Shown piece by piece: positions 1-64,000 of a stretch of DNA of 64,000 bases (its first letter is position 1; each line of letters begins with the position of its first letter). Origin of the DNA: Squalus acanthias (lineage: Eukaryota). The stretch covers positions 121,398,001 through 121,462,000 of the forward strand of contig CM059431.1 in the NCBI GenBank assembly GCA_030390025.1. The letters run 5' to 3'. The translations under genes were made by a program, and so were the position numbers. The notes below the pieces were generated by a model that worked only from the letters and a program-made list of their open reading frames with translations, was not told the origin of the DNA and searched no databases.

Positions 1-1664
1 CCAGAAGCGGCTTGTTATCAGCCATTGACGGACGGCCCTTGCAGTTTCAACATTGTGGGCCTCCCTCCCGCCTTGGTGCTGATGCTGATCATCCTCCTCA
101 TCCTCCTCCTCTTCCTCCTCCTCCTCCTCAGGTGGTGCACCAATCCCTGGTGACATTGGCTGGGTCCTGAGGATTGCAAGGTTATGAAGCATGCAGCACA
201 CAACTATGAAGAGGGAGACTCACTCAGGAGAGTACTGCAGGGCTCCTCCTGAGTGGTCCAGACAGTGGAACCATTGCTTGAGCACGCTGATCGTCTGCTC
301 AATGATGTTCCTGGTGGCGAGATGGCTCTCATTGTACCACAGCTCAGCAGGGGTGTTGGGGTTACAGTGTGGTGTCATCAGCCAGGTGCAGAGTGGGTAA
401 CCCTTGTCCCCGAGGAGCCAACCACTTGGCTGATGCGGTGCCTGGAAAAGGTCTGGCACAGCAGTCTGGCGCAGGATGAAAGCAGCGTGGCTGCTGCCAG
501 GATAGCAGGCATTGTCGGCGAGTATCAGCTGTCTGTGGTCACAGACCAACTGGACATTTAAGGAGTGGAACCCCTTGCGGTTTTGGAAAACCTCTGCATT
601 CTCATGCGGTACCCGCAATGCCACAAACGTGTAGTCAATGGCGCCCTGCACCATGGGGAAGCCCGCTATCCTTGCAAAGTCAAATGCGCGTTCATGCTGT
701 TTGGCCCGGATCATCGAGAAAGAGATGTACTGGCGGCTCCTTTTATACAGGGCATTTGTCACCTCCCGGATACAGCAATGGACCGCAAACTGGGAGATAT
801 TGACAATGTCCCCAGTAGCTGCTTGAAAGGAGCCGGTGGCATAAAAATTCAGAGCCACTGTGACCTTCACTGCCACCGACAGAGACGCCCTGGTCCTCAG
901 TTGAGGCTGCAGATCTAGTTGCAGCAGTTGGCAGAGCTCAGTGACCACCTCCTTGCTGAAGCACAGCCTACGCAAACACTGCTCCTCAGACAAATGAATG
1001 TAGGAGAATTGTTCCTGGAATACCCTGGGATGGTAAGGTCTACTGTGCAGAGGCCCACTGGCCCTCCTTCCTCTGTCCATGATTGCCAATCTCTCTCTGC
1101 GTCTCTGATGCCTCTGATTCTGCAGGCGCAGGACCATGCCCCGAATCAGTGCAGCCCCCACAGTCTCTTGACAATCGAAGTAATGAAGGTCAAATCCAAA
1201 AGAACCTGCAAAGTGCTGCTCAGTAGCCAAAACTCCTTCACACAGTGTTGACCCTCTACAGAAGTCTCTCTCTCTCTCTCTTTCAGAATCTCTATCAGAA
1301 TGAGTGGTGCAAAAATGTCTACCACAAAAAAAGGCAGGAAGAGGGTGCCTTTAAATAGCGCTCCCCAGCCCCTTTCTGACTGCAAACGCTCCCCTTTACC
1401 TGTCGTTGCTTGCAGCAGGTGGAAAGGAGGGGGTCACCACTCAATATCCGGTCCGGGGCACCACGGGGCGTTGCACGCTCGACTGACGTCACGATCTACA
1501 GGCGCAGGAGATCGTGGCGGTTGAGTTTAGCGTCGCCGCAAAAACTCTGGTCAATTTTGCGAGCGTTGCAAACATCGCCGCACCTGGGCGCTAGTTGCTT
1601 TGCGCCCCATTAGCAACCTCTTAGGGCGCTAACTGAAGGCGCAAAGCAACCAAATTTTTCCCCC
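1..1664 (-). mobile_element. PIF/Harbinger DNA transposon (left part outside window)
   Basis: Contains a HARBI1-like transposase frame; terminus AAATTTTTCCCCC followed by TAA (1665-1667); GCGCTA-type subterminal motifs at 1520-1640. Confidence 0.8.
60..1230 (-). pseudogene. Harbinger (HARBI1-like DDE) transposase, decayed
   Basis: ORF 220..1230 contains [51 protein letters not shown]; usual SHDA reads SHAA; C-terminus and acidic tail continue in a shifted frame below 220. Confidence 0.85.
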
Positions 1665-2644
1665 TAAGTCCTTACTTTATTTGTAATAGGCAGAAACTAT
1701 ACTTTGACTTATCAGACCTGGGTTTGTATCTAGCCCAAACTGCTGGGATAATATGGGATGGTGCTACGCTCTAAGTAGAAAAGTTGTACTTGCAAACAAT
1801 ATGGGTCGGAGATAGGGCTAAAAAATTGTAGCTCTGATTCTCCAACCCGCAGTCCCTGTGCCATTTATGGCTTTTGTTTCTTATCCAGCTGCAAGAATTC
1901 TAAGTTAACAGTTTCAGTTGAGTCCTATTGAACAGAATTGCACAGTATAAATGACCTGAAAGGATGGCTGGGGGAAGGAAATGTCAATGGTGAAACAGGT
2001 AAATCAGTTCTGAAGGTGGGGTTAATACCTATATTGGTTATTTAATCTAGGAATGCTTGATGTTAAAACTGAATGCAAAGTTCCATTTCCACAAAGTTGT
2101 CATCCCATCCTTTAATTTGAATAATCACCTCCTAAACATATCAAAAAAGTATTGAAACAATCAATATAAGGTTTCTTTTTTAAAGGTGCAATCATAGTTT
2201 AGCCTGAACAAAGTATTTCTGTATAATTAGAATTGAAAGAATTTAATAAATTCACTTTTTTGGAGATGCAAAGTGCGAGAGGATTGACATTTATTGGAAT
2301 GTTTATGCACTTGTAAGAATGGATCTGACTCTAGTACATGGCATGTAGTACATAAATTTCAGGTAACATGGGTGACTATTATAATTTCAGCTTCATCACT
2401 ACTGCTGATAGTTCTTGCAGTTTTAATTCATCTTTTAGTAATTGCGTTATAACCTCCTCCCTTTGTAATCCAGCCTTATCCATTGGGTCACTGATGAGTT
2501 CACTCGACATTCATCACCTTTTTTCAGATTGTATACCCGCCCATTCCATGCACCATGCTAAATTCCTGACTCGGTTGTCTATCTGCAGTGTGCACTCTGA
2601 CACAGAATGTATGCAAGCTTCATTACAATGTCTAATATTATGTA

Positions 2645-2832
2645 TGTGAGAAGTCGCACAACACCAGGTTATAGTCCAACAGCTTTATTTGAAATCACAA
2701 GACTTCACCTGACGAAGGAGTAGCGCTCCGAAAGCTTGTGATTTCAAATAAAGCTGTTGGACTATAACCTGGTGTTGTGCGACTTCTCACATTTGTCCAC
2801 CCCAGTCCAACACCGGCATCTCCACATCATGG
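2645..2832 (+). mobile_element. Penelope-like (PLE) mini-insertion: inverted partial pLTRs plus ~40-nt tail
   Basis: 57-bp inverted arms (2645-2701 / 2735-2791), hammerhead motif in spacer, 13-bp TSD CTAATATTATGTA (2632-2644, 2833-2845); same family as 21010-21331 and 31135-31190. Confidence 0.75.
2705..2741 (+). ncRNA. Minimal type I hammerhead ribozyme motif
   Basis: UCAC-CUGACGA-A-GGAGU(AGC)GCUCC-GAAA-GC-UU-GUGA: stem I, CUGANGA core, stem II, GAAA, short palindromic stem III (AGCU), UH. Confidence 0.7.
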
Positions 2833-3161
2833 CTAATATTATGTAAATCAACAGATCGTGGGGATTCAAGTAAAGTTCCTAATTTCTCTCCCATCACGGC
2901 AGTGCGTTAAATTCACCAATTTAAAATGGGCTTTAAAGCCAGCATGGCTCTCCTCTGTGCAGAAGAATATCCTTAAATCTGCATTGCTCTGTTTGTTTTG
3001 ATACCATTCAGTTGCAAGCTATTGGGATTGCTTTCAGTGCTCCCCAAATTCATGGAAGAGGATGAAAAAGAACCAAACCAGGATGTCAAGGAGACCAGAT
3101 GGCACCAATTGCCACTAAACATAACTATAAGTTTGAGTACAGTATATGTCTATACTTCTTC

Positions 3162-5135
3162 AAGGTCAGGTTCAGCAGGGAAGCAGTCACCTGCAATGGC
3201 CTCTCTTCCCGCTCCCGCACCATTACCTTTGACGTCCCCCAAGGATCTATCCTTGGCCCCCTCCTATTTCTCATCTACATGCTGCCCCTTGGCAACATCA
3301 TCCGAAAACACAATGTCAGGTTCTACATGTACGCTGACGACACCCAGCTCTACCTCACCACCACCTCTCTCGACACCTCCACGGTCTCTAAATTGTTTGA
3401 CTGCTTGTCCGACATCCAGTACTGGACGAGCAGAAATTTCCTCCAACTAAATATTGGGAAGACCGAAGCCACTGGCCCTGATTTTTCGGTCCGAGGCGGC
3501 TTGGGAGCGGGACAGCTGCCTTCCGGGTTCCAGTCCCACCCCCAATGACATCAGACGCACAGACGCGATTTTGCATCAATTGGCCTTGTTAAGCCCACCC
3601 TGCCGGCCAATTAAAAGGAAGCCAGTGTCAGATGACGTCAGTTGATGACGCATCATCTGCCAGTTTTATTAAAGGGGCCACGCACAATTTATTTTCACAG
3701 CTGATTTCTCAGTGTTTGACAGCATTGAGGTGTTGCAAACACTGACAAACACTGTACAAAGGTGAGCTCTTGCACCCAGACTCTCCAGTGACTCCTCCTT
3801 AGGCTAGAACAGATGGCAGCTGTAGGTGAGATTACAGAAGCGATCTGTCACTGGTGAGAGAGGTTCTCCCAATGAGATGGGACTACACATACACTCCAAA
3901 ACTTGTCACCTACAGAAAAGTCTAAATGCATTAAAAATGATTTTCGCAACATTTTCTTACCTCTGAAACCTCACCAGTGTACCATTGGATCCTTCACACC
4001 ACTTCTGCAGCTGTCATCAATGAACAAACTTTACAATAGACAGCATGCCACACTTACTTGGCGTGGTGTCCGGATGTCGGGAAGCCCGCAGTAGACCTGT
4101 CAAAATTGCAAAAAGCCTCTTAACTGCCTGTTAACAACCTGTTAACAAGCAGTTAAGTGCCTATAATCTTCTTCCCGCCGCTAGGTGTCGGGTCCATGCG
4201 CAAATCGGGGACCCGACACCTGGGAAGATTGTTTGGAGGCGGGTTGATAGTGGGTTTCCGACCCGCTGTCAATCTTTGCGATTTTGCCGGATGTCCCGCC
4301 TCCAAACCCGCCCCCTGAGTGCCGGCAAAATTCCCCCCATTGTGTTCGGTCCCCGCCAAAACCTTCTTTCTCTTGCCACTGACTCCATCCCTCTCCCTGG
4401 CAACTGTCTGAGGCTGAACCAGACTGTATGCAACTTTGGTGCCGTATTTGACCTTGAGCTGAGCTCCCTGCCACATATCCATGTGATCACTAAGACTGCC
4501 TATTTCCACCTCGGTAACATCGCACGTCTCTGCCTCAGCTTATCTGCTGCTGAAACCCTCATCTGTGCCTTTGTTCCCTCTAGACTTAACTATTCCAAAG
4601 CATTCCTGGCCAGCTTCCCATCTTCCACACTCCATAAAATAAAGCTCCTCCAAAACTGTGCCGCTTGTGTCTTGACTCGCACAAAGTCCCATTCACCCAT
4701 CACTCCTGTGCTCGCTGACCTACATTGGCTCTTGGTTAAGCAACACCTCGATTTTAAAATTCTCATCCTTGTTTTCAAATCCCTACATGTCCTCGCCCCT
4801 CCCTATCTCTGTAACCTCCTCCAGCCCTACAAACCTCCGAGATATCTGCGCTCCTCCAATTCTGGCCTCTTGCACATTCCCGAATTTAATCGTTCCACCA
4901 TTGGCGGCTGTGCCTTCAGCTGCCGAGGCCCTAAGCTCTGGAATTCCCTCCCTAAACCTCTCCGCCTCTCTACCTCTCTTTCCTCCATCAAGACGGTCCT
5001 TAAAACCTACCTTTCTCTGCCCTAAACTCTCCTTAAGTGGCTTGGTGTCAAATTTTGTTTGATAACGCTCCTGTGAAGCACCTTGGGATGTTTTACTACA
5101 TTATAGGCACTATATAAATGCAAGTTGTTGTTGTT
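3162..5135 (+). mobile_element. L2-clade LINE 3' fragment, interrupted by MITE 3474-4338
   Basis: RT motifs VPQGSILGPLLF and YADD; frame resumes after the insert (LHWL, LWNSLP); tail ...TATATAAATGCAAG(TTG)n. Confidence 0.9.
3474..4338. mobile_element. Non-autonomous Harbinger-type element (~865 bp)
   Basis: Imperfect TIR GGCCCTGATTTT/AAAATTCCCCCC; 3-bp flanks ACT/ATT; splits the L2 sequence GAAGCCATTGT; inverted copy at 6161-7033. Confidence 0.85.
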
Positions 5136-5224
5136 ACTGAGCTATGCTATTTGTTGCAAGAGGTTAGCTAACCTTTAGCATAGGGATGACACTGCCAGTG
5201 TCAGTCAAGATCACCACCATTCTT

Positions 5225-5895
5225 AAAATCTATGCCTCTTCCTGCTTCCAAACTACTACAGGAGTCATCTGTAGTATCAGGCAATTTGATGTATCAAAAA
5301 GGTGACCAATGTATTTTTCAGCAAAGTCAACAATTTCATCTAATTTCTCTGAAGCAACAGCCACATGCTAAGGCTACCCAGTTCCAGTGCAATCCTGGAT
5401 TTGCCAAAGTCCGGAGGGTCACTAATGGCACTCACTTGACCATCTGGGCCCTTAGGCCCAATGCAATGCCCAACATAAACAGAAAGGGGTCTACTCAATC
5501 AATGTTCAGCTGGTTAGTGATCATCAAAATTATATCATGCGGGTCATTGCCTGCTTCCCAGGATTCAGTTACAATTCTTTCACTTTAAGACAGTCATCTG
5601 TGCCAGGTTTATTTGAAGGTGAATGCTAGGATAGCTCCTCAGAGATCAAAACTTCTCTCTTCAGCTAGGACTAATGACACACTTTGTGATGACCACAGAC
5701 AGAAGCAGAGCACAGATACAACAAAGCCCATGAAACGGCCAAGATAATTATAAAGCTTATCACTGCAATGTTAATGCAGCATTTCAGATGCCTGTAAAAA
5801 TTAGGAGTGCCTTAAATTGACGTCATGCTATGATCTTCAAAATCATCCTTAGCTGCTGCATGCTAGACTACTTTGCTGTACAAAGAGGCCTAATC
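5225..5895 (+). pseudogene. Highly decayed Harbinger transposase remnant
   Basis: GFAKV..NGTHL, INRKG, and a CCML..FAVQRG-like C-terminal segment across shifted frames. Confidence 0.6.
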
Positions 5896-6160
5896 TTGGA
5901 GAGAAAAGAGGCTAACCTAAAATTAAGGCACAACACAGACACATGGGTCCAGTTTGATCTGAACACCAATTTTACCCTGGCTAAACCAGGGTAACTGAGG
6001 TCAATTGTAGAGCCCCTATAACAGCTCCAGTTGAGTTCAACAAATTCAGCAAAAAACAGACACCGAACCTGAGCCCTTCCTCTTCAATTTGACTCAGCTA
6101 TTCACTGAATAAACTTGCACAACCATTGGGTTCAAGAAGTAGACTTGTAAAGAACATAAA

Positions 6161-7033
6161 GTGGGGAACTTTGCCGGCACTCAGGGGGCAGCTTTGGAGG
6201 CAGGACATCTGGCAAAATTGCAAAGATTGACAGCGGGTCGGAAACCCACTATCAACCCGCCTCCAAACAATCTTCCCAGGTGTCGGGTCCCCGATTTGCG
6301 CATGGACCCGACACCTAGCGGCGGGAAGAAGATTATAGGCACTTAACTGCTTGTTAACAGGTTGTTAACAGGCAGTTAAGAGGCTTTTTGCAATTTTGAC
6401 AGGTCTACTGCGGGCTTCCCGACATCCGGACACCACGCCAGGTAAGTGTGGCATGCTGTCTATTGTAAAGTTTGTTCATTGATGACAGCTGCAGAAGTGG
6501 TGTGAAGGATCCAATGGTACACTGGTGAGTTTCAGAGGTAAGAAAATGTTGGGAAAATCATTTTTAATGTATTTAGACTTTTCTGTAGGTGACAAGTTTT
6601 GGATTGTGTGTGTAGTCCCACCTCATTGGGAGAACCTCTCTCACTAGTGACAGACTGCTTCTGTAACCTCACCTGCAACTGCCATCTGTTCTAGCCTAAG
6701 GAGGGAGTCACTGGAGAGCCTGGGTACAAGGGCTCACCTTTGTACAGTGATTGTCAGTGTTTGCAGCACCTCAATACTGTCAAACACTGAAAAATCAGCT
6801 GTAAAAAAAAGTTGTGCGTGGCCCCTTTAAGAAAACCGACAGATGACACGTCATCAACTGACGTCATCTGACACTGGTTTCCTCTTAATTGGCTGGCAAG
6901 CCCACAGGGTGGGCTTAACAAGGCCAATTGATGCAAAATCGCATCTGTGCGTTGGATGTCGTTGGGGGCGGGATTGGATCCCGGATGGCAGCTGTCCCGC
7001 CCCCAAGCCGCATCGAGAGGAAAAATCGTGGCC
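6161..7033. mobile_element. Non-autonomous Harbinger-type element, inverted copy of 3474-4338
   Basis: Reverse-complement match along its length; AAA TSD (6158-6160, 7034-7036). Confidence 0.85.
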
Positions 7034-8344
7034 AAAATTTCTGTTGGCAATATTAGAGGATAAAGGCTGAATGCATTTGTATGTCATATCTCAGTCTGTT
7101 ATTTTAGCAGAAGTGTTAACCTGCTTAAAATAAATGGGTTAACAGCTGTGCTAAATTGATAGCAGAGGAACATCATTCCAAATGTGTGTAGCATTCATTG
7201 ATATTGCTAACCGTAATTTCTAAGTTCATGTGTTGTAATATTTAAATACTAAATATTTGGCAAAAAGAGCTTAATACACCTTGGATTTTTTTTGTAAAGG
7301 TGCATTATATTGGTAGTTACATGGTCAACAAATATTATCTGGTAATAAACATGACATATGAAACTATTATTAAATACCTCCTGATAAGTGCATCATGGCA
7401 TTTCAAAACTTGATACTACAGGACAAAGAAAATCTGACTCTGCCTCCATCATCTGGTATCTTTAGGTATTGTTCAACCTCTGCTGTGATAATTACATATG
7501 GAAAGTTAAGGAAGGCTACAGGCCATTCGACCAATCAATATTTATCTTGGACAGGCATTTGGTGAGAACATCAATCGAGGGGTACAGGTAGTGACCAGTT
7601 TACTCTATTTTTCAACTCTGTGGTAGGTTATGATGGATTGACATGGTCTGTTCTGGTTTTGTGTTATCCTAATTCTCCTATTATAGTATCCAGCTGCATT
7701 TTGAATGCCCTTAATGTTATGCCTTTAATGCCCACCCTCCTCCCACCCCCCATCCTTCCATCCAGATGATTATTCCAAACATTTATCAAACTTTGAGTAA
7801 ATACATTTTCCCTAATATTTATTTGATTTCCCTTTCACATGAACCTGTTGTTATGTTGGTCTAGGGCCTGGTGTAACCAAGGCACGTCAAGCACCTTCAA
7901 TGTTACCAGAATCACCTGACCATGCACAGCCCTAGAATCCATCCTCAAATCCCATGAAAGCACAGCCAAGCTAGTTTCTCAAGAATATGTGATCTTTATT
8001 TCCAGGTGCTTTGACAATACAAATACAAATAAAAAGTTAGCCTGGAAGAGAAATCTCAATTGAATCCTATTCAATACTAATTGAGAATTCATTTGTGAGG
8101 GAATGTATAGAGTTTCCACCTGCATCAGATTAACAAAAGAGCAGATTAAAATCAATCTTTGAGCATACCCCAATCCTCCGATCAGCATAAATGCAACCTT
8201 GAAGCTTCAGCAGAATGGAAAAGAGTAACTTTTACTTTTAGTCATTGTGCCCAACTAGCAAAATGTGCTGTGTCAAATCCAAAAGATCATCCAAACATGC
8301 AATTAAGACAGAACCTGCACATTGACTTTTGGCATTGACAGTGA

Positions 8345-9100
8345 TCACCTTGTTGAAATCCTATGTTTCCTCCTAACTGCAACCTTCGATCCTATTTGAC
8401 ACTGAGCTGAGCTTTCAAACCCATATCCTCTCCATCACCAAGACAGCCTCCTTCCACCTCCGTAACATCGCCCGTCTCTGCCCCAGCCTCAGCTTATCTG
8501 CTGCTGAAATTCTCATCCATGCCTTTCTGAGCTCTAGACTCGACTATTCCAATGCTCTCCTAGCTGGCTTCCCACCTTACACCTTCTGTAAACTCGAGCT
8601 CATTCAAAACTCTGTTGCCCATATCCTAACTTGCGCCAAATCCTGTTCACCCACACCTCTATGCTCGCTGACCTACATTGGCTCCCTGTCCGGCAACACC
8701 TTGATTTAAAAATTCTCATCTTTGTATTCAAATCGCTCCATGGCCTCGCCCCTCCCTATCTCTGTAACCTCCGCCAGCCCTACAACCCTCTGAGATATCT
8801 GCACTCCTCTAATTCTGGCCTCCTACCCATCTCCGATTTTCATTACTCCACCATTGGCAGCTGTGCCTTCAGCTGTTTAGGCCCTAAGCTGTAGAATTCT
8901 CTCCCAAACCTCTCCGCTTCTCTTTCTTCCTTTAAGACACTACTTAAAACCTACATCCTTGACCAAGGTTTTGATCACCTGTCCTAATATCTGCTTATGT
9001 GGCTCGGCGTCAAATTTTCTTTGCTGACGCTCCTGTGAAGTGTCTTGGGATGTTTTACTACGTCAAAAGCACAATATAAATGCAAGTTGTTGTTGTTGTT
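8345..9100 (+). mobile_element. L2-clade LINE 3' fragment
   Basis: LADLHWLPVRQHLDLKIL..LAPPYL; homologous to 4450-5135; (TTG)n tail. Confidence 0.9.
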
Positions 9101-9777
9101 GCAGCCCAACATTCGCTGCACTGAAGCTGTGGCTGGTGATTTCTTCCACATAGTCAATGTAGGTTAAGGCATTATAAAAATAATTAGCCTGAAAAAAATA
9201 AGACACTTGTTGAGGCTGAGCCAGGCGAAATCCACCAAAACCTGCTTTCCATCTTTGGCGTACTGCTGAATTGCTGTCCCAGCTTGCAGTCGGCAGTAGG
9301 CTTGGGATGGGTTGAAGATTTTAAAAAACAACAACTTGCCTTCATGTAGCACCATTAACATAGCAAAGCTTCACAAAAATCAGAAAAGAGGATGCTGCTC
9401 CAAAGGGAGCAAAAGTCATGAAAGGAAGGGTCATCAACCCCCTTTTGGGGCATTTTGTTGGCGTAGGTCCCACTGGGCCTATCCCAGGACATTCTGGCCA
9501 GCATTTCCCAGAGTAGCTCAGGAATGCCCCCGAGACAGACCCCCGAAATCTCTGCCAAATTGTATCGGAGCCCAAATTTCCACGCGACTGGATTTTAGGA
9601 CGGAGCAGAAACGAGGCAAAAATCCGATGGTTCTGACTTCTGTCCCAGAATAGATATTTTGTTAGTTTCTCACCTGGATTCCTTATTTTCACACTCAGGG
9701 TCTGGTATTTTAGTTTTTACGGTGTGAGAGTAGCAATGCAGAACTCATGGGTTTAAATCCCACCATGGCAAACTTTT

Positions 9778-10024
9778 GGCAGGGGCGGAGTCGGGCGATG
9801 TTACAGAGGTGGAAATAGGCAGCCTTAGTGATGGCACAGATATGGGATTGGAAGCTCATCTCGGGGTCAAATATGAGACCAAGGTTGTGAACAGTCTGGT
9901 TCAGCCTCAGACAGTTGCCAGGGAGAGGGATGGAGTTGGGGGCTAGGGAACGGAGTTTGTGGCGGGAACCGACGACAATGGCTTCGGTCTTCCCAATATT
10001 TAGTTGGAGGAAATTTCTCCTCAT
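9778..10024 (-). mobile_element. L2-clade LINE internal fragment
   Basis: NFLQLNIGKTEAIVVG..LRLNQTVHNLGLIFD; shows the uninterrupted version of the site disrupted at 3474. Confidence 0.85.
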
Positions 10025-10773
10025 CGAAGAAGAAAGCCCAATACCACCTTCTCAGGATCACCAGGGATGGGCAATAAATGCCGCCAGTGTCACCATGTCC
10101 TGGGAATAAATTTAAAAGATCCAAGCTTCTCTCAGAATTTGCTTTGTTTCCTGAAATCAGATGCATTTGAAAGTAAAAGTCTGGATGTGACAATGATCAT
10201 AGGATGAAAGTGAAGGCACTTACACAAAGAATGCAAATTTGGAAAAAAAACAGAGGAGGGTCACAAATAAAAATCTGAAGGAAAAATATTTCAAACTATG
10301 CATATACTGGAAGGCCCCAAAAAAGACAGTCCTCTCAAATTTATTGACTACTAACTGAGATTCTGAATGTTTTGGGCAAATTTCAAAATTGTGCTTTGAA
10401 GCAAAAACTTGCATCCAATGAGAGGAGTGGACTGGCCATATGTGAAATTGGGAGATTTCCCGAGAACGCCTGTGCATCGTTCCATCGTGCTGTATTATCA
10501 GTGGCCCCTACTTTTTGCATGAGAATCCCAAAGAATCCAGCGCCCTTTCAAGAGAACCAATCTGTCCCTTTGACCCTGAATTTCCTAGAAACCTCCAGCG
10601 AAATAACGCTGTAATGCAGATTTTCTGCGCATAAAATGGAGGAAATTCATGCTTAAATGAGTCACGACAGTTTTTACGCTATGTCCAAGTGCCCTCAACC
10701 TTTTGTGCTGTTTCAGCGAAACATTCACTACAAACCTCTGCTGTTCATTAGCGTAGCCCCACTCCCATACAAA

Positions 10774-11505
10774 GGACGAGAGAATGTGATCATTGGGGCG
10801 CTACCATCGCCAGGGCGGTAAGTTTAGCGCCCAGCGATAATTAGCGCCCCATATTGCGACATTGGCTTTAGCACTCTAACAATGAAGTGGAGCGCTAAAT
10901 CAAGCGCTACCACTTCACTTAGGGCACTAACAGGCTGGTAGAACCAGGACACTAATGAAGTTAGCGCTCAGCGCTACTGGCCTTGGAGGTTCTTTCCCTG
11001 GATTAAAGGGACGGACCCAATGCTTACTCCAGCATCAGGTAAGGCCGGGGATGGGTGGGCAATGGCACCCGTAGGCCCCATGGAGCAGCCCCAAGCACCC
11101 AATAGAGTGTAGGGCTGCCCCATCGGTGGCACCAAAAGTGGCAAAAGGCCTTACCCGGGCGCTAATTAAAGGTTGGCCTACTTGACAGCCGATGCCTTTA
11201 ATTAGCGCCCTTCGACTCGCCAGGCAATGCTGCAGTGCCTGCTCCAGCAGTTGCTATTAGCGCCCGGTGAAGGTGGAGGGAGTGCTACTCAATTTCCCGG
11301 TGGGGCGCTAACGGGACGCTAATGGAACGCTGCGCACCCGGATGACATCACGATCTCTGGGGCACAGGGTTCCAAGGCGCTAACCGCCTACTGAATTTAT
11401 AGCGCGGCGCTGTTTTCAGCCCGCCCGGGCACTAACCCATTATCGCCCCATAAGGGCCCAGGCGGGGCACTAACGAGAGGCGCTAAACTACACAATTTCT
11501 AGCTC
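10774..11505. mobile_element. GCGCTA-motif-rich MITE, probably Harbinger-derived
   Basis: About 20 GCGCTA/TAGCGC or GCACTA variants; right end CAATTTCTAGCTC resembles other Harbinger termini; left boundary uncertain. Confidence 0.6.
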
Positions 11506-12599
11506 ATGTGAGTTCCCTGCAATTATGCCAGTTATGAATGGGCTGCAAATTTGGGCCCATAATTTTACCACAGCAGTCATATATCTGGTGTCTTTTGGCA
11601 TATTTTTTTAATCACATTTTTAAATTTCTTTTCACTGAGACCTACACTGTATTTTCTGTATCTTTGAATATATTTTCAGGGCATCAAAATGAGTTACGTT
11701 AAATCTTCCATAATGGCATTTTCTTAAACATGCTGGGCTAGAAATTGCTCCCCTCAGCGCCACTCCGTAGCACCATTAAATGGCGCTAAAATGCCGACTG
11801 CCGCTCTTTCACCAGCTGGTGGTAGTTCCTGCAGCAGCCGCCATTTCGGTCCTTACCTTTGCGCTGCCAATAACTGGAAGCGTCATGCTGGACAAAATGG
11901 CGGCGTGGTGATGTCAATTAGCCTGCAAGCAGGCTGAAAGTGGCGATGTCTGCACCTCTTAAAGGAACACACACATCTTTCAGGTAATTTTGGATTTCAG
12001 CTTTTGGACTTTTCTTTTTGATTTTACTGAAGTAGTAGCTTGCTGCAGTAGATGTGAAAAGTTTTTTAAGTGTGTAGGGAGTACTGCTGGATGCTCGCAA
12101 GGGCTCGGATGGTAAATGAAGGCCTTTGGGAAGACAGAAAATTCTGCAAATACTCAGCAGATCAGGCAACTTCCGTGGAGAGAAAAACAGAGTTCACATC
12201 TGAGGTTGACATGCTGTCTGGCCAGCTGAGTATTTCCAACATTTTATGCTGTCATTTCAGATTTACAGCATCCGCTCACAGAGGGAAGAGGAACACACAG
12301 AAAAGAAGGAAAGCAAAGAGGAGGAAGCAGAAGAGGAGGAAGCAGATGGAAGGATGCATCCCAGACAACCCCTTTGTGGCCGGGATATCTGGGATGGAAT
12401 CATCACCTGCGGTCCCAGTGACCACAGCCCAATTACCCTTTCAACATTAGCCCCACACCTTACCTTCCAACTGTTACTGACCATCACAATGTCCTCTTGG
12501 CCACGATGATGAAATAAAAGCCACCGCAAAGCAAACTTTCCAATTCAACTTTATACATCTACCCATCCAATATGACCTCAAGAAATCAACTTATCACCC

Positions 12600-13404
12600 G
12601 TAAGCATTCTCTTAGTGACTGTCTTGTGTGTGCCTTTGCCTCTCCTACTGATGTCATGCAGTGCTACCCCAGTGGCTGCAGCATGGCTGGTGAAGGCTGC
12701 TGACTTTCAGTGGGGGACACTGCAAATGGCCATGCTGGTTGACCTTGAGGAGCTGGTGGCTGGGAGTGTCAAATCAATCTTCTTATTTTTCTTCACTCTC
12801 TTCTCCCTCTTCTTGGTCACCCACTGGCTGGGCAGGCTGCATTTCTTGGGTGTGTTAAATGAGGAAGCCACAAGGGTGGAGTTGTGATGACGGGAGGCCG
12901 GGAAAGCATGAGGTGCATGCGAGAAGGTGGATAACATATGAGGATACCAGCACCTTTCAGCCCCGCCGCTGGCCAAGGGGTCAGCCATGCTCCTGCCAAG
13001 AATCGCCTGCACCGTCTCCTCCAAGGATGTGAGGTGAGGCTACGAATGAGAGATATGCCTCAATTTGTTGCAGATTGTTGGTAGGTGAGTGATTGGAAGT
13101 GGGGGTTCGTGCATTGAGTGTGTGAGGCTAGTGTTGTCGTTGGTAGGAGACGGCTTTTGAAGATGCATTCACTGACCTTGATCAGTGGCCTGAGGTCATG
13201 AAGCTTCTTTGGGCACTGGAGCCAGGTGGTGGGGTAAAATTGCTGGCAGGGATGGCTTTGGTGATGTAGTCCCACATCCTTCTTTCTGGAGGGCCTCCTG
13301 GCTCCTATGTGTAGAGGACCTCTTTTGCAGTGTTGACCCCCTGCACAAAGCTGGAGTGCTGCGTGCGAGACCCTGGGTGCCCCTTCCCTGGCTTGCTGAG
13401 CCAT
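12600..13404 (-). pseudogene. Harbinger Myb/SANT-like DNA-binding protein gene, decayed, multi-exon
   Basis: MAQQAREGAPRVS..TWLQCPKKLHDL in ORF 13060..13404; second segment EETVQAILG (ORF 12707..13024). Confidence 0.65.
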
Positions 13405-13655
13405 TTGTGTTAGTGCTGAAGCACTTTTCCCATTTTTTGAGGTTAGGAAGAGAATTCAGCTTTAAGAGCTGAATATTTACATTTGGGACGTCTTTTTAAT
13501 GTTAAATATTTTGTCTTGAAAGGTAGAAACGGTTGAAAACTGCATTGTATCACTGCACGATAGCAAAATACTGCAGATGCTGGAAATCCGAAATAACAAC
13601 AGAAAACGCTGGAAAATCTCAGCAGGCCAGGCAACGTCCGTGGAGAGAGAAACAG

Positions 13656-13691
13656 AGTTAACGTTTCAGGTCGAAACCCTTCGTCGGAACT
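13656..13691 (-). ncRNA. Minimal hammerhead ribozyme motif with U4C core variant
   Basis: Minus strand AGUU-CCGACGA-A-GGGU(UUCG)ACCU-GAAA-CG-UU-AACU. Confidence 0.6.
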
Positions 13692-13974
13692 GAGAACAGA
13701 GCAGGAAATTAAACAGATAAAAATGCAAGGGGGAGGCTGGGGGGAGGAATAAAAGAACAAAAGGGGTGGTCTATGGTAAGTAGAGACATTAAGAGATGCT
13801 CAAGGCAAGACGAGATGGTAATAGGACAGGTTAAGAAACAAAAGGTGAGGTGTGAAATGCTGGCAGAATGAGAGACAGCTGCCGTCGGGGGAGAGAGAGA
13901 AAAAAAAGGAAAAAGGAAAAAGGCACGGACCAAAAGGGTGGATAAAATGTATATATATGTGGTAGGGGCCAAGG

Positions 13975-14213
13975 TTATGATCTGAAATTGTTGAACTCGA
14001 TATTGAGTCCGGAAGGCTGTAAAGTGCCTAAACGAAAGATGAGGTGCTGTTCCTCGAGCTTACGCTGAGCTTCCGTGGAACAATGCAAGAGGCCGAGGAC
14101 GGTGAGGTCTGAGTGGGTGTGGAGGGGTGAATTAAAATGACAAGCGACCGGAAGCTCGGGGTCACCCTTACGGACTGAACGGAGGTGTTCTGCAAAGCGG
14201 TCACCCAATCTGC
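13975..14213 (-). pseudogene. PLE GIY-YIG endonuclease C-terminal fragment
   Basis: RRLGDRFAEHLRSV..PVACHFN..RKLEEQHLIFRLGTLQPSGLN. Confidence 0.85.
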
Positions 14214-16160
14214 GTATCACTGCATTTCATTTTGTATAAGTTCTGAGTGCATGGCCCCTTTAATTCACAGAACTTTTCATTACCCACAATTCCTTGCGAG
14301 CTCCACAGCCTCGCTCCCACAGGCTGTGTGAAGCTCGAATGCCACACCTGGACAGGAACTTTGGGTCAGATGCCTCCAGTAATGCCAACAGGACGGTGTA
14401 GCATGGAAGCTAAGCGCTGCGCCACCAATCTCCAGCCCCCCCAGATGAATTTAGCCCCGTTAGCATTGCGGCCATTTTCAGCGGCTGTTAATTCCAGTTG
14501 CTGGTGTCCGGCAACTTTTCTGGCGAACACAAATTTCTCCCTCGCTGTGCCTAATGTGCATAAATGATGGTTTGATGGCCTAAAATTTTAACTTTTATAC
14601 ATAAAGAGGGGCTTAAAGTGGAAATATGGCATACATTCCATACTTTCCTCGGGTCACGATTATTTATGGTGATTTTCGCTTGTTCATACTAGTTTTACTC
14701 TCTGGCATATGCTAATGAGGTTGGCAGGAAATGTTGGCGTACGTGTCGGTTGGCAAAATTGGCATAGAAACCGGCATGAATTTTGGCGTAACTTGCCGGT
14801 TACGCTGTTCCAGGAAACTCCGGGTCAACGTATTCCAAATGAAGGACACAGCACTAAGAAGTCTCTGTTATGAAATTAATTATTGACTTGATGCCTCATC
14901 TATTTTTTGATTTATTCAGGGCAGAACATACCACATCTGGCTTTTCAAGGATTGTCTCCATTTTTGCAAGGATTGCTGCTAACGTAAATACTGAACTGTC
15001 AGCCATTTTTGCAGCAAATTCTGACAAGGTAGTTGCTCAAGGACCTGCTCATTTACAGCACTGAGGCTGCATTGTAAGCAGAGGCCTATTTTGTGTCAGA
15101 AGTCTTTTTAGTTTGAACATTTTTCCTGAGGGACCTGATTTTGGGTTGGAGGAAGCGTTTTAGGGATTGCGATCAAGTTCAGAAGGAGCTGCGAGGATCC
15201 AGTCTCCCACTGAAGCACTAATTCAGCTTCTTGCCCCGACGAGCTCCGTCGTGACAATGTTGAGCAGTCAGGGACCTCAGCAACTCTCTTATCTCCATTT
15301 GTCAAAGAACTAATTTAAATAAACTGATAACATCATTGACTCTGTGGGGAGAAAAGAACAATGTATAAAATGGAACTCAGGAAAAATAAACCACCAGTGA
15401 GTTGTGGATTACTGTGATTTGATGATTTACTTTTCAAGCAACCTCCAAGTCTTGTTGTTTATTCTCTATTTATATCATTCATATGGAGATACAGATTATT
15501 GAATATATTTTTGTTTCTCACTGGAATAATTTATTCAGGTGACAGGGCTGGGATTAGTTTCCTACAGTCTACTGTCACAGATCTGCTTTAGCCAGTACTC
15601 TGAATATTGCAATGAGCTAGACAAAATTGTAATTCTATGATGCATTATCATTATAAAAACAAGCACATATATTTTTACCATTGGCAAGCCATATAACTCA
15701 TAGAGTTATATATATAACTAAAGTGGAGAATATGTCCTTGTTACTAACAGTTACTGTCAGCATGGGTAAAATTTATTCACACTCCTGTAATATTTAGAAT
15801 GACAAAAATACAGCTAAAGTACAAACGATCTCTGTGACAAATTATTGGGCTGTAGTTGCACATCATTTCAAATCTCAATCACTGTCAACAGGGCTTTGAA
15901 CATGCCAACATCTTTGGAGAGAGAGCAGAGTTGAAGCAAATGGCTTTAACGTTGCAAATATAATAGACCACACTGAATTAAAAATTGATATTTATAGCCA
16001 AATATCATTAGATTATTACATAATACTGCGTATCATGTAGTAATTAATAAGAAGAAGCTGGTGAACACGGAACTTATACCAGTACTGACTGAGACCTCCA
16101 GAACTCACTGTGGCATCAGTATTTGGTCACCCTCACTACTGAGTTTTGTAAATGAAAAGG

Positions 16161-16588
16161 AAGACTTGCATTCATATAGCACCTTTCACAACCTCAGGAT
16201 GTCTCAAAGTACTTTTTGAAGTGTAGTCACTGTTGTAATGCAGGAAATGTGGCAGCCAATTTGTGCACAGCAAGCTCTCACAAACAGCAATGTGATAATG
16301 ACCAGATAGTCTGCTTTAGTGAAGTTGATTGAGGGACAAATACTGGCCTGGACACCGGGGATAACTCCCCTGCTGTTTTTCGAATGAGTGTCATGGAATC
16401 TTAGAGAGCAGACGGGGTCTTGGTTTAGCATCTCATCCAAAAGACAGCACCTCCAACAGTGCAGCACACCCTCAGTACTGTATTAGAGTGTCAGCCTAGA
16501 ATTTTTTGCTTAACTCTCTGGAGTGGGACATAGAACCCACAACCTTCTGACTCAGAGCCGAGAGTGCTACCAACTGAGCCACAGCTGT
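16161..16588 (-). mobile_element. tRNA-derived SINE with L2-like tail (SacSINE1/DeuSINE-like)
   Basis: Minus-strand head CAGCTGTGGCTCAGTTGGTAGCACTC..GGTTCTATGTCC (A/B boxes); tail ..GTGCTATATGAATGCAAGTC resembles L2 tail; other copies at 27803, 52655, 54590. Confidence 0.75.
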
Positions 16589-19500
16589 AATTCAGCAGTT
16601 GCTCTCCAGCACTTGTTACATAACCATAGAGGTCAATTTGAGAAAAGAAAATTGCTGGGAATAAATGGGTAAATTTGACAAATTTGGGCTCCTAATGTGA
16701 GTACAAATTCAAAAACGGTCAAAACGATGGGGATCATTTTCTGAATGCACGATGGATGCCAGCACATCTCGAAAAAGCATGGCCAGAACATCCACAGATT
16801 GCTAATATCTGCTGTGGACCACCAAAGTTCCCTGCCGCAAGCACATGCTTGCAAAATTACCCATGTCATTCTTATTTAGAAAGTAAATCTATTATTGTGG
16901 CCGTGATGCTAAAGTGCCATTTCATTGATTGCTGGGTATGTCAATTTTTATAAGTTGTTTTACTGAAAAGCATATATATTCAGTGATCTAGATCCTAGAT
17001 GTTGATTTATAAAATTACAAAGTCCAACATCAAGCAAACTATTAACGTTTCAGGAAAAGCAGACCATTTCAAAATGGTAGAGATATGTTTCACACTTAAA
17101 GATGTATTGAAAAATGAACTAGTCAGCCATTGGTGAACAAATAAATGCCAGAGAGAGATATTAATAGCTGCGCTTTTTGGTCACCTTAGTGAGGAGCTAG
17201 TATGTAGACAACTGAAAGACAAAATTATGAGCCTATAACTGCTCCAAAATGTGTAGAAACTGTAAACTAAATTGCTCCTGCCCCTGAATTGCTATGACAA
17301 TGGACTTTGGAAGAAGTAGCATGGAAGAAGCAAACCATCTTTGCATGATTTTCATGACAGAGTTTGATTGGCAACTTGCAGGACAGGACACCTAGGATAA
17401 TTACCACCCACTGAAGAGTCAGATGTGAGGCTCTGTTAATTGGGGGGCCGATAATACGATGGCGAGCACCTGCTGCGGGAAATTGCTTGTGGATACCTGA
17501 GCCATACAACACACCTGAGGCTCTCAGCATGCCCAATTTGGGATGTGAGTCCAAAGGGGGCTGGGAACCAATTCACGAGTTGTGCACTAAACTCACTGGG
17601 GTTGATTTTAAGGACTCAAAACTGGCCAATATGAGGCGGTACTGACCTGAAATTGATATTGGGTTACGTAGCCCCATTTACACTGGTACTCCAGCCTCCG
17701 CCATCATGGGTAGGGTCCTGAGCAATGTTCCCTCTAATTTTTTTTGGCGTCGTGCTACCCCTTTAATTCAGTGGGGAGGCTACTTGCAATATGTAAGTTG
17801 AGGTTCTATGATGTACATAGGGGCCTGGGGTTAATTGAACTTGCCAAAATTGGCATTAATGAGACATTAACGGCATCAAAATGGGGCTGTTGACTTACCA
17901 CCCCATTAAGGCTGATGATTGGCCACTACCACTTTCAGAGGCCGAAGTGCGTCACTTTTAATATGACATACATAGGACTACGATTAATATTTTAGGTTAG
18001 AATTGGTAAGAATGTGCACCATGCACTCACCGACCACTTTCACTGGCAAAAGAACTGAAGAGAGCCCGGAGAGGCACACTCCATCATCGACTGCCTGTTG
18101 TGCGCCTCATTAACATTGCTCCCATTAAACCGCCAGTTCGCATTTAAATGAAGCGTCTGCCCATAATGTGACTGGAGCACCTGAGCAACACTCCAGCTGC
18201 AGGGGGATCCTTTTGGAATGGGCACTGAAGTGGAGGAATAAACAGTGGGCACCTCTGCCCTTTGCCCCTGGTTTCCTGGTGGTCAGGACCCCACATCCTC
18301 CACGCCATCCTGCCCCTCTCGCCCACACCGGAAAAGTGCTGAGCGCACAATGGCACTTCACTGGCCTGAAAATGCAGTTTTGCTGCTTCCAGCACATTGA
18401 GAGAAACACATCCAGGGCACAAGTAAGCTATCCAAAACGGGCTGGCCGTGCGTTAGCCGGCATTAGCCAGCCCATTTGTGCACAGGCACATGTCGAACAA
18501 GAGCAGCAAATGGCTCTAAGTCTTTCTGAGATGCACAAACTGTCAGGTTGGAAAGGAAAGCTGATGCTGTGTACTGGTGAGATACGGTAGCCTGTTTTTT
18601 TTGTTCAGTTCCAGTTGGTGGACAGTAGATGGCATGATTGTGATTTCTCAGCAGAAGCCACTTTATGATTGATGGTCATAATTGCAAAATTATCTGCAAA
18701 TGAAGGTCGAGAAATATAGGACACTATTGTTGCCTGAACAACTGTCAGAACATAACAAGATGTCATCATCACCTATCTAATTTACCTGCAACACTGTAAA
18801 TGTTTTAATTTTTTGGGGGCAAAGCAACATTTAAAAAAATGGGTTTGAGGCAGATGCACACATTCATACAATTAACTTACTTTGATCCATTGTCAGCGTA
18901 CACGTCTTTTGTGAAACCTATCTGATCCCTAGCAGCTTACTCACCGTAAAAGGCTCTGGTTCAGATGCTTATATTAGGAGTTGCCCTCTCTCCCCAGGTT
19001 TCAAGGGGGAAAATCATTTGAAGCATTTCAGCTCAAAAGAGTAGGTATCAGACCTCATCTGCTTGACTGCAGGACAAGGAAATGTATAACTCAACGTCTG
19101 CACATGTTTAACTTTCCACTTGCACCATTAGTGTCACTCAAAGTCTCTACTCGGCAGTACTGATGTTTTTGGCCAGGGAGTGAAATTAGTCTAATTGATA
19201 GTGCTAGGAAAAAAGGTCAGCTAGCCTACAAAGTGAGAAATCTTATTTTGCACTCACATCAATGTTTTTTGTCTAAATTCTCAATAGGAAGGATCTCACC
19301 CCATATATGCAATGTTCTGCTATATTTTGATCACTTGCACAAATGTGTCACTGACAGGCTGACCAAACTGAAGTGGACAGAGGAAGTTGGGTTTTTCCAG
19401 ATAGGGTTTCCATAATTAACTATCTGACTACATCACACGTAATTGACTGTGTACTATTCTTGCCACAAAGCCAAGGAGTGGGGAATGCTGAAGCCACAGT

Positions 19501-19794
19501 CAGCGATTGCCCACTATAAGGAAATTGATGTGCCTGATCAATGACATAATAATCTTGTTCGGCATCCTTCCAGAATCTTCACCAAATAAAAAATATCTCT
19601 GAACAGATTCATGCTCACCTCTAACCTTAAAGATGTGATCAATAGCCAAGAACATTTAAATAAAGCTCTGCCATTTAAAATAATAACTCCATTAGAAATC
19701 AATTATTAGCTAGCTAGAATTGTTGCCAGCCACTAACTGCGGCTTGCAGTCCAGCCCATCCAGACCTCTGGTATGCAAGCGATGGTGTTAGGAA

Positions 19795-20090
19795 GGAACA
19801 TAGAAACATATGAAGGAACATAGGAACATAGGAATAGGAATAGGCCATTCAGCCCATTGAGCCTGTTCCGCCATTCAATTAGATCATGGCTAATCTGTAT
19901 CTTAACTCCATCTACCTGCCTTGGTTCTGTAACCCTTAATACCATTGACCTAAAAAAATTCTATCAATCTCAGTTTTGAAATTTTCTATTAACCTAACCT
20001 CAACAGCTTTTTGAGGGAGAGTTCCAGATTTCAACTATCACTGGTGTGAAGAAGCGTTTCCTGATATCACCCCTGAATGGCCTAGCTCTA
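19795..20090 (-). mobile_element. CR1 LINE 3' end
   Basis: Reverse complement of the CR1 tail GCCATGATC..TTGAATGGCGGA..GGCCTA..(CTATGTT)n. Confidence 0.8.
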
Positions 20091-20561
20091 GTGTTGATTA
20101 ACTTTCTGCTTGCTAGTTTTACAACTTCACCTATAGCTGCTCATTTGGTTGGCACATGGTAGCTGTAACTGTTGTGTCATGCTGGAGTAGGCGCTGAATC
20201 ATATTGGTGGAGAGGAGTGAAGGTGGGATTCCTCTCTGTCTCCCTATGTTCCTGCTTGTGCTAGCAATGGGCTCACATATGATAGAACAGGGTACCGATG
20301 AGGAAGTGATTGAGGGAAGCTACATTAATAAACTAGCAACCATTTTTTTAAGATGATAAGAGGTAAATCTGGAACACAAAAGGAAATAATATTAACTTGC
20401 TATAGTAAAAACAGAAAATGCTGGACATACTCAGCTGGTCAGGCAGCATCTGTGAAGAGAGAGAAGCAAAGTTAATGTTTCATCAGAACTGGTTAACTTG
20501 CTGTTAACTCATGTTGGCCACTGATAGAGAATATTGGAAGAGACTTATTACTAAGCAATTA

Positions 20562-20990
20562 CATAGAAACATAGAATCTAGGAGCAGGAGTAGGCCATTC
20601 GGCCCGTCGAGCCTGCTCCACCATTCAATACGATCATGGCTGATCATCCAAATCCAGTACCCTGTCCCTGCTTTAATCCCCACAGTACACATATCCCACC
20701 CTACCCCCGTAACCCCACGTATTTAATTCCCCCTAACATATGCCATCCTATCCCCATAACCCCACATATTTAATCCCCCCCTGACACTAAGGGTCAATTT
20801 TTATCATAGCCAAATCAACCTAACCCGCACATTTTTGGACTGTGGGAGGAAACCGGAGCACCCGGAGGAAACCCACGCAGACACGGGGAGAATGTGCAAA
20901 CTCCACACAGACAGTCACCCGAGGTCAGATTCGAACCCGGGTCCCTGGCGCTGTGAGGCACCAGTGCTAACCACTATGCCACCGTGTTGC
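20562..20990 (-). mobile_element. tRNA-derived V-SINE (HE1-like) with CR1 3' tail
   Basis: A box TGGCATAGTGG, B box GGTTCGAATC, central GTGTGGAGTTTGCACATTCTCCCCGTGTCTGCGTGGG, CR1 tail; near identical to 58327-58755. Confidence 0.85.
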
Positions 20991-21095
20991 ACTGTCAAGT
21001 TTAATCATGATGCGGAGATGCCGGCGTTGGACTGGGGTGGACAAAAATGAGAAGTCGCACAACACCAGGTTATAGTTCAACAGATTTATTTAAAA

Positions 21096-21133
21096 TTACA
21101 AGCTTTCGGAGCTGTCGCCCCTTCGTCAGGCAA
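21096..21133 (-). ncRNA. Minimal hammerhead ribozyme motif (minus arm)
   Basis: Exact reverse complement of 21246-21283. Confidence 0.65.
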
Positions 21134-21245
21134 AGTTACTGTGAGAGAATCTATCAGAATTCACAGAATATAAAAACACAGAGAAAATGCATTTTCTCTG
21201 TGTTTTTATATTCTGTGAATTCTGATAGATTCTCTCACAGTAACT

Positions 21246-21283
21246 TTGCCTGACGAAGGGGCGACAGCTCCGAAAGCTTGTAA
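21246..21283 (+). ncRNA. Minimal hammerhead ribozyme motif (plus arm)
   Basis: UUGC-CUGACGA-A-GGGGC(GACA)GCUCC-GAAA-GC-UU-GUAA. Confidence 0.7.
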
Positions 21284-21984
21284 TTTTAAATAAATCTGTT
21301 GGACTATAACCTGGTGTTGTGCGACTTCTCAAGTTTAATCATGCTTGGTACTGTACCTCAGTCATGTTCCTCTATGGTTGGAAGTTGGTCCCTATGACAT
21401 CAGGTAAAATGTTCATTATGTTTTTCCTAAAATATTGCCTGTTGTTTGAAAATATGCATCTGTGAATTATAGTGAACTGTTTAGTAGAATGCACAGTATC
21501 TCATTAAATACTTGATTAATGTTCTTGCATTTGGCCTGCATCTTCTAATAATACAGCTGGTAAGTGGTGCTCTAAATGGTCTTTTGGTAAATTAGCTATG
21601 CATAGTTGACATTTTAACCCAGGGCGGGATTGGTGCGTGTGGGGGTCGGAGTAAGTGATAGGCTCCCATGCCGAGGCCCAGGGATATTTTAGCCCCCCGG
21701 GCCTGATTTCCATATTCAGAATTGTACTCTTTCCCGAACGCTGCAAGAATCACTGCATGGGTGGTGGGCAGCAACAGGAATTCAGGTGGCAGGAGGTCGC
21801 TGCCGGTCCCCAACAGATATGTCTCGGGGAGGGACTCTCAATTGGGGGAGTGGGGGAAGCCCAGGGCAAGGGAGGGTTCGGAGGAGCACAACTGCTTCTC
21901 CTGGCCAATAAGGAAATGGAACTTTTTAAAATAAAATTTACCTTTCTGGGCCTGGCAGGGAAGCTACCACTGCTTCACCGCTCA

Positions 21985-22186
21985 GGCCTCAGACCTCTCC
22001 GCATCACTACGTCTCTCTTCTCTCTTAAGTCGCTTCTTAAAATCTACCTCTTTGACCAAACTTTTGGTCACATGTCCTAATACCTCTTTATGTGGTTCAG
22101 TGTCAAATTTTGAATGGTAACGCTCCTGTAAAGCGCCTTGGAATGTTTCACTACGTTAAAGGTACTATATAAATGCAAGTTGTTGT
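21985..22186 (+). mobile_element. L2 3' tail fragment
   Basis: ..LLKIYLFDQTFG.. followed by L2 UTR and TATATAAATGCAAGTTGTTG. Confidence 0.8.
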
Positions 22187-22189
22187 GGT

Positions 22190-22520
22190 AGGATGCAACC
22201 CTTAACTGCCCTTTGTCTGATGTTGACCAGGTCCCCATTCGATGCTTGGGATGAACCTAAGCCATAGAAATTCAGGGCCATGCTGAGCTTCATTTCCATG
22301 GTCAACGCCCTGTGGCTTGTAGCAGGTCTCCTGGCAGAATCTCGCAGAGAAGAACAAAGGCGTCCATGCTGGGCCTTAGTCTCCACAATTTTCTGGAATG
22401 TCATCCGTGGCCTATACACTCGGTAAGTGGGAGTAATATCGTGTTGACCGGTGTCTGCAAGCCTTACTCTGTGGGTCTTGTCTCTGCTCTTCCTTTACCT
22501 CTCCCACAATTATCACGAAG
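22190..22520 (-). pseudogene. Harbinger transposase N-terminal remnant
   Basis: YRPRMTF..KLSMALNFYGLGSSQASNGDLVNI (ORF 22165..22419). Confidence 0.65.
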
Positions 22521-23057
22521 AGATACATGTTCAATGGAAACACCATTGCTGTTGGCTGTTACTTCTGCAGATAATAGGATCATCTGGGCTTCTTAAAATA
22601 TTGCCCTCTGAGATTTCCAGCACTCTGGTCAAGTTTACTGGCGGTTTTTGTGCCCAAAAATTGGTTTCAGACTGTAACAGTGATATCAAAAACAGCATAA
22701 ATGCAGGAAATTTGCATTGTCTGATCATCTGACTATGGGGCGGGTTATGTTAATGAGCCTCGAAGGGGTTTGGCGGATGTTTCAATGAATCGTCTCAAAA
22801 GATGGAGGTAGTTCTGGCATACTGTTAAAATTGGCATAAGTCACGTACATCCGCATTTCCTCAATCTTTTATGCTTAAAACTGGCGTAACTTTAAACTTG
22901 TGCACACAACCTCCAAGGAAATTCCAGGCCTCAGGCACTGTTGATGCCCCAAAGGCAGCAGGGCATAGCACCAAGCCAGAGATGAAGAATGCACAACTTC
23001 ACTCATTCAGACCTCCAACCCCTCCTGGAGGGTACTGAAGGCAGCAGGAAGAGTTTT

Positions 23058-23637
23058 ACTACAGTTGTACAGGGCCTTGGTGAGACCACACCTGGAGTAC
23101 TGTGTGCAGTTTTGGTCTCCTTACCTAAGAAAGGATATACTTGTCATAGAAGGGAGTGCAGCGAAAGTTCACCAGACTGATTCCTGGGATGGCAGGACTG
23201 TCGTATGAGGAGAGATTGGGTCGACTAGGCCTGCATTCGCTAGAGTTTAGAAGATTGAGAGGGGATCTCATTGAAACTTATAAAATTCTGACAGGGATAG
23301 ACAGACTGGATGCAGGGAGGATGTTTCCCCTGGCTGGGGGGTCTAGAACGAGGGGTCACAGTCTCAGGATATGGGGTAGGACATTTAGGACTGAGATGAG
23401 GAGAAATTTCTTCACTCAGAGGGTGGTGAACCTGTGGAATTCTCTACCACAGAAGGCTGTGGAGGCCAATTCACTGAATATAAATAGATTTCTAGACACA
23501 AAAGGCATCAAGGGGTATGGGGAGAGAGCGGGAATATGGTATTGAGATAGAGGATCAGCCATGATCCTATTGAATGGCAGAGCAGGCTCAAAGGGCCGAT
23601 TGGCCTACTCCTGCTCCTATTTTTCTATGTTTCTATG
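23058..23637 (+). mobile_element. CR1 LINE 3' fragment
   Basis: [36 protein letters not shown]1 tail ending TTCTATGTTTCTATG. Confidence 0.9.
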
Positions 23638-23688
23638 AGACTTCTGGGTATGGTTGCCACCAAGTCACCCAGAGTTAACAGTCCTGCC

Positions 23689-26576
23689 ATGCGAGAAGCA
23701 TCAGGAACAAGGTAGATGAATTAGCTGTGGAAATAGAGGTTAATAATTATGATCTAATTGGGATTACGGAAACATGGTTGCAGGGTGAGCAGGGCTGGGA
23801 GCTTAACATACAGGGGTATTCAGTATTTAGGAAGGATCGACAAAAAAGAAAGGGAGGAGGGGTAGCATTGCTGGTAAAAGAAGGGATAAATGCAATTGAA
23901 AGGAAGGATATTAACTCAGTTAATACAGAATCTATATGGGTGGAGCTAAGAAATAGCGAGGGGCGAAAAACATTAATAGGAGTGGTATATAGGCCTCCAA
24001 ATAGTAAAATAGAGGTTGGGGAGGGCATCACGAGGGAAATTAGAGAAGCGTGCAATAAGAGCACAGCTGTCATCATAGGTGACTTTAACTTGCATATAGA
24101 TTGGAATAGCCTAATCAGTAAAAATAATGAGGAGGAGGAATTCCTTGAGTGTTTAAGGGATGGTTATCTGGATCAATATGTCGAGGAACCAACTCGGGAA
24201 CAGGCTATATTGGACTGGGTACTGTGCAATGAGAAGGGACTAATTAGTAATCTTGTTGTGCGGGGACCCTTGGGGCAGAGCGATCATAACATGATCGATT
24301 TCTCACTCGAAATGGAGAGCGAAGAAATTGACTCAGATACTAAGGTCCTGAATTTAAACAAGGGGAATTATGATGCCATTAGACGGGAACTGAGTAGGTA
24401 TGATTGGACAACGTTCCTGGGAGGACTGGAGGTAGATAAACAATGGCAAGCATTTAAAGATAGAATGACAAAATTGCAAAAATTGTTTATACCAATCTGG
24501 CATAAAAGGAAATCTAAAAAGGTGACTCAACCGTGGATAACAGGGGAAATTAGAGACAGCATAAAATCCAAAGATAGGGCGTATAAAATAGCCAAAAAAA
24601 GCGCCAGAGCGGAAGATTGGGAACAGTTTAAGATAGAGCAAAGGAGGACAAAGGGCTTAATCAAGAGGGGCAAAATAGCTTACGAAAGCAAGCTGGCGGA
24701 AAATATAAAAACTAACTCCAAAAGCTTTTATAAGTATATCAAGAGGAAAAGACTGGTGAAAACCAAAGTTGGCCCATTGCAGTCAGATACGGGGGAATAT
24801 ATAACGGGAAATAAAGAAATGGCAGACCAACTAAATGCATACTTTGGGTCAGTCTTTACGAAGGAAGACACAAAAAACCTCCCTGGGATATCGGGAAAAA
24901 TAGGGACATTTGCAAAGGAGGAACTGACGCAAGTCAATATCTCTAAGGATATGGTGTTAAGGAAGCTAAAGGGATTGAAGGCGGACAAATCCCCAGGGCC
25001 TGATAACATGCATCCTAGGGTGCTGAAGGAGGTGGCCCTAGAGATAGCGGATGCACTAAGTATGATTTTTCAGAATTCATTAGACTCGGGAACAGTGCCC
25101 ATGGATTGGAGGGTAGCTAACGTTACCCCACTATTCAAAAAGGGGGGTAGGGAAAAAGCAGGTAATTACAGACCTGTAAGCCTTACATCAGTTGTGGGCA
25201 AAATGCTGGAGTCCATCATTAAGGATGAAATAGCGGAGCACTTAGCAAATGGGGACAGGATAGGACAGAGTCAACATGGATTTACAAAGGGTAAATCGTG
25301 CTTGACTAATCTATTGGAATTTTTTGAGGGAGTAACTGGTAAAATAGATGGGGGAGAGCCAGTAGATGTGGTGTACCTGGACTTCCAAAAGGCCTTCGAT
25401 AAGGTCCCACATAAAAGATTAGCAGGGAAAATTGAAGCTCATGGGATAAAGGGGAAAGTATTGACGTGGATAGAGAACTGGCTGTCAGATAGAAAACAGA
25501 GAGTTGGAATAAACGGCTCATTTTCTGAATGGCAGGCAGTAACAAGTGGGGTACCACAGGGATCTGTCCTGGGTCCCCAGCTGTTCACAATTTACATTAA
25601 TGACCTGGATCAGGGAGTCGGATGCAGCATTTCCAAATTTGCAGACGACACTAAACTAGGAGGGGGGGTGGGCTCAGAGGAGGAGACCAGGAAGCTCCAG
25701 AGCGATTTGGACAGACTGGGTGATTGGGCGGATAAATGGCAGATGCACTATAATGTGGACAAGTGCGAAGTTATCCACCTTGGGTGCAGGAACGGGAGGG
25801 CAAATTATTATTTAAATGGCAATAAATTGGGAGAGGGGGAAGTACAGAGAGACCTGGGTGTTCTTGTACACCAGTCACTGAAGGCGAGCATGCAGGTGCA
25901 ACAGGCGATCAAGAAGGCAAACGGTATGCTGGCCTTCATAGCAAAAGGGTTGGAATACAGGAACAGGGATACCTTGCTGCAGCTGTACAGGGCACTGGTG
26001 AGACCACACCTCGAGTACTGTGTACAGTTTTGGTCGCCTCATCTGAGGAAAGATGTTCTTGCCATGGAGGGGGTGCAGCGGCGATTCACCAGGCTGATAC
26101 CAGGAATGGCGGGATTGACCTATGAGGAGAGACTATGTAGTTTAGGGATGTACACACTGGAGTTTAGAAGATTGAGAGGGGACCTCATAGAAGTGTATAA
26201 AATTCTGACAGGTCTAGACAGACTAGATGCAGAAGGAATGTTTCCCTTGGCGGGTGAGAACAGAACTAGAGGACATAATTTAAGGATAAGGGCTAAACCA
26301 TTTAGGACAGAAATGAGGGGGAATTTCTTCACTCAGAGGGTGGTGAACCTGTGGAACTCATTGCCACAGAGGGCAGTGTACGCCAGCTCATTAAATATAT
26401 TTAAGAGGGAATTAGATATATTTCTACAGGCAAAAGGGGTTAAGGGTTACGGAGAGAAGGCGGGGACGGGATACTGAATTGGAGGATCAGCCATGATCTC
26501 ATTAAATGGCGGAGCAGGCTCGAAGGGCCGGATGGCCTACTCCTGCTCCTATCTTCTATGTATCTATGTATCTATG
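23689..26576 (+). mobile_element. CR1 LINE, 5'-truncated, young
   Basis: Uninterrupted ORF2 plus 3' tail with (TCTATGTA)n repeat. Confidence 0.95.
23691..26477 (+). CDS. CR1 ORF2: APE endonuclease + reverse transcriptase (no native start; extreme N-terminus missing)
   Basis: Open frame from ARSIRNKVDEL; ITETW, YRPP, GDFN, SDH (APE); NYRPVSL, DFQKAFD, GVPQGSVLGP, FADD (RT); no stop over ~929 codons. Confidence 0.9.
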   Translation, partial: ARSIRNKVDELAVEIEVNNYDLIGITETWLQGEQGWELNIQGYSVFRKDRQKRKGGGVALLVKEGINAIERKDINSVNTESIWVELRNSEGRKTLIGVVYRPPNSKIEVGEGITREIREACNKSTAVIIGDFNLHIDWNSLISKNNEEEEFLECLRDGYLDQYVEEPTREQAILDWVLCNEKGLISNLVVRGPLGQSDHNMIDFSLEMESEEIDSDTKVLNLNKGNYDAIRRELSRYDWTTFLGGLEVDKQWQAFKDRMTKLQKLFIPIWHKRKSKKVTQPWITGEIRDSIKSKDRAYKIAKKSARAEDWEQFKIEQRRTKGLIKRGKIAYESKLAENIKTNSKSFYKYIKRKRLVKTKVGPLQSDTGEYITGNKEMADQLNAYFGSVFTKEDTKNLPGISGKIGTFAKEELTQVNISKDMVLRKLKGLKADKSPGPDNMHPRVLKEVALEIADALSMIFQNSLDSGTVPMDWRVANVTPLFKKGGREKAGNYRPVSLTSVVGKMLESIIKDEIAEHLANGDRIGQSQHGFTKGKSCLTNLLEFFEGVTGKIDGGEPVDVVYLDFQKAFDKVPHKRLAGKIEAHGIKGKVLTWIENWLSDRKQRVGINGSFSEWQAVTSGVPQGSVLGPQLFTIYINDLDQGVGCSISKFADDTKLGGGVGSEEETRKLQSDLDRLGDWADKWQMHYNVDKCEVIHLGCRNGRANYYLNGNKLGEGEVQRDLGVLVHQSLKASMQVQQAIKKANGMLAFIAKGLEYRNRDTLLQLYRALVRPHLEYCVQFWSPHLRKDVLAMEGVQRRFTRLIPGMAGLTYEERLCSLGMYTLEFRRLRGDLIEVYKILTGLDRLDAEGMFPLAGENRTRGHNLRIRAKPFRTEMRGNFFTQRVVNLWNSLPQRAVYASSLNIFKRELDIFLQAKGVKGYGEKAGTGY

Positions 26577-26685
26577 AAGGGAGGTGACACTGACATTGAC
26601 TGCCCATTGTAGAACCTGACCAATTCTTATCCCTTGAAAATCAATGAGATGAAAATGAGGCAGATTTGTCACAGGCGATCCACTC

Positions 26686-26962
26686 CACCAGGTTTAGAGG
26701 GGATTTGAGGGGAAATTTCTTCACCCAGAGAGTTGTGGGGGTCTGGAGCTCACTGCCTGAAAGGGTGGTCGAGGCAGGAACCCTAACCACATTTAAAAAG
26801 TACTTGGATGTGCACTTGGGATGCTCTAACCTGCAGGGCTACGGACCAAGAGCTGGGAAGTGGGGTTAGGCTGGATAGCTCTTTGTTGGCCGGCGCGGAC
26901 ACAATGGGCCAAAATGGCCTCCTTCCGTGCTGTAACTTTCTATGATTTCTATGATTTCTATG
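26686..26962 (+). mobile_element. CR1 3' fragment (family of 56900-61895)
   Basis: RFRGDLRGNFFTQRVVGVW; tail (TTTCTATGA)n. Confidence 0.85.
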
Positions 26963-27399
26963 ATCACTCAGACAGTGTAGATGTATTGCTCGCATTGTGT
27001 GTTTAATTTGCAAGTTTAAAATGGGTGATGAAGATGTGTGCTGACAAGAAGTTAGCCCCTAAAGGGCGGCCAGATGCAGTGTTATTTAGAGAATGTATGA
27101 AAGTGGCTTGAACTCTGAATTTTTTTTCAGCAATGTGTTTATTTTGGGAATTTTTTGTCCCAGATTTGTGATAGCAATATCTTTCATTGCTACAATGAAA
27201 ATTGTGGATGTAGGAATTTCAGTGGGTATTCCTCTTTGTATTATTTGAAGATGGTGAAAGGAGGATTGTGAAGCAGATTTATTCGCACAGGGCTGCAGAT
27301 TGCTCTCACCTATGCAGCCATGTGGACAGACCAAGGCACACCCACCTGTGAATTTCCAAGGAAAACTGCCTTCACAGACATTGCTTCAGGCAGTGAGTG

Positions 27400-27770
27400 G
27401 GTTGGGACATTTGCTCAAACCTAATGCACGGATAACCTCCACCATAGAGACAGCACAGGACCAGTGCCAGTCAAGATTGCCACAACTTTAATCTTTTATG
27501 CCTCAGGCTCATTCCAAACTGAACAGGAGGCATCAACAACATCTGCAGTTCACACACGTATCAAGCAATTACAGATATGTTGTTCTCCATACCAACAACT
27601 TCATAGCATTCCCTCGGGAAACCCGACAGCAGAATGAGAGGGATCATGTAATTTTTTTCACATTATAGGATTTCCTCAAAGTCCAGGGCATTATTTATGA
27701 TACCCATATAGCCATTCCATTGCGTCCATGAATTGAAAGGGGCTCCATTACATCAATGTGCATGTTCCAT
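27400..27770 (+). pseudogene. Decayed Harbinger transposase remnant
   Basis: FYASGSFQ and GFPQ-VQG-like segments in broken frames. Confidence 0.55.
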
Positions 27771-27802
27771 CCCTACTTGGTTGACTCTTAATATAAACAA
27801 AA

Positions 27803-28099
27803 TAACTTGCATTTATACAGCACCTTTCATGACATCAGGATGTCCCAAAGTGCAATGCCAACAATGAAAACGATGAAGTACATTTGAAGTGTAGTCACTG
27901 TTGTAATATAGGGAAACACAGCAGCCAATTTGCAGAAAGCAGGGTGTCACAGACAGCACTAAGATAAGTGACCAGCTGATTGAAGGATAAATATTGGCCA
28001 GGAAACCTATTCTACTCTTATTCAAATAGTGCCATGGGATCTTTTACATTCACCTGAGAGGGCAGATTTGGCCTCGGTTTAACGTCTTACCAAAAGACT
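27803..28099 (-). mobile_element. DeuSINE-like SINE split by Harbinger insertion (resumes ~29131-29150)
   Basis: Homologous to 16161-16588; the sequence CCAAAAGAC...ACCTCCGACAGTGCA is split by 28100-29130. Confidence 0.7.
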
Positions 28100-29130
28100 G
28101 GGGGAGTTATATTGGTGAAAGGGTGAAAACAGGCACTAAGTGGGTGCTGTGCTAATAAGACACGCCTCTTTGAAAGTATGGTTTTAGCATACAATTTTGA
28201 TGTAAATTGCAGATTGCCATGATTTGAACTTGCCTGGAGGCGCTAAAACAGACACCTGCATTTTTAGCACTCAAGTGCCGATTTTACACAATTTTCATGG
28301 AGCGGTACATGTAGCCTCCACACACCCACCTCCACTGAAGGTGTGGAGTGTGCTGGCTCAGGATGGCTCAGGGACTGAGGGGCAGGGCGCACAGCTTCTC
28401 GGACACGGCACTGGAGGTCTTGATGGAGGAGGTCCAGAGGAGGAGGGATGTCCTGTACCCGCAGTGGGTGAAGGGGTTCACCTCACCCTCCTGTCCCTCT
28501 CTCCGGCAGTAGCTGGTGCTGGTCTGCCTGGCCTCATGTCCTCCTCCCATTCCTCCTGCAGGCCAAAGGGGGCCCCTAGCAAGATACCCATGACCAAGCA
28601 CTCCCTTTCTCCTGGTGACTCCTATAAGGTGTCCAATATGGTAGAGTAGCACAGCACTCACTCTCTTTAGGTGAAGTCCTCAGAGAAATGTCAGAAAAAA
28701 TGTTGATAGAGTGTTGGTGAAGTCTTGACATACTGTCCCAGAAAAGTCTCCCGATGTGTCTCAAACTCCTCTTCAAACCTTCAGCAGCAAGTGAACAGTG
28801 AAAGATGAGCATGAGCTAAGTAACACTGAAATTCTCAGCAAGGACTTGTTTACTTCTGTTCAGCTGGCCGCTGTTAAGAGAGGGGGCTAGCTGAAGTGCT
28901 AGTCACCAAAATGCCATGCAGCCTCCTTGATGAGTGCTAGCAGACAATTAGATTGTCAGTTCGACCCTTAACGATCGTCCAGGCGGCCGTTCCTAGGGCA
29001 CGCTTCAACTCCTTTAGCAAGATGGTGTCTTGCGCTAAATGTGGGCTAAACTGGCGTTGCTGCGTAAGACCCCATCTTGGCCACATCGGAGGCTTTTTAG
29101 CACCTAAAGTATCCAGGGAAAATCACCCCC
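28100..29130. mobile_element. Non-autonomous Harbinger (Myb start fused head-on to start of second gene)
   Basis: Ends GGGGGAG.. / AAAATCACCCCC; + strand RAHSFSDTALEVLMEEVQRRRDVLYP; inverted relative at 31287-32136. Confidence 0.7.
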
Positions 29131-29537
29131 AGTACCTCCGACAGTGCACCGCCTTCTCAGGGCATCTGGGATAGGCAATAAATGCAGCCATGCCAGCACT
29201 GCTATTATCCCAAGAATAAATTGGAAAAAAAAGGTCAGATTGGTACTTAGTGGTTGTCTATAGAACAGTGAAACATATGTTAGAAAGCTCGCTGCAAGAT
29301 TAAAACAGTACCTATGTAGCTAGTGTGTCTCAGGGTGATGAGCTTAAAGGCATGCAAGAGAGTGGATGAGTGAGAAAGAATATCAATTAATTAACAATTA
29401 AACAGCCCCTTTAAATAGCAGTGGCAATTTCTCAGAGGTGAATTGTATGCTATTTGCCACACCCCACTGGCAGAAAGCTCTTGCCAATGGGCTCAATCCA
29501 GCCTGAGAGTTTTCTGTGAAACTACAATGATGCCTAC

Positions 29538-31260
29538 TGTAAGGGTTGCGTGTCTCAGACGGTGCTGGTGCGAGGTTAGGCCTTTGTTGCCTAATACTAT
29601 TGCTTGCTCTGGTCTCCGGCCAGCCTTTTTGCAATAAGCACCTGTGAGTGGTTCGACCCACTCGCCCTTACGGTTCTAACACTGGACTTAGGTGCAGGGA
29701 GCAGTAATGCAGAGAAAAACTCAAATAGACCCGGTTGAATAGTACGAAATGGAAATCTTTATTGCATGGCGTCTACAATCATGAAATACATGTCATAGGC
29801 GCAAATCAACAATAGTACAAGTATACATACATTCATAAAGCTTGGTCTGTGGAAATGGAGAACACACGGCACATCGTAGAAAGGGGAACACATTATATCT
29901 TAACCTTATTAAACCACCCTCCCTTAATAATACCTACACTACGTCTAGATTTGTAGGATCGTAAAACATGCTCACCACTCGTGTTACTTCGGAGATTTTT
30001 AAAGTGAGGCACTCGGCTCGTTTCGCTGCAGCGCCTGACTGTCACGTGTTTGGAAGGGTCTCTGTACCCCACTTGTTTATTTTTACTGCTGCGACAAGCA
30101 GGCCAGACTCCCTGTTGTCATGAAGAACTCGACGGACCTCGGACACAGTTCAAAGAAGAGTCTTCCTGTGCTCGACACCGGTTGTCGGGAGACTTCAATG
30201 AAAAGTTCTTTATTTATATTTTCGGGCGCGGTCGGGGTTTACTGACCGTGGCGGCATGTGGATTCTTCTCCTCTTCTTCTCGTCTCGTCTCGTCTCTTCG
30301 GGCCTCCGGGTCCAGACACCGTTTACCGACACTCGGGATGGTGCACCCTGTTACTTGCCCTTGTCGGGGCGGCTCGTTCCGATTGAGCTCCACCCAACAC
30401 TTGAATAACCGACCAGTACGGCTAAGAGTCAATTGTCAACAGAGTCCAGAGAGAAAATCAAAAGCTCACCAGTCAAGCGAGTCCATGAAGCGGCAAGCGA
30501 ATAAGAGTTCAGCAGTCAGCAGCGAGATAAGAGAATAAGAGAGCGATGGACATTTGTTCACTATAGTTATAGTGCTGTGTTCCCTTATCTCCCGCTCAAA
30601 TCTTAATGTTTGTCCTTTGTGTAATATTGGCGCTCAAAACTCCCAGCATGGGGCGATTCTTCTCTTTAACGGGTTTCGGTAGCACCTGAAACTGGCCAAC
30701 TATCCGTTAATGTTTTCCCCATTGTTGACTCAGCCAGGATGTGTATGAATGTGTCTGGATGGGCCTTCGATTGCCCAATACAATGATCCTTACTTGTGCA
30801 TGGAAAACGATTCCAGCACTTATATCTTTGCTATTGTTTCAAATGCAAACGGATTGCATCCTGTCTTTATCAGTGTTTACCGAGTGTGATCCAATCTTAT
30901 ACTAAATGTATATTCAACACCATCTTGTCTGCCCACTGTGTTTCTGGAAGCTTCTGCCACGATGTTCGGCGGCCATTTTACAGGCTTTTGTGTCCTTTAT
31001 TATCAGGACAGCATTTCGTTTAATAAAGCTGATTACACGAATCTGCTTCTCTTGTGTTATTTTGAATCGCGATAATTGTGAAACTTTACACTACTCAAGC
31101 AATCCCAAAAGGTAAGCATAGCGCTGTCAATAATAAAGCTTGTGATTTCAAATAAAACTGTTGGACTATAACCTGGTGTTGTGCGACTTCTCAATAATTC
31201 TAAGCTCACAGCTCTCCAAAATATTGCTTTAATACCTCAACTGGAAAATGTACCCTCACA
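29538..31260 (-). mobile_element. Probable solo LTR (~1.7 kb)
   Basis: TGTAAGGGT...ACCCTCACA termini; minus-strand AATAAA near 29760; U5-like motif shared with LTR 46405-47968; no clean TSD. Confidence 0.55.
31135..31190 (+). mobile_element. 56-bp PLE pLTR fragment
   Basis: Matches 2731-2787; flanked by TCAATAAT direct repeat (31127-31134, 31191-31198). Confidence 0.75.
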
Positions 31261-31286
31261 TGTTTAAATATAAATACAATGGATAG

Positions 31287-32136
31287 AGGGGCGATTTTTG
31301 ACAGCTCCTTCAGCTGCTCAAGAACCAAGATGCAGTCTTGAGCTGAAACATCGGTTTAGCCCACGTTTAGCCCAAGACACAATCTTCGTAAAGGAGTTGA
31401 AACTTGCATTAGGAACGACAGCCCGGAGGATCGTTAAGGGGCTGATTGCCACTTAAAATGCCTGCTAGCGCTCAATAAGGAAGCTGCATGGCATTTTGGT
31501 GGATAGCGCTCGACCTGATGCTCTCTCCAAACAGCGATCAGCTGATTGGGAAAAAACAAGTCGTTGCAGAGGATTTCGAGCACTACTTAAACGTATATCC
31601 TATGTTCCTATCACATTTTACTGTTCACTTGCTGCTGGAGGTTTGAAGTGGACTTTTGAAACTCATCGGGAGACTTTCTGAGACAGTTTGTCAAGACTTC
31701 ACCAACACTCTAGCAACACATATTCTGGAAAATCTCTGAGAACTTCCCCTAAAAAGAGTGAGTGCTGTGCTACTGTACCTTATAGGAGTCACCAGGAGAA
31801 GGGGAGTGCTTGGTCTTGGACATATTGGTAGGGGCCCCCTTGGTCTGGACTAGGAATGGGAGGAGGGCATGAGGCCAGGCAGAGCAGCACCAGCTGCTGC
31901 AGGAGAGCGAGAGAGGAGGGCGAGGAGGGTGAGGTGACATCCCTCCTCCACCAGGACCTGGATTGCCGCGTCCGAGAACCTGTCCGCCTTTTCCCTCGGC
32001 TTCATAGCCACCCTGTAATGTGCCACTGTGTGCCAGCCAGAGCACTCCGCATCTTCAGTGGAAGTGTGTGCAAGTGTCCCACATATAATGCTCCACGAAA
32101 ATTGCATCTAATCAGCACTTGAGTGCTAAACCTGCA
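31287..32136. mobile_element. Non-autonomous Harbinger, inverted relative of 28100-29130
   Basis: Reverse-complement homology; ADRFSDAAIQVLVEE on minus strand. Confidence 0.7.
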
Positions 32137-33440
32137 GGGCTGAGAAATTCGAGCAGGCCAGAAACCTGCCGGTAACAGCGCAGGCCAAGGCTAACAGCCG
32201 CCCGCAAAAAGAGCGCAGGCAGCGCTATTATTTTGGCGCTGCCTGCTAATTTACGCGAGTGGAGAATCCCTTGTGCAACGTGCTCTTTCCGTCGCTAATC
32301 TCAGCAGGAGGCCGAAGGTCGCATCTGAAGGATCGGTGCGATGTTCTCGGGCAATGTGCGATGTCGGATCATTTGGTGACGGCTCCTGGGTTTTGCCATC
32401 GAGTCCGCTGATGGTCCTTGTGGCAAATGATGAGGCATTTATTTGTCCACGGCTCCCCTCTTACTTTCGCTGACATTTCTCTGGGTCTTGTGTGGGGTCC
32501 ACAATTGCGTGCCAGAGTGCCTGGTACTCCCACGTTCGCTGGCTGCAATAGGTCCACAGATCTTTCACCCAGGTAATTGCTGTGTGGATGTTCCTGCTCC
32601 GGGGGGTGAGGGGGGGGGGAGGAGGGGTGATGGGGTTAGGAGGGGTGATGGGGATGCACCATCTTGCGGCTAGCAGTGACAGTGCACTAGCCTGTAGATC
32701 ACATAACGATTCACTGCCTGGTGAGTGACTTTTAAAGCACAAGCTCAGATCTGGAAGGACGGTGACTGGAAACACCACATAAAGACGATGGCACAGATGT
32801 CCTTAAACAGTTGGATGAAACAGCAATGGAAATAAATTTAAAAAACGGGGAACATGAAATCTTGCTGTAAGACAGTTCAATTACATTTTTAACAACAGCA
32901 GACTTTTGAAGAACTCTTGATGAGAATGTGCTGTCAAGCCTTTTAAAAACAGACTTCCAAACTTTTCATATCATTTTATCAGTTCCTAAACTAGAAAACC
33001 CCAATGTATAAAATTTAAGGAAATGCAGCTTTGGTTTTTCCCGAGATTATTACAGCTGTAGTACAGTACAATTTATTTTAAAAGTATTTACCTCCTATGC
33101 TGTTTGACTCACCAATTACATAGTCTGAACTCTCCATAGTTCCCAGTTATCCCAGCAGCTGTTTAATGGATGGGTTCCAGCTCACCGCCACTTTCTCCTG
33201 CCTCTCCGCACTGTCAGTGGCTGCATGCACGGGCGTGCTTTGGAGAGGGCGGTAAGAGGAGCGGCGAGCTCCAAAATGGATGAGTGTGCGTCAGTTCGGC
33301 GTTGCACGCTGATTGAAGTCATGCTCCCACTAATTAAAATACTTGCTGCGCGCGCAGGCAAACTGCTGCCGACCAGCTGAACATTTTTTTCAACAAAATG
33401 GGCCTTAACAGCCAGTGCAAAGACCTCCAATTTCTAGGCC
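32137..33440. mobile_element. Harbinger-like non-autonomous element
   Basis: Termini GGGCTGAGAAATT / AATTTCTAGGCC and GC-rich subterminal regions; flanks differ (no TSD). Confidence 0.5.
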
Positions 33441-34400
33441 AATGTATGAGACTTCGGCACTTCAATAAGGATGTCCTCACTGAAATCTACCCACTGTTGC
33501 AGCCACAACAGCAACCTCAGAGCAGGGTAAGGACCGCATTGCCAGTGGCTGTGAAGGTGACCGTGGCTATGCACTTTTATGCGTCTGGATCCTTCTAGGC
33601 TGGAGCTGGAGGTATTTGCAACATTTCGCAGTTTTCCGTCCACTGTTGTGTAAGGGAGGTCACTGGGGCTCTCTATTCAAAGAGAGCTGACTACATTTCA
33701 TTCTCTCTTGCCATAGAAAAGCAGGTGGAGTGAGCATGAGGGTTTGCTAGGATTGCAGGCTTCCCCGTGGTGCAGAGTGCCATTGACTGCGCGCACATTG
33801 CTTTGCGGGCGCCGCATGTCAACTGTGCCATGTACTGAAACCGAAAGGGATTCCACTCCCTCAAGGTCCAGCTGGTGTGTGACCAAAGGCCGCGCATCAT
33901 GCAGGGCAGTGCCCGGTATCCTGGCAGCAGTCATGATGCCTACATTCTGCGTTTCAGCCACCACTACTGGATTACATGGGCTATCGCTGATGACATGGCT
34001 CATGACTCCGGTTCGCAACCCATGCACATGTGCGCATCATGCATACAATGAGAGCCATGCTGCCACACAAAATGTGATAGAGCAGACCATTGGCATGATG
34101 GAACAATGATTCTGCTGCCTGGACCACGCTGGAGGAGCCCTGCAGTACTCACTGAGCGGGTCTCAAGATTGTGGTGGTCTGCTGCATGCTGCATAACATC
34201 GCCATCATGAGGGGACAGCCCTTGCCACCAGCTATACGGCAAGTAGCTGCGGAGGCGAAGCATAAGGAAGAAGAGGAGGAGGAAGAGGAGGAGCTGGAGG
34301 TGGAAGAGGAGAAAGAGGAAGGGGAAGGGAGGAGCCAACCTAGACAGCCCCTTTCTGCCCAGGCTGTCCGTGAAGAACTAATTCAAGTGAGATAACAGTA
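33441..34400 (+). pseudogene. Harbinger transposase with stops and frameshifts
   Basis: [73 protein letters not shown], poly-Glu tail. Confidence 0.85.
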
Positions 34401-34573
34401 ACCGCAACCCCAGTTCCACATTCACCAACAGTCCCACACTCCTTACCTTCGCTCTGTCACTGACCAATGCATCGTCCTCTTGGCCACAATGAAAAAAATA
34501 AAAGCCACCACAAAGTAAACATTGCAAACAAAATTTATAAATCAAATCATGTCATATTCCATACACAATTAAA

Positions 34574-37500
34574 CTAATCACCCTTGTGAATTCCCTTTGT
34601 GCCTGACTTCCGTGTGCCTTTGCCTGTCCAAGTGCTCCTATGGCGTGCTAACCCAGTGGCTGCAGCATGGCTGGTGGAAGGCTGCTGATCTTCAGTGGAG
34701 GAGACTACAGATGGCCTTGGAGGTTGACCTCGAGCAAATCTGGGCCTAGAAGGCCCGGCCGTAGACCACACCGTCTTGGCACAGGCAGGCAGCAGTCTGA
34801 GCTGGCTGGCTGACAGGCAACAGCAAGGGCACTGGCGGAGTGGCAGGGGTGGGAACAGGAATGCTGTCATCCTGAGAGAGGACAGCAGGTTCGTGCTCCA
34901 TGGAGCCACTGCCACTCCCCCGGGTTGGTGCCTCAGCAAGCCTAGTAATCTGTTGGAGGACAGATAGCTGGACTGCTAAGACACCCTGCAAGCCCTTTTG
35001 AACACTGGTACCCGCAGCCATGATGGCAGCAGTCTGAGCTTGCATGATAGCAAGCTGAGCTTCCACTGCAGCACTCAGACTTCTGGTGTAAGTTGCTTCT
35101 GCTCCAATGGAAGCTGAGATATTGGCCATCGGACGCTACATCATGGTTGTGTCCACAAGTGTGCTCATGGAGCTGGCCACCACTTCCATGCTAGAAAAGA
35201 TGGGCGCCAAGTTATGTGCAAAGCCCTGTGCCAAGTTGGTGCCAGACTCCACCATGCTCCTTGACATTAAACAAAGGCTTTCTGGCAGGTTTGCCAATGC
35301 ACCAAGCATTTTGTTGTGTATGCCCATCAGCGTTCTTCTGTAGCCTGCCCCATCAAAGTCCTCATCTGAGTCCTCTGCAGCAGAATTCATGTATGACCTC
35401 GCCCTCCGGCAAGCTGCCACCTGTGCTATCCTTGCCCCCCTCCCCTGGCTGCAGTGCACATGCGCCCGGTGACTCACCACGTGCAGATTCTGCCTCTAAT
35501 CTATCCTGTAAGATGCACACATTTTCAGTATCTGAGCTGCTGGCTGTGTGTGTGAAATCAAGTGACAGTGGGCTGGACATTGCGGGGGCTCAGCGGGCAT
35601 GATCAGTGGTTGGTTCGGGTGGGAAAGTGTTTTTTTCCCCCAGCGGGTCAGGACCTTGCTGTGAACCCGCCACCACACGCCTTTCCCTGATGTCGGGTCT
35701 GTCAACACTGAGCAGACCTGCAACTCAGCGGTGGGTTCACAGCGGAGGACCCAATTCAGGCTTGTTTAGAGCCACTTAAGAATGAATTTCAGTTCACCTT
35801 CTGCATTTGACAGCTCGCCCAAGGGGTCCACGCTGGTCATGGACCACGTCTGTGAAGCTGAGGTGGGAGGTCACTGGCCATTAAATCAGCTGATGAGTTG
35901 ACAACTTCAAATGTCAAGTCAAAGCTCCCACCTTACAGAAATATCATTCTTCAGCCACAAATGCTTCCTCATTGCATTTCCTCAACAGATTCAGCATGCT
36001 GAAAGTCTTTACACAAGTCTCCATCCAGTCTGACCTCAGTACCTCTCCCACCATTGACAGATCGCTTCTGTCATCTCTACTTCACCTGCCATCTATTCCA
36101 TCAGCATGGCTATCCTTTATGCTTTCTCAACTTGGTCCTCAGAATCCCACCACGATCAGCCCCAACACCAGCAGCACCAGGCACACCAATAGCACCAACA
36201 ACAACACACCCAGCATCCGCAATCACCTGATGCTGCACGGGACAGAGGGAGTCAGAACCCGACCACATTGCTGCCTGGGAAGCCAGGGATGACCTCACCA
36301 TGGCCAGATTTTCTTCACTTGACACTCTATTTGGCTACCACATGATGCACGAGGTTGGCACCACCCCACACCATCACCATAAACATCCCTACAATGACCA
36401 AGCCATTCCTTTCACACTCATCACCATTGCAGGGGGTACTGTTATGCTTCACCATTCACTGCAACTCACTAAGCCACTTCCAAAGCTGCACACAAATCTG
36501 TGCAAGAATGCAAAGTGTTGAAAATAAAGGTTTCAATGTTTGACAGCACATTAACAGAAATTTCACGTGAACATTGGCTAAAACACATAAGTGCCTACCC
36601 TTGTGTGTTGTTCGTTGCTATGATTGGACTAGGATGATGGTGAGTGTGAGGGGTGGCTAGTGAGATGGGGATGTGATAATGTAGATAGAGAGGGATGGGT
36701 GGAGGTGCAAGGTAAGTTGGTGTGAGTAAAGATGTGCAGGAGTAGGGTGGGGAAGGCAGAGAGATGGGGATGTGATGGGTGGCACAGCGGGATGAGGTTA
36801 AGTGTGGCTTTGTACTAAAGTTTTGTGATCTATTGAGATCATTGAAAAGTTTGTGGCACTGCACCCAAGTCCTCCTGACCACATCCCTCTTGTCTCCTCC
36901 TGTGCAATGTGGAACCAGGCTGTGCTGATCTCCTAGGGAGGTCTCTTCCACCCATGCGAGAGCCTGGGTGCAGCCCTGCACCTCTGTGCAGTGTTTGTCA
37001 GTGTTTGCAGCACCTCGAATCTGTAGAACACTGACAGCACAAATGTCAAACTAAAGTTGGCCATGGTCCCTTTAAGGAAACCGGCTGATGATGCATCATC
37101 AAATGACGTCACCAGACCCACTTCCTCTAATTGGCCGGGAAACGCGCTGGGCATGTTTGACAAGCTCAATCAGGGGAAAATCGGAGAGTCCGGGATGGAG
37201 CCAGCAGTGGGGTCGGGACCCGCCACCGACGTCGCCCACCACGGACCCGCTGAAATTCATAATATCGTGGCCAGTGTGTCTTCATCATCACTCTCTTCTT
37301 GCTGTTCCTCCACTGCCTGGCCAGGTTGCAGTTCTTGACTATCTGAAAGGCAAAAGGCGTAAGGGTAAGGTTATGGTGAAGGAAAGTAAGAGGTGCATGC
37401 TTATACAATCTGCATCTTGTAAGTCAGAAGAGATTGTGGGATGAGGAGGAAGTGAGATATGAGAAGTAGGATTAGGTATGAGGATACCGTCATCTTCAAT

Positions 37501-37620
37501 GGATTCAGCACCGATGCTGTCCATGGTCTCAGCAATGGCCATTCCAATAATGGCCAGCACCGTCTCCTCCATGGGGATTTAGGACATGCAGGCACGCCTG
37601 TCCCCCTCCATCCAAGCATG
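34574..37620 (-). pseudogene. Harbinger second (Myb-associated) gene, convergent with the transposase, interrupted by 35570-37272
   Basis: MEETVLAIIG segment (ORF 37339..37572), acidic/low-complexity C-terminal segments 34574-35580; AATAAA at ~34497 between the convergent genes; same layout as 12270-13404. Confidence 0.6.
35570..37272. mobile_element. Nested non-autonomous Harbinger (1.7 kb), longer relative of 6161-7033
   Basis: TIR GGGCTGGACATT / AATATCGTGGCC, TSD AGT; minus-strand Myb segment AAPRLS..RTWVQCHKLFNDL; right end homologous to 6740-7033. Confidence 0.8.
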
Positions 37621-37679
37621 GGGTGTGGGGCGGGTATTCATATCATGATGCATAGCTGACTAAAGAAGTGATTAAAGAG

Positions 37680-39220
37680 ATAGGACAGGTGCCCTGTGAG
37701 CCTCTTGCCCATATCTTCAATAGTTCAATAGAATCAGGGATAGTTTCCTTAGACTGAAAGCTAGATCATATAGTTCCTATTTTCAAAAAAGGGGACAAAT
37801 CAAAGCCAGGGAACTACAGGCCGATAAACCTGACATCCATTATTGGGAAGATGCTAGAATCTATTATTAAGAGTGTGGTAACAGGGCACTTAGAAATTAA
37901 TAATAGGACTGGGCAGAGTCATCACAGATTTATGAAAGGGAAATCATGTTTGACAGATCTGTTAGAGTTTTTTGAGGTTGTAACTAACAGGATAGATAAG
38001 GGGGAACCAGTGGATGTAGAGTATTTGGAGTTTCAGAAGGCATTCGATAAGGTGCCACACAAGAGGTTATTAAACAAAATTAGGGCTCATGGGATTAGGG
38101 GTAATATACTAGCATGGATTGAGGATTGGTTAATGGACAGAAAACAGAGAGTAGGAATAAACGGGTCATTCTCAGGTTGGCAGGCTGTAACTAGTGGGGT
38201 ACCGCAAGGATCAGTGCTTGGGCCTCAGCTATTTACAATCTATATCAATGATTTGGATGAGTGGACCAAATGTAATATAACCAAGTTTGCTGATGATACA
38301 AAGCTAGGTGGGAATGTAAGTTGTGAGGAGGATGCAAAGAGGCTGCAAGGGAATATAGACAAGTTAAGCGAGTGGGCAAGAACATGGCAAGTGGAATATA
38401 ATGTGGAGAAATGTGAAGTTATCCACATTGGTAGGAAAAATAGAAAAGCAGAGTATTTTTTAAATGGTGAGAGATTGGGAAATGTTGGTGTCAGAGGGAC
38501 TTGGGTGTCCTTGTACATGAATCACTGAAAGTTAATATTCAAGTACAGCAAGCAATTAGGAAAGCAAATGGTATGTTGGCCTTTATTACATTACAAAAGG
38601 ATTTGAGTATAAGCGTAAAGACGTCTTATTGCAATTATATAGGGCCCTGGTGAGACCACACCTGAAGTATTGTGTACAGTTTTAGTCTCCTTACCTAAGG
38701 AAGGATACACTTGCCATAGAGGGAGTGCAACAAAGGTTCACCAGACTGATTCCTGGGATGGGGGGATTGTCCTATGAGGAGAGATTGAGTAGACTAGGCC
38801 TATATTCTCTAGAGTTTAGAAGAATGAGAGGTGATCTCATTGAAACATACAAAATTCTTAAAGGCTTGACAGGGTAGATGCAGGAGGATGTTTCCCCTGG
38901 CTGGGGAGTCTCGAACTCGGGATCACAGTCTCAAAATAAGGGGATCGACCAATTAGGACTGAGATGAGGAGAAATTTCTTCACTCAGAGGGTGGTGAATC
39001 TTTGGAATTCTCTACCCCAGAGGGCTGTGGAGGCTCAGTCGGCAAGTATATTCAAGGCAGAGATTGATAGATTTTTGGAAATTAAGGGAATCAAGGGGGA
39101 TGGGGAGAGTGTAGGAAAGTGGAGCTGAGGTAGAAGATCAGCCATGATCTTATTGAATGGCGGAGCAGGCTCGACGAGCCGAATGGCCTACTCTTGCATC
39201 TATTTCTTATGTTCTTATGT
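37680..39220 (+). mobile_element. CR1 LINE RT/3' fragment
   Basis: ORF 37851..38528 with GVPQGSVLGP and FADD; CR1 tail. Confidence 0.9.
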
Positions 39221-39224
39221 CCTC

Positions 39225-40700
39225 CTTATGCTAGAATGGATCGTAAGAGATGCCCTATATGATTACTGGGAAAGGGAAGGGGCCATTACAAATTCACAAC
39301 GCAGCTTCCAAAAAATGGTCATGTCTAACAAATTTGATGAGTTTTTTGAGGAAGTCACTAGGGTAGTGGGTGAGGACATTGTCTACCTGGACTTTCAGAA
39401 AGCCTTTGATAAGGTCCCTCACACTAGTGTAAGTCTTTCTCTTATTACCGTTTGGATTCAAGAATTACGAATAAGCGTAACAATGACAGACAAGTATGTG
39501 ATCAATAAAATTGTTTTTTATTCACACTATAGTTCAAAATTCAAGTGTACAATCGCAATCAATATGCTCCCAATTTACCCGTACGTACAAGTACTTCCCA
39601 GCAATTTGCACGCTACCTCTGGGCGATTTATGTCCCAAGTCAACTGTACATAAAAGTACTCCTTTAACAATATCTAAGCTCTTTGTCTGACTTTCATACA
39701 TACTCCTTTATCTCTGGGTGATCAGTCCAGAAAGTCATAAGTCGAAACATAGACTGGCCAGCTTCCTTTGTTCATCTGTTCTTCCACTTCTGTCTTCTTT
39801 CTTTCTTCTGGGTTCTGAATTTTCCGCCTCTGGGTCACTTCTGTTGTTGGGCCTTTCTGCCGGCCTCCCTCATATAATCAGTGTCTGCCTCCCTCTGATT
39901 GGTCAATTTCACTCCAAACCTTCCCTGATTGGAGTTCCTTCTGCATGACATGTTCATGTTCCTGTGAGGTGTATGGGGGTGGGAGTTCCTTGTCAGTCAT
40001 GTTTCTTCTTCCTGTCCATGTGGCCTTTCAAACAAAGGACCATGCTGACCACCAGGCAAAGGACCCCCTGCTGACTTCCACCATTTTGAATCCATCCATA
40101 ACCATTTCACAATTCATTCTGAACTGCGATCTCCACACGGTAGCAGTGGTTTTATTACAGTTTCTAGAATCTTACACTAGGTTACGTCACAAGATGGAAT
40201 CTTGTGGTATCAGTATAAATTTGAAATGTTGGATTAGGAATTAGCCCCAATCCCGTGCCCAAAAAGTTGTAGTTAACAGATGTGGTTCAGCTTAGAGACA
40301 TGTTACTAGTGGTGCCCCCAAGGATTAGTCCTCAGTCCACTAATCTTCACAGTCTTTACTAATGGCCTGGACAGCAGTGGGAGTATCATAAGTAAGTTTG
40401 CAGATGAAAACAAAATATGTGCAAGGGTTAAAACAGTAGAGGAGTGCAATCAAATCCAAAAAGATTTAAATGTGCTAGGGAGTGGGCCACACATTGGTAA
40501 ATGGCATTTAATTTAGATAAATGTAGTGTCATAAATGTTGGTCGGGCCAACACAGAATGCACGTATCATGTGCAGGGAACTATACTGAAAGAGGTCGAGA
40601 GAGAAAAAGATCTTGGTGTTATTGTGCACTGATCACTGAAGGTTCATGACCAATGTAGAGAAACTGCAGCTAATCCTAAAAAGGTATTTGTTTGTATTAA
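39225..40700 (+). mobile_element. Older CR1 RT fragment split by solo LTR
   Basis: YLDFQKAFDKVPHT|RLRHKMESCGI rejoins across the insert. Confidence 0.75.
39428..40176 (-). mobile_element. Solo LTR (749 bp)
   Basis: TGTAAG...CTTACA termini and 4-bp TSD CTAG; orientation inferred from TTTATT at ~39517. Confidence 0.8.
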
Positions 40701-41394
40701 TTTTCTTTTTTTTTCTTAGCTTTCTTTTATTTTGTCCTTCGCATTTACTATAAAAGTATTTCTCAAGCCTGATTCTGATGAAGGGTCATATCAGAAACTT
40801 TAACTGCTAGTGCATCTCCTGTGGTATTGTTCATGGTTATTCAAAGGTATGTTTATCTGTGGAGTAGCTTGGTGGAGTTGAGGGACAAGTGGATATGGTG
40901 GCTGAAAGGAATTGGAAGTAAGTTTGTGAAAGTTGCACTCAGAGAAGGTGAAGTTGGAGGGCTCAGAATTTCACCCTGGCCCAAGGTGCATCTCCAGTAT
41001 AGCTGATGGAGGGTCCTAGAAAATGGGGCAGAACCTGGTTTGGCCTGGATACTGCCCCTTGGAGAAGAGGCCAAGAAATTCTGGTGAGGGAGGAGCAGAT
41101 ATTCCACAAAGTTCCATTTCATCATTGGAATGTGTCTGGGGGGAGTTCCTCTAGGAACTCCCCCCAGACACATTACATTGGGAAATTCTGCTTAGTATGC
41201 CAACTGATATGCCCAACAGAACTCCCACTTACTATAAATAAGTTTAAGTTCCATTACAGACCTTCCCAAAATTCCTCAGGGCAAAGGTAATCTATCTGGG
41301 AGGAGATCTATTTCCTTAAAGAGACAGCTGTAAATTAGTTCAATAGTATTTATGTAGGCGTCACTGCTCCATTGGAGCTCCATGGTGCTGCTCC

Positions 41395-42892
41395 AACATC
41401 GAAAAGAATCTAGGGAAGAGATAGCAGAAGCATTATTACCCATATTTATTAATTCGTTAGAAAAAGGTGTAGTGCCAGAGGACTGGCGGATAGCTAATGC
41501 AATACCTATGTCTAAGAAGGGAGATAGAACACGTCCAGGGAACTATAGATCAGTCAGCTTAACATCAGTGGTAGGAAAAATAATGGAATCCCGAGAATAA
41601 TAGAAGAACATCCAGAATCTAAAAATATCATAATGAATAGCCAGCATAGATTTTAAAAGGGAAAGTCTTGCTTGACCAACCTCATTGAATTTTTTGAAGT
41701 GGTAATGGAGAGAGTAGACAAAGGTAATGCAGAGGATGAAATGTATCAAGATTTTCAAAAGGCCTTCGATAAGGTACCACATAATAGACTATTGAATAAG
41801 GTCAGAGCATTCGGAGTCAAGGGACAAGTAGCAGAATGGATAGCTAGCTGCTTTGAAGACAGAAAGCAGAGAGTAGGGGTAAAGGATAGCTATTCAGACT
41901 TGCAGTAGGTGGAAAGTGGTGTCCCACAAGGATCAGTGCTGGGACCAATGATGTTCACAATTTATATTAACGATTTAGAGTTTGGAATCAAAAACACAAT
42001 TTCTAAATTTGCGGATGACACCAAATTTGGGGGGGGGATAGTCAATACTGAGGAGGACTGCAACAAATTACAAGAAGACATTAATAAACTTGCAGAATGG
42101 GCATATAATTGGCAAATGAATTTCAACACAGATAAATGTGAGGTATTACATTTTGGTAAGAAAATTAAGGAGGCTACATATTACTTGAAAAATAAGAATC
42201 TAAATGCGATAGAAGAGCAAAGGGATCTCGAAATACAAATACACAAATCACTAAAAGCAAATCAAGCACTAGGGTTTATATCTAGAGGGATAGAATTGGA
42301 AAGTAAAGAAGTTATGCTGAACTTGTATCGAACCTTGGTTAGACCACACTTGGAGTACTACGTAGAATTCTGGTCACCATATTATAAAAAGGAAAAAGAG
42401 GCACTGGAGAGGGTGTAGAGAAGATTTACATGGATAATACCAGAAATGCGAGGGTATACCTATCAGGAAAGGATGATCAGGCTAGGTCTCTTTTCTCTTA
42501 AAAAGAAAAAGCTGAGGGGTGACCTAATAGAGGTCTTTAAAATTATGAAAGGTTTTGATAGAGTAGACACAGAGAGAGTGTTTCCACTTGTGGGGAAGAG
42601 CATAACTAGAGACCATCAATGTAAGAGAGTCACCAAAGAATTCAGAAGCAACTTCTTTACCCAGAGAGTGGTGAGAATGTGGAACTTGCTACCACAGGGA
42701 GTGATTGAAGCGAATAGTATAGATGCATTTAAGGGGAGGCTACATAAGCATATGAGGAGAAGGGACTAGATAGAGTTAGATGAGGAAAGACAGAGGAGGC
42801 GCGAGTGGAGCATAAACACCAGCATGGACTGGTTGGGCCGAATGGCCTTTTTCTGTGCTGTATATCCTATGTAATATGTAATCCTATGTAAC
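41395..42892 (+). mobile_element. CR1 LINE RT/3' fragment
   Basis: [39 protein letters not shown]; tail (ATCCTATGTA)n. Confidence 0.9.
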
Positions 42893-43699
42893 ATTCTGGG
42901 CCTCCATTGGGGCAGTCTGCGCTGATGTACCTTTACAGCCATGATGTGCCCACTTTGAACATGCTAATGACATGGCCCCTACAATTTGGGATAGGGTTGG
43001 TATCCTTCTGAGTCAACAGACTTAGGACCTGCCCTGTCACACTTCCATCAATCGAGCGGGACATCTAAATTTTAGCCCCTGTGTATTTTGATTGGTTTCT
43101 GGGAAGTTTGAGCCGATCACAACATTTTGCATGAAAGTCACTTTTCAGGAAAGACAAAACACTTTCAACATTTTACATAATATAAAATGTGGTGTCAGCA
43201 GTAGTTTAACACGTATCACAAAGACATTTCAATTAAAAACATTCAAAAGTTTTAGGGGAACAATTTCAATCAGTAATTCATGGAGCATTAGCTTATTTTA
43301 ATGAAATAAATGTTAAAAGGAAATCTATAATGACTGAAGATCAGTACAGTTATTAGGCATTTCATACTTGAAGTATCATTTCTATGATACTGCTCATGAC
43401 AGTGAAAACATTTCAGAGATCAGAGGTTTAAAGCTATAGATGATTTGTTTGTTATCACTATAGAACCATAACACAAATTGTGCGCATTACAGGCTTACAT
43501 TTCTTTCCTATTCTGCAGCCTATAGTTACTTGTTAGGCTTCACGACAAAGACATGCCGACCAGGCCCTGCATACTCAAGTATAAGCCTGAATCTGAGGAC
43601 GAGATTGATATGCTGGGGTCAATTTTCATGTCTGGTGTACATTGGGAGGATGGTAGGCAGGGCAAAGAATCTGCCTCCCCAACAGCTTCAGCGGGAAGA

Positions 43700-43992
43700 T
43701 ACAGAGAGACTATTTCCTCTGATGGGGGCATCATGAACCAGGGGATGTAATCCTAAAATTAGAGCTAGGCCATTTGGGAGGGAAATCAGGAAGCACTTTT
43801 TCACATAATGGCTTGTAGAAATCTGGAATTCTCAGCCCCAAAATCTGTGGATGCTCAGATAATTGGAGCTTTGAAGACTGAGAGCGATAGATTTTTGTCA
43901 GGTAAGGGTGTCAAGGGATAGGGAGCTAAGGCAAGTAAATGGAGTTGAGGTAGAGCTCAGTAGGCTCGAGGGACTACTCCTTTGCCTATGTT
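43700..43992 (+). mobile_element. CR1 3' fragment
   Basis: Degenerate FPL..FFT..WNS segment and CR1-like tail. Confidence 0.65.
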
Positions 43993-43999
43993 GATAGCA

Positions 44000-45130
44000 A
44001 GGCAGTCCGATTTTCAGATACAGCCTTGGAGGTGCTTATCAAACAAGATAGGGCCAGGAAGGACATTCTGTTTCCTTCAGATGGAAGATAGATGCCACGC
44101 CAAATAAGTCAGCATGGAAAGGCATGGCTGAGCAGGTCAGTGCCAGCAAGATCATTCCCAGGACCTGGCTTCAGTGCCGAAAAAAAATGTAATGACCTTA
44201 TCAGGACTACCAAAGTAAGAATTCTATTCACATCTTTCTTATTCTGGATACAGCCCTGCAACAGCATACTTTTTCCCCAAGGTTACCAATCTTTCCCTCT
44301 CCCGTTGCACTAACCTTTCCTCCAATCGCAATGGGATACTTCACTGTACCATTTTAAACCTACACTCATACGTACAACCAATGTTCCCTCTAAATTGTCC
44401 TTGTTGTGCGTGGCCTGTTTATTTCAATGCGCGGTCCCTTTAAATTTCAGTGCATGCGCAGTATTTCAAATGGAAAAGCTTGTGAGCATCCTGCGCGGTA
44501 CCCTGCAGATTACTGCGTGGTAATGCACTCACGCAGCTTAGAGGGAATATTGCATACAACACCTGCTACTGCCCTCAAAACTGGCACAACCAACATTATG
44601 CTTTTATTTTGTTTAAACTTGGATTAATTCTCATATTCCTTCATCGTCGCTGGGTCAAAATCCTGGAACTCCCTCCCTAACAGCACTATGGGAGTACCTT
44701 CACCACACAGACTGCAGCGGTTCAAGAAAGCGGCTCACCACCACCTTCTCAAGGGCAATTAGGGATTGGCAATAAATGCCAGCGATGCCCACATCCCATA
44801 TACGAATAAATAAAAATTTTTTTTTGTTAAGTTCTTCGATGCTGCACATTGTATACACTTTCTTTCATCCAACAACTTCCCTTTCTTGCATACAATTGCT
44901 GCTTCTTCCTCTCACCATGCACACTGTACTAAGCTGCCTCACACATCATCACACCCCTTTCACCAGTCACACACTAGCCCACTCCCACTCTTCCATAAGG
45001 ACAAGCTTGCACACAATGGAAGGGAGACTGCAAGAACTGCAGACATGCAGCCATGTTGCAGACTCTCACTCCAGTGGAGGATGCCGTTGTCGACAGTAGG
45101 ACGCGCTGTGTTGAAGATGACAGGGCTTGA
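44000..45130 (+). pseudogene. Harbinger Myb/SANT-like gene, two exon remnants
   Basis: RFSDTALEVL..KDILFPSDG..PRTWLQCRKKCNDLIRTTK followed by GTAAG donor (~44215); next segment DKLAHNGRETART after AG at ~45000. Confidence 0.7.
44379..44552. mobile_element. hAT-type MITE (174 bp)
   Basis: TIR CAATGTTCCCTCTAA / TTAGAGGGAATATTG; 8-bp TSD CGTACAAC/CATACAAC; same TIR at ~17723. Confidence 0.85.
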
Positions 45131-45164
45131 GGCCATGCGCAGCAGGATGTTTGAACTTTTTCCT

Positions 45165-48100
45165 CAGCTGGCCTCATTGGCCAGGCCCCTAGCTAAGCTG
45201 TTCCAGTACAGGTACGACACTAGCATCTACACGACAAAATAGAAAATTGCCCAGGTATGTCTGTTCATAAAAAGCAGGGCAAATTCAACCCGGCCAATTA
45301 CCTCCCCATCAGCCTACTCCTAATCATTAGCAAAGTGATAAAAAGAGTCATCAACAGCGTTATTAAGTGACACTTACTGACCAATAACCTGCTCACCGAT
45401 GCTCAGTTTGGGTTCCACCAGGATGGCTAAACACATCATTACAGTCTTGGTGCAAACATGGACGCAACACATGAATTCCAGAGATGACGTGAGACTGACA
45501 GCATTTGACCAACTGTGTAACCAAGGAGCCCTAGTAAAACTGAAGTCAAAGGGGATCAGGGGGAAAGTTCTCGACCATCTTCAGCTGCTTCATCAATGAC
45601 CTTCCTTCCATCATAAGGTCAGAAGTGGGGATGTTTGCTGATGATTGCACAGTGTTCAGTTCCCTTCGCAACTCCTCTGATAATGAAGCAGTCCATGCCC
45701 GAATGCAGCAAGACCTGAATGACATTTAGGCTTGGGCTGATAAGTGGCAAGTAACATTCGTGCCACACAAGTACCAGGCAATGACTATCTCCAACAAGCG
45801 AGAGTCAAACCACCGCCCTTTCACATTCAATGGCATTACCATTGCTGAATCCCCCACCATCGATATCCTGGGGGTCACCATTGACCAGAAACTTAACTGG
45901 ACCAGTCACATAAATACTGTGGCAATAAGAGCAGGTCAGAGGCTGGGTATTCTGTGGTGAGTGTCTCACCTCCTGACTTCCCAAAGCCTTTCCACCAGCT
46001 ACAAGTCACAAGTCAGGAGTGTGCTGGAATAATCTCTACTTGCCTGGATGAGTGCAGCTCCAACAACACTCAAGAAGCTCGACAACATCCAGGATAAAGC
46101 AGCCTGCTTGATCGGCACCCAATCCACCACCTTAAACATTCACTCCCTGCACCACCGGCGCACCATGGCTGCAGTGTGTACCCTCTACAAGATGCACTGC
46201 AGCAACTCACCAAGGCTTCTTCGACAGCACCTCCCAAACCTGCGACCTCTACCACCTAAAAGGACAAGGGCAGCAGGTGCATGGGAACATCATCATCTGC
46301 AAGTTCCCCTCCAAGTTACACACCATCCTGACCATATTGCTGTCCCTTCATCGTCGCGGGGTCAAAATCCTGGAACTCCCACCCTAACAGCACTGTGGGA
46401 GTACTGTAAGGTTTCCAAAATTTACAGATCCCCAAAACCTAAGGAAAAAGGACTTTGGAACTACCTCAGAGTGATAAAAATGCATTTGGGCCCAACCTAA
46501 TGAATATAAGACCAAAAAAACAAGTTCTGGCATTATAAAAACATGTCTGGGCCTGTAAAGGGACAAGGAGGTGGGTTTGACCTCTGTAAAAGCAGTTTGG
46601 TTATTGCAGTTAATTACACTGTCTGGGGAACCGGGATGACCTCACTCAAGCCCCAGCAGACATTAACATTTGAACAATAGACCCTGGGAGAAGACAGTCC
46701 CACCCAAAGACAGGCCCCATCAAAACCGATTACAGGGCCCATCAGAAACATGCATAATAAAACCCACTCAGGACCATTCTAGAGAAAGACTGAGTCCAGC
46801 CTAGAAACCCAAACACGAAACCAATCAATTGTAATCAACCAAGGAGATCGACAGGACGCAAGCTATCCCAAAAACCATTTGACACTTACAGAGCAGTTAC
46901 TGGTAACAGGCCAGACAAAATCAGACAATGAACTGAGCAGATTTGGCGGGTAGATAAGGCCATATTCAATGGGTGAGATTGAAGGCCTGTTAAAAAACCA
47001 GTTAACACGCTAGTAAAGACGTTACCATTAACGAGCCCTCCAAAATCTTACAATGCACAGATAAGGAAGCTTCAATTAGTATAATTGAAAGGCTGTTTTC
47101 TCAAGAAGGCAGTTCCGCAGCTCTGAAGAAGACAGTTCAAGTTCGAGTTCTCCAGTAAAGTTACACAGCAGCAAGGTATTCAGCAAGCAGTTAAACAAGA
47201 AGCTGTTCAGGGAGTTCAGCAAGAAGCTGTTGAAGGGAGTTCAACAAGTTAAGGAGTTCAGCAGTTACTACAGTTCAAGGTCGAGTTCTCCAGTACAGTT
47301 TCACAGTTCAACAGAAACAAGCAACAAGCAGTCCGACAGAAGGCAGTTCCACAGTTCTGCAAGAAGGCAGTTCCACAGCTCTGAAGAAGACAGTTCAACA
47401 AGGCGAGGGGGCAACAGAAAGAAGTTCAACAAAGAAGGCCAGCAGCTGTAGAAGCAGGCCGACACGCAAGAAGAAACGAGAGCAACAGTTCCAGTGACCA
47501 TCAGACACCTCGTGGCAACAAGGGCCTTCCAAAACTTTTTACTTAAAAGGACTCTAAACCCTATCTCTAACAAAGAAAAGTGGGTACTCACCCGATAAAT
47601 CCAATCCAGCGAATCCCGAAACCGCGAACCAGCTCAACTGTCAAGGATTCGTTTGGTGAGCATTATCCCTGGTTCTCCAGAGTCCAACTTAGCTAGTGAA
47701 GTGGGATTGGGAGGGGTGAAGTATTCTTCTAATGTTATTTCCCTCGCTTGTACCGAAGTGTTCCCCACTTTTAGAGTGTTAAGAGTGTTTGTGTTGTGTT
47801 TTACCTTTTTTAATAAAGATTGAAGTTCTTTCATCAAACTCAGTTGTCTGCTGCACCTTTTGTATCACAACCCCCAAATAAGTCCAAGGTCTAGAACCAA
47901 GGGAGTGGGAGCGATTCGAACCGCTCAGAAGTCAGAGGTGAAGCTGACACAAACCACCACCCCCTACAGTACCATCACCACAACGACTGCAGCAGTTCAA
48001 GAAGGCGGCTCACCACCACCTTCTCAAGGGCATTTAGGGATGGGCAATAAATGCTGGCTTTGTCAACGATGCCCACATCCCATGAACGAATAAAAAAAAT
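45165..48100 (+). mobile_element. Second LINE family (CR1-group RT), split by solo LTR
   Basis: FADD, WADKWQVTF, ILGVTIDQKLNWTSHI; tail GGGCAATAAATGC..CACATCCCATG..A-rich; tail copies at ~10040, ~29150, 44634-44815; further fragment 48100-48472. Confidence 0.8.
46405..47968 (+). mobile_element. Solo LTR (1564 bp)
   Basis: TGTAAGG...CCCTACA, 4-bp TSD GTAC; host LINE rejoins (compare 44680-44720); AATAAA at 47812. Confidence 0.85.
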
Positions 48101-50039
48101 AATGGCTGGAGTCATACACAAAAGAAGATGATTGTGGTTGTTGAAGACTATTTATCTGAGGCCCAGGACATTGCTGCAGGAGTTCCTCAGTACAACATCC
48201 TAGATCAAAATATCTTCAGCTGCTTCATTAATGACCTTCATAAGGTCTGAGGTGGGGCTGTTCACTTATGATTGCCCAATGTTTAGCTCCATCCACTATT
48301 TCTTATATAATGAAGCATTGCATGCAACAAGACCTGGACAACAGTAGCAAATAACATTTGCACCACATAAATGTCAGGCAATGACTGTCCCCAACAAGAG
48401 AGAGCCTAACCAACGCCCCTTGACATTCAATGGCACTACCATCGCTGAATTGCCCACCATCAAAATCCTGGGTCTGTACCCTTTTTCTCTTCTGCCCTAT
48501 GGCTGGGAAGCATTAATTTCCAAAATGCAGGGCAGAGAAAAAGCTATCTTGAAATGTGAACATAGGCGAGACCTTTACTATACTATAGATATATTTTAAT
48601 TGGTTATATGACTGTGGTGATGGCTTCAGAGCCTAATTGTTCAGTATAAACGTGTGGAAGCCGTAAAACACCAGCTATAAACCGTACTGGAATGGTCTAT
48701 GTGTGGTCCACAAGTATGTGCAATGACTCAGCTGAATTTAAACATTCAGATGCAAAAAGTGAAATATTTTTAAAAGATTAATATTTGCTAAGAGTTTAGT
48801 TTAAGGTGAGAGGGAACTTTATTGCTTTTTTATGAAGGAGCTGCTAATTATTTCTAATTAGGCAATTGGTAGGTTGTGTGAAAGCGACGGAGAGATTTGC
48901 AGCCAATGTTTGGGTGATGAAAAGTCAAGTGAGTTCTAATTGTTCTTGGCACAAAATCATTTTGGTCACTTGCAGCGATCGATCCCATCTCCACAATGAC
49001 AGTACTTTGGAAAAGCTAATAATGAAGGGAAGCCACTTGTTAGAATGGTCTCTCCAACAATATAAGAAAAGGGTTAACATCTCCATGAAAGACAAAAGGA
49101 TATCATGCAAACATGATTTCTTATATTCCGAGGCTCCACTGGTGACGGGGCAAGTTGTAAAGTCCAACCCACAACCTTGCACCCCAGATTCACACCGCAC
49201 CCTGATTTTGTGTTGGGCAATATTGGGGGAAGTAAAGAGGCCGCACTGCAAGCATACACAGCCCACATTACCCTATATTGCTTATGCAAATCAGATCACA
49301 CTTCAAATTTTAAAAGTTTGGGTGAGGCTGGTCCCCATAGCACTGCACGCCTATTTAAAATGGGCACACAACAGAGAAATGGTTCTTGTCTGTATTGGAA
49401 TGGTTCTTAAAGTGAGTTGAATGTTGTTGTTTGATTGAATATTGGAGTCTACTTTTTTAGGCATGTAGCATTTCTCTACTGCCTATTGAACATCTTACAT
49501 ACTTTATTTCCCTTCCATGTTTTGGCCTTTTTGTTGACGTCTTCATTTTGCTAAAATACTTTCTCGAGTCTTGGCAATTACTGCTGCAGTGCAAATTGCA
49601 ATTTATCAGGTTCGGAGCATGGGTATTTATTTTGGTATCCTCATTTCGCTGTATGATTTGGATAAGGAGGACTAATTCACAAGGGCACAAGGCCCTCAAA
49701 GTTACGATTGCTGCAATCCACTGCCATAAGTGCGGCAGGATGGGACTGTTGGCTGCCCAATAACCCAGAAGCTGACCGGACCAGCTAATTAGAACATTAC
49801 TGGGCAGGACAAAGGCACATGTCTCCAAAGCAATTGTTAGTTTACACCAGGACTTCCAAAAAATTGTGAGGAAGCTCTTGTATGGGCAGCTGTGCTGCAT
49901 GTAAAGCTGGATTGCTCTTAAAGCAGAACCAACATGCAACAATCTGCAGACATGTCTCCAACATAAGCCATTAACACAGGCTCAAATTCTCAGTGTGTGA
50001 TGTGAATATTTTACTTAGTGAAATTCAGGACAGGAGAGT

Positions 50040-51240
50040 TGGAATATTGGGAGTGGATGGGAACAGAACAGTCAATACAACAGGTAGGACCATGTAGAAA
50101 GGCGGTGGCACAGGCAAAGAGTGGCAACTCCCTAACCCCAGGACTGCCTTCTAGTGTATGAAGAAAGTTAATGACCTCTCAAGGTCAGCATTGATTAGTG
50201 TGACAGGAACAAGCCACCATTCATCTATATTTTAAACCTTACAGGCCCTGATAACATCATTGGAGCCCAATCTATATATTTAAAGGAGAACCCTCTTGTC
50301 TGCTTAGAAGAGCAGGTTAAAATAGAAACCTGCAGGATCGGTGTACGATGTCGGCGGGTGAGTCCCACATACAATTTTACCTGCCTGCCCACCCACCTGG
50401 TTTCCACCGAGTGGACAGGGTTATAATCGCCCCTTATTTGTAAATTATGTGGAGCATCCTGGTTGTTACAGATGCTGTACAACTATAATATAATCAGATA
50501 TTACTGAAAGTTGCCCTGATGAGTTTGTCCCACAGGTCTCTCAACATTTGGCTGTAACCGTGCTGTGTCCTCTTCATGTCCGAGGCCCTCTGTCTCAGGG
50601 GTTCAGCTTCTGACTCAGTCTCCTCCTCAGGAAACTCAATTTCCAGGCTTTTCTGAAGAGCAAAATTGTGGAGGACACAGCAGGCCACCACAATGTCCAA
50701 GACAACACTAGGAGCTCCAGACCTATCAGGTACCTGAACCTTTCCTGCATGACAATGGCTTGTACAATTTAATTTGAGTGCAGATGCGAGACTTGTAGCA
50801 TTCCTTCACTTAATTGGTGGTCCGTCTCAAGGTACTAGAAGCCATGGTAGTATTGGATATTACAAACCAAAACATTGCTGTTGAATCTGAAAGAGTGATC
50901 AGACACTTGATTGCTGAAGGATCAATATATCTTGGCAGTTGCCTGCATACTGGAGATTGATATGCAGAAACCGGTGCCTGTAGTCACACAGTAATTGGAC
51001 ATTAAGGGAGTGAAATCTCTTTTAGTTAAAATAATGGTGTCGATTGACAGTTGAGGCTCGATGGCCACATCAGTGCAATGCATAGCTTCAAGCATTCATG
51101 GATATCTGGCAATCCAATGAAAATTAAAGGCCTGCTCACTCAATTGTCTTGCTCCTGTGTCAACTGTAATGAACTGTATTGCCCTGGCAAACAGGAGATG
51201 ATAATGACAGGTCTCCTCTAGCATGGCCAGGAAGGACTGT
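50040..51240. mobile_element. Decayed Harbinger with convergent Myb (+) and transposase (-) remnants
   Basis: + strand ..CMKKVNDL (~50155); minus strand IVVACCVLHNFALQK..LWDKLIRATF (ORF 50494..50700). Confidence 0.65.
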
Positions 51241-52654
51241 CGGGGTCAGTAAATGTTAGTCCTGGGGTAAAGATGGGTGTGTACATATCATCTGAGATAT
51301 AATTACTCCTGCCATTCTTGTCTCTTTAAGAACTACACTTCCTCTATGAGTGTCAGTGAAGCCCCCGAAGAAATTGTCATCCTGCCCACTTAATTTGCTG
51401 CAGCTGATATAGCAACTGGAAGCAAGATTGTTGTAGGAAAGAGATATGTAAATAAAAGACTTGTAATGCAAAAAAATCAGGCCTAGACAGCAAAAAAATA
51501 CCTTTCTTGCCAATACTGAAATGTGCCTTTAAGGAATCAACTCTTAAAAGCTAGGCCATGCAGACAGTCATGTTTCTTTAGCATTTGAGGATGTATTGAG
51601 GCTGGCTGAAAGTGCGTCTTCTGATAGCTTGTGAAAGAATAATCACAAAATCCAAAGCTTGTAAACCTCTGCCCCAGATTCCCTGACTCAAGGTCACATC
51701 CTGTGAGGCTCCATACCAATAGTCAAGCCTCACAATATTGGTGCTGCAGTACAAAATATATTTGCTTTTCCTTTATTTTTTAATTTTGTTCAATGAAATT
51801 CCTTTTTCCCCTGTGAACAATCGAGAAAAGAAACATTTCCATGAACAAACAAAACAATTAAACGCTCAAGAGCACCTTCCCTGATCAGATGCTCCAATAA
51901 GGAGCATCTCTCACAGGGAGGAAAGGTTGTGAAACTGTGGGCAAACAGTGCCTCATTTTCCGACAATAATTTTAAGGGCAGGAAATTAGGCATTGTGAGC
52001 ACTGATTCCTAACCTGTGCTTCCTGCAAGCACCACACCCTGCTGGTAATGCCTAATTGGGGAATCAATTCTTTGGCATTTAATGTGTGCTACTGTCTAAT
52101 GTGTTCAGCACTCCTTTACTTGTGTGCTTTCCTTGCCCAAGGTATGTGCAGGGGCTGGGGTTCTGCGGTGGTCGGCGGTTCACGAAGGGCGGGGGCGGGC
52201 GGAAGTGTTCGGGGCAGGGGAGGCATAAACTTTTCTTTGTGGGTATCTGGAGAAGCACTTCTACTACTCTTGGTCCTATAAATGAAAGTTTTAAACTTAC
52301 CTGGAAAGGTCTCTTCGGTCTTCAGATCTGGTTGGAACTGCCGGAGTGGCTGCTGCTGGTGATTTGCTCTCTCGCCGTTTACGGTGACGTTGGGATACTA
52401 CTCAATTTGCATACATGTATGAGGCTCCCACCTGACTCAGGCGGGCACCTCATACGCCATACAAAACAGTCATAATAAAATCAGAATGGCGTGGGAAGGA
52501 GTGGCTATTTCACACTCTAAAGTTTAACTGCCTGCTGGCCCGGTTTCCCATGGATGGGGGAGTTAAAATTCCCCTCACTGTGTTAGACATAGATAATGAG
52601 CTAACTGAATAATAAGCGGCAGGTGAGTCACCAAGCTCTGGCAAGGAAAGAAAG

Positions 52655-53092
52655 ACTTGCATTTATTTAGCACCATTCATCCCAAAGTGCTTTACAGCCA
52701 ATGAAGTACATTTTGAAGTGTAGTCACTGTTGTAATGTAGGAAACGCAGCAGCCAATTTGCGCACAGCAAGCTCCCACAAACAGCAATGTGATAATGACC
52801 AGATAAACTGTTTCAGTGATGTTGATTGAGGGATAAATATTGGCCAGGACACCGGGGATAACTCCCCCTGCTCTTCTTTGAAGTAGTGCCTTGGGATCTT
52901 TTACGTCCACCTGAGAGAGTAGACGTAGCCTCGGTTTAACATCTCATCCAAAAGACCTCCGACAGTGCAGCACTCCCTCAGTACTGCACTGGAGTGTCAG
53001 CCTAGATTATTGTACTCAAGTCTCTGGAGTAGGACTTGAACCTACAACTTTCTGACTCAGAGGTGAGGGTGCAACCAATGGAGCCACTGGCT
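52655..53092 (-). mobile_element. DeuSINE-like SINE, near full length
   Basis: Homologous to 16161-16588 from L2-like tail to tRNA head. Confidence 0.8.
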
Positions 53093-54078
53093 GAGGAAGA
53101 GGTAGTAGTAGAAAGAGTCAGTAGTGATGAGGTGCAATGAGGGGCAGAGAGTTTCATCAGAATGCTCTAAGCAACTTAGTTTGCAAAGAGGAAGGCAATC
53201 TCGCTGGGTCAGCTTTGAAACAAAGGCTCTTACAGCACAGCAAGAGTGATAAACAGCCATTTCGGTTTGTGAGCACCTTAGTGAGAGATTCTGTGTGGCT
53301 CCACCGAACAGTTAGCCTCTGGCATCTCTAGCTTGATGGAGTTGATGGCTCAATGGTTGCATGGACAGCACGTTTCCACTGAGCAGATTGCTTCACTGTG
53401 GGATGTGCTGTCACAATCTCTATAGCTGTAACTTGGCCATCTATCAGGACTGCTGTCAATGATGTTGTGGCTGCTTTAGGGTCTCAAAACCAACCAAATC
53501 ACGTCTGCATTATGTTTATAGTTTGATTGGTGGAATGCAATCTAATGATCAAACTATAAATATAATGAAGATATGATATGGATGCCTTGGTTTCATTCAC
53601 CAACAGGCTCCTATTTATAAATTAAAGTGTGACAGATGAAACTTTGCACTTGAAATGTTGCCATTCTTTAATATTTCTTCTGTGTTGTGTTCTGAATGGT
53701 TCAGGCAAATCCATTTTTATTTATCTATAACTACGGCATCTGAGAGAGAACACACAAAAAAGCAACAGAATTAGGGTTAACTTAGAAGACGGAAATCCTG
53801 GAAGGAATTTACCATTACTCAATTTTGCAGGAGGAGTTCTGAATAAGTCTTCAATTTAAACATGTTATGAAAGCAGAATATTTTTCGTAACACTGAGTAC
53901 CGTTGTGGAGGTGGAAAGATATAAATTAGTTTAATCGTTTAAGTTTTAGAATTTAAGATCTTCACTATAAAACACTACACCCTAACCGATGGAGAACTTA
54001 CCCAATATTGTTAGTAGGAGCTGCTGTATTCAAATTATTTCTGGTAGACCTGGAAAGGGAAAGTAATTTATATTAGTC

Positions 54079-54560
54079 GGGCTAAAAATTCAATAAGGCC
54101 CGAAAATGGGTGCAGGGTTCGCCATGCACGATCTGCCCGCACCCGTTGAAAGTAATGCAGGCAGCACGCTAATTAACATTATTGATGCATGTAGCCCAGC
54201 ACTGAGAGTGTTGCTGAGTGGCTCAATGCTCAGCAGGGGGTCCAAGTTTGTTTATTTAAAGCTAGTCTCCAGTTTTAAACACAGTCTGCACTTCTTAAAG
54301 GGGAGGTGCATTCTGAATTCAGCACCTCATTGCACTTGTTGTCAAGGCAACTGTAAGGCAATTATGGCTCAATTAGACAGAGAAAGGGCACCGAACACAC
54401 TGCTCCTGGCTTAGTTGCAGGTAGGCGAAGTGCTCCCTGAAGATCCTAGGTGGGCAAGGCCTCCTGCTGACAGCCCTCCTCCCCCAAAGAAAATGTCTAT
54501 TTTCTAAACAATCTGCTTTCTTGATACTGTGGCTGACGGTGTAGACCTGGGATGGGCCTC
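54079..54560. mobile_element. Harbinger deletion derivative: Myb start fused head-on to transposase start
   Basis: Left end GGGCTAAAAATT; + MAQLDRERAP joined directly to - RRPCPPRIFREHFAYLQLSQEQCVR. Confidence 0.65.
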
Positions 54561-54589
54561 CGTTCAATCAAACCACTTCCATTTCAGCA

Positions 54590-54715
54590 TCAGCTGTGGC
54601 TCAGTAGGTAGCACTCTTGCTCCTGAGGCAGAAGGTTTGGGGGTTCAAATGCCCCTTCAGAGACTCAAGCGCAAAAATCTAAGCTGACACTCCAGTTCAG
54701 TACTGAGGGAGTGCT
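54590..54715 (+). mobile_element. DeuSINE-like SINE 5' tRNA head
   Basis: CAGCTGTGGCTCAGTAGGTAGCACTC..GGTTCAAATGCC. Confidence 0.7.
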
Positions 54716-55019
54716 TACTCCCCTCTAAAACATGGCATCAGTGTCGACATTGTGTCAGCATTCACATACCTTTCTGTTGCCTACAGTTTGCAGTTCATTC
54801 TACATGTTTGTATGCAGATTTATCTTGCAGATTACAGGATTACAACCTTAAGGGCAGTACTCATGCTGCCCATAGATCATTGACCATGTAATGACATTAC
54901 CAAATGACAGGATCCAGATAGCAGAAAGCCCATAGTGACTGTAGCCTGCTCTGACACTGATCCTGTTGCATTGGGCTTTGGCACATTGGACTCCATGCCT
55001 CTTGTGTCCTCTACAACTG

Positions 55020-55190
55020 TACTTGTTGGATTTGCACCGCCCCAGCAGTATGGAGTCATAACGGCACAGAAGGAGGCCATTCCCCATCGACTCCGTGCCA
55101 GCTCTCTGCAGAGCAATTGAGTCAGTCCCATTCCCCTGCTCTATCCCCGTAGCCCTGCAAGTTTATTTCCCTCAAGTGCCTATTCCTTGC
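55020..55190 (-). mobile_element. CR1 3' tail fragment
   Basis: Reverse complement resembles the tail at 61780-61890. Confidence 0.55.
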
Positions 55191-57104
55191 ACTAGAGGAA
55201 CATGTAGAGGTAGACAGCAGCAGGTAGTTTTACCTTAAAGCTCATGCCACAGCAAGCTTTTTGAAAAACATTTTGGACTTTAGAAATTTCAGTTACTGAG
55301 CGAAAAAAAGGCATTTAAGTGATTTGATTGTTTTCCCTTTTTTAATTGGCAGATTCTCCTGGCTAGTCAGGATTGGTTGTTTTCATTAAGACCGTAGAAG
55401 TTTCTTCTCCCTCCCATTATCTTCGGGTCTCTGTGTCTCTTTTAACCTGGCCTCCACTTCTTCAGCTGCTGTAATAACAGTCTCACTGCAGCACCACCAG
55501 ATGGCAGTTGCAGGCTCCTGCTTGCTGCTGGGGATCCCATGAGGATCCCACACGACATATATAATGACCCCTTAGCTAGGAAAATGGGTTAGAGTCACGG
55601 CAGGGTCAGGGCAGTGAGTGGAGTTTTGGCCTTGACCCACCAGGAGCAAGAACAAGGAGCATTCTTAAACAAAGATTGATTAATACATAGCATGAACTTC
55701 CATAGAGTAGATTAAATTAAGAGATTGTTTAAAAAAAAGCTGGATGCCGCAATGGAGGAACTATAGACTCTTTCTGTATGGATGAAATTAAATGAAGCTG
55801 AATAGCCTTCCTTGGCTATATTTATGTCATGATCTTGTGAATATATTCCCTAATTTTGAAACTGCAAAGTCTGAAGACAGTTTAATTATCCTTACTAATT
55901 ACCAATACAGGCTTACTTAGCATCTCATACTCTAGATTACCAGTTATAATAGTATAAAAGCTATACTTGCAATTAAATAGGAGCTTTCACAATGTGACAT
56001 CTCGCAATGCTTTGCAAAATCAACCACTATTTTACACTGAAGTGTAGTTATTGTTATATGCAGGAAAACACATGGGACAGTGATCCAGCTACAAGGTGCC
56101 ATCCAGCAAAATTACCAGGAATCAGACCCTGCTGAATCCATCACCGGAAGGTAGGCTTTTTAAAATTGAATTAAATTTAAGAAAAGCCTTTTCTTACAAT
56201 GTACAAATGGAGGTTACATTAATCAACACCCACCATGATGTTAACAACCTGTTTTATTCCCTAATTTGTGCGACATTATTTAAAAGGCCAAGCCAATCAA
56301 AGTTGAAGCATCTGATTGAGCCAAATACATTTTGGGGGGAAAAATAACTCCCAACTGTATGATGCTTAAAGTGCAGAATTCAATTCAGTCCTCGCCTCTT
56401 CTGACAGTGCAGTAAGCACAATAAAGCAAAATGAATCCATCAAAACCACTATACACCAAAGTAGCAGCTTAGGGAGACACGTCTCCAAGTCTGTTAGCAG
56501 AAGAATGTAACTTAATAATGAATTTTAAATAATCAAAGCATTTTCATTAGCATTTAAATATGGGATGCATAACAAATATTTCAGATCATGGCTCAGTAAT
56601 AATTGAATAAGTTGGAGACTAAGTTAATTCATCAGGATACTGACTGACAGCAGATTGAAGTAAAGGTCGAGAAAGCTGTAAAGAAATAATGTCATTTTCT
56701 TTTCTTATTGAAAGTACTTTTATGATCCACTGATGTGTCGACACCAAAAAGGGGCTTGCTGTTAGTTTTCCCTGTAGTGGTAATGAATGTATCTGTAGCC
56801 TTAAACTACCGAATTAGTAAATCCAACACGTAGAGCTCATTAAAAAAAACATCATAAATCATATCCCTTTATTATACAAGAAGCCTGATGTTTTAATTCA
56901 GTCAGCTGGAGTCACTGCAATGTATCCGCGAGGCTGAGAACTTTGTGGATAGCACATTTCAGGAGGTGGTCACCCCACAGCTTAAGAGTGTGCAGACAGA
57001 GAGGGAATGGGTGACTGCCAGACAGAAGAGGAGGACCAGGCAGGTAGGGCATGAATCCCCTGAGTGCTTCTCGCTTGCTAACCGGTTTTCAGTTCTGAAT
57101 ACTG

Positions 57105-57710
57105 GTGGGGGGTGATGGTTCCTGTGGGGAGTGCAGCCAGAGCCAAGTCTACTGCACCATGGGTGGCTCAGCTGCACAGGGGGTGAGAAAGAAGAGTGGA
57201 AGAGCAATAGTCATAAAGGATTCGATAGTTAGGGGAGCAGACAGGCGTTTCTGCGGCTGCAGACGTGGCTTCAGGATGGTATGTTGCCTCCCTGGTGCCA
57301 GGGTCAAGGATGTCACTGAGTGGCTGCAGGACATTCTGAGGGGGGAGGGTGAACAGCCAGAGGTCGTGGTCCATATCGGTACCAACGACATAGGTAGAAA
57401 GAGGGATGAGGTCCTGCAGGCAGATTTTAGGGAGCTAGGAAAGAGATTAAAAAGCAGGACCTCAAAGGTAGTAATCTCTGGATTACTCCCGGTGCCACGT
57501 GCTAGTGAGTACAGAAATAGGACGATAGAGCAGATGAATGCGTGGCTGGAGAGGTGGTGCAGGAGGGAGGGCTTTAGATTCTTGAGGCATTGGGACCATT
57601 TCTGGGCGAGGTGGGACCTGTACAAGCCGGACGGGTTGCACCTCAACAGGACCGGGACCAATATCCTCACAGGGGGGATTGCTAGTGCTGTTGGGGAGGG
57701 TTTAAACTAG
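57105..57710 (+). pseudogene. CR1 ORF1 SGNH/GDSL-type esterase domain
   Basis: DSIVRG, CCLPGARV, HIGTND, DGLHLN motifs; upstream ORF1 part lies in another frame. Confidence 0.85.
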
Positions 57711-58326
57711 CTTGGCAGGGGGAATGGGAATCTGAGAGTAGATTCAGAAGGGAGAGAAGCAAAGCTGGAAATGGAAGGCAGAAAATTAGTAAGCGAGTTT
57801 GGAAGGCAGAGGAAACAAAGGCTAGAAAATAGACAAATAGGGAGTTTGGCAGTGCTTAATGGTATATACTTCAACACAAGGAGTCTAGGGAATAAAGCTG
57901 ATGAGTTGAGGGCACAGATAGACACGTGGGAGTATGATATTATAGCTATTACTGAGACATGGCTGAAAGAAGGGCAGGAATGGCAGTTCAACATTCCTGG
58001 TTACAGGGTTTTCAGACGAGTTAAAGCGGGCGATAAAAAAGGAGGTGGGGTTGCAATATTGATTAAAGAAGTACAGCTGTAAGGAGGGATGATATGTTAG
58101 AAGGATCATCCAATGAGGCCATATGTGTTGAACTGAAAAACAAAAAAGGGGCAATCACTCTGCTGGGAGTGTACTATAGACCCCCAAACAGTCAGAGGGA
58201 GATAGAAGAGCAAATATGTAGGCAAATTTCTGAGGCGTGCAAAAATAGGGCAGTAATAGTAGGGGATTAAAACTTCCCTAATATTAACTGGGATAAAATT
58301 AATATGAAACAAGGGCATATGAAAGG

Positions 58327-58755
58327 GCAACACGGTGGCATAGTGGTTAGCACTGGTGCCTCACAGCGCCAGGGACCCGGGTTCGAATCTGACCTCGGGT
58401 GACTGTCTGTGTGGAGTTTGCACATTCTCCCCGTGTCTGCGTGGGTTTCCTCCGGGTGCTCCGGTTTCCTCCCACAGTCCAAAAATGTGCGGGTTAGGTT
58501 GATTTGGCTATGATAAATTGACCCTTAGTGTTAGGGGGGGATTAAATATGTGGGGTTATGGGGATAGGATAGGATATGTTAGGGGGAATTAAAAACGTGG
58601 GGTTACAGGGGTAGGGTGGGATATGTGTACTGTGGGGATTAAAGCAGGGACAGGGTACTGGATTTGGATGATCAGCCATGATCGTATTGAATGGTGGAGC
58701 AGGCTCGACGGGCCGAATGGCCTACTCCTGCTCCTAGATTCTATGTTTATGTTTC
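58327..58755 (+). mobile_element. V-SINE (HE1-like) inserted in CR1 ORF2
   Basis: Near identical to 20562-20990; TSD TATGAAAGG (58318-58326, 58756-58764). Confidence 0.9.
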
Positions 58756-59572
58756 TATGAAAGGTATATAGGGAGCAGAATTCTTAAAATGCATTCAGGA
58801 GAACTTTTTTAGCCAGTACGTAGCAAGCCCAACAAGAGAGGGGGCGGTTCTGAACCTAGTTTTAGGGAATGAAGCTGGGCAGGTGGAAAGGGTATCAGTG
58901 GGAGTGCATATTGGTGGTAGTGATCATAATTCAGTTAGAATTAGGGTAGTTATGGAAAAGGACAAGGATAGACCAGGAATAAAAGTTCTCAATTGGGGAA
59001 AAGCTAATTTTACTAAGCTGAGTTGTAATTTAGCTAAAGTGGACTGGAGACAGAAGCTTGAAGGTAAATCAGTGTCAGAGCAGTGGGAGGCATTCAAGGA
59101 GGGTTCAGAGCAAGTATGTTCCCTTAAAGAAAAAGGGTGGGACTAACAAATCTAGAGCTCCCTGGATGTCAAGGGGCATACAGGGTAAAATAAAGAAAAA
59201 AAGGAAAGCTTATGACAGATACCGAGGGCTCAATACTACAGAAACCCTAGAGGAGTATAGAAAGTGCTGGGGTGAAATTAAAAAGGAAATTAGGAAAGCA
59301 AAGAGAGGGCATGAAAAAATATTCGCAAGTAAAATCAAGGAAAACCAAAAGATGTTTTATAAATACATTAAGAGCAAGAGGATAACTAAAGTAAGAGTAG
59401 GGCCTATTAGGGACCATAAAGGTAACCTGTGTGTGGAGGTGGAAGACATGTGTATGGTACTTAATGAATACTTTGCATCTGTTTTCACAAAAGAGAGGGA
59501 CAATGCAGACATTGCAATCAGGGAGGAGTGTGAAATATTAGATTAAATAAACATAGTGAAAGAGGAAATATT

Positions 59573-60314
59573 GGGCCGAAAATTGATCCCGGGACGCGAG
59601 AGTACGCACTGCCTACTCTCGCGTATTCCCACTCCAATTGCCGGTTTTCTGCATGCCCTGCGCATGCGCTGAAAACCGGCAATTGCTCTTCTGAAAAGGG
59701 GGCGGGGCCTGGGTGCATCGCGTGCGCGCTACAGGCTGCGCGCACGCTGTGCACTTCATGCTTTGGACGCGCAGGTAAGTAGGGAAGATTTTGGAAATGT
59801 AAAAAGGAGGAGTAAGACCCGCTTTTAAGAAGGTAAGTAGTGAATTAAGTATTTTTTTGAATTTTTTTTTACAGGTATATCTTTTTTATAGACTTTAAAG
59901 ACAGGTAAGTTTATTTTTATAACTTTTTAAAAGATTTTAAATTTTTTCAAAAATTTAATTTTTTATTTAAAATGGTTAATTTAATTAACTATACTTATTT
60001 TATTAATGTGATGGTTTTTTTTTAATTTAATTGAGGTTTAGCTGTTATTTTGGGGGGGTGTAAGATTCATAAGTCTCACAGCCATGCTGTGAGACTTATG
60101 AATGGAAGATGGTGTGCTGCCATTGGCTCTAACTGAGTCACGTGATCCCACAGCTCGCACGAATTCACTACGCCGCTGGGATACGCAAGCCCAGCACAGC
60201 TGATGTCTGGAACATCAAGTTCGTGCGAGCTGGATCAGAAAAAGCATAAGCGAGGTGAGACATCGCGGGGAAGGCTTACCCCCGCGGGAACAGAGCGAGA
60301 TCAATTTCTGGGCC
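59573..60314. mobile_element. Harbinger-type MITE (742 bp) inserted in CR1 ORF2
   Basis: TIR GGGCCGAAAATTGATC / GATCAATTTCTGGGCC, TSD ATT; CR1 frame rejoins EEI|LRDLASLKVDKSPG. Confidence 0.85.
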
Positions 60315-62365
60315 ATTAAGGGATTTAGCATCTTTGAAAGTGGATAAATCCCCAGGCCCGGATTAAATGTATCCCAGACTGTTAAGAGAAGTAAGAGAGG
60401 AAATAGCAGAGGCTCTGACCATCATTTTCCAATCCTCTCTGGCTACAGGTGTGGTGCCGGAGGACTGGAGGACTACTAACGTGGTACCGTTGTTTAAAAA
60501 GGGAGAAAGGGATAGACCGAGTAATTAAAGGCTAGTCAGCCCTAACCTCGGTGGTGGGAAAATTATTGGAAAAAATTCTGAGGGACAGGATAAATCTTCA
60601 TTTAGAAAGACACGGATTAATCAGGGACAGTCAGCATGGATTTGTTAAGGGAAGGTCGTGTCTGACTAACTTGATTGAATTTTTTGAGGAAGTAACAAGG
60701 AGGGTCGATGAGGATAGTGTGTTTAATGTAGTCTATATGGATTTTAGCAAGGCTTTTGATAAGGTCCCGCATGGCAGACTGGTCATGAAAGTAAAAGCCC
60801 ATGGGATCCAAGGCAAAGTGGCAAGTTGGATCCAAAATTGGCTCAGAGGCAGGAAACAAAGGGTAATGGTCGAAGGGTGTTTTTGTGACTGGAAGGCTGT
60901 TTCCAGTGGGGTTCCGCAGGGCTCAGTACTGGGTCCTATATATATCAATGATTTGGGCTTTAATGTAGGAAGTATCATTAAGAAGTTTGCAGATGATACA
61001 AAAATTGGCCGTGTGGTTGATAATGATGAAGAAGAAGAAAGATATCAATGGACTGGTCTGGTGGGCAGAACAGTGGCAAATGGAATTCAATCCAGAGAAG
61101 TGTGAGGTAATGCATTTGGGGAGGACTAACAAGGCAAGGGAATACACAATAAATGGAAGGACACTGAGAAGTGCAGAGGATCAGAGGGACCTTGGAGAGC
61201 ATGTCCACAGATCCCTGAAGGTAGCAGGACAGGTAGATAAGGTGGTTAAGAAGGCATAAGGGATACTTGCCTTTATTAGCTGAGGCATAGAATATAAGAG
61301 CAGAGAGGTTATGCTTGAACTGTATAAAACACTAATTAGGCCACAGCTAGAATACTGCATGCAGTTCTGGTCACCACATTACAGGAAATATGTGATTGCA
61401 CTAGAGGGGGTGCAGAGGAGATTTACGAGGATGTTGCCTGAGTTGGGGAATTTTAGCTATGAGGAAAGTTTGGATAGGCTGGGGTTGTTTTCTTTGGAAC
61501 AGAGGAGGCTGAGGGGAGACCTAATTGAGGTGGACAAAATTATGAGGGGCCTAGATAGAGTGGATAGGAAGGACTTATTTCCCTTAGCAGAAGGGTCAAT
61601 AACCAGAGGGCATAGATTTAAAGTAATTGGTAGGAGGTTTAGAGGGGATTTGAGGAGAAATGTTTTCACCCAGAGAGTGGTGGGGGTCTGGAACTCACTG
61701 CCTGAAAGGGTGATAGAGGCAGAAACCCTCATCACATTTAAAAAGTACTTGAATATGCACTTGAAGTGCCGTAACCTACAAGGCTACGGACCAAGTGCTG
61801 GAAAGTGGGATTAGGCTGGATAGCTCTTTCTCGGCCGGCACGGACAAGATGGGCCGAATGGCCTCCTTCTGTGCTGTAAATTTCTATGATTCTATGAATA
61901 ATATTATTCATGAAATGTTAGAATTAAGCAGCCTTGCAATGACTGGCATCTGGACAGAAGCACAAGTCCAAATTATAGGTTCACCAGTCACAGGTTTGAC
62001 ACCAAAGGCATAATGGCAAATTGCATAATCAGCAGTTCACCAATGCATAAAGCACGTGACAAATACATTGTTGGGGGGAAGGGAATTAAAGATGGTCATG
62101 AGTGAGCTGTTAAGCAGATTGACAGCAGTTGAGGTATTGGGGTGAATGGATAACTGATCTATGTCATTCTTCAACTCTTTCAATTATCTATTTTTATTGC
62201 ACTCCCTATTTTAGTGTCATAGAAAATTTAACTAGCTCACATTTGTTTACAGTATGAACCTCATTTGCATAGATTAGAAACAAAATGAATCTAAGCACTG
62301 ACCCTTACAGGATTCCGCACCACACCAACCCCATTCTGGCATTCCACCTCTCACGAGGACTCTTT

Positions 62366-63204
62366 GGGCTGGATTTTGCCAATGGGGAGCTTTTGGAGGT
62401 GGGACTCCCACTTGTCGGGTTTCAGTCCCGCCTCCATCAACTACTGGCCAACCCACGCTATTTTCCCTTGATTGACCTTGTTAAGCTCGCCCAGCGGGCT
62501 TAGCAGGCCAATTAAGGGAAAGCTGGTTACAGAGAACGTCAACGTATGACGTTTCATCTGTGAAAAAGTATTGACAGATGAATTGTCATCGTTTGACAGC
62601 TCTGTGAAGCTGTCAAACACTGACATTCTCTGTAGTTTGATGAGTTCTTGAATTCAAGACCTCATCAAAGCTCTTTCTTTTGCAGAAATTAGATGGTTGT
62701 TGCATTGGAGAATGCAGCAGCCATCTCTCATCTCTGCCGCGGAGGTGCGAGACTCTCCGCATACCCACCGATTGAAGACTGCAGGAAGAAACAAAGGTAA
62801 GTAATCTTTTTTTAACACTTTCCACTTACCTCAGATACTCACCTCTCCACACTTGCACCCATCACTTACCTCCACAGTACACTTTTGCACCCCCCCCCCC
62901 GACCCCCGCAGACCCACTACTCACCTCGGTGACCCTGGCGGGTTCCGGAGCCTTCGGGAAGCCCGCACTTGTGTGGGCAAAATGGGGATAATCCTCTTAT
63001 CTGCCTGTTAACTACCTGTTAACAGGCAGTTAAGTGGCTTTAATCCCTTCCCGCCTCCAAGGAGACGGGACCCGGCGCGGGATGGCTACCCGCCTCCTGG
63101 CAAGATAGCACGGAGGCGGGTTGGGCACCCAACCCCAGATTCTGCCATTTTGCCAACTGTCCCACCTACAAACCCGCCTCCCCAGGGCTGGCAAAATCCA
63201 GCCC
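62366..63204. mobile_element. Harbinger-type non-autonomous element (839 bp)
   Basis: Perfect 16-bp TIR GGGCTGGATTTTGCCA, TSD TTT; shares internal motifs with 3474-4338. Confidence 0.9.
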
Positions 63205-63538
63205 TTTGTTTTCTATTTTTAAATCAACTCTTTATCCAGTCCAATGTTGTGGATTTCTGTGAATTTTAATGAGAAGTTTTCACGTGGGAATTTGTTAAAA
63301 GACCTCTGAAAGTTCAAATATAGCACATCACAGAAAGTTCCACTCTCTACTTTATCTATAATGTCCTCAAAGAAATCAAATAAATGTTACAGGCAGCATT
63401 TTACCCTTTTAAATCCATGCCTACTGTTTCTTATTTAATTAGTACTACATTGGTATTGTTAGAATAGTTTACATTATTTTATCTGTTGTTGCTATCCGGC
63501 TACTGGGCATGTATAGTTACTTGGGTCATAGAATCATT

Positions 63539-64000
63539 GGCCCGGAATATTTGCGGTCGGGATGAAGGCCTTTGAAACTGACCGCAAATTCGGGATTTGG
63601 TGCATGCGGAAATCCCGAAGTTGTGTTCTGTCAATGACAGCGCCAAAACTGGCTGCGCTCCACCCACCCCCACTCCCCGCACCCCACACTCCCCGCACCC
63701 CACAGAACCGGCAATCAGTGAAATCTCGTAAATCATTGAAACTGACAAAAACTTCGGCTCTTCCGCAGTAATCATGGTGTTAAATTCCCCACTAAAAGTT
63801 AGACCCAAAGGGATTAGGTGTAACTGGGGTTTTAACAGCGTATTGACTGCTACATAAATGTTAAGGCCTGGAAAACTAATTTTAATTTTGTGCAGTGTGA
63901 AATTTGTCCATTTTAATAAAAATTATGTTTTTTAAGTTTGTCCATCTTTATTTCAGGTTTGCCTTTTCCCCATGCGAGAGCCCCAATCTTTCTTTTGCTC
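63539..64000. mobile_element. Probable Harbinger-type MITE, truncated by window end
   Basis: Start GGCCCGGAATATT, then CpG-rich subterminal region and AT-rich interior like 59573-60314. Confidence 0.45.

What the first reader, a model, noticed from the sequence alone, without database searches (positions are those of the whole stretch)
2645..2832. 188-bp mobile unit that is essentially a hammerhead motif in the loop of an inverted repeat
Seen: 13-bp TSD, 57-bp inverted arms, a 33-nt spacer holding CUGACGA/stem II/GAAA, and a 40-nt tail. Known: Penelope-like elements carry minimal type I hammerheads in pLTRs and often insert with inverted pLTR pieces. Inference: a non-coding ribozyme-bearing element mobilised in trans, either an extreme PLE truncation or a retrozyme-like family.
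Basis: partly seen in the sequence, partly recalled or inferred. Interest (0 to 1): 0.7.

Follow-up and report, generated by a model that had tools for sequence, protein, structure and literature searches.

The report
Shark Penelope hairpin stub, locked hammerhead
This 188-base hairpin is one young insertion of the front end of a very abundant Penelope-type jumping gene, a known shape; its ribozyme motif is predicted to be locked shut by the hairpin, and it was likely built in one insertion event from two short RNA copies joined head to head, not spread as a ribozyme family of its own.

Summary
The anatomy is real. There is a 13-bp target-site duplication (empty site in two related species), perfect 57-bp arms, a 33-nt spacer and a 41-nt tail. 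Bases 2702-2832 match the pLTR of a Neptune-like Penelope element: a copy with an intact 891-aa ORF is 130/134 identical, and the genome holds at least 14,423 exact arm-tail joints. The piece runs from a TATA/initiator-marked likely transcription start to the ORF's ATG; the left arm is an inverted partial copy. Hairpin plus tail is this family's normal product (77 of 92 sampled copies, 65 different end pairs, 127-576 bp). The window's exact junction occurs 8 times, dispersed, in both orientations and in different subfamilies, so this is not a distinct retrozyme family. The minimal hammerhead covaries between families, but its cut site lies in the right arm and is predicted sequestered; Rfam gives no hammerhead hit. 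An extra G at the start (3,125 copies) suggests cap copying; this scan has reported that reading before on other DNA. One side result returned nothing in my look-up of the scan's notes: two private junctions are shared only by neighbouring copies (5 of 5 within 2.7 Mb; 2 of 2 within 104 kb).

The parts
2632..2644 (+). Left copy of the 13-bp AT-rich target-site duplication
   Evidence: empty orthologous site in runs X7 and X8
2645..2701 (-). Inverted, tail-less partial pLTR copy (element positions +34 to +90); left arm of the hairpin
   Evidence: 57/57 complementary to 2735-2791; inverted arms end at +85 to +97 in 67 of 77 copies
2701..2701 (+). Junction G: last base of the left arm, and also the extra G found before +1 in thousands of copies (likely a copy of the RNA cap; ambiguous in this copy)
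   Evidence: the template base at -1 is C; G before +1 in 3,125 places versus 1,591 for A plus T
2702..2832 (+). Forward pLTR piece, +1 (likely transcription start) to +131, of a Neptune-like Penelope element
   Evidence: 130/134 identical to the pLTR in front of the intact ORF in L031; TATA box at -30 and initiator TCACT in the parent
2705..2741 (+). Minimal type I hammerhead motif: stem I 2705-2708 with 2738-2741, CUGACGA 2709-2715, bulged A 2716, stem II 2717-2721 with 2725-2729, GAAA 2730-2733, palindromic AGCU 2733-2736 in place of stem III, predicted cut after U2737
   Evidence: read from the sequence; compensatory changes in 8 of 11 pairs between two families of this genome; no Rfam hammerhead hit
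2735..2791 (+). Right arm; carries the predicted cleavage site and the stem I 3' strand, paired with the left arm
   Evidence: stem I pairing probability about 1e-8 in the full unit and 0.001 or less from the moment it is transcribed
2792..2832 (+). 41-nt Penelope 'tail', present on one side only; ends at the ORF start codon (ATG 2829-2831)
   Evidence: forward ends at +125 to +139 in 84 of 92 copies
2833..2845 (+). Right copy of the TSD; its first 3 nt (CTA) also match the element's ORF

Best explanation
This is a young, non-coding hairpin-plus-tail insertion of an abundant Neptune-like Penelope retroelement, likely made in one event when both nicked ends of the target primed short reverse transcripts of the element's RNA front end, which were then likely joined head to head; its hammerhead is predicted to be locked in the hairpin. 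Shown: the identity of the parent, the TSD and empty site, the two fixed 3' ends (about +90 for the inverted arm, about +130 for the tail), the pile-up of 5' ends at +1, and the excess of an extra G there. Inferred steps: (1) RNA polymerase II starts at +1 from the pLTR's TATA and initiator. (2) The element's GIY-YIG endonuclease nicks both strands 13 nt apart. (3) One end primes inside the RNA near the ATG (+130), runs to the cap and adds a C, read as G2701. (4) The other end primes near +90 and stops or is trimmed at +34. (5) The two cDNAs are joined with a 1-nt overlap and the gaps are filled, giving the TSD. The hammerhead is a passenger from the parent's 5' UTR. The stub has no TATA box and is not expected to be a source element.
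For: Parent: L031 has inverted arm, pLTR, 891-aa ORF, pLTR. It has an RVT_1 hit at E 1.1e-8, a CX5CxxC linker, and YLI-C-C-YIG with two downstream H; its nearest named homologues are from sharks. Junction-independent sample of 92 copies: 77 with an inverted arm, 73 with a TSD of 7 bp or more, 57 with 11-14 bp, TSDs 72% AT. The longer arm ends at +1/+2 in 30 of 77 and within -5..+5 in 49 of 77. The tail arm is the longer in 37 and the inverted arm in 38, as two equivalent primers predict. Extra G: 3,125 versus 1,591 for A plus T, of which 28 of the first 100 listed are A and many T are a subfamily variant. Three junctions among the 100 rows (two of them listed twice, once per strand) have both arms at +1, each with its own extra G. 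Literature: an inverted 5'-truncated pLTR with a 30-40-bp tail is typical (PMC8557442, PMC3846280, passages). Purified Anolis PLE protein cuts and extends both strands and starts RT at two internal sites that bound the tail (PMC11167929, main text read).
Against: No RNA evidence for the start site or the cap. In this copy and many others the extra G can also be read as templated by the other arm. In 17 of 77 copies the longer arm runs upstream of -5, so other templates are also used. Arm ends come from local alignments and are uncertain by a few bases. Pfam gives no GIY-YIG hit for the parent protein itself, only for a 32%-identical relative. Neptune is assigned by motif, not by a tree. The in vitro study is on a Poseidon element and does not show head-to-head joining.
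Confidence: 0.72

Rival explanations
1. Same parent and same stub, but the inverted arm arose by fold-back: one cDNA (or an antisense template) self-primed and copied itself, as proposed for Penelope junction palindromes.
For: Arkhipova et al. read head-to-head palindromes as self-priming on an antisense template (PMC3846280, passage). Junctions are rich in microhomology: one GAAG junction occurs 738 times. The window's arm ends inside the AAGCTT palindrome, and the arms are identical.
Against: Fold-back of a tail-primed cDNA should leave the tail arm longer, but the split is 37 to 38. Some junctions carry the extra G on both arms. The inverted arm has its own fixed outer end near +90 (67 of 77).
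Confidence: 0.17
2. The 188-bp unit is a non-autonomous, retrozyme-like or MITE-like family that is transcribed and mobilised in trans as a unit.
For: The exact junction recurs 8 times, 15 with one mismatch. Some junction types are very common (738 copies). pLTRs can act in cis for mobilisation in trans (PMC3846280, passages). Animal retrozymes are proposed to derive from pLTRs (bioRxiv 10.64898/2026.07.22.740005, abstract and passages).
Against: 8 junctions against at least 14,423 joints. Three have the tail on the window's side and five on the other; the sisters differ in subfamily SNPs. Only 2 of 67 sampled units are 186-190 bp. There is no tandem array and no TATA box, and the ribozyme is predicted sequestered.
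Confidence: 0.06
3. Hammerhead self-cleavage set the end of the left arm: the second cDNA ran off an RNA cut after +36, and AA was added without template.
For: The left arm ends at +34, three bases from the predicted cut, and the junction can be read as arm to +37, AA, extra G.
Against: Only 3 of 169 sampled 5' ends fall at +34 to +37, against 35 at +1/+2. Hammerhead mutants did not change insertion in vitro, and no reads ended at the cut site (PMC11167929).
Confidence: 0.05

Closest known systems
Insertion units of endonuclease-bearing Penelope-like elements with inverted 5'-truncated pLTR, one-sided 30-40-bp tail and TSD (Arkhipova et al. 2013, PMC3846280; Craig et al. 2021, PMC8557442)
   Same: Head-to-head inverted pLTR piece, tail on one side, TSD of about 9-13 bp, TATA box and TCACT initiator in the pLTR, pLTR running into the ORF start.
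   Different: Reduced to the minimum, with no ORF body at all. The forward piece begins exactly at the likely start site. The cap-like extra G and the two-primer reading were not in the passages I read.
Poseidon element of Anolis carolinensis, PAc (Frangieh et al. 2024, PMC11167929)
   Same: Two internal RT start sites bounding the tail, AT-rich target, both strands cut, hammerhead in the pLTR that is dispensable for insertion in vitro.
   Different: This parent has the CX2-5CxxC linker that Poseidon lacks. Its ATG is about 90 nt downstream of the hammerhead rather than inside it, and its RT start sites lie at or before the ATG rather than 111-118 nt into the ORF.
Minimal type I hammerheads of metazoan PLEs (Cervera and De la Pena 2014, PMC4209133)
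   Same: Short helix I, extra base between positions 9 and 10.1, G10.1-C11.1 pair, palindromic 15.2-16.2, no helix III, predicted to need a dimer.
   Different: Here the cut site and half of helix I are paired into a 57-bp hairpin, so even the dimer route is predicted blocked in a transcript of the whole unit.
Non-LTR retrozymes (Li, Clavereau and Pollet, bioRxiv 10.64898/2026.07.22.740005)
   Same: Short, non-coding, pLTR-related, with a type I hammerhead motif.
   Different: Retrozymes are tandem repeats with a hammerhead in each of at least two units. This is a single inverted unit with a PLE tail and variable junctions.

Membership tests
EN+ Penelope-like element insertion | [quoted passage not shown] | tested here: met
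   130/134 to the L031 pLTR; 891-aa ORF with RVT_1; GIY-YIG and CCHH-like residues by motif; Pfam GIY-YIG only in a 32% relative
EN+ Penelope-like element insertion | Inverted 5'-truncated pLTR next to a direct one, with a 30-40-bp tail on one side | tested here: met
   window anatomy; 77 of 92 copies
EN+ Penelope-like element insertion | Short variable TSD at an AT-rich site | tested here: met
   13 bp with empty site; 57 of 92 copies have 11-14 bp, 72% AT
Neptune clade | CX2-5CxxC linker before the endonuclease | tested here: met
   CHGNLCKTC at residue 753 of P0002; feature as given in PMC8557442 (also in Naiad, whose EN is N-terminal)
Neptune clade | RT groups with Neptune in a phylogeny | not tested
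   no named reference PLE proteins were at hand
Minimal type I hammerhead of PLEs | Core boxes CUGANGA and GAAA, NUH, helices I and II, palindromic 15.2-16.2 | tested here: met
   all 88 cells paired, 8 of 11 pairs with changes on both sides across two families; this is in effect one contrast between two families
Minimal type I hammerhead of PLEs | Match to an Rfam hammerhead model | tested here: not met
   no hammerhead family at E up to 10 in 1,501 or 68 bases; these models include helix III (recalled), which this motif lacks
Minimal type I hammerhead of PLEs | Self-cleavage, as a dimer or with protein | not testable with these tools
   folding predicts sequestration in this unit
Non-LTR retrozyme | Tandem array with a complete hammerhead in at least two consecutive units | tested here: not met
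   single unit; no direct repeat other than the TSD and one weak 22-nt pair
Distinct non-autonomous family | Many copies with the same ends, junction and shared private variants | tested here: not met
   8 exact junctions, two orientations, mixed subfamilies; 65 end pairs in 77 copies

The most novel reading that the evidence does not exclude
These stubs record two steps of Penelope integration that I did not find in print. First, both target ends copy a capped RNA back to its 5' end and are joined head to head. Second, the joint can be patched from a neighbouring hairpin copy by homologous repair, so a private junction spreads, in either orientation, to independent insertions of other subfamilies within a few megabases (5 of 5 copies within 2.7 Mb; 2 of 2 within 104 kb). 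Junctions would then be heritable marks of chromosomal proximity in the germ line.
Probability: 0.4. Interest if true: 0.6.

Novelty: new member of a known kind. Interest (0 to 1): 0.3.

Why it matters
The insertion itself is one of more than fourteen thousand dead stubs and matters little. As a population the stubs bear on an open question, how Penelope elements build their inverted ends and tails. They mark two RT start sites and a likely capped 5' end at base resolution, which the existing in vitro system (PMC11167929) could test directly. The local sharing of private junctions, if general, would show that repair between nearby hairpin repeats reshapes these elements, and it would warn against using junctions to define subfamilies.

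Tried and rejected
Rfam scans gave only generic hairpin (microRNA-type) matches below the gathering score and no hammerhead. Pfam on the endonuclease piece gave nothing. PDB sequence search gave nothing significant. A BLAST-type search with the 63-nt tail region returned no candidates, which shows nothing because common words are skipped; a pattern search replaced it. A first greedy junction caller was confounded by subfamily variants at +21 to +24 and was discarded in favour of local alignment. A two-copy fold did not return the double hammerhead as lowest energy, and my constrained version was not evaluated, so dimer folding is untested. A 43-nt 'linker' shared by L091 and L092 was partly a subfamily insertion with 50 dispersed copies; only the true joint is private. 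Local clustering was not seen for the window's junction (one copy on C7; two on C19 lie 1.6 Mb apart), for the +1/+55 junction (17, dispersed), for the +2/+13 junction (738) or for the L101 junction (single). No RNA holder was listed for the locus. Run X6 was inconclusive for the empty site. Literature searches for an extra G from the cap gave no usable paper, so the LINE-1 precedent is recalled. Searches showed no title on junction transfer between neighbouring Penelope copies (listings only; the library lacks most subscription journals, and I opened no supplements).

Full report
Observation. The sequence shows CTAATATTATGTA at 2632-2644 and 2833-2845, arms at 2645-2701 and 2735-2791 that are 57/57 complementary, a 33-nt spacer and a 41-nt tail. 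Contigs of two related organisms (runs X7 and X8, one study, flanks about 96% identical) run from window 2631 straight to 2833. This fixes a 188-bp insert and a 13-bp duplication. A second sample of the window's organism carries both junctions unchanged. The insertion is therefore real and younger than the split from those organisms. It sits in repeat-rich DNA, with a DDE_Tnp_4 transposase fragment at 220-1350 and an RT fragment at 3066-3548.

Parent element. Searching the own genome with 2702-2832 returned near-identical copies whose upstream sides differ; several continue into a longer element. Following that element gave L031: inverted arm, pLTR, an uninterrupted 891-aa ORF, a 329-nt 3' region and a second pLTR. 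The ORF has RVT_1 (E 1.1e-8), a CHGNLCKTC linker and YLIRCRKGCPGAWYIG with two downstream histidines. Pfam does not call the GIY-YIG domain in it, but does in a 32%-identical relative. The linker points to Neptune by the features in PMC8557442 (passages); I made no tree. The closest named homologues are shark proteins. Window 2702-2835 is 130/134 identical to the pLTR before this ORF, and the tail ends at the ORF's ATG (2829-2831). Numbering 2702 as +1, the left arm is +34 to +90 inverted.

Is the unit a family? An exact 23-base arm-tail joint occurs 14,423 times, with a filter that drops about a quarter of places. I took roughly the first 92 places, all on C1 0.8-19 Mb, chosen without regard to the arm junction. 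This gave 93 matches in 90 loci, of which one duplicate was dropped. The sample is biased to young, tail-bearing copies. Of the 92, 77 have an inverted arm, with 65 different pairs of inner ends; 73 have a TSD of 7 bp or more and 57 of 11-14 bp. The 67 units with both an arm and a TSD span 127-576 bp (median 206), and 2 are 186-190 bp. The window's junction occurs 8 times exactly, on 7 contigs, and 15 times with one mismatch, 4 of which are a different joint. Three of the 8 have the tail on the window's side and five on the other, and they carry different subfamily variants. Hairpin plus tail is thus the ordinary product of this element, as described for PLEs in general (PMC3846280, PMC8557442, PMC2377424; passages seen). 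The 188-bp form is one outcome among many.

Where the ends fall. Outer ends are fixed: inverted arms end at +85 to +97 (67 of 77) and tail arms at +125 to +139 (84 of 92). This matches the two internal RT start sites that bound the tail in the purified Anolis element, which cuts and extends both strands (PMC11167929, main text read). Inner ends pile up at +1: the longer arm ends at +1/+2 in 30 of 77 and within -5 to +5 in 49 of 77, while 17 run further upstream. In the parent, +1 lies in TCACT with TATATA at -30, the arrangement noted for rotifer pLTRs (PMC3846280); Drosophila Penelope instead has a TATA-less internal promoter (PMC2377424). The template base at -1 is C, yet G stands there in 3,125 places against 1,591 for A plus T. 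Of the first 100 rows, 28 are A, and many T are a subfamily variant. In the first 100 rows, read on the cDNA strand, 67 continue with the template base or another G, 23 have C, 5 T and 5 A (4 of these a variant). Many of the C can also be read from the other arm, which weakens the count. However, one search lists junctions where both arms reach +1, each with its own extra base, and others where +1 plus G joins unrelated flank. I read this as reverse transcription of the cap; the LINE-1 precedent is recalled, not retrieved. Either arm can be the longer (37 to 38), which favours two equivalent primers over fold-back of one cDNA. I noted the start-site and cap idea; later look-ups showed that other agents of this scan reached it on other stubs, one in this genome, which is not independent evidence.

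The hammerhead. The motif has helix I (UCAC/GUGA), CUGACGA, a bulged A, helix II, GAAA, a palindromic AGCU and a predicted cut after U2737, as in the minimal PLE hammerheads of PMC4209133 (results and discussion read). A second family in the same genome keeps the fold with different letters: 8 of 11 pairs change on both sides and all 88 cells pair, in 8 hand-picked sequences that amount to one contrast between two families. Rfam lists no hammerhead. In a transcript of the whole unit the left arm captures the cut site: helix I probability is about 1e-8, and 0.001 or less from the moment it is made. Without the left arm it is 0.72-0.87 in short transcripts and 0.04 in the 131-nt one. Only 3 of 169 inner ends lie at +34 to +37, so cleavage does not set the breakpoints in general. 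The motif is best read as an inherited passenger.

Side result: junctions shared by neighbours. A joint with an untemplated linker (+1 to +21) occurs 5 times in 3.7 Gb, all on C1 12.2-14.9 Mb, with different flanks and TSDs and with the tail on either side. The five differ in tail and arm variants, even 20 nt from the joint, so whole units were not copied; only the joint region is shared. A second private joint occurs twice, 104 kb apart and flipped. Both were noticed after the fact in the C1 sample. Against generality: other tested junctions were dispersed or single, and in 100 further rows over C1 1-153 Mb I saw by eye no new cluster of this kind. The likely cause is homologous repair using a nearby hairpin as template, at insertion or after a break at the hairpin centre; I cannot tell which. 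A look-up in the scan's notes found nothing on it, and paper listings showed no such title. It does not apply to the window's copy, which has no sister on C7.

Verdict. The truncated-PLE reading is right and the retrozyme-family reading is not. This is a new member of a known kind, with modest added value from what its sister copies say about mechanism. Interest 0.3.

Noticed in passing
L171-L175 (G000:C1:12.21-14.93 Mb): Five independent insertions share one linker-bearing arm junction found nowhere else in the genome, in both orientations and on different subfamily backgrounds.
   Followed up: partly
L176 and L177 (G000:C1:2,938,290 and 3,041,878): A second private junction, 2 of 2 copies 104 kb apart, flipped relative to the tail, with different TSDs.
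   Followed up: partly
window 21006-21331: Older, larger hairpin-plus-tail copy of a diverged subfamily (88% identical), with a variant helix I and II in its hammerhead.
   Followed up: partly
window 31135-31193: Short single-arm, tail-less fragment of the same element.
   Followed up: no
L082:972-1010, L106, L119, L136, L193: A second repeat family with a different minimal hammerhead (helix I AGUU/AACU, palindrome ACGU); a weak similar motif lies at window 40770-40806.
   Followed up: partly
L030:1320-1630; G000:C1:21,326,648 and C1:153,180,549: Head-to-tail units in which about 70 nt of the ORF start is joined to +1 through an extra G, hinting at a third RT start site inside the ORF.
   Followed up: no
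L031 (G000:C28:18,883,563-18,886,238): A copy of the element with an uninterrupted 891-aa ORF between two pLTRs; the family looks recent, with 150 scored endonuclease matches at 93-100% identity.
   Followed up: yes
P0006, P0007, P0008, P0012, P0014, P0015: Pieces of this element's endonuclease region appear inside predicted shark host proteins (septin 5a, XRCC5, PPP1R12A-like, FSTL5, USP8), either exonised or annotation noise.
   Followed up: no
window 220-1350 (-) and 3066-3548 (+): Neighbouring DDE_Tnp_4 transposase fragment and LINE-type RT fragment.
   Followed up: partly
L097 and L098 (G000:C1:3.97 and 3.98 Mb): The same insertion with identical flanks 17 kb apart, a local duplication; counted once.
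   Followed up: no
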